Assembly (NCBI GenBank): GCA_947465255.1
Contig: CANIAA010000001.1
Coordinates: 1-45,234, forward strand
DNA length: 45,234 bases
Direction: 5' to 3'
DNA from: Flavobacteriales bacterium
GTDB taxonomy: Bacteria; Bacteroidota; Bacteroidia; Flavobacteriales_D; Sanyastnellaceae
Part shown: piece by piece, positions 1-45,234 of the stretch
How positions within the stretch are numbered: position 1 is the first letter of the stretch
Layout of the letters: each line of letters begins with the position of its first letter
Translations under genes and position numbers: made by a program
The notes under the pieces: model-generated
Seen by the model: only the letters and a program-made list of their open reading frames with translations
What the model was told of the DNA's origin: nothing
The model's database searches: none

Positions 1-274
1 CCGCAATGCTGTGAGCCTTTGGTAAACGCTCATAGTGACGGCTGATTTCAATTTGCTCGCGGTTCTCGAACACCTCCTCGAGGTTATCGCTGTTGCTGCC
101 AAACTCTTCCAACTTCTGCGACAACTCTTCTTTCATCTCACGGCTAATTTGATTAGCTCGCTTGGTCAACAAAACGATGGTTTCGAAAAGGTTGCCGTCC
201 ACCTTGTCGTACAACTCGCTGGTGTTGCGGGTAACTGTAGTCTTGGCGGCAGTTGAATTCTTGTATGTACTCAT
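1..274 (-). CDS. rpoZ: DNA-directed RNA polymerase subunit omega (N-terminal part; gene runs off the window start)
   Basis: My own minus-strand translation from the ATG at 274-272 gives MSTYKNSTAAKTTVTRNTSELYDKVDGNLFETIVLLTKRANQISREMKEELSQKLEEFGSNSDNLEEVFENREQIEISRHYERLPKAHSIA..., open to position 1. This is the Bacteroidota RpoZ pattern. There is an ATGA overlap with the bamD stop. It is absent from the ORF track because no stop lies in the window. Confidence 0.8.
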   Translation of the reverse strand, partial: MSTYKNSTAAKTTVTRNTSELYDKVDGNLFETIVLLTKRANQISREMKEELSQKLEEFGSNSDNLEEVFENREQIEISRHYERLPKAHSIA

Positions 275-1107
275 TTTTTAGATTGTTCGCTAGCGGTTGA
301 ACTCAATTTCTCTAGTTGCTTTTCGCTTTTACGGAAGTAACTTTCAGCATCGCTTAAAAACTTACTCTCAGGAAAAGCGGCTGCGAATGTACGATAATTT
401 TCAGCAACCGCGCGCATTCTTTCCAATTTCTTCTCTTCGATGCTCCCATCGGCAAGCATGTACTGACATTTGACAATCAAATACATAGCCTCTTCTCGAT
501 AGACCGAACCCGGATAGTCCTTTACGAAATCCTTGAGCGCCGAGGTAGCCGCCTTGTATTTCAAGGTCTTGGCGAACTGGTAGGCGTTTTCATAAGCCTT
601 CCGCTCCAACTTCATATTCAGACGCTCCATTTGATGATTGGCTGAATCTTTCAAATGGCTACTGGGGTATTTATCCAGAAAAATCTGATACTCATCAAGG
701 GCATTGCGTGTATCGGTTTGATCAAGCGAATAGGTCGGAGAAAGCTGATAGCTGCACTCTGCAGCCAAAAACAGACACTCCTCTGCCTTCGGGCTATTGG
801 TGAAAGTCTTGGTGAAGGTTTTCAGGTAATAGTTTGCCAGATAGTAGTCCTTCACTCCGAAATGGCTCTTGGCGTACATGAAATAAACCTCTTCCGCCAG
901 CTGCGTGCCGCGCGTTAGACCGATCAATTCTTCCAAAATAGGCAGTGATTTATAGAAGTATTCACCCTCATAATACTCCTTCGCTTTGGTGAACTTGTAA
1001 TTGATATCAGTACTCTTCAATACTTTGTTGTACTCGCTGCAGCCCGACAGAACCCAGGCAAAGGAGATCAAAATAACAAGGACGTTGAAAAAGCGGTTGA
1101 TGTTCAT
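271..1107 (-). CDS. bamD: Outer membrane protein assembly factor BamD (TPR lipoprotein)
   Basis: ORF 271..1140. The likely start is the internal Met MNINRFFNVLVILISFAWVLSGC, which gives a signal peptide plus a lipobox Cys. The body is TPR-like and Y/K/A-rich. Position immediately upstream of rpoZ matches Bacteroidota synteny. Confidence 0.85.
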   Translation of the reverse strand: MNINRFFNVLVILISFAWVLSGCSEYNKVLKSTDINYKFTKAKEYYEGEYFYKSLPILEELIGLTRGTQLAEEVYFMYAKSHFGVKDYYLANYYLKTFTKTFTNSPKAEECLFLAAECSYQLSPTYSLDQTDTRNALDEYQIFLDKYPSSHLKDSANHQMERLNMKLERKAYENAYQFAKTLKYKAATSALKDFVKDYPGSVYREEAMYLIVKCQYMLADGSIEEKKLERMRAVAENYRTFAAAFPESKFLSDAESYFRKSEKQLEKLSSTASEQSKK

Positions 1108-1239
1108 GACTTCGGCCGCGAAAATAAGCGAATGTCGCATTTGGGCCTTGAGATAGATAGAATGGACTCTGAAAAAATGTAAAAGCCGGGGCTGTTTATA
1201 ACTGCTATCGAAGCCCCACCAATGAGCGTAACCATTTCC

Positions 1240-1247
1240 TAATTTTG
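1240..1247 (+). promoter_or_regulatory. Candidate Bacteroidota -7 promoter box (TAATTTTG) for the alpha-oxoamine synthase gene
   Basis: TAnnTTTG match lies 27 nt upstream of the TTG start at 1275. No clear -33 TTTG is present. Confidence 0.3.
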
Positions 1248-1274
1248 GCTTTGAAATTTTAAAACCTGAATACG

Positions 1275-2519
1275 TTGGACATTTTTGATCGCATTGCCAA
1301 GAATCGAGGCCCGCTGGGTCAGCATTCTAAAGAATCGCATGGCTACTTCACTTTTCCAAAGCTGGAAGGAGAACTCGGCCCTCATATGACCTTCCGAGGC
1401 AAAAAGGTGTTGGTATGGAGTCTGAATAATTACATCGGACTTGCCAACCATCCGGAAATCCGCAAAGTCGACGCTGAAGCGTCTGCACAATGGGGTATGG
1501 CCTACCCAATGGGCGCCCGCATGATGAGCGGTCAAACAAAATATCACGAACAACTCGAGTCAGAACTCGCTTCTTTCATGCAGAAAGAAGACGCATTTTT
1601 GCTCAATTTCGGTTATCAGGGCTGCATGAGTGCTATTGAAGCTCTTGTGGGCCGCCACGACGTCATTGTATACGACAGCGAATGCCATGCTTGCATGGTA
1701 GATGGAGTTCGATTGCACAACGGTAAGCGCTTCGTTTTCCAACACAATGACATGGAAAGCTTCGAAAAACAATTGAAGCACGCGAAAGCCATCACCGACA
1801 AAACAGGCGGAGGCATTCTGGTTCTGACAGAAGGTGTATTCGGCATGGCCGGTGATCAAGGTAAATTGAAAGAAATTGTAGCATACAAAAAGGAATATGG
1901 TTTCCGTTTGTTTGTAGACGATGCCCATGGTTTCGGGTCTATCGGTGAAAACGGCCGTGGCGCAGGCGATGCTCAAGGCGTTCAAAAAGACATTGATGTG
2001 TACTTCGGAACTTTTGCTAAAGCAATGGCGACCGTCGGCGCATTTGTTGCCAGCGAAGAACACGTTATCGAGTACTTGCGCTACAACATGCGCTCACAAA
2101 CTTTTGCCAAGGCTCTGCCAATGCCTATCGTAATCGGCGCCATTAAGCGTTTGGAAATGCTGCGCTCTATGCCCGAACTGCAAGAGCAACTTTGGCACAT
2201 TGCAGGGGCACTGCAAAACGGCCTCAAAGACGCTGGGTTTGACATCGGATACACTAACTCTGTAGTTACTCCGGTATTCTTGAAAGGTTCACTCGGTGAA
2301 GCTACCAACGTGACACTCGAACTGCGCGAGACATACAACATCTTCTGTTCTATTGTGGTGTATCCCGTAGTTCCGAAAGATGTTATCATGCTGCGACTCA
2401 TTCCAACCGTAGTGCATACCATAGATGATGTGAATTACACCATTGACAGCTTCAAGAAAGTGCGCGAGAAACTGGAAGCAGGAGCCTACAAAGCAGAGAA
2501 GATTGCTAGTTGGGCATAA
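1275..2519 (+). CDS. PLP-dependent alpha-oxoamine synthase family acyltransferase (Kbl/BioF/serine-palmitoyltransferase-like)
   Basis: 414 aa with a TTG start. Family-typical blocks include NNYIGLANHPE, GARMMSGQ, LVDDAHGFG and a FGTFAKA-type PLP-Lys region. Substrate cannot be assigned from sequence alone. Confidence 0.85.
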   Translation: MDIFDRIAKNRGPLGQHSKESHGYFTFPKLEGELGPHMTFRGKKVLVWSLNNYIGLANHPEIRKVDAEASAQWGMAYPMGARMMSGQTKYHEQLESELASFMQKEDAFLLNFGYQGCMSAIEALVGRHDVIVYDSECHACMVDGVRLHNGKRFVFQHNDMESFEKQLKHAKAITDKTGGGILVLTEGVFGMAGDQGKLKEIVAYKKEYGFRLFVDDAHGFGSIGENGRGAGDAQGVQKDIDVYFGTFAKAMATVGAFVASEEHVIEYLRYNMRSQTFAKALPMPIVIGAIKRLEMLRSMPELQEQLWHIAGALQNGLKDAGFDIGYTNSVVTPVFLKGSLGEATNVTLELRETYNIFCSIVVYPVVPKDVIMLRLIPTVVHTIDDVNYTIDSFKKVREKLEAGAYKAEKIASWA

Positions 2520-2535
2520 CCAACCCTGAACGTAT

Positions 2536-2573
2536 AAAATAGAAAAGGCCGCGCATGCGGCCTTTTCTATTTT
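2536..2573. terminator. Bidirectional rho-independent terminator between convergent genes
   Basis: Perfect palindrome AAAATAGAAAAGGCCGC-gcat-GCGGCCTTTTCTATTTT, a GC stem flanked by an A-run and a T-run. Confidence 0.8.
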
Positions 2574-2583
2574 CCATTTCGGA

Positions 2584-3936
2584 CTATTTCAAATTCTTGG
2601 CAAGATAATTCTGCACTTCGCGAATACTCTTTGGCTTCAATACAATCTCTCCTTTCGCATTGAGGAGAAAGAATGCAGGTGTGCGAGTTACGCGATAATC
2701 CTTCGCAACAGGTGATTGAAAATCCTTCATTCCACACACATTTGGAAAGTTGAAGCCTCGTTCTGTGACAGCCGCCTTCCAGGCATCAGCGTTGCGGTCA
2801 ATTGAAACACCCAGAATCTCGAAGCCCTTTTTACTCCAAGCATCATAGCATGCCTTCACTTCTGGTGCTTCACCCTTGCAATGCTCGCAGTAGCTGCTCC
2901 AGAAAAGCACCAGTGTATACTTCTTCTTGGAAGCCAGCGCAAGCAAGTCAAGAGGCTGACCATTCACATCATTCAACTGAACATTAGGAGGTGTATGCCC
3001 AATCGATAACCTCTGAATGCTCTCTGCCGTATTTTTTACCACATTGCTGAGATCGGCATCGCCACACGCATCGCCATTTATATAATTGTCGATGATGTAC
3101 ATGCAAACGGTTTCCATATTGCTTTCATAGAAGCCAACTAGCATTTGATTCAACGCGAATTCAAGAACGGCATCGTGAGCCTTGGCTCGCTCCACTACAA
3201 CTTCGATACAGCTATAAAATCCACTATCACTGCCTTTACTGAAAAGCCTCATGAAACTTTCTATGCGATCCGAAAGAACGCGGCTTCGGATAATACTCAC
3301 ATCACCAAAATCAACGTTGTCCCAATACTTTCGGATATCAGCGCGATTGGGCTCCTGCTTCCACCCCATCATTTTTGCGAGCTGAGTGCCTGGATAATCT
3401 GCAATGATCTTCTTCTGTAAATCAAGCAATTCCTTTTCCTTCAGAGCAAGCTGCTTATCGAAGTCTGCCTTCTTTTCAGGGTTTTTCGCTGCTCCAACCT
3501 TTGCATCCTTAATTGCCTTCAACAAACCGGGCTCTTGTTGCATGTAGAGTGCCCATCCCTGATTTTCGCGGGAATTAGATGACGACATAGCCGTTTCCAG
3601 TTTCGGTGCAGCGAATTGCAGAGCGATTTCCTTTTCGCTTGGGTTCAAAATGACTGGACACATGTTATTCTCATGTATACCCAACATGTAAACACCCAAT
3701 TCATATTCTCGCTCCGCGAACGCAAACTGCCCGTTGCTGAGTTGAGCGCTGTCGAGCTTCACCACATTGCGTCCAAATGACTCCCAGATAAAAACCTTAC
3801 CCATCTTCTGAGCAGTCATAGTGCCACTCACCTTTATGGCGCCTTTCACTGCGGGCCGCTGCAGCGAGTCTGAATCTGATCCGGAACAAACTGCACTTGT
3901 CAAAAACAAGGCGAACAATAGAAAATACTTCGTCAT
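2584..3936 (-). CDS. TlpA/ResA-like thiol:disulfide oxidoreductase lipoprotein (N-terminal DUF4369-like region plus C-terminal thioredoxin fold)
   Basis: ORF 2584..4116. The plausible start is Met61, MTKYFLLFALFLTSAVCSG, giving a signal peptide plus Cys. The C-terminus carries the thioredoxin motif WSSYCEHCKGE (CxxC). Confidence 0.8.
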   Translation of the reverse strand: MTKYFLLFALFLTSAVCSGSDSDSLQRPAVKGAIKVSGTMTAQKMGKVFIWESFGRNVVKLDSAQLSNGQFAFAEREYELGVYMLGIHENNMCPVILNPSEKEIALQFAAPKLETAMSSSNSRENQGWALYMQQEPGLLKAIKDAKVGAAKNPEKKADFDKQLALKEKELLDLQKKIIADYPGTQLAKMMGWKQEPNRADIRKYWDNVDFGDVSIIRSRVLSDRIESFMRLFSKGSDSGFYSCIEVVVERAKAHDAVLEFALNQMLVGFYESNMETVCMYIIDNYINGDACGDADLSNVVKNTAESIQRLSIGHTPPNVQLNDVNGQPLDLLALASKKKYTLVLFWSSYCEHCKGEAPEVKACYDAWSKKGFEILGVSIDRNADAWKAAVTERGFNFPNVCGMKDFQSPVAKDYRVTRTPAFFLLNAKGEIVLKPKSIREVQNYLAKNLK

Positions 3937-4097
3937 ATACATTTCAATTTGATGATAACAAAAATAAGTGTCCGGCAAAATACCCTCCATCTCTTTGCCT
4001 ATTGATGTGGCCTGTTGAAGCCGGATGTATTTTTGCGAACTCACGCAATTGATAAAAATCAGGCCAAAAAACGCAACACTCACCAACCCGCTTCGTA

Positions 4098-4670
4098 ATG
4101 GATTCCGAAAGTACAAAACAGAAAGCTATGGCCTTGATGGGGATTGAATCAACGCACGATTTCGATGATATCACAAATCGGCATGAAGAAAAACTGTTCG
4201 AATGGAAGCAAGATGTATTGCAGAAATACATGGTACCTTCCCTGCTGCGCAGTAAACAGAAAATCATAAGTCAACTCATTGCGGCAGAACAAACGCTTTC
4301 ATTAGCGCAAGCAGAAGTGGAAATGAGTGCAGAAATGCCTCGTTTATCGCACGCCAGCAAGGCAGATTTACTGGAATCATATGAAAGAGGCATGAGTAGT
4401 CTGAAATTGATGCTCATGAATTTGACATCATTCAAGCAACTCGAGCAAATCTTATCGGCGCTCATCGAGTGGCAAGAGTCGTATATGCTTCGATTCTCCG
4501 AACTTTTCCACGAGTATTCCGAAGCTCTTCCGGAAGAAGTAAACTCACGCGAAATGATTGATACCGGAAAGCTCCTTCTCGCTCTGAAACAAAATCAAAT
4601 CGACAACAAGATGAGCTGGGCAATTGAAAGGGAAATTTCACGCATAAAAAAAATACGAGGAATCGCATAG
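4098..4670 (+). CDS. Hypothetical all-helical protein
   Basis: 190-aa ORF filling the gap between two minus-strand genes. I recognise no motif and see no signal peptide. The start is uncertain; an alternative is MALMGIE. Confidence 0.5.
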   Translation: MDSESTKQKAMALMGIESTHDFDDITNRHEEKLFEWKQDVLQKYMVPSLLRSKQKIISQLIAAEQTLSLAQAEVEMSAEMPRLSHASKADLLESYERGMSSLKLMLMNLTSFKQLEQILSALIEWQESYMLRFSELFHEYSEALPEEVNSREMIDTGKLLLALKQNQIDNKMSWAIEREISRIKKIRGIA

Positions 4671-4672
4671 TC

Positions 4673-5914
4673 CTACTCGTAGCGCAATGCCTCTATGGGA
4701 TTTAACTTGGCTGCCTTGCGTGCCGGGTAATAGCCACTGATAACGCTCACCATAAAGCAGATAGTGACACCTATGAATATCCATGCCCATGGCACGGTGA
4801 AACTCGTTCCCACTACCAACGACACGACATTACCTGCCAGTATTCCGAGGAAAATTCCAACCACGCCTCCCAATTGTCCAATCATAATGGACTCTATCAG
4901 AAACTGAGATCGAATGGCGGAAGAGCTTGCTCCAATAGCTTTGCGGGTTCCGATTTCGCGCGTACGCTCCGTTACCGAAACAAGCATAATATTCATCAAA
5001 CCGATAGCAGCCCCCAAGAGTGTGATCACACCTATAATCGAAGCACCAACGGTAATATTCGAGGTAAGATCATTCAGGTCGCGCGCAATTTGATCACTCT
5101 TGTACATTTCGAATGTATCTTCTTCCCCAGGCATATTGCCCCGAATGGTGCGCATTAATCCGCGTGCCTCATCCATAGCGGTGCTAATTGTGCGCACATC
5201 GGTCACACGAATATTCAAAGTATACTCTGTTTCAGCTGTTGCCATACTCTTTCTCACGTTAGAAACCGGAACCAGACATTGGTTGTCGCCAGACATTCCG
5301 AACGTATTTCCCTTACTCTTCAGAACGCCGATGACCTCGTATCGGTAACTTCCTATGAAGAGTTCCTTTCCAACTGCCCCTGTGTTTTCGAAGAGTTGCT
5401 TTTTCACATCCGCACCAATGATAACGACGTTGGTGCCATCATCCATTTCGCCTTCACTGAAATTTCGTCCCATTTCAAGATCATATCCTGAAAGTTCCAG
5501 GTAAGATGGCTCGCAGCCCAAGACACGAATGTTGGGGTTCGATTTAATGCTCTCATGCCGAAGCGTTGCATTAAATGACGCTACACTGGTCATGGATACA
5601 ACTGAGGGATAATCGAACTCACGCGTGAAACGAATAGCCTCCTGAAAAGTAATCGGCGGATTCTCTCGTTCCACCTGACCCCGGCGGCCGCCCATAGAAC
5701 CCGAGCGCATGGTGAAGGTGTTACTCCCCATTCGACCGAATTCCTTGTTAACCTTATTCTCGAGCGCCTGAGTGGCGGTAATCATGGCCACCAAAGCCAT
5801 AATACCCAAAGCAATAATACTCACCGTAATGACAGCGCGTAAACGCTGACTACCGATGGCCAACCAGGCTATCCGTATGTTTTCGCGGGTGGCGGGTGAG
5901 AACAAGTGCTTCAT
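4673..5914 (-). CDS. ABC transporter permease, FtsX/MacB-like
   Basis: 413 aa with an N-terminal TM helix, a large periplasmic MacB-like domain and a C-terminal FtsX-type 3-TM bundle ending [18 protein letters not shown]. Confidence 0.85.
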
Positions 5915-6001
5915 GGCAGCGGTAAAACTACTGACATTCCTTTCAATCTGACTCGCAACTGAAGTTAATCCTAATTAACACTTGTGTTACTCATGCTACA
6001 T

Positions 6002-6029
6002 TTTGTAGGCAACACCACCGATATATTTG
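6002..6029 (+). promoter_or_regulatory. Candidate Bacteroidota sigma-A promoter for trxB (-33 TTTG plus -7 TATATTTG)
   Basis: TTTG at 6002-6005 and TAnnTTTG (TATATTTG) at 6022-6029, 16 nt upstream of the trxB ATG at 6046. Confidence 0.45.
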
Positions 6030-6045
6030 CAAACCAAATTAAACC

Positions 6046-6999
6046 ATGATGGAAGCAAAAGAACATGTGAAGTGCCTGATCATTGGCAGCGGCCCCGCCG
6101 GATATACAGCAGCAATTTACGCAGCTCGTGCTGATATGAAACCTGTGATGTACGAGGGTTCACAGCCCGGTGGCCAATTGATGGACACCACCGAGGTTGA
6201 TAATTTCCCGGGCTACCCACAAGGCGTGAATGGCCCGGCCATGATGGCTGATTTGAAAAACCAGGCGCTCCGCTTTGATACGGATGTTCGCAGCGGCTGG
6301 GTCACCAAAGTTGACTTTACCGGCCCAAAGCATTGGGTTGAAATCGATAACGGCAAACACACCATTACAGCTGATTCTATCATCATCTCTACCGGTGCCA
6401 GCGCAAAGTGGCTGGGACTTCCCAACGAAACGCGTTTGCGTGAATTGGGTGGCGGTGTGAGTGCTTGTGCCGTATGTGACGGTTTCTTCTATCGCAATCA
6501 GGACGTTGTCATCGTAGGTGCCGGTGATACTGCAGCGGAAGAAGCGACTTACCTCGCGAAGCTCTGCAAACAAGTATATATGCTCGTGCGTAGCGATAAA
6601 ATGCGAGCCTCCAAAGCCATGCAACACCGTGTTACAAACACTCCAAACATTGAAGTGCTTTGGAATACAGAAACAGAAGACCTTTTGGGTGACCAGGGTT
6701 TAGAAGCTGTATTGGTGAAAAACCGCGAGACGGGAGAACAACGCACATTGAAAGCAACCGGTTTCTTCGTAGCCATTGGTCACAAACCCAATACCGATGT
6801 TTTCAAGCCTTGGATTAATACCGACGAAACAGGATACATCCTGAATGTACCGGGTTCATCTAAAACGAACATTGAAGGTGTTTTCGTGGCTGGCGATGCT
6901 GCTGATAAAACATATCGTCAGGCTGTAACAGCAGCAGGAACAGGATGCATGGCTGCGCTCGATGCTGAACGCTACCTGGCCGCGAACGGAATTCATTAA
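6046..6999 (+). CDS. trxB: Thioredoxin-disulfide reductase
   Basis: 317 aa with the FAD motif GSGPAGYTAA, the redox-active CAVCDG, an NADPH Rossmann motif VVIVGAGDTAAEEA, and GVFVAGD. Confidence 0.95.
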   Translation: MMEAKEHVKCLIIGSGPAGYTAAIYAARADMKPVMYEGSQPGGQLMDTTEVDNFPGYPQGVNGPAMMADLKNQALRFDTDVRSGWVTKVDFTGPKHWVEIDNGKHTITADSIIISTGASAKWLGLPNETRLRELGGGVSACAVCDGFFYRNQDVVIVGAGDTAAEEATYLAKLCKQVYMLVRSDKMRASKAMQHRVTNTPNIEVLWNTETEDLLGDQGLEAVLVKNRETGEQRTLKATGFFVAIGHKPNTDVFKPWINTDETGYILNVPGSSKTNIEGVFVAGDAADKTYRQAVTAAGTGCMAALDAERYLAANGIH

Positions 7000-7004
7000 T
7001 CCGA

Positions 7005-7739
7005 ATGCCTATACAATTTCGGCTCATTTTACTGGCCCTGCTTCTTAGCTTGTGCAGGCAAACATTAGCGTTTCAGGCAACAGCAGATTCTATTGCGCCC
7101 TTTTCGCAAGAAGAATTATTGGGCAAGTTCAATCCGGCCAAGCATAGCAGCTTTCAACTCATCGAGTCGCGGTTCTCGACCAAGACAGATATCTACCTGC
7201 GAAAGGAAGCGTATGAAGCATTCAAGCGAATGCATGAAGCAGCGTTGAAAGAAGGCATTACGCTGACCATTCTATCAGCAACGCGCAACTTTGATGCGCA
7301 AAAAGGAATTTGGGAGCGCAAATGGAAGCGGCCTCAATACGAAGGCAAGACCGATCTCGAGCGCATTGTCGACATCATGAAATTCAGCAGCATGCCCGGC
7401 ACGAGCCGCCACCACTGGGGCACGGATATCGATCTAAACAGCTTAGAGCCTGCTTATTTCACCCAGGGAAAAGGTCTCGCCATTTATCAATGGCTGAACA
7501 CTCATGCTGCCGAGTTTGGATACTACCAGACCTACACCTCAAAAAAGGATGGTCGCAGCGGCTATGAAGAAGAGGCTTGGCACTGGAGCTACATGCCATT
7601 GGCAGGCCCTATGCTGAATGCCTACAATCGACTCATTTCGTATTCAGATTTATCCGGATTTTCGGGAAGTGCTTCGGCAGACAAGGCACGAGTGCTGGAG
7701 GAATTCGTAAACGGAATTGCCCCAAACTTGAAGAAATAA
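7005..7739 (+). CDS. M15 family metallopeptidase (VanY / D-Ala-D-Ala carboxypeptidase-like), secreted
   Basis: 244 aa with a signal peptide. Zn-ligand pattern SRHHWGTDIDL plus a distal WHWSY. Lies 5 nt after trxB and is likely co-transcribed. Confidence 0.8.
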   Translation: MPIQFRLILLALLLSLCRQTLAFQATADSIAPFSQEELLGKFNPAKHSSFQLIESRFSTKTDIYLRKEAYEAFKRMHEAALKEGITLTILSATRNFDAQKGIWERKWKRPQYEGKTDLERIVDIMKFSSMPGTSRHHWGTDIDLNSLEPAYFTQGKGLAIYQWLNTHAAEFGYYQTYTSKKDGRSGYEEEAWHWSYMPLAGPMLNAYNRLISYSDLSGFSGSASADKARVLEEFVNGIAPNLKK

Positions 7740-7766
7740 AAAAAGGTCCTTTGCAGGACCTTTTTC
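7738..7766 (+). terminator. Rho-independent terminator
   Basis: AAAAAGGTCC-tttgca-GGACCTTTTT directly after the stop at 7739. Confidence 0.7.
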
Positions 7767-7772
7767 ATGAAG

Positions 7773-7846
7773 GGTGATCGATGGGGATCGAACCCACGAC
7801 AACCAGAACCACAATCTGGGGCTCTACCAACTGAGCTACGACCACC
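7773..7846 (-). tRNA. tRNA-His (anticodon GTG)
   Basis: Hand-folded minus strand: G-1, acceptor GTGGTCG/CGATCAC, D-arm GCTC-AGTTGGTA-GAGC, anticodon stem CCAGA/TCTGG with loop TTGTGGT, T-arm GTGGG-TTCGATC-CCCAT, discriminator C pairing with G-1 (the His identity feature). CCA is not encoded. Confidence 0.9.
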
Positions 7847-7924
7847 GTCTAAAATGCGGGTGCAAATTAAATGTATTTTTCTTTCAGAACCAACAAGAAA
7901 ATCATGTAATCGTTTGCGCTTAGA

Positions 7925-9076
7925 TTGCAACCACAAAATACCGTGAGCGACAAGAGACTTTCCATACTATTTACATCGGGTTGGTATCCCAGCAAGGCAC
8001 ATTCTACCGTGGGCAACTTCGTGCAACGGCATGCCGAGGCGGTGGCTACACGATGCGATGTATGGGTCTTGTATGTTGCCTCCATGCCCCAATGGCAAGG
8101 TCCTCCCAAGATTGAAGAGCACCACGAGAAAGATGTAACTACGGTAATCGTCTACTGCCGACCCGGCTTTTTCGCCAAGCGCAAGGCATTCATCAAAGGC
8201 GCTTATCATCTGATTCGTTCGAAAAAAATTCAATTCGACGCCGTTCATCATAACGTGCTTTGGCCGCATGGATGGCAGCCTAGGTGGTTGCACAGCAAAT
8301 TCAATTTACCCTACTTAGTGACAGAACACTGGACGGGCTATGACCCTATCAATGCAAACAAGCGACATCCGCTGCTGTTATGGATGTCGAAATTCGGTGC
8401 GCGAAAGGCGTCGTTCCTCTGCCCGGTCACCATGGATCTGCAGCAAAAGATGATTGACTTCGGAATAAGTGGCAACTATCGCGTTGTACCCAATGTTGTC
8501 GATACTCGTCTATTTTCAATGGCAGCTCCCGAGGGCGGCACAATTCGATTCTTACATGTAAGCTCATTAGTGGACGGCCACAAAAACATCAGTGGCATTT
8601 TGCGCGTTTGGAAAAAGATTTCAGATCGACTGCCCAACGTGCACCTCACACTTGGCGGCGATGGCCCGGTGGAACATTGGAAGCAATATGCGGCGAACCT
8701 TGGTATTCGAGCGAATTGCATCGACTTCTTTGGTGAAACCACCTGGCAAGGTGTTGCGCAAAAAATGGAATCGTCGCATGCTCTTTTGCTCTTCAGCAAT
8801 TACGAAAACTTACCGTGTGTGATTGTAGAAGCCCTTGCCTGTGGCCTTCCGGTGATTAGCACGCGCGTAGGCGGAATCAGCGAACACATCAGTGCCGAGC
8901 GCGGTATTCTTGTTGAACGCGGCGATGAAGATGCATTACAACGCGCCATTGAAACCATGGCAAAGAACATACACACGTACGACCAATCTGCGCTGCGCAA
9001 TTATGCGCTGGAGCGATTCAGTAATGAGGCGGTGGCGACGGAGTTTGAAAAGCTGTATAGGATTATAGCGAAGTAG
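7925..9076 (+). CDS. Glycosyltransferase, GT4 (GT-B fold) family
   Basis: 383 aa with a TTG start. The C-terminal sugar-donor region EALACGLPVISTRVGGISEHI is typical of GT4/GT1 enzymes. Confidence 0.8.
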   Translation: MQPQNTVSDKRLSILFTSGWYPSKAHSTVGNFVQRHAEAVATRCDVWVLYVASMPQWQGPPKIEEHHEKDVTTVIVYCRPGFFAKRKAFIKGAYHLIRSKKIQFDAVHHNVLWPHGWQPRWLHSKFNLPYLVTEHWTGYDPINANKRHPLLLWMSKFGARKASFLCPVTMDLQQKMIDFGISGNYRVVPNVVDTRLFSMAAPEGGTIRFLHVSSLVDGHKNISGILRVWKKISDRLPNVHLTLGGDGPVEHWKQYAANLGIRANCIDFFGETTWQGVAQKMESSHALLLFSNYENLPCVIVEALACGLPVISTRVGGISEHISAERGILVERGDEDALQRAIETMAKNIHTYDQSALRNYALERFSNEAVATEFEKLYRIIAK

Positions 9077-9249
9077 GATTGTAGCATATAGGGCGCAGTC
9101 GAGGCCACATTCGAAATACAGCTAACGTTGCCAAAGCGAAGTCGAGGGTAATCCGTCCTCACTCTTCACACTAGACGTCCTTATGGTTCAAAAAAAATTG
9201 AAGGTTGAAAGTTGACACACCCTATAATCCTACAATCCTATTTTCCTAC
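9064..9249. repeat. Inverted-repeat intergenic element (heptamer-periodic arms) spanning the junction of two convergent genes
   Basis: Left arm 9074-9093 is TAGGATTGTAGCATATAGGG. The reverse complement of 9220-9240 is TAGGATTGTAGGATTATAGGG. They share an identical 11-mer TAGGATTGTAG, and both gene stops lie inside the arms. The 126-nt core contains GCCAAAGCGAAGT (9130-9142) and an A8 run. Confidence 0.6.
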
Positions 9250-11500
9250 TATCCTTCTTCCGATAGAAATAGAAAATCACCAACGGCGAAATCAGCATCT
9301 CAGCAATCAGCGCAATAAAGAGCGTAAGACTGATGAGCAACCCGATATAGTATGTGCCGAGGAAATCAGAGAGAATCAGTGTTAAGAAGCCACCGCTCAA
9401 AATGAGCGTGGTTACTACCATTGCTTTACCTGTGGTGAGAAACGTTCGCTTCACTGCGTACATGGGCGTGAGGCCCTCGCGCAACAACGTGCGCACGCGC
9501 GCAAGAAAGTGAATCGTGTCATCCACCGCTATTCCAAAGGCGATATTGAACACAATTGACGTGCTCACCTTCAACGGAATTCCCATAGCGCCCATGATAC
9601 CTCCCACAATCACCAGCGGTATCATGTTGGGAATAATCGTCAGTAATATCATCTTCGGTGATTGGTACACGATACCCATAATCAATCCGATAACCACCAT
9701 GGAAAGCAATAAATCCCACACCATGTTCTCCACGAGGTAGCGATTATTCAAGTCAATCAAGTGCGCTGTGCCGGTGACCTTGTAACCGAATTTCGATTGA
9801 CAATTTTGAGCGATGAAGCCATCGAGCGAATCATTCAATTGCTCGTAATGCACGCGACCAAAATCACCTATTCTACCTGCAATGCGCAACACCTTCTTCT
9901 CAGGGTTGTAATGCAGCTTAACGACTTCAGTCAACTCCTTTCTACTCAAAAATTTATTGAGCCTTCGCAACTCCACACTATCGGCGGGAACAACATAAAA
10001 ATCCTGACTACCTGCGTTCATGGCCATATTGGCATTCTTCAGAATTTCATTGTAGGAAAGCAAACTTCCCACTCCATACACGTGGGTTAGCCAATGCTGA
10101 AGGGTATCCATATCCTTCAAAAATTGCTTCTCATTGATCTGATTGACATCTTCGAGCACGACGGCCATTTCGAATGGTCGGCAACCTGAGTAATGATCCT
10201 CCATAAAGAAGAACTCCTGTTTCAGTAAATGCTCATCACGCAAATCCTCAAGCATCTTATTGTCGACCTCGACATGCATGATACCATACACGCTCGCCGC
10301 ACAAACGATAAGAGTCCCTGCAATTACTGCGCGTCGTTTTCGGATAATCCAGCGCAAAGCGCCGTGTAATTTCATAGTCCAGAAATCATCCGATGTTGCA
10401 TAAAGATACAGGCGCTTCGGTGTTGCCAAAAACAAAATCGCCGGCAACATGGTGTAGGTTAAGCCGTAGGCCAGCATGATGCCCACCGACGTATAAATTC
10501 CAAAATTGCTGATAGGCTCAATGTTCGACAACACCAGCGTCAGAAATCCGATAGACGTTGTGAGCGCCGTGAGAAACGTGGCCAGTCTAATGCTCTTGAA
10601 TGCATAGCGGATTGCATCGCGCTTCTCTCGTCCATTGCGCAATTCTTGCATGTACTTGGTCAGCACATGCACCGAGTCGCTCATGCCCACTACAAAAATG
10701 ATGGTAGGCAGAATGGTGAGCATCAAATCCAGATCATTGCCCAGGATGCGAATAAATCCTAGTGTCCAGAGAATGGAAATTAAAACTACCAGTGTTGGAA
10801 TAATGATTCCCCAGGCCGAGCGAAATGCAATAAATAAAAACAGCGTGGTAAGAATTAAGCTCAAGGAAATAAACAGAATGAGCTCTTGAATCATCAGCTC
10901 CACGTACAATCGTTGTCCGAGTGCTCGCCCGATAAGATGGGTTTTATGAAATCCGAATTCCTTGACTGCTGCTTCAATGTCGAGCGATAGCTGATCACAT
11001 CCTTGCTTGGAAAGTTTCTCTGTATGTCGGATATTGATGGCAACCGAGTGAAAATCTTCTGCGAAGAAATAGCCCAGCATGCCTTCTGAACGAGCAATGT
11101 CCGTGGAGTCAATCGCAAAATTCTCGGGTTCATTCCAGCGCAATACCGGTAAGGACATCAGCTGCCCCAGCAATGGATCACGCACATAGCGTGTTAGCCG
11201 TGTGGGGCCCATAGCCGCGACGACATTCGGAACGGCCTGCAAGCGTGAGTTGAGACTATCAACCTGTTGGAGAAAACCAGCGTCGAACACGCTTCCGTCG
11301 TTCTCCAGCACAACCACAAAAAAGTCGTTGTCCGTTTCGAAATTATCGCGGAACTCCAGGTAGAAATCCGTTTCGGGGTCATCCTGAGGAAAAAAAGCTT
11401 CGAAATCATAACTGAACTTCAATGTAGCAGCAAGCCATATGCAGCATGCGCTGACTATGGCAATTACCACCAGTGATATGATTGAAACCCTTCTGCTCAT
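9230..11500 (-). CDS. RND-superfamily / MMPL-type exporter (12-TM, two large extracytoplasmic loops)
   Basis: 756 aa. Two homologous halves each have a loop followed by a 5-6-helix hydrophobic bundle, in an SSD-like arrangement. Confidence 0.8.
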   Translation of the reverse strand: MSRRVSIISLVVIAIVSACCIWLAATLKFSYDFEAFFPQDDPETDFYLEFRDNFETDNDFFVVVLENDGSVFDAGFLQQVDSLNSRLQAVPNVVAAMGPTRLTRYVRDPLLGQLMSLPVLRWNEPENFAIDSTDIARSEGMLGYFFAEDFHSVAINIRHTEKLSKQGCDQLSLDIEAAVKEFGFHKTHLIGRALGQRLYVELMIQELILFISLSLILTTLFLFIAFRSAWGIIIPTLVVLISILWTLGFIRILGNDLDLMLTILPTIIFVVGMSDSVHVLTKYMQELRNGREKRDAIRYAFKSIRLATFLTALTTSIGFLTLVLSNIEPISNFGIYTSVGIMLAYGLTYTMLPAILFLATPKRLYLYATSDDFWTMKLHGALRWIIRKRRAVIAGTLIVCAASVYGIMHVEVDNKMLEDLRDEHLLKQEFFFMEDHYSGCRPFEMAVVLEDVNQINEKQFLKDMDTLQHWLTHVYGVGSLLSYNEILKNANMAMNAGSQDFYVVPADSVELRRLNKFLSRKELTEVVKLHYNPEKKVLRIAGRIGDFGRVHYEQLNDSLDGFIAQNCQSKFGYKVTGTAHLIDLNNRYLVENMVWDLLLSMVVIGLIMGIVYQSPKMILLTIIPNMIPLVIVGGIMGAMGIPLKVSTSIVFNIAFGIAVDDTIHFLARVRTLLREGLTPMYAVKRTFLTTGKAMVVTTLILSGGFLTLILSDFLGTYYIGLLISLTLFIALIAEMLISPLVIFYFYRKKDSRKIGL

Positions 11501-11560
11501 CCCACGACTTCCATAACAACTTCCGTGGGATATGGTTTAACCCTAACCACAGAAATCCGA

Positions 11561-11995
11561 TTATTTCTTCAGAGCATCGCGAATCTCTTCCAGCAATTGC
11601 TCCGAACGATTCACCTCTGGAGCAGGAGCCTCTTCGCTGGTGCGCATCTTATTCATGGCCTTGATCACCAAGAACATGAAAAAAGAAACCATAACGAACT
11701 CAATGGCAACCGTAATGAATGTTCCGTAGGCAATGACCGGCCCCATTTCTTTGGCGTTTTCTAATGACAAGCCTGATCCGCTTGCTTCCGCTAATTCACG
11801 TGCTGCACGCACATTTTCTGAAAGCGGATAATACAAATTGGAAAAATCGCGCCCCTGGATGAGCCCAACCAACGGCAGAACCATACCATCAATAAAGGCT
11901 GAAACTACTTTTCCGAAAGCGGCTCCCATCACAAAGGCAACTGCCATATCGATGAGGTTTCCGCGAAGAGCAAACTGTTTGAATTCTTTGACCAT
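11561..11995 (-). CDS. mscL: Large-conductance mechanosensitive channel
   Basis: 144 aa with the canonical N-terminus MVKEFKQFALRGNLIDMAVAFVMGAAFGKVV. Confidence 0.95.
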   Translation of the reverse strand: MVKEFKQFALRGNLIDMAVAFVMGAAFGKVVSAFIDGMVLPLVGLIQGRDFSNLYYPLSENVRAARELAEASGSGLSLENAKEMGPVIAYGTFITVAIEFVMVSFFMFLVIKAMNKMRTSEEAPAPEVNRSEQLLEEIRDALKK

Positions 11996-12013
11996 GTTGG
12001 TGATTTTGTCAAA

Positions 12014-12046
12014 TATAAAAAAAGGCCCGTTGCCGGGCCCCTTTTA
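12014..12046 (-). terminator. Rho-independent terminator of dnaK
   Basis: The minus strand reads GGCCCG-gcaa-CGGGCC followed by TTTTTTT. It lies 20-50 nt downstream of the dnaK stop. Confidence 0.75.
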
Positions 12047-12063
12047 CTTGTATTACGAGCGAA

Positions 12064-13962
12064 TTACTTCTTGTCGTCCTTCACCTCTTCAAAATCGACA
12101 TCCGTTACCTCAGCATCACTGCCTTGTGTATTTCCGGTTGCCTGACCCTGATCAGATGAATTGTTGTACATATCAGTAGCCGCTGCACCAAACACATTGT
12201 TCAAACTCTCAATAGCCGACTTGCAACGGTTCACATCCTTTTCAGCATGTGCCTGCTTCAACTCTGCCAGCGCACTCTCGATAGGTTCCTTCTTATCAGC
12301 CGGAATCTTATCGCCAAACTCCTTCATCTGTTTTTCCGTTTGGAAAATCAACGTGTCGGCCTGGTTAATTGTATCTGCCTGCTCACGAGCAACACGATCG
12401 CTTTCCGCATTCATTTCCGCCTCGCGCTTCATCTTTTCGATTTCTTCCTTGCTCAAACCGGAAGAAGCCTGAATACGAATATTCTGCTCTTTGCCGGTAG
12501 CCTTGTCTTTTGCGCTCACGTGTATGATACCATTGGCATCGATATCGAATGTTACTTCGATTTGCGGCACACCGCGTGGGGCTGAAGGTAAACCGTCGAG
12601 GTGGAAGCGACCGATGGTACGGTTGTCTTTCGCCATGGCGCGTTCGCCTTGTAGTACGTGTATTTCTACACTCGGTTGGTTATCGCTTGCGGTAGAGAAC
12701 ACCTCGCTCTTTTTCGTTGGAATAGTCGTGTTCGAATCAATCAGCTTGGTCATTACGCCACCCATCGTCTCGATACCCAGTGCGAGCGGAGTTACATCGA
12801 GAAGCAATACATCCTTCACTTCACCGGTTAGAACTCCGCCCTGGATTGCAGCACCAATGGCCACAACTTCATCCGGATTCACACCCTTTGAAGGCTCCTT
12901 GCCGAAGAATTTCTTAACGGCATCCTGAACGGCCGGAATACGTGTTGAACCACCTACCAAAATCACTTCATCAATATCCTTCACCGAGATGCCTGCCTTC
13001 TTCAATGCGCTTTCGCATGGAGCGATGGTACGCTGAATGAGGCTATCGGCCAATTGCTCGAACTTCGCGCGTGACATGGTTTTCACCAAGTGTTTCGGAA
13101 TGCCATCTACCGGCATGATGTAAGGCAAGTTAATTTCAGTCGATGTGCTGGAAGAAAGCTCAATCTTCGCCTTTTCAGCCGCTTCTTTCAAACGCTGAAG
13201 GGCCATTGGATCCTTCATCAAATCGAATTGATTTCCGTTCTCGTTCTTGAACTCTTGAACCAACCAGTCGATAATCACCTGGTCGAAGTCGTCACCACCG
13301 AGGTGCGTGTCACCGTCGGTCGAGAGTACCTCGAACACACCATCACCCAACTCCAGAATCGATACGTCGTGTGTACCACCACCGCAGTCGAAAACCACGA
13401 TTTTGATATCCTGCGACTTCTTATCAAGACCATAAGCCAAGGCTGCTGCTGTTGGTTCGTTAATGATACGCTTCACTGTCAATCCGGCAATTTCACCTGC
13501 TTCCTTGGTAGCTTGACGTTGAGCATCGTTGAAGTATGCGGGAACAGTAATTACAGCTTCTGTCACTTCATGCCCGAGATAATCTTCGGCCGTTTTCTTC
13601 ATTTTCTGAAGCACCATCGCCGAAATTTCCTGTGGTGTGTAGTTGCGGTCGTCAATCTTCACACGCGGTGTATTGCCGTCGCCCTTCACCACCTCGTAAG
13701 GAACACGACCGGCCTCACGAACACATTCATCATAGCTACTTCCCATAAAGCGCTTGATAGAATAAACGGTTTTACGCGGGTTAGTGATCGCCTGACGCTT
13801 GGCCGGGTCGCCCACTTTACGCTCACCGCCTTCTACAAAAGCCACCACCGAAGGCGTCGTACGCTTTCCTTCGCTATTGGCAATTACCACCGGCTCGTTA
13901 CCTTCCATAACGGCAACACAGCTGTTGGTGGTTCCTAAATCGATTCCTATTACTTTACTCAT
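12064..13962 (-). CDS. dnaK: Molecular chaperone DnaK (Hsp70)
   Basis: ORF 12064..14037, with the true start at Met26, [18 protein letters not shown]. Hsp70 signatures run throughout ([21 protein letters not shown]). Confidence 0.97.
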
Positions 13963-14126
13963 GATATTGAATTTCTGTTTGACTTCGTTTGTTTGTCGGC
14001 GGCGGCATTTCAACCTTCTTGCCATCGGGAAATTCAACCCGGTTTGCTGAAAATGTGTCAGTTTTACTCATGCGAGCGGCTGCTTTCTGACATAGCGGTT
14101 GGTTCTGACGTACTTTTTGTCGCAAA

Positions 14127-14939
14127 TTGCCGGACCACAACACCCTAATGCTCCGAATTACCGACCAGACCGGTCGAAACATAGCGTTTGATCATCCGCC
14201 AAAGCGAATCATTTCCTCTGTCCCCTCACAGACCGAGTTGTTGTTCGACCTCGGTTTAGAAGAATCGATTGCAGGCATTACCAAGTTTTGCGTTCATCCG
14301 GCCACGGCCCGTCAGACCAAGACCATAGTGGGTGGCACAAAAAACCTTCATCTCGAGAAGATTGCTGCACTCAATCCAGACTTTGTTTTTGCCAACAAAG
14401 AAGAAAACGATCGCGCATCGATCGAATGGCTCGCCAACCGCTTCCCCACGTACATCAGCGATGTAAAAACACTCGATGATGCGGTGAATATGATACATGA
14501 CGCCGGCACCATAACCAATAAGCGCGAAGGAGCCCTTGTTTTATCCAATGCCATTCTAGCTAGATTCAGGGAAATCATCCAACCACCCGTTCGACCGACG
14601 GCAGCCTACATCATTTGGCGAGACCCCTGGATGACAGTGAATCATGATACGTTTATTCATGACATGCTTACGCGACTTGGTTTTGCCAATGTTTTCGCTC
14701 AGCGAGAAGATTCAAGATATCCGGTCATATGTAATGCAGAGCTGGAAGAAGCCAACCCTGACTTTCTTTTTTTATCCAGCGAACCCTATCCATTCGGTGA
14801 CCGGCACTTATCAGAGATTCAGAAACAGTTTCCAAGGGCCAAGACCTTCATAGTGGATGGAGAGATGTTTAGCTGGTATGGCTCCAGACTTCTGCAGTTC
14901 AACACTTCGTTTGCTCAAAATATTCCAAGAATGGCGTAA
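14127..14939 (+). CDS. BtuF/TroA-like periplasmic-binding-fold protein (cobalamin/siderophore-binding family), no signal peptide seen
   Basis: 270 aa. The N-terminus PKRIISSVPSQTELLFDLGL...IAGITKFC is typical of class III substrate-binding proteins. The start may be Met8 (14148). Confidence 0.7.
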   Translation: MPDHNTLMLRITDQTGRNIAFDHPPKRIISSVPSQTELLFDLGLEESIAGITKFCVHPATARQTKTIVGGTKNLHLEKIAALNPDFVFANKEENDRASIEWLANRFPTYISDVKTLDDAVNMIHDAGTITNKREGALVLSNAILARFREIIQPPVRPTAAYIIWRDPWMTVNHDTFIHDMLTRLGFANVFAQREDSRYPVICNAELEEANPDFLFLSSEPYPFGDRHLSEIQKQFPRAKTFIVDGEMFSWYGSRLLQFNTSFAQNIPRMA

Positions 14940-14992
14940 AAAATCAATTACTGATAATGTGAAACGACCGGAATCCTAATCAACTTTGAGGC

Positions 14993-17302
14993 GTGAATTT
15001 CACTATTCGACATATTGCTCGTCTTACCATTCTATTCTCACTTACCGCGTCCATCCTTTTTAACTCCGCTGAGATTTACGCGCAAAAAGTAGCAGTAGTC
15101 TTAAGCGGCGGTGGGGCTACAGCTCTGGCACACGTGGGGTTTCTCAAAGTATTGGAAGAAAACAATGTACCGATCGACTACATATGCGGCACGAGCATGG
15201 GTGCTGTGGTGGCGGCCATGTATGCGTCGGGCTACAGCGTGGCAGCTATCGATAGCCTAGTGCGCACCGACGAGTTTCTCGATATGGCTACCGGCAATCG
15301 AAACGATCAACTCGACTTCTATTTTAAAAATTCCGAGTCCGATGCTTCGTTCGGTTCAGTGCGACTAGCAAGCGGAAGTCTAATGAGCAATGCCATTCCT
15401 GCCAACCTCATCAACCCCGTTTTGCTCGACTGGAAATTAATGGAAGGATTTAGTCAGCCTGACGCTGCATGTGGAGGAAACTTCGACAGCCTGTATGTTC
15501 CCTTTCGTTGCATAGCTGCCGACATTGAAAGCAAACAAGAAATCATTTTCAGAAAAGGCCCTCTTAACGTTGCTACACGCGCATCGTTTACATATCCTTT
15601 TTACATACCGGCAAGAAAGGTAGACGGCAAATTGCTCTTCGATGGAGGTATCTACAACAACTTCCCGATTGATATGGCATATCGTGAGTTCAAGCCCGAT
15701 GTGATTATCGGATGCAACGTTTCCGGAAGTACACCTAAGCCTAACGAAGACGATTTGATTTCACAATTACAGGCGATGATACTCTACAGATCATCTCCGC
15801 AAGTACCTCTTCTCAATACAGTAGTGGTTAGCCCGAAACTAAGTGATATCTCCACCTTCGACTTCGAAAGAATAAGCGAAGCCATCGAATTAGGTTATCA
15901 GCAAGCGCTCGAAGATTTGCCCTCAATTAAACAAGCCATAAAGCGCGAAGAAACACTGACATATAAAGAGCTGGACAGAAAACGCTTTCAGCGCAATTTT
16001 CAACCGTTGATTATTGATCAGATTTCTATTGAAGGCTTAAAAAAATCACAGCGCCGTTATGTGCAGAAAATCATGGTGAAGAAAGAAACGCCTGTTGCTT
16101 TGTCTGAATTGAAATCGCGCTACTTCAAGTTGTTTGGCGACGATAAAATCAACACCATATTCCCGACTGCAACGTACAAGCCGGAAACGAAGAGGTATGC
16201 TTTAAACCTCGACGTTAAAAAGGAGAAAGATTTGGTTTTGGCATTTGGAGGTAACTTTTCATCTCGTTCCATTAATACAGGATTCATTGGCTTGAAGTAT
16301 AACCTTTTTGGGCTAACCTCAACTACTCTCACCGCCAATAGTTACTTCGGCAGATTTTATGGCTCGATACACAGTGATATCCGGTGGGATATTTCCGGAC
16401 GTATACCGGTGTCCATTCAAGGTGGATTCACCTTCAATCGGTGGGATTATTACAAAAGTCTCTCAACGTTTTTTGAAGATGTGAAGCCTTCGTTCATTCT
16501 GATGAATGAGCGATTTGGTCAATTGGGCGTGTCCGTGCCGGCCGGAGTAAAAGGCATTCTACGTGCCGAAGGATTCTATACGCATCAGTTTGATGAGTAC
16601 TATCAGATTACGAATTTCATTTCAACCGATACAACCGATCGTACCGAATTCAATGCGTGGATTGGCAAGGTCAGTTACGAAAGAAGCTCGCTGAATAGAA
16701 AACAATTTGCCAATTCAGGTTCATTCATTCAAGCAGTTGTCAAAGGAGTGCAGGGAGAAGAGTTTACCATTCCCGGTTCTACTTCGGAGATTCGTGACAC
16801 AACCAAAACCTCACACACCTGGTATAGCGCCAAATTGAATTATCAGAACTACTTCTTCAACAGCAAGCGCCTCAAGTCGGGCTTCTACCTCGAAGGAGTT
16901 CTCAGCACCCAGAACTTCTTCAACAACTATATCTCTTCGTCTATTGCAGCGCCTGCGTTTAATCCGATCCCCGAAAGCAGAACCTATTTCCTGCCTCAAT
17001 TCAGAGCACATCAATATGCAGCCTATGGTCTCATGAACGTCATTGCTTTCACTAAAAAAATCGAATTACGACTCGAGGGGTATGCATTTCACCCATTCAA
17101 CTCAATCATCAAAGATTCATTCGGAAAGGCCATCTACGACACAACTCCGGTTATCCACTATCTGGGCTCGGCTAGTTTCATCGCACATACGCCTCTAGGA
17201 CCCATTAGTTTGTGTGCGAATTATTACGATAAGAAAGATGAGCCCTGGAGTTTTGTGTTCAACTTCGGGTACATTCTATTCAATCGCTCTCCGCGCGATT
17301 AG
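14993..17302 (+). CDS. Patatin-like phospholipase with C-terminal beta-barrel-like domain
   Basis: 769 aa with a GTG start and a signal peptide. It has the oxyanion GGGATALAH, the nucleophile elbow GTSMGA (GxSxG) and DGG for the catalytic Asp. The long C-terminal region is rich in alternating aromatic residues and ends in F/Y-rich strands. Confidence 0.85.
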   Translation: MNFTIRHIARLTILFSLTASILFNSAEIYAQKVAVVLSGGGATALAHVGFLKVLEENNVPIDYICGTSMGAVVAAMYASGYSVAAIDSLVRTDEFLDMATGNRNDQLDFYFKNSESDASFGSVRLASGSLMSNAIPANLINPVLLDWKLMEGFSQPDAACGGNFDSLYVPFRCIAADIESKQEIIFRKGPLNVATRASFTYPFYIPARKVDGKLLFDGGIYNNFPIDMAYREFKPDVIIGCNVSGSTPKPNEDDLISQLQAMILYRSSPQVPLLNTVVVSPKLSDISTFDFERISEAIELGYQQALEDLPSIKQAIKREETLTYKELDRKRFQRNFQPLIIDQISIEGLKKSQRRYVQKIMVKKETPVALSELKSRYFKLFGDDKINTIFPTATYKPETKRYALNLDVKKEKDLVLAFGGNFSSRSINTGFIGLKYNLFGLTSTTLTANSYFGRFYGSIHSDIRWDISGRIPVSIQGGFTFNRWDYYKSLSTFFEDVKPSFILMNERFGQLGVSVPAGVKGILRAEGFYTHQFDEYYQITNFISTDTTDRTEFNAWIGKVSYERSSLNRKQFANSGSFIQAVVKGVQGEEFTIPGSTSEIRDTTKTSHTWYSAKLNYQNYFFNSKRLKSGFYLEGVLSTQNFFNNYISSSIAAPAFNPIPESRTYFLPQFRAHQYAAYGLMNVIAFTKKIELRLEGYAFHPFNSIIKDSFGKAIYDTTPVIHYLGSASFIAHTPLGPISLCANYYDKKDEPWSFVFNFGYILFNRSPRD

Positions 17303-17303
17303 C

Positions 17304-17335
17304 GAAAAAAAAGGGCCTTTCGGCCCTTTGTAATT
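17304..17335. terminator. Bidirectional rho-independent terminator
   Basis: AAAAAAAAGGGCC-tttc-GGCCCTTTG between convergent stops at 17302 and 17343. Confidence 0.75.
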
Positions 17336-17342
17336 TTGTTGC

Positions 17343-18065
17343 TTATCCGACGATGGTGTCGTAGGTCACTTTGTATTCCTTGTCATCCGGAAAATACTCC
17401 AAGCCCAAATCCAACCATTCCTTAGCTGCATCCTTGCTCGTTCCGGCCAAATTTGTTGCGTGCATTGTAAGCGCGTACTTTAAAAGATTAAGCTCTTCAG
17501 GCGCCTGTCCTGCTTTTTTCTCGGTGAGAATTGTCTTTGCTTTGGCCAAGGCCACTTCAGATTCCTTCTTAGCCTTCAATAATCCTTGCACCACGCCCAT
17601 CATAAGCTGTGCGCCGGCATCGTTTGGATCAATGTCTAACAATTGATCATACAACTGCTTGGCCTTGCTATACTTCTGAGTGTCCATCATGGTTTCAGCT
17701 TGCGCTATGGCAGCACCACGAATTTGGGCAATGTAGTCTTCGTATTCCGACAGATATTTCTTCTCCTTGTCCTTGCCTCCGTATTTCGAGATATACTTCA
17801 TGGCATCTTTAAATGCATTCGGATATTTTTCCTTGAACTCATCGCGCTTTGACATTTCATAGAAGCAGCGGCTCATGAACATGTAAGGCAACGGATCCTT
17901 CTTGGTCTTTTCGTCGAGCGTGTAACCCTCTGCCTTATAAAGACATTTCTCGTACTTTTCCGTAACGAACAAGGTGAGTAGATCCTTGTAATCGTTTTCA
18001 GTTTGCGCTTGTGCTGATGTTGCAGCGATAAACGCTAAAATCAAAAAAGAAAATAACTTTTTCAT
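17343..18065 (-). CDS. Secreted TPR-like repeat protein (hypothetical)
   Basis: ORF 17343..18257. The plausible start is Met65, MKKLFSFLILAFIAATSAQAQ, a signal peptide. The body is helical-repeat with a K/Y/A-rich composition. Confidence 0.6.
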   Translation of the reverse strand: MKKLFSFLILAFIAATSAQAQTENDYKDLLTLFVTEKYEKCLYKAEGYTLDEKTKKDPLPYMFMSRCFYEMSKRDEFKEKYPNAFKDAMKYISKYGGKDKEKKYLSEYEDYIAQIRGAAIAQAETMMDTQKYSKAKQLYDQLLDIDPNDAGAQLMMGVVQGLLKAKKESEVALAKAKTILTEKKAGQAPEELNLLKYALTMHATNLAGTSKDAAKEWLDLGLEYFPDDKEYKVTYDTIVG

Positions 18066-18100
18066 GTGTTCTTTTGTTTGTAGGAAGGCGTAACTAAAAA

Positions 18101-20605
18101 TTGTGCCTAAATGGGGCGTCCCTCTTCCGACGCAAAAATGAGCAAAAAACCTTGAGTTCCACACATTCACTCTCCGAATCGTCAACTTCCTGCATTCATT
18201 GGTTTCAAACGATGGGTTGGGAGGCTGCGCCCTTTCAGCTAGAGAGCTGGGAAGCACAAGTAAATGGGGAACATGGGCTCATCAACGCTCCTACGGGAAG
18301 CGGCAAAACATACGCAGGTATGCTGGCCACCATTGCACGACACAGAAATACAAGAGGAAAAATAAAAGGACTTAAGCTGTTGTGGATAACCCCCATCCGG
18401 GCGCTCGCCGCAGAAATCGAGAAATCGGCCAACCGCGCTATTGCCGGCATGCAAAGCTCACTTACCACCGACATCCGAACAGGTGATACCGACCCTGCAC
18501 GCAGAGCAAAGCAGCTTAAATCATTGCCGAATATTCTCATCACTACACCGGAAACGTTGCACCTCATGCTGTGCTCCAAAAATGCGAGTGAACTTTTTGG
18601 ACAACTCGAGGTCATCGTAGCCGACGAATGGCATGAGCTCATGGGCACAAAACGGGGTGTTCAGGTTGAGCTTGCTTTGAGCCGTCTGAAAACACTTTCT
18701 CCTCGGCTTCTCGTCTGGGGAATTTCGGCGACCATAGGCAATTTGACGGAAGCCATGCAATGCCTGTTGGGTATGAAGACAAGCGGCAAACTCATTCGCA
18801 GCTCTGCTCAAAAAGAATATGAAGTTATTTCCATATTACCCGAAAAGGCGGAACGTATGCCTTGGGCAGGGCACTTAGGGACGCGATTGGCGAAAAGTCT
18901 GTTGCCTATTATTCACCAAAGTACATCCACACTCATTTTCACCAATGTGCGATCGCAGTGTGAGATTTGGTACAGAACGCTGCTAGAGCTCGACCCTTCT
19001 CTGGCGGGTGTTATGGCCATGCACCACGGTAGCATCAGCAAAGAAATACGCGCCTGGGTAGAGGAAGCTTTGTACGAAGGCCGCCTGAAGGCCGTAATCT
19101 GCACGAGCAGTTTAGATTTAGGGGTCGATTTTGCCCCGGTCGAAACCATCATTCAAATTGGCGGACCGAAAGGTGTTGCTCGCTTCGTGCAGCGCGCCGG
19201 ACGGAGCGGACACAGACCCAATGCCAAAAGTAAAATCTATTTTTTGCCCACCCATTCGCTTGAACTCATTGAAGCCTCTGCGCTTCGAAAGGCCATTGAT
19301 GACAACTACCTCGAAAGCAAGCCGCCGCTTACGCTTTGCTTTGATGTACTAATCCAATACATCGTAACGCTGGCATGTGGTGAGGGCTTCGACAGTGATA
19401 AAACATTTCTTGAAGTTAAAGAAACTTGCTCCTTTGCCGAGTTAACCGAAAGCGAATGGAATTGGGTTGTACGCTTTGCTGCAGTGGGTGGTAATTCACT
19501 AGGCAGTTACAGCGAATACTCCAAAATTGTTCTCAAAGATGGCATGTATAAAGTTGAACAGGCGCGTATTGCTAACCGGCATCGTATGTCGATAGGCACC
19601 ATTGTGAGTGACACACTCATGCTGGTGAAACTTCGCAAGGGCGGTATGCTTGGTCACGTGGAAGAATCATTCATATCGCAACTGGAGGAAGGTGATCATT
19701 TCTGGTTTGCAGGTCTCAGCCTGCAACTGCTCAAAGTGAAAGACATGACAGCGTTGGTACGCAAGTCGGAATCAACTACCGGTCGGACTCCTGTGTGGCT
19801 TGGAGGCAGGCTTCCACTCTCTTCGCAGATGAGTGTGATGCTGCGCAAGCAATTGCAAGTTGCCGAACAGAACTCAAGTCAATTGATAAAGACACACCCT
19901 GAGCTTTCTTTTATTCAACCTATTCTGAATCTGCAGCGAATGCGCTCGCATGTGCCACTGGAAAATGAGTTGTTAATAGAAGTTTTTAAAACATCCGAAG
20001 GATTTCATCATCTCTTCTATCCATTTGAAGGAAGGGCAGTACATGAAGGAATAGCCTCACTCCTCGCCTATCGCATCGGAAAAAAAATGAGTATCAGTTT
20101 TTCGCTGGCATACAACGACTATGGCTTTGAACTGCTCAGTGATCAATCTGTGCCCATTGCGGAATTCATTGCATCTAATCTCCTTTCTGCGGATAATCTT
20201 GAAGAAGACATTCTCGCCGGAATTAACGCCGGTGAAATGGCAAAGCGCAAGTTTCGCGAGATTGCAGCTATTGCCGGTTTAGTATTTAAAGGATATCCCG
20301 GTCAGAAAATCAAAGACCGGCATCTTCAAAACTCCTCTCAACTTATTTATCAGGTTTTCGAATCGTATGAGCCCGACAACTTACTCTTACGGCAATCACT
20401 TGATGAAGTCGTCCATCAGCAACTCGAATACACACGCACACGAGAAGCGCTAGAACGTATGCAAAAGCAAAGCTGCATAATACGAATGCCCGAGAAACCA
20501 ACACCTCTGGCCTTTCCGATTATGGTTGATAGACTGCGCGAACAGATGAGTTCAGAAGCACTCATTGAGCGCATCGGAAAAATGACGGTCGAGTGGAGTG
20601 ATTAA
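18101..20605 (+). CDS. Lhr-like DEXH-box helicase (ligase-associated DNA damage response helicase family)
   Basis: 834 aa with Walker A APTGSGKT, DEWH (DExH) and motif VI QRAGRSGH, plus a long Lhr-type C-terminal extension. The start is uncertain: the family-typical WF..GW..PF.Q..W segment lies upstream of the first ATG, so a TTG at 18101 or another non-ATG start is implied. Confidence 0.85.
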   Translation: MCLNGASLFRRKNEQKTLSSTHSLSESSTSCIHWFQTMGWEAAPFQLESWEAQVNGEHGLINAPTGSGKTYAGMLATIARHRNTRGKIKGLKLLWITPIRALAAEIEKSANRAIAGMQSSLTTDIRTGDTDPARRAKQLKSLPNILITTPETLHLMLCSKNASELFGQLEVIVADEWHELMGTKRGVQVELALSRLKTLSPRLLVWGISATIGNLTEAMQCLLGMKTSGKLIRSSAQKEYEVISILPEKAERMPWAGHLGTRLAKSLLPIIHQSTSTLIFTNVRSQCEIWYRTLLELDPSLAGVMAMHHGSISKEIRAWVEEALYEGRLKAVICTSSLDLGVDFAPVETIIQIGGPKGVARFVQRAGRSGHRPNAKSKIYFLPTHSLELIEASALRKAIDDNYLESKPPLTLCFDVLIQYIVTLACGEGFDSDKTFLEVKETCSFAELTESEWNWVVRFAAVGGNSLGSYSEYSKIVLKDGMYKVEQARIANRHRMSIGTIVSDTLMLVKLRKGGMLGHVEESFISQLEEGDHFWFAGLSLQLLKVKDMTALVRKSESTTGRTPVWLGGRLPLSSQMSVMLRKQLQVAEQNSSQLIKTHPELSFIQPILNLQRMRSHVPLENELLIEVFKTSEGFHHLFYPFEGRAVHEGIASLLAYRIGKKMSISFSLAYNDYGFELLSDQSVPIAEFIASNLLSADNLEEDILAGINAGEMAKRKFREIAAIAGLVFKGYPGQKIKDRHLQNSSQLIYQVFESYEPDNLLLRQSLDEVVHQQLEYTRTREALERMQKQSCIIRMPEKPTPLAFPIMVDRLREQMSSEALIERIGKMTVEWSD

Positions 20606-22123
20606 TTAGAAAAGCGCAGTACCCGTCATTTCTGCAGGCTGAGCAACTCCGAGCATTTTAAGAATGGTGGGAGCTACGTCTGCCAATCTTCCTGCAAGCA
20701 CACTTGATACACCTTCATCAATTATCCAAACGGGAACCGGATTGGTCGTGTGAGCAGTATTGGGGGAGCCATCTTCATTCACCGCATAATCCGCATTACC
20801 ATGATCTGCAATAATGACGAAAGAATAACCACACTCTAAACCTGTCTCAACCACTTGCTTCAAACAAGCATCGGTTGTTTCGACGGCCTTTACAATGGCC
20901 TCGAATACACCGGTGTGTCCAACCATATCCGGGTTAGCGAAGTTGAGGCATATAAATCCTGCCGGGTCGTTTCGCATTTCAGTGCAGATAGCATCGGCAA
21001 TGCCATGTGCGCTCATCTCAGGTTGCAAGTCGTAGGTTGCTACCTTCGGAGAGGGCACCATGATGCGTCGCTCGCCGGCGAACTCCTTCTCCCTTCCGCC
21101 GCTGAAAAAGAACGTAACGTGCGGATACTTCTCCGTTTCAGCAATGCGAATCTGCGTGATGGCATTATGCTCCAGCACCTCACCCAGTGTTTGATTGAGG
21201 TTATCCTTGTCGTAAACCACCTTCACGTTTTTGTAAGAATCATCGTAGTTCGTCATCGTCACATAATAAAGTGACATGGGCTTCATGCCGTGTTCAGGCA
21301 ATTCCATTTGAGTAAGCACTTCCGTTATTTCACGACAACGATCAGTTCTGAAATTGAAACATATAACAACATCATCCGAATGAATCACAGCCAGTGGACG
21401 ATTCGCCTCCTCCACTATTACCGATGGTTCGATGAACTCATCGGTGATTCCCGAGGCGTATGATTGTTCGATGACTTCAGAAGCACGTTGATAGCATTTT
21501 CCTTCACCATGCACAAGCGCATCATAAGCACGCTTCACGCGCTCCCAGCGCTTATCACGATCCATCGCGAAATATCGCCCACACACCGTTGCAATTTTTA
21601 CAGGCATTCCGGCAATGTGATTTTCCACTTCACGAATGAATGCTAATCCACTCTTTGGATCCGTATCACGTCCATCCGTAAAAGCGTGTATGAATGTGGA
21701 AACGTCGGTAAAAGTTGCCGCCATGTCGCACAGCGCCTTCAGATGATTGATATGGGAGTGCACACCACCGTCACTCACCAAACCCATCAAGTGCACACGC
21801 TTGCCGTGTTGTGCTGCGAACTGAAATGCATCACGAAGGACCTTATTTTGTGCAAGCTCTCCGTTTCGAATGGCCACATTGATTTTCACTAAATCCTGGT
21901 AGACGACTCTGCCTGCTCCTATGTTCATGTGACCTACTTCACTGTTGCCCATTTGTCCTTCAGGCAAACCAACATTCTCACCATCGGTGCGCAATGTAGC
22001 TGATGGGTAATGCTGTGTCAGGTAATCGGCAAAAGGTGTTTTTGCCGTATGCACAGCATTGCCTGAGTTCAAATCACCATTACCCCATCCATCGAGAATC
22101 ACTAAACAAACTTTCTTACTCAT
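20606..22123 (-). CDS. gpmI: 2,3-bisphosphoglycerate-independent phosphoglycerate mutase
   Basis: 505 aa with iPGM signatures LVILDGWG, GNSEVGHMNIGAGR and ADHGNA. Confidence 0.95.
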   Translation of the reverse strand: MSKKVCLVILDGWGNGDLNSGNAVHTAKTPFADYLTQHYPSATLRTDGENVGLPEGQMGNSEVGHMNIGAGRVVYQDLVKINVAIRNGELAQNKVLRDAFQFAAQHGKRVHLMGLVSDGGVHSHINHLKALCDMAATFTDVSTFIHAFTDGRDTDPKSGLAFIREVENHIAGMPVKIATVCGRYFAMDRDKRWERVKRAYDALVHGEGKCYQRASEVIEQSYASGITDEFIEPSVIVEEANRPLAVIHSDDVVICFNFRTDRCREITEVLTQMELPEHGMKPMSLYYVTMTNYDDSYKNVKVVYDKDNLNQTLGEVLEHNAITQIRIAETEKYPHVTFFFSGGREKEFAGERRIMVPSPKVATYDLQPEMSAHGIADAICTEMRNDPAGFICLNFANPDMVGHTGVFEAIVKAVETTDACLKQVVETGLECGYSFVIIADHGNADYAVNEDGSPNTAHTTNPVPVWIIDEGVSSVLAGRLADVAPTILKMLGVAQPAEMTGTALF

Positions 22124-23052
22124 ACATCATTCTGCTTTTTAAACTTAACCGTAAACAAAGCGCCACCATCGACTTTATTGGTAGCCGTCACTTCGGCACC
22201 GTGCATGCGCGCAACGGCGTCGACTATAAACAAGCCTAATCCTGTTCCTTTCGAGGTTCTGGTTTCTTCGTTTCCGATGCGATAAAATTTTTCGAAGATA
22301 CGTTTCTCTTCGCCTGAAGGAATGCCCGGTCCATGATCGGAAACCGCTAACAATACGTTTCCGCCTGACTGCTGGAGTTCAACCCTGAGGGGCTTGCTAG
22401 AACCATACTTGAGAGCATTATCGATAAGGTTGCCTATCAACACGGATAACATCTGCTCGTCACCTCTTACACGGATAGAAGCTGCAACTTGTCTCTCGAT
22501 TGACACCCCAAAAATTTTTTCAAATCGGCGCACTTCCTGCTCAACCAAATCCGACAACTGCACAATGGAGGAAGTAATTGCCTCCTTGCTACCATCCAGT
22601 CTGGCTGCCATGAGGATATTTTCCGTAAGCGATTGAAGACGCTTTGTTTCTTGCACCGACTGCTGCAGAAGCTCACGACGCTTATCGTCACTCAGCGTTC
22701 GCGTTTGCAACGTTTCGAGGAACAGTTTTACTGCGGCAATAGGGGTCTTTAGCTCGTGCGTTACGGAAAGGAGAAAATTCTTTTCCTTTCGAGCTATGGC
22801 CAATTCACGCGAAACGGTGCGCTGGATATATCGAAACCCAATAGCCAACAGAAGAAAAAACACAATGCCTTCACCCGCCACCATCCACACTTTTGAACGA
22901 AGCTGCAGATATTGAGCATGAATATCAGACTCATTGCTTATAATAATTCGCGCATTCAACTGAACCAATTGGTAGCCCCACCAAATAAGTTGAAGCAAGA
23001 CATAGATAGCCAGTATGTAAAGCACCCGCAGGGCTATTTTCTCTTTACGCAT
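22120..23052 (-). CDS. Sensor histidine kinase (2 TM, HisKA plus HATPase_c)
   Basis: 310 aa with H-box SVTHELKTPIAAV, N-box NLIDNALKYG and G-boxes DHGPGI / GTGLGLFIV. Its stop overlaps the gpmI start (ATGA). Confidence 0.85.
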   Translation of the reverse strand: MRKEKIALRVLYILAIYVLLQLIWWGYQLVQLNARIIISNESDIHAQYLQLRSKVWMVAGEGIVFFLLLAIGFRYIQRTVSRELAIARKEKNFLLSVTHELKTPIAAVKLFLETLQTRTLSDDKRRELLQQSVQETKRLQSLTENILMAARLDGSKEAITSSIVQLSDLVEQEVRRFEKIFGVSIERQVAASIRVRGDEQMLSVLIGNLIDNALKYGSSKPLRVELQQSGGNVLLAVSDHGPGIPSGEEKRIFEKFYRIGNEETRTSKGTGLGLFIVDAVARMHGAEVTATNKVDGGALFTVKFKKQNDV

Positions 23053-23096
23053 TTAGACTTACGAGCAATGTTTTCTTGGATGTGACAAAGATGGGC

Positions 23097-23126
23097 TAAA
23101 AAAAAGGCCCCTTTGCGGGGCCTTTC
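23097..23126 (-). terminator. Rho-independent terminator
   Basis: The minus strand reads AGGCCCC-gcaaa-GGGGCCT followed by TTTTTTTT, just downstream of the stop at 23130. Confidence 0.75.
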
Positions 23127-23129
23127 AAA

Positions 23130-23648
23130 TTACTTCTTCTTTGTGTCCTTTGGGGCAAGCTTTGGCTGTGGACCCGGTGCAGGTGCCGGCTTGGTGCCTT
23201 CTTCTGCAGGCTTGGCTCCTTCCGGGCGTGGCTTAGCTTCCGGAGAGCGACGAGGCATGCGCTTCTCGAAAACCATGTGTGTAGCTTCCGGCTTATTCTC
23301 CTTGTCGTAAGTCACATAATTCTGCTGGAACTTGTAACCAACCGACGACAAATAGTTCATCGCATCAGGAACCGTAGGGAATACCATTGAGCGCATTTCA
23401 GAAAGTTGCTTGATCAACTCCTTATCTGAAAGGCTTGCCAAAATCTCACGACCAAAGTCAGCGCGAATGGTTTGCACACCGGCTGGGTTGGTTCCAATGA
23501 TCAACTCCAAATAGATTATCTCAGGATTTGCAATCGCAAATTTGTTATCCTGTGGTTTTGCAGCCGGGGCTACCGCTGCAGTTTTGTCTTGGGCAAATGC
23601 CAATACAGGCAAAGCCATCAATGCAATCATTACAAACTTTTTCATCAT
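23130..23648 (-). CDS. Secreted hypothetical protein with Pro/Ala/Lys-rich C-terminal tail
   Basis: ORF 23130..23672. The likely start gives MMKKFVMIALMALPVLAFAQ, a signal peptide. The C-terminal 45 aa are low complexity (PEAKPRPEGAKPAEEGTKPAPAPGPQPKLAPKDTKKK). Confidence 0.55.
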   Translation of the reverse strand: MMKKFVMIALMALPVLAFAQDKTAAVAPAAKPQDNKFAIANPEIIYLELIIGTNPAGVQTIRADFGREILASLSDKELIKQLSEMRSMVFPTVPDAMNYLSSVGYKFQQNYVTYDKENKPEATHMVFEKRMPRRSPEAKPRPEGAKPAEEGTKPAPAPGPQPKLAPKDTKKK

Positions 23649-23750
23649 GGTTTCATTTATTAGTGTGGGCAAAAATAACCTTGCTCACCGAGGACGCAAC
23701 GAAAAGCTATTCACAAGCTATTAAATAGCGTTAAAGAAAGGTTAATGGTG

Positions 23751-24551
23751 TCAATGCCATGGGCGCGCAAGCCGGAAATGCTCCTTCACTCTTCCGTTGG
23801 TTCTGTATAGAACACCGAAATCAAAAAAATCAAGCGTAAGTGTAAACCGCGGATCTGCCACGCACGTTTCCCAGGCGGAAGTCATCGATGGTGACCAGTA
23901 TATATCGTCGAGCACGATGACTGTGTTTTCTGACGTGTATGGATAAATCTGATTGAGATACGCCAGGCATGCTTCACCCCGATGATCACCATCAATGATT
24001 ACAAAATCAACCGAGGGCATCTGTTGAAGCACGCCATCCAAGGTATCCGCAAAACGACCGGTGATGGATTTGATGGAATGCAATCCCAGCGCATTCCATG
24101 TTTCTTTCGCCAAAGCGGCAATTGCTTCGCTGCCCTCCAGTGTATAAATTTCACAACCGGGTATTGAATCGGCCAGGTGCGCAGTTGTGATACCCAGCGA
24201 AGTTCCCATTTCCAATATCTGTTTGGATTGCGCATGCTGCGCAAGCAATGAAAGCGCTCTTGCATGCGAACCGGGTTGAAGGGCTGTTCGTGCAATGTCA
24301 CTAACTCTTCGTTTACTGTGATGCTGAGCCCGGCTCCCGGCGCCATAGTCGAGTACATCGAGAACCCTGGATGAATTCCGCAGATGCTTTCTTCGCTGCT
24401 CGATTGCGTCGTGATTTGGACTGCGTCTTTTGTTGCGCAGAATAACGGTTATCAGTTCATAAACGAATGGCGAATGAACTCCGTGCGGACCTCGCGCATA
24501 CCAAAGATGGCGCAAGTATGCATTCACCTCATGCAGACGATTACTCCACAT
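23751..24551 (-). CDS. Class I SAM-dependent methyltransferase
   Basis: ORF 23751..24590. Starting at Met14 (MWSNRL) avoids overlap with lpxD. SAM motif I ILEMGTSLGITT is present, with FVIIDGDH downstream. Confidence 0.7.
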   Translation of the reverse strand: MWSNRLHEVNAYLRHLWYARGPHGVHSPFVYELITVILRNKRRSPNHDAIEQRRKHLRNSSRVLDVLDYGAGSRAQHHSKRRVSDIARTALQPGSHARALSLLAQHAQSKQILEMGTSLGITTAHLADSIPGCEIYTLEGSEAIAALAKETWNALGLHSIKSITGRFADTLDGVLQQMPSVDFVIIDGDHRGEACLAYLNQIYPYTSENTVIVLDDIYWSPSMTSAWETCVADPRFTLTLDFFDFGVLYRTNGRVKEHFRLARPWH

Positions 24552-24558
24552 GGGCTGA

Positions 24559-25590
24559 CTAGCTTTCTGATTTTTTCTGTAATTGTGCAACCTGACGCAA
24601 CAATTCAGGCAACTTCATAAAGCCCAGGTACGATTTTTTGTAGTCCATGAAACCAAAAGCGGGAGAACCTTGAACAATACTATTAGGCTCCTTAATTGCT
24701 GAAGCAACTCCGCTTTGTGCTGCAATCTTGGTTCCATCTGCAATGACGATGTGACCAACAATACCCACTTGTCCGCCTATCATACAATTGCGACCGATGC
24801 GTGTTGAACCTGCAATACCTGTTTGCGCGGCGATCACTGTGTTCTCTCCTATTTCCACATTGTGTGCAACCTGAATAAGATTATCCAGCTTCACACCTTT
24901 GCGAATGATGGTAGACCCGAGAGTTGCTCTATCAATCGTAGTGTTGGAACCAACTTCCACATAATCCTCCAAAATGACATTGCCGATTTGAGGTACCTTC
25001 TGATAGTTGTTTTCCGAATTCGGCGCGAACCCAAATCCATCGCCACCGATAACCACACCACTGTGTAGAGTGCAATTCGCCCCGATTACACAGTCGTTAT
25101 AAATACGTACACCCGCATGAACGACCGTGCCCTCGCCAATTGAAACATACGGCCCGATGGAACAATTCGGGTAGATACGCACTCCCTTTGCAATTCGAAC
25201 TCCCTCTCCGATGTAGGTAAACTCGCCAACATAAACATCTTCTGAAATGCTCGCTGAAGCATCCACGTGCGACTTTTCACTCACAACCGCTTTTGGCATT
25301 CGCAGCTGATGATAAGCCTCTAACAATTTGGCAAAACACGCATAGGGCTCTTCGACGCGAATGAGCGTAAGCGTTGCGGGCAGCGCTTTTTCAGCTTTGA
25401 AATCCATTCCTACAATGGCTATAGAAGCACCGGTCGAATAAATGTGCTCTGTGTATTTTGGGTTGGCCAGAAAGGTGAGAGTACCTGACTTCCCCTCTTC
25501 AATTTTGGAGAGACCGCTTACTGCAGCGTTTGCGTCACCTTCCACTATGCCCGAAAGCATGGCAGCAATTTGTTCGGCCGAAAATTGCAT
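24559..25590 (-). CDS. lpxD: UDP-3-O-acylglucosamine N-acyltransferase
   Basis: 343 aa with an LpxD N-terminal domain followed by a long left-handed beta-helix of hexapeptide repeats ([LIV]-G-x4 periodicity). Confidence 0.93.
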
Positions 25591-25681
25591 TATACGTGTG
25601 TTTTAGATGGATTAAAAACCTTTGCGAATATACCGTCACGGCGACAATTACCCGAAGTGTCTGCTTCAGCAGACATGACAA

Positions 25682-26959
25682 TTATCGCACTTTAATACGC
25701 GCACCAACCGACTGCATGAGTGTATAAAACTCAGGGAAAGACTTGGATACGGCTTCTGCTGATTGAATATCGACAGGAGCGCCGGCCAAACCAAGCAACG
25801 CGCTTGCCATTGCCATACGATGATCATTGTGTGAATGCAGTTGAGCGGAGCGTATTGCCGCGGGATAAATTTTCATATCCTCATCACGAAGAACTATGCG
25901 CACTCCTGCTTTGGCAAACTCTTGCTGAAGGGCCTTAGCACGATTACTTTCTTTATGCACAAGACGTGATACGCCGGTGATACAAGAGACACCATCCGCA
26001 AATGCTGCAAGAACTGCGAGAGGAGGAAACAAATCAGGACAATGTGTTGCGTCAAACTCAAACGCATGCACATCAGACTGCCATACCTTAATCGCATTCG
26101 TTTGTTTTTCAAAGCGCACACCTGCTCGTTCCAAGGCGTCGAGCACAGCCTTATCCGCCTGTGCGGAATCCAGATTGAGATTACCAACAACCAATCCTTC
26201 TTCGGCTGTCAAGGCGCCCGCAACAAGTAAAAACGCTGCGCTACTCCAATCGCCCGGAACCGTAAGTTCGGTTCCCTTCCAAGCTTTTGGTATGATGTGA
26301 AATCGCTGGTAGGAATCATTCACTACCTCGACTCCAAATCGGGTCAGAACCTCCAGAGTTAGATCGATATAAGGACGACTATTCAAATGACTTACCTCTA
26401 CCACCGAAGGTTCAGAGGCGCGAGCAAGGGCAATGAGCAATCCGGTTAAAAATTGCGATGAAAGGGATGCATCCAACTGAATATTTCCACCCTTAAAAGG
26501 GCCTCGAACACGCATGGGTAAACAACCTTGGTTTGAATCAACCGACACTCCACTTTGCTCAAGTGCGCCAATGAGATCATGAAACGGACGCTTCATCAAC
26601 GAACCTTTACCTGTAATGGTAACCGGCGTTTCGCTCAGCGACGCTATCGACGCAAACATGCGAGAAGCCAACCCCGATTCACCACATTGAACTTCATCTT
26701 TCGCATTGCGAATACCGGCTGCGAAAGCATGCGGGAATCCGCCCTTTATCTCGACTGTTGAACCTTTGCGCGTTACGATAGCACCGAGATCTTGCACGAT
26801 TTGCAACGCTGCTTCGCAATCATCATTATCCGGAAATCGGTGAATGGTTGTGACACCCTTTGCTAGAAGAGCACACGCTATCATTCGTTGTGCATCACTC
26901 TTGCTTCCCGGGGCTTCGATACGCCCCGTCAAAAGCGATGGCCTGACTTCTACCTTCAT
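25682..26959 (-). CDS. aroA: 3-phosphoshikimate 1-carboxyvinyltransferase (EPSP synthase)
   Basis: 425 aa with the N-terminal APGSKSDAQR motif (PGSKS), a two-domain EPSPS pattern, and DHRMAMA near the C-terminus. Confidence 0.95.
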   Translation of the reverse strand: MKVEVRPSLLTGRIEAPGSKSDAQRMIACALLAKGVTTIHRFPDNDDCEAALQIVQDLGAIVTRKGSTVEIKGGFPHAFAAGIRNAKDEVQCGESGLASRMFASIASLSETPVTITGKGSLMKRPFHDLIGALEQSGVSVDSNQGCLPMRVRGPFKGGNIQLDASLSSQFLTGLLIALARASEPSVVEVSHLNSRPYIDLTLEVLTRFGVEVVNDSYQRFHIIPKAWKGTELTVPGDWSSAAFLLVAGALTAEEGLVVGNLNLDSAQADKAVLDALERAGVRFEKQTNAIKVWQSDVHAFEFDATHCPDLFPPLAVLAAFADGVSCITGVSRLVHKESNRAKALQQEFAKAGVRIVLRDEDMKIYPAAIRSAQLHSHNDHRMAMASALLGLAGAPVDIQSAEAVSKSFPEFYTLMQSVGARIKVR

Positions 26960-27684
26960 TTTTTACCGATGTAAATACTGGCAATGCCTCCGCTCAATGG
27001 AATGCAACGACAATCGCGATAGCCTAATTCCTGCATAATGTGGACGAAATCGGAACCGGATGGAAACGCATCAACCGACTCCGGGAGATAGGTGTAAGCG
27101 CGTGCATCTTTCGAAACGAGCTTGCCAATGGTCGGCATGATGTATTTGAAATAAAACGTGAACAGTTGCTTGATAGGAAAACGCTTTGGGCCTGAAAACT
27201 CAATGATGACACCCATGCCACCCGGCTTGAGAACGCGAAGCATTTCACTCATACCCTTGCGCAAGTCCTGAAAATTACGCACTCCAAACGCCACCGTAAA
27301 GGCATCGAAATGACCTGTTTCAAAAGGTAAATTCTCGGAGTCTGCTATTTGAAAAGTGATGGCGTGCTCCAACTTCTTGGCGGCCACTTTTTTCTTGCCC
27401 ACTTCAATCATGCCCGCACTGATGTCCACTCCTATTATCTGCGCGCCTTCCATTTTCATACGCACAGCTTCCAGCGCAAAATCGCCCGTGCCGGTAGCTA
27501 CATCCAGAATGAGTTTTGGGTTTTCCCTCTTCAACAAGCGAATGGCTTTTTTACGCCAGAGCACATCAATACCCAGTGAAAAGAAATGATTGAGGAAATC
27601 GTAGGAATGCGAAATGTTGTCGAACATCTCAGCTACCTGTTGTTTTTTTTCGCCCTCTTGCGAATACGGTTTTACTTCTTGCAC
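26956..27684 (-). CDS. ubiE: Demethylmenaquinone/ubiquinone methyltransferase
   Basis: 242 aa with MFDNISHSYDFLNHFFSLGID.LWRKK and the SAM motif LDVATGTGDFA. ATGA overlap with the aroA start. Confidence 0.92.
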   Translation of the reverse strand: MQEVKPYSQEGEKKQQVAEMFDNISHSYDFLNHFFSLGIDVLWRKKAIRLLKRENPKLILDVATGTGDFALEAVRMKMEGAQIIGVDISAGMIEVGKKKVAAKKLEHAITFQIADSENLPFETGHFDAFTVAFGVRNFQDLRKGMSEMLRVLKPGGMGVIIEFSGPKRFPIKQLFTFYFKYIMPTIGKLVSKDARAYTYLPESVDAFPSGSDFVHIMQELGYRDCRCIPLSGGIASIYIGKK

Positions 27685-27698
27685 GGACTATAACAGAA

Positions 27699-28712
27699 TT
27701 AGAGGGTCATATGTTCGCCGACCATTTTCGAAATAGCCTCTTGCATCAATAATTCCTTGTCGACAGGCACCACACCTACCTTCTCGCATACCAGTCCGCC
27801 GGCAATATTGGCAAGGGCAGCATACACACTCGGCTCTGCGCCGGCTGCCATGGCCAGTGATGCCACGCTGATAACCGTATCGCCGGCACCACTCACATCT
27901 AAAATTTCACGCTTATGAGCTTTTTCATGCACGAAATCTTCCGAATGATTGGCAACAACGCCCAGCTCCGAGAGTGTTACCATCGTCACCTTATTAGCCA
28001 ATTGCTGTTCCAAATGATCGATGGCTGATTTCAACGCTTTGAAGTCGTTCTTGTCAAATTCAAGCTTGAGACCTTCCTTCAATTCCTTCAAGTTGGGCTT
28101 GAAAAGCGTTGCGCCCCGATACGAGAAGAAATTGTCTTTCTTGGGATCAACGGCGGTTGGTATGCCGCGCTCATTGGCCCAGTTCAATACCGTCGAAATG
28201 ACACGCTCCGTGAGCACGCCTTTGTTATAGTCTTCGAAAATGATCACATCTACTTTCTGACGTTCGAGAATCGCCTTCACACAATCGAGCAAATGGCGCT
28301 CGTCTGTAGAGCTCAGCGGAGTTGTAATCTCTTCATCAATGCGCAACAAGTGATGTCCTTGACTGATCACACGTGTTTTCACGGTGGTCATTCGCTCGGG
28401 CGAATCGATAATACCCTCCGTAGAAAATCCATTTTCCTTCAACGTCGAACGAAATACATCTCCCTTCGTTCCGTCGCCCACTACCGATGCAATGATGGCC
28501 TTGGCACCAAGGTGCTTCACATTGAGCGCAACGTTAGCAGCGCCACCCAACCGGTTTTCTCGCTTCTGCACTTGTACAATGGGCACCGGTGCTTCCGGTG
28601 AAATGCGGTCGACCTTTCCCCAGTAATAAGCATCAATCATCACATCGCCTATAATAAGCGCCGTAAGATTATTGAAGCGGGAGAAGAGTTCAGTGATTTC
28701 GTTTTTCGTCAT
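27699..28712 (-). CDS. PfkB-family carbohydrate kinase, RfaE/HldE kinase-domain-like (heptose-7-phosphate kinase type)
   Basis: 337 aa with the N-terminus IGDVMIDAYYWGKVDRISPEAPVP, typical of RfaE domain I, and the PfkB motif DVSGAGDTVI. Confidence 0.8.
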   Translation of the reverse strand: MTKNEITELFSRFNNLTALIIGDVMIDAYYWGKVDRISPEAPVPIVQVQKRENRLGGAANVALNVKHLGAKAIIASVVGDGTKGDVFRSTLKENGFSTEGIIDSPERMTTVKTRVISQGHHLLRIDEEITTPLSSTDERHLLDCVKAILERQKVDVIIFEDYNKGVLTERVISTVLNWANERGIPTAVDPKKDNFFSYRGATLFKPNLKELKEGLKLEFDKNDFKALKSAIDHLEQQLANKVTMVTLSELGVVANHSEDFVHEKAHKREILDVSGAGDTVISVASLAMAAGAEPSVYAALANIAGGLVCEKVGVVPVDKELLMQEAISKMVGEHMTL

Positions 28713-28718
28713 GATTTC

Positions 28719-29933
28719 TTATTTCAATTGGGCAAGCCCTGCCGCAATGCGGCGAATGGCTTCCTTCAACGTTTCTTCTGATGTTGCGTAGCTGATGCGA
28801 ATGCAGTTGGCGTCACCAAACGCATCGCCGGTTACGAGAGCCACATGCTGCGTGCGCAACAGATACATCGATAGATCAGTTGCGTCGTTGATGGTGTGTT
28901 CGCCGTCTGTTTTTCCGAAGTACGACGACACATCCGGGAAGAAATAAAACGCGCCCTCCGGCTTATTGAGCTTGATGCCCGGAATTTCTTTCAGTAAGTC
29001 ATACACCAAATCGCGGCGCTTACGGAAAGTATCAATCATCGGTTGAATCACCTCCGGATCGGCTTCCATAGCGGCCTTCGTTGCCATCTGCGCAATGCTG
29101 TTGGCACCGCTTGTTATCTGGCCTTGCATCTTGTTGCATGCATCGGCAATCCACTTCGGTGCGCCGATAAAACCTATGCGCCAGCCCGTCATGGCAAACG
29201 CCTTTGAAACTCCGTTCACGGTGATCGTTCGATCTATCATGTTTCCGATCGATGCAATGCTAGCAGTGCGACCGCTGAAGTTGATATGCTCGTAAATCTC
29301 GTCGCTGATTACATACAACTCTTCCTTCTGCTCAATGACACGTGCAAACGCTTCCAGCTCCTCGCGGCTGTATACCGAGCCTGTAGGATTGCATGGAGAA
29401 GAATAGATTATGAGCTTCGTCTTTTCATTGATGGCCTGCTCGAGTTGCTTTGCTGTAATCTTGAAATCTTGATCTACAGTGGCCGCAAGCATTACTGGAA
29501 TGCCGCCAACCAATCGGACCATTTCGGCGTAGCTCACCCAAAAAGGACTTGGCATGATCACCTCATCGCCCGGATTTACCAATGCGTAAATCGTATTGGC
29601 GATCGCTTGCTTGGCACCTGTCGAGATGACTATTTGCTCGGGTGAATAGTCGAGGCCATTGTCGCGCTTGAACTTGGCTGCAATCGCCTTGCGCACTTCC
29701 GGAATACCATTTACCGGCGGGTAGTGCGTGACGTTATTATCAATTGCATTTTTCGCAGCGTCCTTGATGAAATCGGGCGTATTGAAATCGGGTTCACCCA
29801 GCGAGAGACTCACAATGGGATGACCCTGTGCGGCGAGCTCGCGGCTGAGGCGAGCCATAGCCAGGGTCGCCGACTCGTTGAGTTGGCTGAGAAGGTGGGA
29901 TACATTGCCCGTCTTGCTTTGCGTTTGTTGCAT
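28719..29933 (-). CDS. Class I pyridoxal-phosphate-dependent aminotransferase (aspartate aminotransferase type)
   Basis: 404 aa with GEPDF, NPTG and the PLP-lysine block SKAFAMTGWRIG. Confidence 0.85.
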   Translation of the reverse strand: MQQTQSKTGNVSHLLSQLNESATLAMARLSRELAAQGHPIVSLSLGEPDFNTPDFIKDAAKNAIDNNVTHYPPVNGIPEVRKAIAAKFKRDNGLDYSPEQIVISTGAKQAIANTIYALVNPGDEVIMPSPFWVSYAEMVRLVGGIPVMLAATVDQDFKITAKQLEQAINEKTKLIIYSSPCNPTGSVYSREELEAFARVIEQKEELYVISDEIYEHINFSGRTASIASIGNMIDRTITVNGVSKAFAMTGWRIGFIGAPKWIADACNKMQGQITSGANSIAQMATKAAMEADPEVIQPMIDTFRKRRDLVYDLLKEIPGIKLNKPEGAFYFFPDVSSYFGKTDGEHTINDATDLSMYLLRTQHVALVTGDAFGDANCIRISYATSEETLKEAIRRIAAGLAQLK

Positions 29934-30022
29934 ACGTAGTGTGTTTGCTCACCGCTCTTCAATATGCGACGCGGCGAACGACAAAAATAGTTTCAAATAC
30001 CTTGGCTACAAGGGCCCAGGCT

Positions 30023-31738
30023 TTAGAATTGGAAATAAATGAACGGGTGCATATCGGCCGACATAACCTGATAGGCGAAGAAGATAACACCGATGCAAAT
30101 GAGGGCTAGCGCAGGAATAGGAAGCATTGAAAAACGTGCACGATAGCTCTCCTTGAATGATGAAGGCAACCAGTGCACAATCATCCCGAATAAAAACACA
30201 AGGAAAACAGTGCTGTATGCCATCAAAACCTGAGGCGCCACGCTCCAATCCATGTGCAGGAATATTTGCTCTAACATGGAGGTAGCCGACCAGAATTCCG
30301 ACCAGATGTCGTGCTGCTCGTCGAGGCCTGTCCACGACGTATTGCTACCCGCGCGGAACCAAACACGTGTGAGCGTAATGAAAGAGAAGGTCAGGAAAAT
30401 GACCCACGCCCGCACATACCATCGGTCTTTGTGATTTTCCCAGGGACTGATTTTTTTCCAGAGCTTGTAGAACACAAGTGCGAACCCATTGAGCGCTCCC
30501 CAAATGATGAAGTTCCAACTCGCGCCATGCCACAAGCCGCCAATGATCATGGTGATCATCAGATTCAGATTCGTATTGAGCCAGCCGGCAAATGACTTTA
30601 CCCATTGTGCCACAACGAGCGCCAAAGCCATTGCACCTGCTCCTACTGCAATAACCATCCAAGACGATGCGAGTGCACCTACAACCAAAACGATGATGGA
30701 AAGCGTTACGTAGGTTCCAATTGTTCCTGCTTGATTGCCTCCCAGTGGTATGTATAGGTAATCGCGCAGCCAGTTGCTAAGCGACATGTGCCAGCGCCGC
30801 CAGAAGTCAGCCACGCTAACGGCCTTGTAGGGAGAGTTGAAATTCTTGGTGAGGTGGAAGCCCATTAGCAGCGCCACACCGATAGCCATATCGGTATATC
30901 CCGAAAAGTCGGCATAGACCTGAAGGCTGTAGCCATAGATAGCCATGAGATTTTCAAAACCCGTGTAGGAAGTCGGGCTGGCAAAGATTCGATCGATGAA
31001 GTTGACAGCGATGTAGTCGGCAAGTAGAATTTTTTTAATGAAGCCATTGAGAATCCAGAAGATTGCCAAGCCCCATTCAGCGCGCGTGAGCTGATACTCC
31101 TTGTAGAGCTGTGGAATCAGATCGGTGGAGCGCACAATAGGCCCGGCCACCAGTTGGGGGAAGAACGTAACGAAGAAGGCGAAATCGGTGAAGCGTTCCA
31201 CGGGCTTAAGGGTACCGCGATATACCTCCACCGTATAACTGATGCTTTGAAAGGTGAAAAACGAAATACCGATGGGAAGAATAATCTTGTCGACCTCGAA
31301 GTGACTGCCGAAAAAGCCATTGCTCCAATACGCCAGCACATTGAACACGCTGCCCGTGCTGCCGGTCATGGTGTTGTAAATATCGGTGAAGAAGTATGCG
31401 TATTTGAAATAGAACAGCACACCCAGGTTCATGCATATGCTGAGCGCAAGCCAGCGCTTTTTCGCAGCAGCATCTTGCGTAGAAAAAATCTTCTTCCCGA
31501 CTAAAAAATCCCACACTGCCGTGAAAAGCAAGAGCAGGAAAAACAAACCCGTGGTCTTGTAATAAAAGAAGATACTGGCTATGAAAAGAAACGTGTGACG
31601 CAGCGTGCGGCTGCGATGCACAAACGCATCGACGATAAGCACCAATGCGAAGAAGATCCAAAAATTAATGGCAGTAAAGATGAACGGCGCCTTCGGATCA
31701 AACGCTAAAAACGATGTGATGGTCGACCACACGTGCAT
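30023..31738 (-). CDS. MBOAT family membrane-bound O-acyltransferase (AlgI/DltB-like)
   Basis: 571 aa and polytopic. The conserved His block GGLWHGASWNFIIWG and the WRRWHMSLSNWLRDYLY motif are present. Confidence 0.85.
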   Translation of the reverse strand: MHVWSTITSFLAFDPKAPFIFTAINFWIFFALVLIVDAFVHRSRTLRHTFLFIASIFFYYKTTGLFFLLLLFTAVWDFLVGKKIFSTQDAAAKKRWLALSICMNLGVLFYFKYAYFFTDIYNTMTGSTGSVFNVLAYWSNGFFGSHFEVDKIILPIGISFFTFQSISYTVEVYRGTLKPVERFTDFAFFVTFFPQLVAGPIVRSTDLIPQLYKEYQLTRAEWGLAIFWILNGFIKKILLADYIAVNFIDRIFASPTSYTGFENLMAIYGYSLQVYADFSGYTDMAIGVALLMGFHLTKNFNSPYKAVSVADFWRRWHMSLSNWLRDYLYIPLGGNQAGTIGTYVTLSIIVLVVGALASSWMVIAVGAGAMALALVVAQWVKSFAGWLNTNLNLMITMIIGGLWHGASWNFIIWGALNGFALVFYKLWKKISPWENHKDRWYVRAWVIFLTFSFITLTRVWFRAGSNTSWTGLDEQHDIWSEFWSATSMLEQIFLHMDWSVAPQVLMAYSTVFLVFLFGMIVHWLPSSFKESYRARFSMLPIPALALICIGVIFFAYQVMSADMHPFIYFQF

Positions 31739-31743
31739 AGTTG

Positions 31744-32841
31744 CTACTTGCCTTTAAACGTAAGTGTTTTCTTGGGGCGATCGCTCTTCGGCTTGTCTTC
31801 GCTTGACTGTCGCGGGCGCTCCGGCTCGCTTTCTCGTGGTTTTTGCGGGCGAGCGGCCGGCGATTTTGTTTTTGGAACGAATGGTTTGTCGACCCATTCA
31901 GCTTCTGCCGGTGCCTCCTTTTTGGGAGCCCTGGCGGGTCTTACGGATGGCCCATCTCCTTCTTCTTCTGAAAGCAACTTGGTATTTTCCCAACCCTCGG
32001 GGATTTCGCCAGTCTTATTGAACTTGATGCCCATCCTGGTGAGCAATATCTTTCCTTCCTTGAATAGCATGCCTGCCGCCTTTTTGAAGGTCTTCTTTGA
32101 CATATGCAGGCGCAGTTTGACTTCTTCCGGATCGGTATCGTCGTTGAGGCGCACGTATCCACCATTGGCCTCGAGGTAGTTCATGATTTTCACTTTCGCG
32201 TCGTCGAGCAATTCCATGCCCTCGCGCTGCATACTCACTACAATATCTTTTCCCTCGACCTTGCGCACGTAGCCCTTTATCTTTTCACCAAGTCGCACGT
32301 TATCGGTCATTTCCTGACGGAAAAGAGCACCTACGTATTTGCCGTCGATGATAACACGGCGACCGATTTCAATTTTCTCGGCGATGGTCATCATCACTTC
32401 GTCGCCACGCTTGTAGGGAATTTCCCGACCGCGCAAATAGCGATTCAGTTTGGTGGTGGCATAGAGGCGGCGGTTTTCCGGATCGTCGAGCAAAATGACG
32501 AGCGCCATGCGGCCATCTTCCAAACTCTCCACCTGTTCGGCATGCGGAATAAGGATATCGCGGCGCGTACCAATGCTGATGAAGGAGCCCAGACTATTGG
32601 AGCTGAGCACGCGGTAGCAGCCCACTTCGCCCACCTGCAACGAAGGCAACTCGGTGGTTGCCTCGAGGTTGCGTTCTTCGTTGTAGTAGGTGAATACCTC
32701 CACTTCAGTGCCGGGTTCTGTTTTGGGCTTGAGTTCTCGGCGGCCTATAAACACATTATCGGCCTCACTGCCCAGCAGATAGCCCTTTTCAACTACCTCA
32801 AATACAGGCAGGGTTTGAATTGTACCCGGATGAATTTGCAT
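31744..32841 (-). CDS. CvfB/YitL-family S1-like RNA-binding protein with basic disordered C-terminal extension
   Basis: ORF 31744..32889, with the likely start at Met17 (MQIHPGT). Repeated S1-like segments are followed by a winged-helix region, GGYVRLNDDTDPEEVKLRLHMSKKTFKKAAGMLFKEGKI. An extra tail of about 85 aa is rich in P/K/E/R. Confidence 0.8.
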   Translation of the reverse strand: MQIHPGTIQTLPVFEVVEKGYLLGSEADNVFIGRRELKPKTEPGTEVEVFTYYNEERNLEATTELPSLQVGEVGCYRVLSSNSLGSFISIGTRRDILIPHAEQVESLEDGRMALVILLDDPENRRLYATTKLNRYLRGREIPYKRGDEVMMTIAEKIEIGRRVIIDGKYVGALFRQEMTDNVRLGEKIKGYVRKVEGKDIVVSMQREGMELLDDAKVKIMNYLEANGGYVRLNDDTDPEEVKLRLHMSKKTFKKAAGMLFKEGKILLTRMGIKFNKTGEIPEGWENTKLLSEEEGDGPSVRPARAPKKEAPAEAEWVDKPFVPKTKSPAARPQKPRESEPERPRQSSEDKPKSDRPKKTLTFKGK

Positions 32842-32954
32842 GATTTCCTCGCATTTTCTCGGCAGGCGAGATTGCCTCCGATTGTGCAAAGAAACGGCTA
32901 ATGTTCGGGTGTTCGGTCATAAACAACGCAAAGTGCTAACAATGGGGTGAGGGA

Positions 32955-33242
32955 GAAGTGCAATGTACGAAGTGCGAAGTGCGGTCAAGGCATGACTTCT
33001 GATGGGTTGAAGGGGTGCCAAATGAGGCGCAGCTGCCATGCGCTGCTCTCTCACGATGAGGGGCCGTGGGTAAGGCCCGGGGCGCAAGGACGAAGGGCGA
33101 TGCAAAGCGTTGTGTTTCCGTAGGTTGTGCGCAAGCGAAGGGACAAGCTTATAGGAATAGTATTCCACCATACATCGTAGCAAGCCTCGCCGCAGGGCAT
33201 TAGACTCGTCCATTTGTCGGCGAACACATTCCGCACCTTCGG
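32955..33242. repeat. Heptamer-arm element copy (GAAGTGC variant) with long GC-rich core, in the 5' region of the cvfB-like gene
   Basis: Left arm 32955-32984 is GAAGTGC AATGTAC GAAGTGC GAAGTGC GG. There is a partial inverted match CCGCACCTTCGG at 33231-33242. The core contains GCGCAAGCGAAGG (33129-33141). Confidence 0.4.
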
Positions 33243-33364
33243 CATAAATAGCGGACACTGGCATAAAGCTCCTTCAGACTCATCATCAACTTAGCCCTTG
33301 AAAAGTAATGCGCATTATTCGTTCTAATTGGTTAATTATTATTTACCTTTACAACATCGTTCAC

Positions 33365-33553
33365 ATGAAGTGTTCGGAATTATTGAGGAAACTGAAACGA
33401 GCAGGTTGGATGGAACAATCGCGACGCGGATCGCACGTCAAATTGATGCATCCTGAAAGACCCGGTGTCATCATCTTTCCTGATCATGGAAGCAACGAAC
33501 TAGGCAAAGGACTTCAACTCAAAATCATGCGCGACGCAGGACTTATTCCATAA
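33365..33553 (+). CDS. hicA: Type II toxin-antitoxin system toxin, HicA family (mRNA interferase)
   Basis: ORF 33308..33553, with the likely start at Met20. MKCSELLRKLKRAGWMEQSRRGSHVKLMHPERPGVIIFPDHGSNELGKGLQLKIMRDAGL matches the YcfA/HicA pattern (G-W....GSH..........P.H...L..G....I...AGL). Confidence 0.9.
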   Translation: MKCSELLRKLKRAGWMEQSRRGSHVKLMHPERPGVIIFPDHGSNELGKGLQLKIMRDAGLIP

Positions 33554-33559
33554 ACAGTA

Positions 33560-33979
33560 ATGAAGACGAAAAACAGCAATCAGCCCAAACGTGTCGTTCC
33601 TTCCGCTATCACATGGCAACTGGAGGAGACAAAAACGGGATTTTCTGCCTACTGCGAAAAATATCCCCTCTATTCTACGGCACGCACCCTCGAATCACTG
33701 ATGCCGCAATTGAACGAGGCAGCAGCTCTCTACTTCGGCATCGCGAAAGAAGCAGATACTCATTTTCGCCACACCCTGCACATCGATTTCCAAACCTTTT
33801 TTATTCATTATAAAATCCTGAACGCCCGCATTCTCGCCGAGCGCATCGGTATGAGTCCCGCCCTGCTCTCCCAATACATCCGAGGTAAAAAAAATCCATC
33901 CCTACCGCAGCTGCAGCGCATACGACATGGCATGATGCAGATTTCGCGCGAACTGGCGGGAGTGAGGTTTGGGGGATGA
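33560..33979 (+). CDS. hicB: HicB-family antitoxin with C-terminal XRE-type HTH
   Basis: 139 aa, starting 6 nt after hicA. The N-terminus is HicB-like (ITWQLEETKTGFSAYCEKYPLYSTARTLESL). The C-terminal HTH is ILAERIGMSPALLSQYIRGKKNPSLPQLQRI. Confidence 0.8.
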   Translation: MKTKNSNQPKRVVPSAITWQLEETKTGFSAYCEKYPLYSTARTLESLMPQLNEAAALYFGIAKEADTHFRHTLHIDFQTFFIHYKILNARILAERIGMSPALLSQYIRGKKNPSLPQLQRIRHGMMQISRELAGVRFGG

Positions 33980-34167
33980 AGGAATGACCAATTACTAATG
34001 ACGAATGACTAGTGACTAGTGACTAGTGACTAATGACTAATTAGGGTGAGGGTCCGTTTTTTCGCCAAGAGCCATTGTGCCCAAGCTGAGGTCCTTTCGT
34101 TTGGGCACAATCCCCTTTCGAAAACCACCGGCCCTTGCCGTCCTTAGTCCTTCGTAATTAGTCCTTA
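33980..34167. repeat. Heptamer-arm element copy: 9 tandem heptamers plus GG, 91-nt core with 11-bp hairpin, inverted 30-nt arm
   Basis: 33982-34046 reads GAATGAC CAATTAC TAATGAC GAATGAC TAGTGAC x3 TAATGAC TAATTAG GG. The hairpin is ATTGTGCCCAA (34074-34084) / TTGGGCACAAT (34101-34111). The reverse complement of 34138-34167 is TAAGGAC TAATTAC GAAGGAC TAAGGAC GG. Confidence 0.6.
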
Positions 34168-34226
34168 AAAAATTCTACCCGAAAAGCGGTATTGCCGTCA
34201 CCCGGTAAACCACTGACTTTTGATTC

Positions 34227-34370
34227 ATGAGCCAATGCGCCACCACATCTTCCAAAAGCCCCTGCATAGTCATGCAACTCATGGCTCATTCCTGCGCTAA
34301 GAAAAAAGAGTGCTGCAAGAAGTATAAGCACGGGAAGCGTTGCAAGAAGTGCCCGAAAAGCAGTAAGTAG
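34227..34370 (+). CDS. Candidate micro-ORF: 47-aa Cys/Lys-rich peptide
   Basis: My own translation: MSQCATTSSKSPCIVMQLMAHSCAKKKECCKKYKHGKRCKKCPKSSK*. It has 7 Cys, 13 Lys (15 Lys+Arg), and a CC-x4-H-x3-C-x2-C cluster. Its TAG stop is the first triplet of the next repeat arm, as at the bona fide GT4 and permease gene ends. It is below the ORF-track cutoff and has no recognisable promoter. Confidence 0.3.
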   Translation: MSQCATTSSKSPCIVMQLMAHSCAKKKECCKKYKHGKRCKKCPKSSK

Positions 34371-34519
34371 GTACGAAGTACTAGGTACGAAGTACGGAGA
34401 GTGTCATTTTTTTTTAGTGAGTGCACGCGTGCCGAAGCGAAGTAACTATCTCTTGGGATAGAAGCCTTCGGGTCAAGGCGCGGCGTTCACCGTACTTAGT
34501 ACTTTGTAATTCGTACTTA
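34368..34519. repeat. Heptamer-arm element copy (GTAC variant): 30-nt imperfect inverted arms around a 92-nt structured core
   Basis: Left arm 34368-34397 is TAGGTAC GAAGTAC TAGGTAC GAAGTAC GG. The reverse complement of 34490-34519 is TAAGTAC GAATTAC AAAGTAC TAAGTAC GG (25/30 identical). The core has a T9 run, the palindrome GCACGCGTGC, GCCGAAGCGAAGT, and a nested CCGAAG...CTTCGG stem. Confidence 0.65.
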
Positions 34520-35965
34520 TTGTGCTCCCTTTTCTAGATTACTATTCCTCTTGCTATACAAGAAGTACACGATCACACCCAGCGTGCCCCATATGATGAA
34601 CGCATACCATGTGTGGATGCGCACCTGGGTCATAAGGAAGATATTGAAGAGCACACCGAGCGGTGCAATTATGTTGACCATCGGGGTTCTGTAAGGGCGT
34701 TCCAAATCCGGTTCGCGCTTGCGGAGAATCAATACTGCGAGACAAACCATCGAGAAGGCGAGCAACGTTCCCATTGAACACATTTCCGAGATGTTGTTGA
34801 TGGGTGTTACAGCCGCAACGATGGAAACAATCAATCCTACGAGGATTGTGCTCTTATAAGGGGTCTTGAACTTTGGGTGAAGTGCACCAAAGATGCCTCG
34901 TGGCAACAAGCCATCTTTCGCCATACCGAAGAAGATACGGGTTTGACCCAGCATCATCACGAGCATTACCGAAGTGAGACCCGCTACAGCTGCAATTGTA
35001 ATCGGATAAACCGCCCACGATATACCGGCACCGGAGAAGGCCGAAGCAACAGGAGCTTTCAAGTCGAGTGTTGAATATGGCACCATACCGGTCAAAACCA
35101 ACGATACCAAGATGTAAAGAATCGTGCAGATAACAAGCGATGCGATGATGGCAAACGGAACGTCCTTCTTAGGATTGATGGCCTCGCCTGCCTGTGTGCT
35201 CACTGCATCGAAACCGATGTAGGCAAAGAACACAATCGTGGCTGCTGTGAGAACACCGCCGAAGCCGAAGTTTACATCACCCGTTGGATTACCCATCGCG
35301 TCGAGTATCGGCTGCTCAGCAGGAATGAAAGGCGTCCAGTTTTCAGGATTCACATAGAATGCACCGGCAATAATGACAAAGAGAACAACAGCTACCTTCA
35401 ATACAACAATGAGGTTGTTGGTGCTAGCAGCTTCTTTAATGCCCTTAATGAGGATACCCGTTACCAGCCACGTAATGAGGAATGCAGGTAGATTGAATGC
35501 GAAACCACCATATGTAATCGGGTCGTTGTTGAGCCAATCGGGAATGTGCAGTCCGAACATGTGGAGGAGTTTCGAGAAGTAACCACTCCAAGCAACCGCC
35601 ACGGTGGTGGCCCCCATCATGTACTCCAAAATCAGATTCCAGCCAATAAACCAAGCAAATAGCTCACCCACGGTTCCGTATGCATAGGCATAGGCAGAAC
35701 CTTCCACCGGAAGAACAGACGCAAACTCTGCATAGCAAAGCGAGGCGAACAAACAGCCGATACCGGCAATTACGAACGAAAGCGCCAACGCCGGTCCGGC
35801 ATGGTCGTGTGCGGCAATACCGGTTAGAGTGAAAATACCGCCACCGATGATGGCGCCGATACCCAATGAAGTAAGACCCCACTTGGTAAGGATTCGCTTC
35901 AGTTCACTTTTACCTGCTTCGGCATGAAAGGCAGAGATTGGTTTTTTTCTCCAAACACTTGACAT
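34517..35965 (-). CDS. APC-superfamily amino acid permease (cationic amino acid transporter-like)
   Basis: ORF 34517..36052, with the likely start at Met30 (MSSVWRKKP). It has 12 or more TM helices and the N-terminal motif GLTSLGIGAIIGGGIF. Confidence 0.9.
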   Translation of the reverse strand: MSSVWRKKPISAFHAEAGKSELKRILTKWGLTSLGIGAIIGGGIFTLTGIAAHDHAGPALALSFVIAGIGCLFASLCYAEFASVLPVEGSAYAYAYGTVGELFAWFIGWNLILEYMMGATTVAVAWSGYFSKLLHMFGLHIPDWLNNDPITYGGFAFNLPAFLITWLVTGILIKGIKEAASTNNLIVVLKVAVVLFVIIAGAFYVNPENWTPFIPAEQPILDAMGNPTGDVNFGFGGVLTAATIVFFAYIGFDAVSTQAGEAINPKKDVPFAIIASLVICTILYILVSLVLTGMVPYSTLDLKAPVASAFSGAGISWAVYPITIAAVAGLTSVMLVMMLGQTRIFFGMAKDGLLPRGIFGALHPKFKTPYKSTILVGLIVSIVAAVTPINNISEMCSMGTLLAFSMVCLAVLILRKREPDLERPYRTPMVNIIAPLGVLFNIFLMTQVRIHTWYAFIIWGTLGVIVYFLYSKRNSNLEKGAQ

Positions 35966-36060
35966 AGATCTTTGATTTTTGGTGAGTGATGAACGGCAAG
36001 TATAAGGAATAATAGATAAATGGGAATTTTGTCTTAGATTAGCACTTGTCAAAAAAGAAT

Positions 36061-36082
36061 AGCCCCCGACGTTTCAGGGGCT
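36061..36082 (-). terminator. Terminator-like hairpin (minus strand) with no annotated gene feeding it
   Basis: The minus strand reads AGCCCC-...-GGGGCT followed by ATTCTTTTTT. Confidence 0.45.
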
Positions 36083-36391
36083 ATCCGCTTGCTTAACCTT
36101 AATTAACCTTAACTACTCTTAATCAGAGAGTACTCTTCAATATCGTTGATTGTATAATCTAGTTCTTATTGTTGAAATACACACTTGAAACGGGGGGAGT
36201 AAATCGAAGGTTACGTTTTGTTGTAATTTTTTTTTTTAGTAACAACTAGAGGAATGGCAGAAAATCACTGCTTCAGGTGGTTTGCAGTGTGGATAGGCGA
36301 AGGCATTTCGCTGGAATGGACGCGCCGCAGCGCATCCAAAGAACCCTGCTTCTTGTGAATAGCAGCGTGTGTATGCGAAGGGAAATAAAAA

Positions 36392-36411
36392 AGCCCCCCT
36401 TTCGGGAGGCC
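36392..36411 (-). terminator. Rho-independent terminator of the T9SS cargo gene
   Basis: The minus strand reads GCCTCCC-gaaa-GGGGGGC followed by TTTTTTA. One stem position is a C/A mismatch on the plus strand but G-U on the minus strand. Confidence 0.65.
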
Positions 36412-36513
36412 TTCTTACTTAACCAAATCCATTAATTAACCAAAAAAACAAATCACGGTTTTGATACGCGTGGTGTTTTTGAAAGGTTACATTTTTTTCA
36501 GGATTTCTAAATT

Positions 36514-38913
36514 TTATTGTTTCACCATCAGTTGTGCCGATTGTTTTCCGTCATTCGTTTGCATTACAACCTGATAAAGACCCTGCTGTAATTCGGCAAT
36601 GTCGAGTGTGTGATTCACTGCATTCACGCGCTGAGAAAGCACTAAAGCACCAAGGCTATTGTAAATACTCACGCTCACCGGGGTCGAACTCCACACTGTC
36701 AAATCAGAAGTTGCAGGATTGGGATAAAATCCGGCGGACCAATTCTCCTCCAGCTCGTCTACGCTTCCAATCAACAACAACACACACTCACTCCTGTCGT
36801 CACAACCATTCAAGGTCACCCAACAGGCGTAACTGCCGTTTTGGCTAGGATCGGTAATGGTAAAATCCTGCGATGTCGCTCCTTCCACCGGAAGCTCCGT
36901 GTCGCAATTCCACCACTGGTAAGTTGCTCCTTGTTGAGCTATCGTAGCCGAGGTTAAATCGCCTGCAACCGTTATATCGACCACCGGAAGCGGATTCACG
37001 GTGACACTTTGAGTGCTGGTTCCCGTGCAGCCGAAAGCATCCGTGTAACTACAAGTCACTGTATGCTCACCAACACCCGCAGACTGGGCGTTGAATTCAT
37101 TGCCCAACACACCCGGACCGCTAAAATCGGCCGGTGTATTCACACAAATCAACTCGGAAACGACATCCGCATCAATACAATACTCATTGAACAAACCCGT
37201 GAAAGAGGCGTCGGGGCCTAATAAAACGGTTGTCGAAATGGCTGTTTCCGATTGACAATCGCCCAAGTTGATATCGTATACAACCGTATGCTCACCAATG
37301 CCGGCAACCGCAGGATCAAAGAATGTTCCGCTCACCCCGGGTCCGCTGAAAACACCTCCTGCTGAAACCGGAATCAACTCAACAACTCCTTCGGTTGTGC
37401 AGGTGATTGGCTCAAGTCCGGAGAAGTCGCTGTTAGCGACATCGAATACCTCGACGATTTGCGTCGTCGTTGAAATACATCCATTCGGTTGCACCAAGGT
37501 ATAGGTCACTGCATTGTCGCCAATGATGGCTGTTCCGGGATCGAATGAATCGCCGCTAACACCGGTACCCTCAAACACGCCCCCCGGAACGTCCGGGATC
37601 ATTTGCTCCGCTGGCGAGCTTGCGCAAAATGCGGGGAACAGATAAAATTCGCTACTCTCTGATGGAAGAACTTCGACTGTCTGCGTGACACTTGCGCTGC
37701 AAACACCGGAACCTGTGGTATAGGTGATGTCATAGATACCAGGAGCAATATTCGGATCGAAAACTCCGGCCAAAACCGGACCGACAAAGTCACCATCATT
37801 TGTCACGGGATTCAGCTGGATAGCTGCATCTGTTGTACAATATACATCGGATAGATCAACGAATTCGGCAGATAAAATCTGACGGATACTGACGCCTTGT
37901 GTTTGCGTGAATACGCAACCGGCAGCTGTTATCACCGTATATCCAACTTGAAAATCGCCAACCGGCATCTGTGCCGGATTGAAAACATTCCCTACCACAC
38001 CCGGGCCCGAGAAAGTTCCGCCTTCGACCTCAGGCACTAACGTTACAGGACCATCACCAACGCAGTACATTGGAGCCAGACCTGAAAAATTTGAATTCAC
38101 GATATCAATCGTTACACATACCGGCTCTGAAGTGGCTGTGTTATCGCCATCATTTGCCGTAACCGTGTAGCAGTCACTCTGATTAGCTAGCAAGGTGGTT
38201 CCCGTGCTGACTTCAGAGCCCTGACTATTTTGCCATGTATAGGAAACACCCGGTTCTGACTGAACGCTCAAAGCAACGGACTCTCCTTCACATACAACTA
38301 GACTACCACTGTATTCGATAACCGGGGCCTGAAGAGCGGGAGCAGGCATCAAGCTAAGCGTCGTTGTGTAAATGTAATCACCGCTATCGCCACCATTTGC
38401 ATTGGCGGCATTACCTGCAGCATACATCATAACGGGAATTTCATTAACCGGAGCTGTCCAGTTGAATGTCCACGTGCGGGTATTCGAAGCGAATCCTGAG
38501 TTGTCGATATGAGCAACCGTTGCCCGTGAGTTTCCGCTAATAGTGGCACTGAGTATCTGCGAATCAGTTCCTGGCGCCCAGGAGCCGGCATTAGCGCCAC
38601 TTGCCTGCAAGGCCTCAATTCCAAAACCAAACAAACCAATTCCCGACTGCTGAACGGTCACGTTCACCTGATATGTTTGGCCGGGAACATACATATTACC
38701 ATTGACCAGTCCAAAGACAGAGATGGACACACTTCCCGAACCGCTGTTCAAAGCGAAAGAGTTGTGGCATGAACCGGAGGCACATGTGCCTTCACCGGGC
38801 GAACCATTAGACCCTGCCTTACCGGCAGAGTATTCAGCATTGTTAGAGGTCATGCTGGTTAGTAAGAAAGACACGATAAGAGCAGAAAAAAGTACGAGTA
38901 TTGATTTTTTCAT
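36514..38913 (-). CDS. Large secreted T9SS cargo protein (N-terminal Cys-motif domain, Ig-like modules, five 2-Cys repeats, T9SS C-terminal sorting domain)
   Basis: 799 aa with a signal peptide MKKSILVLFSALIVSF. The last ~78 aa (FYPNPATSDLTV...IYNSLGALV...GLYQVVMQTNDGKQSAQLMVKQ) match the type A Por/T9SS CTD pattern. Confidence 0.85.
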   Translation of the reverse strand: MKKSILVLFSALIVSFLLTSMTSNNAEYSAGKAGSNGSPGEGTCASGSCHNSFALNSGSGSVSISVFGLVNGNMYVPGQTYQVNVTVQQSGIGLFGFGIEALQASGANAGSWAPGTDSQILSATISGNSRATVAHIDNSGFASNTRTWTFNWTAPVNEIPVMMYAAGNAANANGGDSGDYIYTTTLSLMPAPALQAPVIEYSGSLVVCEGESVALSVQSEPGVSYTWQNSQGSEVSTGTTLLANQSDCYTVTANDGDNTATSEPVCVTIDIVNSNFSGLAPMYCVGDGPVTLVPEVEGGTFSGPGVVGNVFNPAQMPVGDFQVGYTVITAAGCVFTQTQGVSIRQILSAEFVDLSDVYCTTDAAIQLNPVTNDGDFVGPVLAGVFDPNIAPGIYDITYTTGSGVCSASVTQTVEVLPSESSEFYLFPAFCASSPAEQMIPDVPGGVFEGTGVSGDSFDPGTAIIGDNAVTYTLVQPNGCISTTTQIVEVFDVANSDFSGLEPITCTTEGVVELIPVSAGGVFSGPGVSGTFFDPAVAGIGEHTVVYDINLGDCQSETAISTTVLLGPDASFTGLFNEYCIDADVVSELICVNTPADFSGPGVLGNEFNAQSAGVGEHTVTCSYTDAFGCTGTSTQSVTVNPLPVVDITVAGDLTSATIAQQGATYQWWNCDTELPVEGATSQDFTITDPSQNGSYACWVTLNGCDDRSECVLLLIGSVDELEENWSAGFYPNPATSDLTVWSSTPVSVSIYNSLGALVLSQRVNAVNHTLDIAELQQGLYQVVMQTNDGKQSAQLMVKQ
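36991..38103 (-). repeat. Five tandem ~73-74-aa protein repeats inside the T9SS cargo gene
   Basis: In residues ~271-641, each unit follows F-[ST]-G-L..-YC...(7-10)..L.P....GG.FSGPGV.G..F.P....[IV]G.H.V.Y......GC....TQ.V.V, with two conserved Cys per unit. The units are diverged at the DNA level. Confidence 0.7.
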
Positions 38914-38932
38914 AGCAGTGGATTTGGTGTAT

Positions 38933-38965
38933 TAACAAAAAGGGACGTGAATCGGTTCACATCCC
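38933..38965 (-). terminator. Rho-independent terminator of clpB
   Basis: The minus strand reads GGGATGTGAA-ccga-TTCACGTCCC (9 of 10 bp) followed by TTTTTGTT. Confidence 0.7.
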
Positions 38966-39001
38966 TATTACGAAATTACACTAACTTCACCCTACACGAC
39001 C

Positions 39002-41620
39002 CTACACTTCAATTAATGCTTCATCATCGATTTTCTTGCGAAAAACAATCTGCCCATCAAAGACATCCATGACCACGGCTTCCGATTTGTCGACCTTACC
39101 GCTGAGAATGTATTTCGAGAGTTCGTTCATTACTTCTTTCTGTATAGTCCGTTTCACAGGACGTGCGCCGTATTGCGGATCATACCCTTTATCGGCAAGG
39201 TATGAGAGCGCATCGGGGGTTACCACAAGATGAATATCGGCCTTCTCCAATCGCTCGGAGAGCAGGTGTAGCTGCAACTTGACAATGTTCTCAATTTGTG
39301 ATTTGCCCAGCGGAGTGAACATGATAATCTCATCAATTCGATTCAGAAACTCCGGTCGCAAGGAAGACTTCAAAGCCAGCATAACATCCAACTTGGTTCG
39401 GTCAAACAAATCAGGATCTTCCGGGTTTTTGGCCTTCTCGTAATTATCCTGAATAATCTGAGAGCCGATATTACTCGTCATGATAACGATAGTGTTCTTG
39501 AAATTCACCACGCGTCCTTTTGAGTCGGTGAGTCGGCCATCGTCGAGCACCTGCAGCAATACGTTGAACACGTCGGGATGGGCCTTTTCAATCTCGTCAA
39601 GAAGTATAACCGAATACGGTTTCCTACGCACGGCTTCGGTGAGTTGTCCTCCTTCATCGTAGCCAACATAACCGGGAGGCGCTCCAACCAATCTGCTCAC
39701 CGTATGTCGTTCTTGATATTCACTCATATCGATGCGCGTCATAGCATTTTCATCATTGAAGAGAAAATCGCTCAGAGCTTTCGCTAACTCCGTTTTACCC
39801 ACACCGGTTGTTCCCAAGAAGATGAATGAACCAATGGGTTTACGTTCATCACTCAAACCTGCGCGACTGCGTCGAACAGCATCGCTCAATGCAACAATGG
39901 CTTCTTGTTGCCCAACAACGCGCTTACCCAATTCATCCTCCAAACGCAACAACTTCGCTCGCTCACTTTCGACAAGTGCTTTCACAGGAATACCTGTCCA
40001 CCGAGAAACCACGTCGGCAATTTCTTCCGGATCAACCTCTTCCTTCAGCATCTTCGAATTCGCCTGAAGCTCTTGCAATTTCAAACGACCTTCCTCGATT
40101 CGCTGTTCTTGCTCCTTCATGCGACCGTATCGTATTTCAGCTACCAGTCCATAATTACCTTCTCGCTCTGCCTGATCAGCCTGCAACTTCAAGTCTTCAA
40201 GCGAAGCCTTTGCGCTTTGAATAGTCTCTACCACATCCTTCTCACTTTGCCATTTTGCAGCTAGTGCATTGCGCTCCTCGCTCAACTCACCAATGACCCT
40301 ATTCAAGTCGGTGAGTTTAGCTTCATTGCCTTCGCGTTTGATTGCCTCGCGTTCAATTTCAAGCTGCATGATTTTTCGCTCCAACTCATCGAGCTCCATG
40401 GGTTTGGAGTTAATCTCCATGCGCAGCTTAGATGCCGCCTCATCAATCAAATCAATGGCCTTGTCGGGTAGAAAACGATCGGTAATGTAGCGTTGCGAAA
40501 GTTCAACGGCAGCGATAATTGCGTCATCCTTAATTTGAACCTTGTGGTGATTCTCGTACTTCTCTTTCAATCCGCGAAGAATAGAAATCGCCGCATCACG
40601 ATCGGGCTCATCGATCATCACTTTTTGGAAACGACGTTCGAGAGCCTTGTCTTTCTCGAAATATTTCTGATACTCGTTCAACGTGGTTGCACCAATGGAA
40701 CGAAGCTCACCTCGGGCCAGCGCCGGCTTCAGAATATTCGCAGCATCCATTGCTCCTTCTCCACCACCCGCTCCTACAAGAGTGTGTATCTCATCAATAA
40801 AGAGGATGATTTCCCCTTCACTTTTCTGCACCTCATTTACAACAGCCTTTAATCGCTCTTCAAATTCGCCTTTGTATTTGGCACCTGCTATCAGCGCTGC
40901 CATGTCGAGCGAATACATCTGTTTAGTTTTTAAATTTTCAGGCACGTCGCCATTGATAATGCGATGTGCAATTCCCTCAGCAATGGCCGTCTTACCCGTG
41001 CCCGGTTCGCCAATAATAATTGGATTGTTTTTCGTGCGACGGGAAAGTATTTGCATTACACGCCGTATCTCTTCATCACGACCAATTACCGGATCGAGTT
41101 TACCGTCGCGGGCGAGCTTATTCAAATTCTTTGCATACTTCTCCAATGAATTATAGGTCTCCTCTTGCGATGCCGAAGTAACACGCTGACCCTTGCGTAA
41201 TTCTAGAATAGCCTTCTTCAATTCTTTGGAAGAAACACCGGCATCGCGCATCATTTGTGATGCCTTATCATTTCCTTCACCGATAGCAAGCAGCAAATGT
41301 TCGATTGCTACAAATTCGTCATTGAATTCTTTGAGGAAATTCTGCGCGCGATTGATAGCGATGTTTGCCTCTGAAGAAAGACTCATGGAGCCTCCGGTTA
41401 CTTTCGGAAAACTGTCGAGCATTTTGTCCAAAGCCTGTTGCAGCAATGCAACATTGACGTTGAGCTTCTTTAGTAAGAATGGAGTAACTGTATCATCAGC
41501 AAGCATAACCCCTTTAAGGAGGTGGCTATTTTCAATGGTTTGATGGCCCTTTTCCAACGCAACTTGTTGTGCCTTCTGAATAGCCTCTTGTGTTTTCAGT
41601 GTGAATTTTGAGAAATCCAT
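39002..41620 (-). CDS. clpB: ATP-dependent chaperone ClpB
   Basis: 872 aa with a Clp N-domain, two AAA+ modules (GEPGTGKT, GTTGVGKT) and a long coiled-coil middle domain between them. Confidence 0.97.
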   Translation of the reverse strand: MDFSKFTLKTQEAIQKAQQVALEKGHQTIENSHLLKGVMLADDTVTPFLLKKLNVNVALLQQALDKMLDSFPKVTGGSMSLSSEANIAINRAQNFLKEFNDEFVAIEHLLLAIGEGNDKASQMMRDAGVSSKELKKAILELRKGQRVTSASQEETYNSLEKYAKNLNKLARDGKLDPVIGRDEEIRRVMQILSRRTKNNPIIIGEPGTGKTAIAEGIAHRIINGDVPENLKTKQMYSLDMAALIAGAKYKGEFEERLKAVVNEVQKSEGEIILFIDEIHTLVGAGGGEGAMDAANILKPALARGELRSIGATTLNEYQKYFEKDKALERRFQKVMIDEPDRDAAISILRGLKEKYENHHKVQIKDDAIIAAVELSQRYITDRFLPDKAIDLIDEAASKLRMEINSKPMELDELERKIMQLEIEREAIKREGNEAKLTDLNRVIGELSEERNALAAKWQSEKDVVETIQSAKASLEDLKLQADQAEREGNYGLVAEIRYGRMKEQEQRIEEGRLKLQELQANSKMLKEEVDPEEIADVVSRWTGIPVKALVESERAKLLRLEDELGKRVVGQQEAIVALSDAVRRSRAGLSDERKPIGSFIFLGTTGVGKTELAKALSDFLFNDENAMTRIDMSEYQERHTVSRLVGAPPGYVGYDEGGQLTEAVRRKPYSVILLDEIEKAHPDVFNVLLQVLDDGRLTDSKGRVVNFKNTIVIMTSNIGSQIIQDNYEKAKNPEDPDLFDRTKLDVMLALKSSLRPEFLNRIDEIIMFTPLGKSQIENIVKLQLHLLSERLEKADIHLVVTPDALSYLADKGYDPQYGARPVKRTIQKEVMNELSKYILSGKVDKSEAVVMDVFDGQIVFRKKIDDEALIEV

Positions 41621-41769
41621 GTTTTTCGAATTTGATTGCCGTTATCAATGCTGATACCACGTGAATGGAGCGGAAATAATGACATTCATTCCGCAATGTG
41701 TATGACGAAAATGTCGCAGAACAATGCTAAAAACCGGTAAATTGGCAGACAATTATCAATCACTGATAC

Positions 41770-42264
41770 GTGCGCATTGCTCTCGTGGGATATATGGGTT
41801 CGGGAAAGTCAACCATGGGTCGACTTCTCGCCGAACGAATGAATATTCCATTCATCGATCTGGATGAGCGAATCGAATTAGTTGAGGGCACCTCAATTGC
41901 TGATATTTTCACAACGAAAGGCGAAGCATATTTCCGCAAATTGGAATCCGCTATGCTGACCGAAATTTTGGAGAGCGAAAAATCATACGTTTTAGCTTCG
42001 GGCGGAGGTACGCCTTGTTTCTTTGAACAAATGAGATTACTCAATGAACGATGCATGACTATTTATTTGCGTTGTAGTTCAACCGTTCTTCAAGCACGCT
42101 TGACTGATTCATCACAATCTCGGCCGGTGTTATCAAAACTATCAGATGGTATTAGTGAGCATCTAATGGAACGCGAAAAAATCTATTCCAAAGCACAGAT
42201 TATTGTTAACGGCGAATTATCAATCCTGGAATTATCTCAATACATACAAATGCTATTGATCTAA
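41770..42264 (+). CDS. aroK: Shikimate kinase
   Basis: 164 aa with a GTG start. N-terminus MRIALVGYMGSGKSTMGRLLA (P-loop), then DLD and GGG motifs. Confidence 0.9.
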   Translation: MRIALVGYMGSGKSTMGRLLAERMNIPFIDLDERIELVEGTSIADIFTTKGEAYFRKLESAMLTEILESEKSYVLASGGGTPCFFEQMRLLNERCMTIYLRCSSTVLQARLTDSSQSRPVLSKLSDGISEHLMEREKIYSKAQIIVNGELSILELSQYIQMLLI

Positions 42265-42393
42265 AATTATCGCTTGTTGAGTGAAAACTTTTATTTCATT
42301 CATAAGCTGTATGTTTTTTATAAATTCCAATGGATTCTATTGGGCGTTTTTGTCATTTTTAAACACATATTATTGATAGCCAAATCATTATTT

Positions 42394-42891
42394 ATGCTCA
42401 ACTTTACAACCATGAAAATGGAGTCAAAGCAGAGAGAGGCTTTCAGTAAGGTGGTAATGGCCCTATTAGACGCGAAGAATTTATCGCAACGGCAAGTTGC
42501 CCTTGAGTTGGATACAAGTCCTTCGAACTTCAATCAACGTATACTCGCTGGAAGTATGCGTCCGGGTATGATTATGCAGTTCAACAAGTTGTTAGGAGTT
42601 GATTTACTGCGTTTAGTATACCTGTATGAGCAGGGCGATAGTTTAAGCTCCATTATCGAACATGCGATGAACCCGGAGTCGAGAACTATGACCTCTCAGG
42701 ACATTCAGCCAACGTCCGAAATGTTCGAGATGATTGTGTCACAAAACAAGACTATTTCAGAATTGCAATTGCAAATCAAAGACCTGGTTTCACAGCTCAA
42801 CAAATGGATTGAGTACGATATGCAAAAGGCCGAACAACAGCAAGAGGTAATTGCGCTCATCAAGGCACAACGCGCAGGAAGCAAGAATTAA
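42394..42891 (+). CDS. Hypothetical protein with HTH-like N-terminal region and C-terminal coiled coil
   Basis: ORF 42274..42891, whose first 40 codons are AT-rich and look like a non-coding leader. Plausible starts are 42394, 42412 and 42418 (MKMESKQ). The segment NLSQRQVALELDTSPSNFNQRI resembles an HTH. The C-terminus is Q/E/K-rich and helical. Confidence 0.5.
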   Translation: MLNFTTMKMESKQREAFSKVVMALLDAKNLSQRQVALELDTSPSNFNQRILAGSMRPGMIMQFNKLLGVDLLRLVYLYEQGDSLSSIIEHAMNPESRTMTSQDIQPTSEMFEMIVSQNKTISELQLQIKDLVSQLNKWIEYDMQKAEQQQEVIALIKAQRAGSKN

Positions 42892-42899
42892 TTTGCAGA

Positions 42900-43406
42900 T
42901 TAGTCGAGATAAACAGCCTCTTTTCCCTTATTCAAATTAACAGTCACGTGCTCTCGCAAATTGGTTGAGAGTGTAAGCCCAACAATGTCGGGGCGAATGG
43001 GAAACTTTCTGTGAAAACGATCAACGAGTGTTGCAATCGCAAGGGATTTTAAATCGACTTCCAGCAGAAATCTCGAAGCATAAATCAATGTTTTTCCGCT
43101 ATTCAGCACATCATCGACCAGGATGACCGCCTTCCCCTTCAATGCTTTTACATCGCCTGTATAAACAAGTGGTTCCGAAAGTGGCTTGTCTTTGTTCAGT
43201 CGGATTTCTTCCTGGTACAAAGTCAATTCACTAATTTCCGAAAGCAGTTTACACAAGCGAGAGGCAAGCTGGCTTCCCCGCCCCTCGATGCCCACCAGTA
43301 CAAGTTCCTTTTCCTTGTAATGATTCTCATGAATTTCATGGGCCATCCGTATCAACTTCCGGTTGATTTGTCGGGCATTCAAGATGAGAGTAGGCTCTTT
43401 GGTCAT
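42900..43406 (-). CDS. Type I phosphoribosyltransferase family protein, PyrR-like
   Basis: ORF 42900..43424, with the likely start at MTKEPTL. The PRPP-binding motif VILVDDVLNSGKT is present and the size and layout resemble PyrR/UPRTase. Confidence 0.75.
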   Translation of the reverse strand: MTKEPTLILNARQINRKLIRMAHEIHENHYKEKELVLVGIEGRGSQLASRLCKLLSEISELTLYQEEIRLNKDKPLSEPLVYTGDVKALKGKAVILVDDVLNSGKTLIYASRFLLEVDLKSLAIATLVDRFHRKFPIRPDIVGLTLSTNLREHVTVNLNKGKEAVYLD

Positions 43407-43429
43407 TGCATCAAAAGTACGCAAATCGA

Positions 43430-44866
43430 TTAATCCAATTCAAACCACGCGACGGTTTCCACATGCGAAGTATGAGGAAACTGATCGACCAGACTGATTC
43501 GACGTAACGAATATCCGGCCTCCAATAAGTCCATTGTATCACGAGCTTGGGTCGCCGGGTTGCAAGAAACATATACAATGCGCCGCGCTCCGAGCGCAAT
43601 TATCTTTCGAAGTGTTTTTGGAGCTATACCGCCACGTGGCGGATCGAGCACTGCGCAGCTGATCTTCCCTTGATACTGCGGATATTCCAATAAGAACTTA
43701 CCTACATCAGCAGCGAAGAACTCTAAGTTGTGAACGTCATTTCTTTCGGCATTTCTGCGAGCATCATGTATGGCAGCCTCCACAATATCGACACCGATAA
43801 TTTTCCTGTTACTCTTTTTGGCCAGCAACTGCGTGATAGTACCCGTGCCACAGAACAAATCGAGAATGATTGCACCGTCATTGGTCTCCTCCACTCCGGC
43901 ATACTCCAACACTTTAGCGTACAACTTTTCGGCACTTCGCGGATTAGTTTGAAAAAAGCTGGTCATGCTGATTTCGAACTTTAATCCGTGAATGGTTTCT
44001 ACAATGAATGGCCGCCCCCACAATAAGTTCGTTTGTCCGGATAAAGGATCGATGCGATCGCCCGTGTTGGGGTTAATGGTATGTATGACACCTGCCAGGC
44101 GAGTACCCAATTGTTGTTGCAGGTGTGTCACAAAAGCTTGAGTATTGAATTCATCCAATCCCTTTTCGGAAGTGACCAGATTAATCAGTAACTCATCAGT
44201 AGCAAAACTTTTGCGCACCACCAGGTAACGAAAGAAGCCATGATGAGCCGGTGGATGCCACGCAGGAAGACCTGTATCAATGCACCATTGACGAATATGT
44301 CGCAGTTGTTCTTCCAACTGCCTATCAAACAAACCCGAATCGCGATCCAAATTTTCGACACACCACCACGTGCCGCGGTGCTTGAATCCAAGACCGAAAT
44401 CATCGTATTCCTTTTTCTCGTCCAAATCGAAACGGATGACCGAGAAAGCATACTCCATTTTATTGCGGTAATGCCATGTTGCAGGTGATTCGATGTACTC
44501 ATCGAACACCTCCTCGATGTTAGCGATTTTACCTATTCTCCGAAACAGCTCAAGCGTCGTGCGGCGCTTGTATTGTCGCTGAAGTTCGATAGGTAACGTT
44601 GCATAAGGTGCACCCGGTATGGCTTGGTAGGGAACCGCAACTTCGTCGGGCGATGGCTCAAGAACCTCTACCAACTTACATTCGGCAAAACGCTTCTGGG
44701 CCTTTTCGACCCGCGCCAGCACACGCTGACCGGGGATGGCGTTTTGAACAAACACAGCGAATTCGCCTTGCTCGGTTTGCAACTTACCAATGCCTACGCC
44801 ACCAAAAGCCATATCGCTGATGACAATTTCAAGCACCTGATTTTTTTTGACTGCACGCTCTTGCAT
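43430..44866 (-). CDS. rlmD: 23S rRNA (uracil-C5)-methyltransferase, RlmD/RumA family
   Basis: 478 aa with an N-terminal TRAM-like domain (AFGGVGIGK), SAM motif LDLFCGTGT, DPPRGG, and the catalytic Cys motif YVSCNPAT. Confidence 0.85.
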   Translation of the reverse strand: MQERAVKKNQVLEIVISDMAFGGVGIGKLQTEQGEFAVFVQNAIPGQRVLARVEKAQKRFAECKLVEVLEPSPDEVAVPYQAIPGAPYATLPIELQRQYKRRTTLELFRRIGKIANIEEVFDEYIESPATWHYRNKMEYAFSVIRFDLDEKKEYDDFGLGFKHRGTWWCVENLDRDSGLFDRQLEEQLRHIRQWCIDTGLPAWHPPAHHGFFRYLVVRKSFATDELLINLVTSEKGLDEFNTQAFVTHLQQQLGTRLAGVIHTINPNTGDRIDPLSGQTNLLWGRPFIVETIHGLKFEISMTSFFQTNPRSAEKLYAKVLEYAGVEETNDGAIILDLFCGTGTITQLLAKKSNRKIIGVDIVEAAIHDARRNAERNDVHNLEFFAADVGKFLLEYPQYQGKISCAVLDPPRGGIAPKTLRKIIALGARRIVYVSCNPATQARDTMDLLEAGYSLRRISLVDQFPHTSHVETVAWFELD

Positions 44867-44900
44867 GGCGCGAATTTACCGCGCAACAGGACCGGTACGT

Positions 44901-44908
44901 TACATTTG
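44901..44908 (+). promoter_or_regulatory. Candidate -7 box (TACATTTG) implying a leaderless or very short-leader transcript
   Basis: TAnnTTTG match ends 6 nt before the ATG at 44915. No -33 TTTG is seen. Confidence 0.3.
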
Positions 44909-44914
44909 GAGGCT

Positions 44915-45234
44915 ATGAATTCCATCGGCAAGAATTTATCACTTCTACTGGGGCCTCTGACATTCGCCTTGATAGCGTGGATGCAACCCGGAGGGCTGGA
45001 TGTGACCCAAGCGAAAGTGCTTGGAGTTGTTGGCTGGATGCTTATTTGGTGGATTGCCGAGAGTGTGCCTATGGGGGTTACGTCTCTATTGCCTATCATT
45101 TTGTTTCCGCTGCTGGGTGTATTGAGTTTAGAAAAGACTTGCCTTGCTTACAGTAATCGTTATGTGTTTCTTTTTCTAGGCGGTTTCCTCATTGCGCTTG
45201 CCATGGAGAAATGGAATCTGCATCGCCGGCTCGC
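44915..45234 (+). CDS. DASS/SLC13-family anion:sodium symporter (N-terminal part; runs off window end)
   Basis: My own translation: MNSIGKNLSLLLGPLTFALIAWMQPGGLDVTQAKVLGVVGWMLIWWIAESVPMGVTSLLPIILFPLLGVLSLEKTCLAYSNRYVFLFLGGFLIALAMEKWNLHRRL... The WW..E..P...T.L.P...FPL.G pattern is typical of DASS transporters. Confidence 0.75.
   Translation, partial: MNSIGKNLSLLLGPLTFALIAWMQPGGLDVTQAKVLGVVGWMLIWWIAESVPMGVTSLLPIILFPLLGVLSLEKTCLAYSNRYVFLFLGGFLIALAMEKWNLHRRL

Follow-up and report, generated by a model that had tools for sequence, protein, structure and literature searches.

Four intergenic elements with long inverted arms were identified in the window, the 45,234-nucleotide stretch of Flavobacteriales DNA analyzed here: E1 (32955-33260), E2 (33983-34167), E3 (34368-34519), and E4 (9056-9255). 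They probably belong, as gene-less members, to a widespread class of palindromic insertions of the intervening-sequence (IVS) type, whose transcript is likely cut by RNase III. This class would be recognized by two inverted arrays, each of about four units of 7 nt (8 nt in some cases), with a GG/CC closure and the capacity to form a stem of ∼30 bp. Full-length members would carry a PF05635/TIGR02436 Avd-like gene between the arms, and members lying within 23S rRNA genes would be the classical IVSs.

Architecture of the elements and their relatives

The inverted arms of E1 to E4 consist of approximately four 7-nt units (8-nt in E4) with a GG/CC closure, and TGCCNAA is present in all four elements, 33 to 37 nt inward of the left arm (Table 1). 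Tandem Repeats Finder identified a period of 7 at 32955-32983, 33983-34041, 34140-34167, 34371-34396, and 34492-34519. A search for (KARKKRC)x3 that allowed at most two mismatches gave 15 matches in the window compared with 0.23 expected from shuffles, and all of them fell within the named arms. The six arm sequences quoted in a preliminary description of this DNA were all present at their coordinates. Its design of four heptamers per arm does not hold for the E2 left array, which has 8.4 units rather than 4, and its heptamer parse of 9064-9093 was forced, since the 9.1-kb arms have a periodicity of 8 nt and not 7.

Table 1. Coordinates and composition of the elements and adjacent small genes in the window
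Feature	Position	Strand	Description
E4 left arm	9056-9093	+	8-nt units TAGGATTA TAGCGAAG TAGGATTG TAGCATA TAGGG
E4 interior, 127 nt	9094-9220	+	core TTGCCAAAGCGAAGT 9128-9142; A8 run 9190-9197
E4 right arm	9221-9255	-	CCTACAAT units
E1 left half	32955-33030	+	GAAGTGC AATGTAC GAAGTGC GAAGTGC GG, 31-nt spacer, core GTGCCAAATGAGG
E1 remainder, degenerate	33031-33260	+	direct heptamer-like run 33082-33108
hicA	33365-33553	+	
hicB-like HTH gene	33560-33979	+	
E2 left array	33983-34046	+	8.4 units AATGACT/TAGTGAC, final part TAATTAGGG
E2 interior, 91 nt	34047-34137	+	T6 run; perfect central hairpin ATTGTGCCCAAGC / GTTTGGGCACAAT at 34074-34111
E2 right arm	34138-34167	-	reverse complement TAAGGAC TAATTAC GAAGGAC TAAGGAC GG
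47-aa Cys-rich ORF	34227-34370	+	between E2 and E3; conserved in L104 and L108
E3 left arm	34368-34397	+	TAGGTAC GAAGTAC TAGGTAC GAAGTAC GG
E3 interior, 92 nt	34398-34489	+	T9 run 34407-34415; core GTGCCGAAGCGAAGT 34429-34443; imperfect central hairpin
E3 right arm	34490-34519	-	reverse complement TAAGTAC GAATTAC AAAGTAC TAAGTAC GG

The two E3 arms are complementary at 25/30 positions, as counted previously (27 with G-T pairs included). Complementarity had also been described for E2, correctly, although the count is 21/30 (23 with G-T included) and not 20. In E4, 9059-9087 and 9227-9255 are 79% complementary (23/29), and the 11-mer reported from both arms, TAGGATTGTAG, was confirmed. The core 13-mers given for E4 (GCCAAAGCGAAGT at 9130-9142) and E3 (GCCGAAGCGAAGT at 34431-34443) are exact. 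E1 does contain a core, but its positional homologue is GTGCCAAATGAGG at 33016-33028, 33 nt past the arm, as in E2 and E3; the site previously proposed, 33129-33141, was assigned to a second, degenerate half-element of E1. The remainder of E1 contains this second core-like sequence (GTGCGCAAGCGAAGG, 33127-33141) and a weak right-arm-like sequence (CCGCACCTTCGG, 33229-33240), was not detected by covariance model R1, and offers no convincing right arm. Contig L108 has a single element, and its left half and that of E1 are homologous. A short TTGAAGG/TTGAAAG heptamer run is found at 9194-9215 in the E4 interior.

Since a 7-nt unit shifts the reading frame at each repeat, the arms contain stop codons in all three frames. 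The 47-aa ORF, for which no existing record was found on look-up, terminates at the first TAG of the E3 left arm, and the outermost TAA of the E3 right arm (34517-34519) is the stop codon of an amino-acid permease gene (34517-36052, minus strand). The stop codons of a glycosyltransferase gene (9074-9076) and of an MMPL-family gene (9230-11500, minus strand) lie within the left and right arms of E4, respectively, and the E2 left array begins 4 nt past the hicB-like stop codon (33977-33979). The outermost TAA/TAG of an arm often doubles as the stop codon of the adjacent gene, and in nine cases a long ORF was found to stop precisely where an arm has its first TAR. An element can supply the final codons and the stop codon of genuine genes, and ORFs called over such arms, for example, a 115-aa ORF over E1, are spurious and call for caution in annotation.

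Metagenomes were scanned with the arm pattern, the counts being those of the matches listed and thus lower bounds. More than 120 further arms were found among the listed matches, 28 of them with a complementary partner within 1.2 kb, together with approximately 10 full homologues that share the 91- to 95-nt interior and have the central hairpin, TGTGCCNAA...TTNGGCACA, conserved. Nine full-length copies from at least five loci, with an invariant TGCC and a 91- to 95-nt interior, bear out the proposed homologous family and its conserved core. Covariance-model matches were limited to related contigs, with none in ∼20 other Bacteroidota loci, and the window subfamily is restricted to one freshwater Bacteroidota lineage; strand scores from the model were unsuited to calling orientation because the elements are near-palindromic. 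Among eighty permease loci in reference genomes, none had an element at the orthologous site. No Rfam family matched the elements, even at an E value of ≤10 for 32850-34600, and a literature search on the unit sequences gave no match. In viral contigs, the arm pattern mostly matched plain GAATTAC arrays upstream of phage open reading frames, lacking partner arms, and queries with four-helix-bundle proteins had no match there.

It is very improbable that the copies share no origin and never moved, each having been expanded by slippage in place from a local hairpin or stop-codon context. Such expansion could account for rapid changes in unit number, for copy-specific unit flavors, and for the partnerless plain heptamer arrays common in metagenomes and phage contigs. 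However, interiors of equal length (91 to 95 nt) with the invariant TGCC and the central hairpin recur at unrelated loci, the arms keep a constant phase with respect to the GG/CC that closes them, and other copies have a conserved protein gene between such arms; in-place expansion is already disfavored by the nine-copy alignment.

Mobilization by a transposase acting on terminal inverted repeats, in the manner of REP sequences, is likewise highly unlikely. Terminal inverted repeats, small size, intergenic sites, an apparent preference for insertion at TAA/TAG, and many copies in one lineage would all suit such an element, and the likeness to REP, BIME, and REPIN sequences extends to their being extragenic palindromes at gene ends or between convergent genes, to their presence in many copies, and probably to transcription with their neighbors. 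REPs, however, are 20 to 40 bp in length, end in GTAG/CGTC, are near-identical within a genome, are associated with RAYT transposases, and have neither heptamer periodicity nor copy-specific arms, whereas the elements described here are highly divergent and lack the GTAG/CGTC tetranucleotide. Their arms are variable-number tandem repeats rather than fixed transposase-binding ends, and no direct target site duplications were identified, the flanks (TAG...TTA) being inverted. No near-identical copy pairs were found apart from local tandem duplications, and recent mobility can thus only be inferred.

Arm variation and rearrangements between relatives

The arms are hypermutable tandem repeats. In contig L215, from a 98.9%-identical strain, the E3 left arm is 14 nt longer, equivalent to two extra units, and orthologues differ in both unit number and flavor. 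Each copy had been described as having its own unit flavor, common to both arms, and this was reproduced: unit positions 4 and 5 were identical between arms in 43/66 pairs, compared with 19.6 ± 4.5 when arms were shuffled among elements. No covariation was seen at unit position 1 (41/66 versus 35 ± 3.9 in the same shuffles). As RNAalifold set the arms of the nine-copy alignment 14 nt out of register, the structure was entered by hand. Pairing was then 80% compared with 76% in column shuffles. Watson-Crick pairs made up 74% of cells between the arms. These values do not amount to the clean signature of compensatory change claimed at first. The commonest mismatches were T.C and G.A, at unit position 1; G.U (26) was barely commoner than A.C (15), and thus no strand is clearly favored. 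The matching of variable positions in both arms is only partly compensatory, and repeat dynamics with homogenization between arms would explain the flavors at least as well as selection for pairing.

These values bear on whether the elements could be RNA structures that serve the host at gene ends, as terminator substitutes, REP-like 3′ stabilizers, or insulators with a stem under selection, a reading that we consider unlikely. RNA folding against shuffles predicted very stable structures (z = −6.8 for E3, −6.2 for E2, and −3.7 for E4), the arms adjoin or contain stop codons, and the variable unit positions agree between arms. E3 stands where relatives have a plain, canonical terminator after the permease gene, and no terminator-like sites were predicted in 32700-34800. 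On the other hand, no U-tract follows the stems, a quarter of stem positions are mismatched (mainly T.C and G.A), the ratio of G.U to A.C shows no clear strand preference, orientation is not conserved, and close relatives lack the elements. E1 and many relatives (in contigs L203, L140, L175, and L191) are found between divergent genes, a short distance upstream of start codons, which for several copies is 11 to 70 nt. An intrinsic terminator was itself rejected, none being predicted in the above region and the T runs lying inside the element after the left arm rather than after the stem. A σ54 promoter was also rejected, as the reverse complement of the core fails, by eye, on spacing and on the −12 box in every copy.

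Comparison of orthologous regions revealed two rearrangements. Contig L104 is collinear with the window (86% identity), but the 92-nt interior of E3 is flipped relative to the flanking genes (77/92 positions identical when flipped versus 50 when collinear); the E2 interior is collinear (76 identities versus 65 flipped), as were the other orthologous pairs compared. In contig L108, a ∼1.06-kb segment comprising hicAB, the remaining part of E1, and the E2 left half is missing, and one hybrid element, with its junction in the common TGCCNAA(GC)TGAGG core, occupies the place of E1-hicA-hicB-E2. Inverted arms and repeated cores could make these sites recombinogenic, and either gain or loss of the hicAB segment took place between the cores of E1 and E2. 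Contigs L215 and L216, from near-identical strains and reaching E3, are both in the window orientation, and hence there is no sign of switching within the population. Compared with invertons, the data amount to one fixed inversion between species-level relatives and two near-identical strain contigs in the window orientation.

A recombinase that acts on the arms or on the TGTGCCNAA hairpin, flipping the interior and inserting or excising cassettes such as hicAB, would accommodate both the E3 flip and the hybrid element joined in the common core, yet we regard it as quite unlikely. The unlike flavors of the left and right arms of E2 are as expected of a hybrid site, and contig L191 has the layout element-gene-element-gene-element-gene, with duplicated copies that differ in the 6-nt block directly after TGCCAA. 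Against this, the record consists of one flip and one insertion or deletion, both L215 and L216 retain the window orientation, the other orthologous pairs are collinear, and no recombinase was found among the seven other window ORFs of 300 to 414 aa that were scanned. Single events of this kind could also arise with no dedicated enzyme from 30-bp inverted or 15-bp direct repeats in hairpin-prone DNA. The interiors in L203 and L140 contain, by eye, no Bacteroidetes −7 promoter motif (TAnnTTTG), which makes an invertible promoter less likely. A Xer/dif-like site was rejected because the spacer of the central hairpin is 12 to 20 nt and not 6.

Integron attC sites are likewise imperfect palindromes that change in sequence from copy to copy while their arms remain complementary. 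They are also sited after small genes, including toxin-antitoxin pairs, and one junction of segment gain or loss here lies inside an element. Unlike in attC, there are no R″/R′ boxes (RYYYAAC/GTTRRRY) and no integrase nearby among the scanned ORFs, the apparent crossover is central rather than at the outer end, the length of ∼150 nt is above the usual attC range, and copies also lie between convergent housekeeping genes. With respect to a cassette array, hicAB and the 47-aa ORF point the same way and have elements on either side, but E3 and E4 are each placed between convergent housekeeping genes. An attC site was rejected by inspection of the arm ends (TAAGTAC.../...GTACTTA), which have no AAC/GTT boxes.

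Four-helix-bundle genes between arms of the same design

PF05635/TIGR02436 is the "23S rRNA intervening-sequence protein," an Avd-like four-helix bundle. In contigs L118, L127, and L171, a gene for such a protein is enclosed by the same TARKKAC...GG arms, and in L177 one sits next to an ORF-less element whose arms are also of this type, followed by another right arm. Profile scores of these genes included E values of 1.5e−37 and 1.9e−24 for PF05635 and 2.5e−37 for TIGR02436. Two more four-helix-bundle genes, in L160 and L167, are flanked by heptamer arrays. Six PF05635 genes were then picked blind to repeats from Empedobacter, Sulfurimonas, Ochrobactrum, Anaerolineae, Woesebacteria, and Latescibacterota. 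Five of these loci had arms with a 7- or 8-nt unit particular to the copy, complementary at 18 to 20 of 21 bases, compared with a background rate of 0.6% for such periodicity. Altogether, 11 of 12 four-helix-bundle genes, from many phyla, were flanked by copy-specific 7- to 8-nt repeat arms, and all 12 PF05635 genes were co-oriented with their neighbors and located between protein-coding genes.

No four-helix-bundle gene was found in the window by tblastn with two such proteins or by family searches of the ORFs scanned. The 115-aa ORF over E1, on the minus strand, was rejected as a degraded copy, with no Pfam or NCBIfam match and a negative tblastn result. No rRNA gene was identified in the window at the Rfam gathering threshold, only a tRNA. 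Class membership of the window elements thus rests on their architecture and their relatives. Gene-less and gene-carrying interiors have no detectable similarity, and descent of the former from the latter is accordingly putative. Conserved 23S rRNA motifs were not found in the fetched loci, and hence these yielded no rRNA-borne IVS with such arms.

Relation to known heptamer repeats and intervening sequences

The preliminary description did not recognize the repeats as a described class, but their architecture fits 23S rRNA IVSs (PMC4990558) and the heptamer pairs of Xanthomonas (PMC4692102). The elements are probably a new gene-less, intergenic form of a known, poorly understood IVS-like class. 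In the 23S IVS of Coxiella, a 28-bp terminal stem with three to four tandem heptamers, whose number differs between strains, is cleaved by RNase III (PMC4990558). The elements described here likewise have arms of about three to four tandem heptamers whose number is strain variable, and they occur sporadically among relatives, as expected for a selfish element (PMC4990558). Their terminal inverted repeats would form a stem of ∼28 to 30 bp (E3, E2, and E4), and relatives with window-type arms enclose a PF05635 gene. The 23S rRNA IVSs of Coxiella, Leptospira, Salmonella, and others sit in helix 25 or 45, whereas the window copies lie between protein-coding genes. Unlike ORF-bearing IVSs, the window copies are ORF-less, with a 91- to 127-nt interior and their own conserved central hairpin. 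Some published IVSs are likewise ORF-less.

By analogy with rRNA IVSs, an element transcribed as part of the neighboring mRNAs would have its long stem cut by RNase III, which could allow the insertion to be tolerated and uncouple the flanking RNAs. Copies would then be selfish or neutral rather than regulatory devices of the host. For those 11 to 70 nt upstream of start codons, cleavage would cut the 5′ leader, which makes neutrality less than evident. Also against the IVS-type model are the imperfect stems (74% Watson-Crick) and the central hairpin, to which it assigns no role despite its strong conservation.

Xanthomonas genomes each carry 70 to 75 convergent pairs of GGGAATC heptamer arrays, in which four units are preferred (Rehm et al. 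2015, PMC4692102). These and the cyanobacterial STRRs resemble the window elements as intergenic tandem heptamers with a four-unit preference, near stop codons, whose opposite-strand arrays can form a stem-loop and whose unit number varies between relatives (PMC4692102). In Xanthomonas, one G-rich unit dominates the genome and was interpreted in terms of G-quadruplexes (PMC4692102), whereas the window units (KARKKRC) have no G-tracts and each copy has its own flavor, which argues that four-fold heptamer arms need no quadruplex explanation. The same study makes no link between heptamer pairs and PF05635 genes (PMC4692102).

A broader proposal, which we put forward tentatively and consider rather unlikely, would unite STRR hairpins, Xanthomonas pairs, 23S IVSs, and the elements described here in one pan-bacterial selfish class that spreads through an RNA intermediate. 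Its autonomous form would be the one that encodes the Avd-like four-helix-bundle protein. Members of the class would insert sense-oriented within transcription units, right at stop codons, would be excised from the transcript by RNase III, and may spread by means of this protein and a reverse transcriptase. The window copies would be non-autonomous, with the TGTGCCNAA hairpin as a recognition or crossover site. Avd works with a reverse transcriptase in diversity-generating retroelements.

Reports of tandem heptamers close to the ends of bacterial genes go back to 1990, and rRNA intervening sequences were recognized at about the same time. To our knowledge, no origin or function is accepted for either, and they are kept separate in the literature. 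In these data, one arm design, with about four inverted 7-nt units that start at a stop codon and close with GG/CC, brackets gene-less hairpins, 150-nt conserved-core elements, and four-helix-bundle genes across at least six phyla. If the link is true, it would give one explanation for much unexplained intergenic repeat DNA, would argue against G-quadruplexes as the reason for the preference for four units, and would provide a testable genomic context for the "four helix bundle protein" of PF05635, which is very abundant.

Architecture and genomic setting of the window elements

The window covers ordinary chromosomal DNA from the genome of a freshwater Bacteroidota member. The permease encoded here shares 82% identity with the one in a Flavobacteriales MAG, and a lake metagenome holds a ClpB identical to that of the window. 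The arms quoted in the preliminary description were all present where it had placed them, and the observation as a whole was confirmed with small corrections. Searching the 45-kb window with (KARKKRC)x3, at up to two mismatches, gave 15 matches against 0.23 expected from shuffles, all inside the named arms and none elsewhere. Tandem Repeats Finder, which is independent of this pattern, identified a period of 7 in all five arms near 33 to 34.5 kb and a period of 8 in the right arm of E4 at 9.2 kb. The arms of a copy were complementary at 25/30 positions in E3, 21/30 in E2, and 79% over 29 nt in E4, and single-strand folds far exceeded shuffled controls (z = −6.8 for E3, −6.2 for E2, and −3.7 for E4). 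E2 has an interior of 91 nt and E3 one of 92 nt. In all four elements, TGCCNAA occurs 33 to 37 nt beyond the final left-arm unit (partly by direct counting). The E1 core had been placed at 33129, but its positional homologue is at 33016, and E1 is a degenerate composite without a convincing right arm. No Rfam match was found for the window elements, even at E ≤ 10.

Heptamer-armed elements and neighboring features of the window
Feature	Position (strand)	Setting	Remarks
E1	32955-33260	In divergent region	
E2	33983-34167	3′ of hicA/hicB-like pair	
E3	34368-34519	Between 47-aa Cys-rich ORF and convergent amino-acid permease gene	Outermost arm triplets are TAG of 47-aa ORF and TAA of permease
E4	9056-9255	Between convergent glycosyltransferase and MMPL genes	Both stop codons within arms
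47-aa ORF	34227-34370 (+)	Bracketed by E2 and E3	Lys/Cys-rich (8 Cys); conserved in relatives L104 and L108; no Pfam/NCBIfam match; not recorded as called gene in public collection
115-aa ORF	32917-33264 (−)	Spans degenerate E1	Annotated as gene in one public assembly (L217); no family match; most likely spurious
10-nt tandem repeat, TTAACCTTAA x3	36092-36123	Intergenic, upstream of permease gene	

Nine long ORFs terminate precisely at the first TAR of an arm. The closest reference genomes have a plain intrinsic terminator after the permease, and the element is absent. No terminator-like site was found in the 2.1-kb region around E1 to E3, and this lack of canonical terminators around the elements would suit a terminator or stabilizer serving the host. 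Such a role nevertheless appears unlikely, given that U-tracts are missing, the mismatch spectrum does not fit, and some copies in divergent regions are placed 11 to 70 nt ahead of a start codon.

Repeat turnover and rearrangement

The two arms of a copy had been proposed to co-vary so as to preserve a stem, and this held in part. In a nine-copy alignment, 80% of stem cells paired compared with 76% after shuffling; the covariation score topped all but 1 of 500 shuffles, in an alignment where several rows are orthologues. Only 74% of stem cells were Watson-Crick. Unit position 1, at which T or G occurs independently in each arm, gave the commonest mismatches, T.C and G.A. Across 22 distinct elements, unit positions 4 and 5, which define the flavor (the copy-specific unit sequence), were identical between arms in 43/66 unit pairs versus 19.6 ± 4.5 for shuffled arm pairs, while position 1 was not matched (41/66 versus 35 ± 3.9). 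In L215, a 98.9%-identical strain, the left arm of E3 is longer by exactly 14 nt, or two heptamers (∼1823 to 1836, orthologous to window position 34370), which shows directly that these arms behave as hypermutable repeats. Both unit number and flavor differ between orthologous elements at 83 to 86% identity. Taken with the matching between arms, this turnover indicates that the copy-specific flavors are real. A flavor common to both arms of a copy stood, whereas clean compensatory evolution did not; repeat turnover with homogenization between arms accounts for the flavors no less well than selection for pairing does.

Two relatives carry larger rearrangements. L104 is collinear with window positions 35600 to 31905 at 86% identity, including the E2 orthologue, but the E3 interior (34398 to 34489, 92 nt) is flipped relative to the flanking genes at L104:1112-1204 (77/92 identities flipped versus 50 collinear). 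This is not an assembly ambiguity, because the arms are too imperfect. In L108 (83% identity), the match to the window runs to 32953 and resumes at 34078, and one hybrid element stands where the window has E1-hicA-hicB-E2 (window 33024-34084 compared with L108:869-942). The hybrid consists of the left half of E1 and the right half of E2, with the junction in the common sequence TGCCNAA(GC)TGAGG; L108 thus lacks the hicA/hicB-like toxin-antitoxin pair, what remains of E1, and the E2 left half. The flipped interior and the presence or absence of the hicA/hicB segment, with its junction in the core, are what recombination sites could produce. However, the flip and the indel are each single events, two near-identical strain contigs keep the E3 orientation of the window, other orthologous pairs are collinear, and none of seven other window ORFs scanned (300 to 414 aa) was a recombinase. 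Recombination between inverted repeats of 30 bp, or between direct repeats of 15 bp, would also suffice to explain them in DNA prone to hairpins. On these grounds, we regard a function as recombination sites as quite improbable.

Further copies and lineage range

A metagenome scan with TARKKACKARKKACNARKKACKARKKACGG recovered at least 120 loci and at least 127 arms. Among the matches listed, at least 28 arms had a partner matching at ≥23/30 within 1.2 kb, at spacings of 6 to ∼1150 nt, and at least ∼10 were full homologues of E2/E3, with an interior of 90 to 95 nt, a start conserved as GG-AGGG, and a hairpin (TGTGCCNAA...TTNGGCACA) at the center. Conservation of the interior across unrelated loci contradicts a purely local repeat expansion. 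A classical MITE is also unlikely, because the copies are divergent, direct target duplications are absent, and the ends are variable-number repeats. When nine copies were used to build a covariance model, it identified further members solely in contigs of the same lineage and none in ∼20 other Bacteroidota loci. The model misses E1 and E4; E4 was assigned to the family because it shares an exact 14-nt core with another copy.

Related metagenome contigs (L175, L132, L111, L140, L191, L203, and L208) carry tandem paralogues for a secreted protein of ∼380 to 430 aa starting MRLTLTTLALLLSA, several of which (in L203, L140, L175, L132, and L191) have a heptamer-armed element 11 to 70 nt upstream of the start codon. 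At the site of a single 151-nt element in L203 and L140, L111:3560-4180 holds another kind of small repeat, present twice, which has GTAATCC/GTAATTC arms and forms a CCCACGATTGAAATCGTGGG hairpin; such sites therefore accumulate nested insertions. Three to four head-to-tail heptamer-armed hairpins of ∼97 to 100 nt in L200:1766-2062 and L176:3745-4134 indicate that whole elements can undergo tandem amplification. Plain GAATTAC arrays of 4 to 8 units ending in GG, with no partner arm, lie directly upstream of phage ORFs in four viral contigs (L083, L084, L086, and L087). A different repeated-hairpin family (ATCCCGTGGCG...CGCCACTGGGAT) was seen downstream of the permease in a Chitinophaga MAG (L005:11600-11850); its loops contain GCGAAGCGAA, reminiscent of GCGAAG in the window core.

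Association with four-helix-bundle genes and probable class membership

Interiors of 455 to 461 nt in two of the matches, L118 and L127, encode PF05635/TIGR02436 four-helix-bundle proteins ("23S rRNA intervening sequence protein") that weakly resemble Avd of diversity-generating retroelements, and L171 has the same build. In L177, a frameshifted four-helix-bundle gene lies beside an ORF-less element with GTAC-type, E3-like arms, and another right arm comes afterward. Heptamer arrays also flank two additional four-helix-bundle genes in these contigs, which were found independently of the pattern match; the sequence of those arrays is quite different. For an unbiased sample, six homologues from named organisms of different phyla were examined. 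All six sit in the narrow interval separating two housekeeping genes of the same orientation. Inverted arms of 7- or 8-nt repeats flank five of them, each with its own unit and 18 to 20 of 21 bases complementary, and the first unit adjoins the stop codon of the gene upstream; among random 120-nt windows, 0.6% show periodicity of this kind. All 12 PF05635 genes examined (L209 to L214, L118, L127, L160, L167, L171, and L177) were co-oriented with their neighbors. In many of these ORFs, the reading frame continues through part of the downstream arm, so that the protein ends in a tail such as ...RNS or ...HNS. In Ochrobactrum soli (L211:281-400), eleven 8-nt units (GTAGGGCA) precede the gene; thus, 8-nt arm variants exist, as in E4. 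Among 80 permease loci, heptamer-periodic inverted arms were also met by chance in some from unrelated phyla (Acidobacteriota, Gemmatimonadota, Ignavibacteria, and Lysobacter).

The 23S rRNA intervening sequence (IVS) of Coxiella has a 28-bp terminal stem, within which RNase III cuts, and three or four tandem heptamers depending on the strain (PMC4990558); it is the published rRNA-borne counterpart. Xanthomonas genomes contain 70 to 75 convergent GGGAATC array pairs with a marked four-unit preference, read by their authors as G-quadruplex motifs (PMC4692102). The architecture is shared with both, and the proposal of an undescribed class was therefore dropped, while the family and its arm-specific flavors were retained. 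The class, which includes 23S rRNA IVSs and heptamer repeat pairs, is already known; new here is a subfamily that lacks the gene, lies in intergenic DNA, is specific to one lineage, and has a conserved core of its own. Our literature search found no paper tying heptamer pairs to PF05635 genes or to gene-less elements like those of the window.

The elements have arms of variable unit number, a flavor common to both arms of a copy, and a conserved interior; they are restricted to one lineage and abut stop codons, and the same arms are associated with a four-helix-bundle gene. We think it rather likely that they are gene-less members of the IVS-type class that are co-transcribed and cleaved by RNase III. 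By analogy with rRNA IVSs, they would be transcribed together with neighboring genes, and RNase III would cleave the ∼30-bp stem; cleavage, together with stop codons in all three frames, could make insertions at gene ends tolerable. The occurrence of the same arms around PF05635 genes in many phyla, where they begin at stop codons and the orientation is always sense, may outweigh the window itself in general interest.
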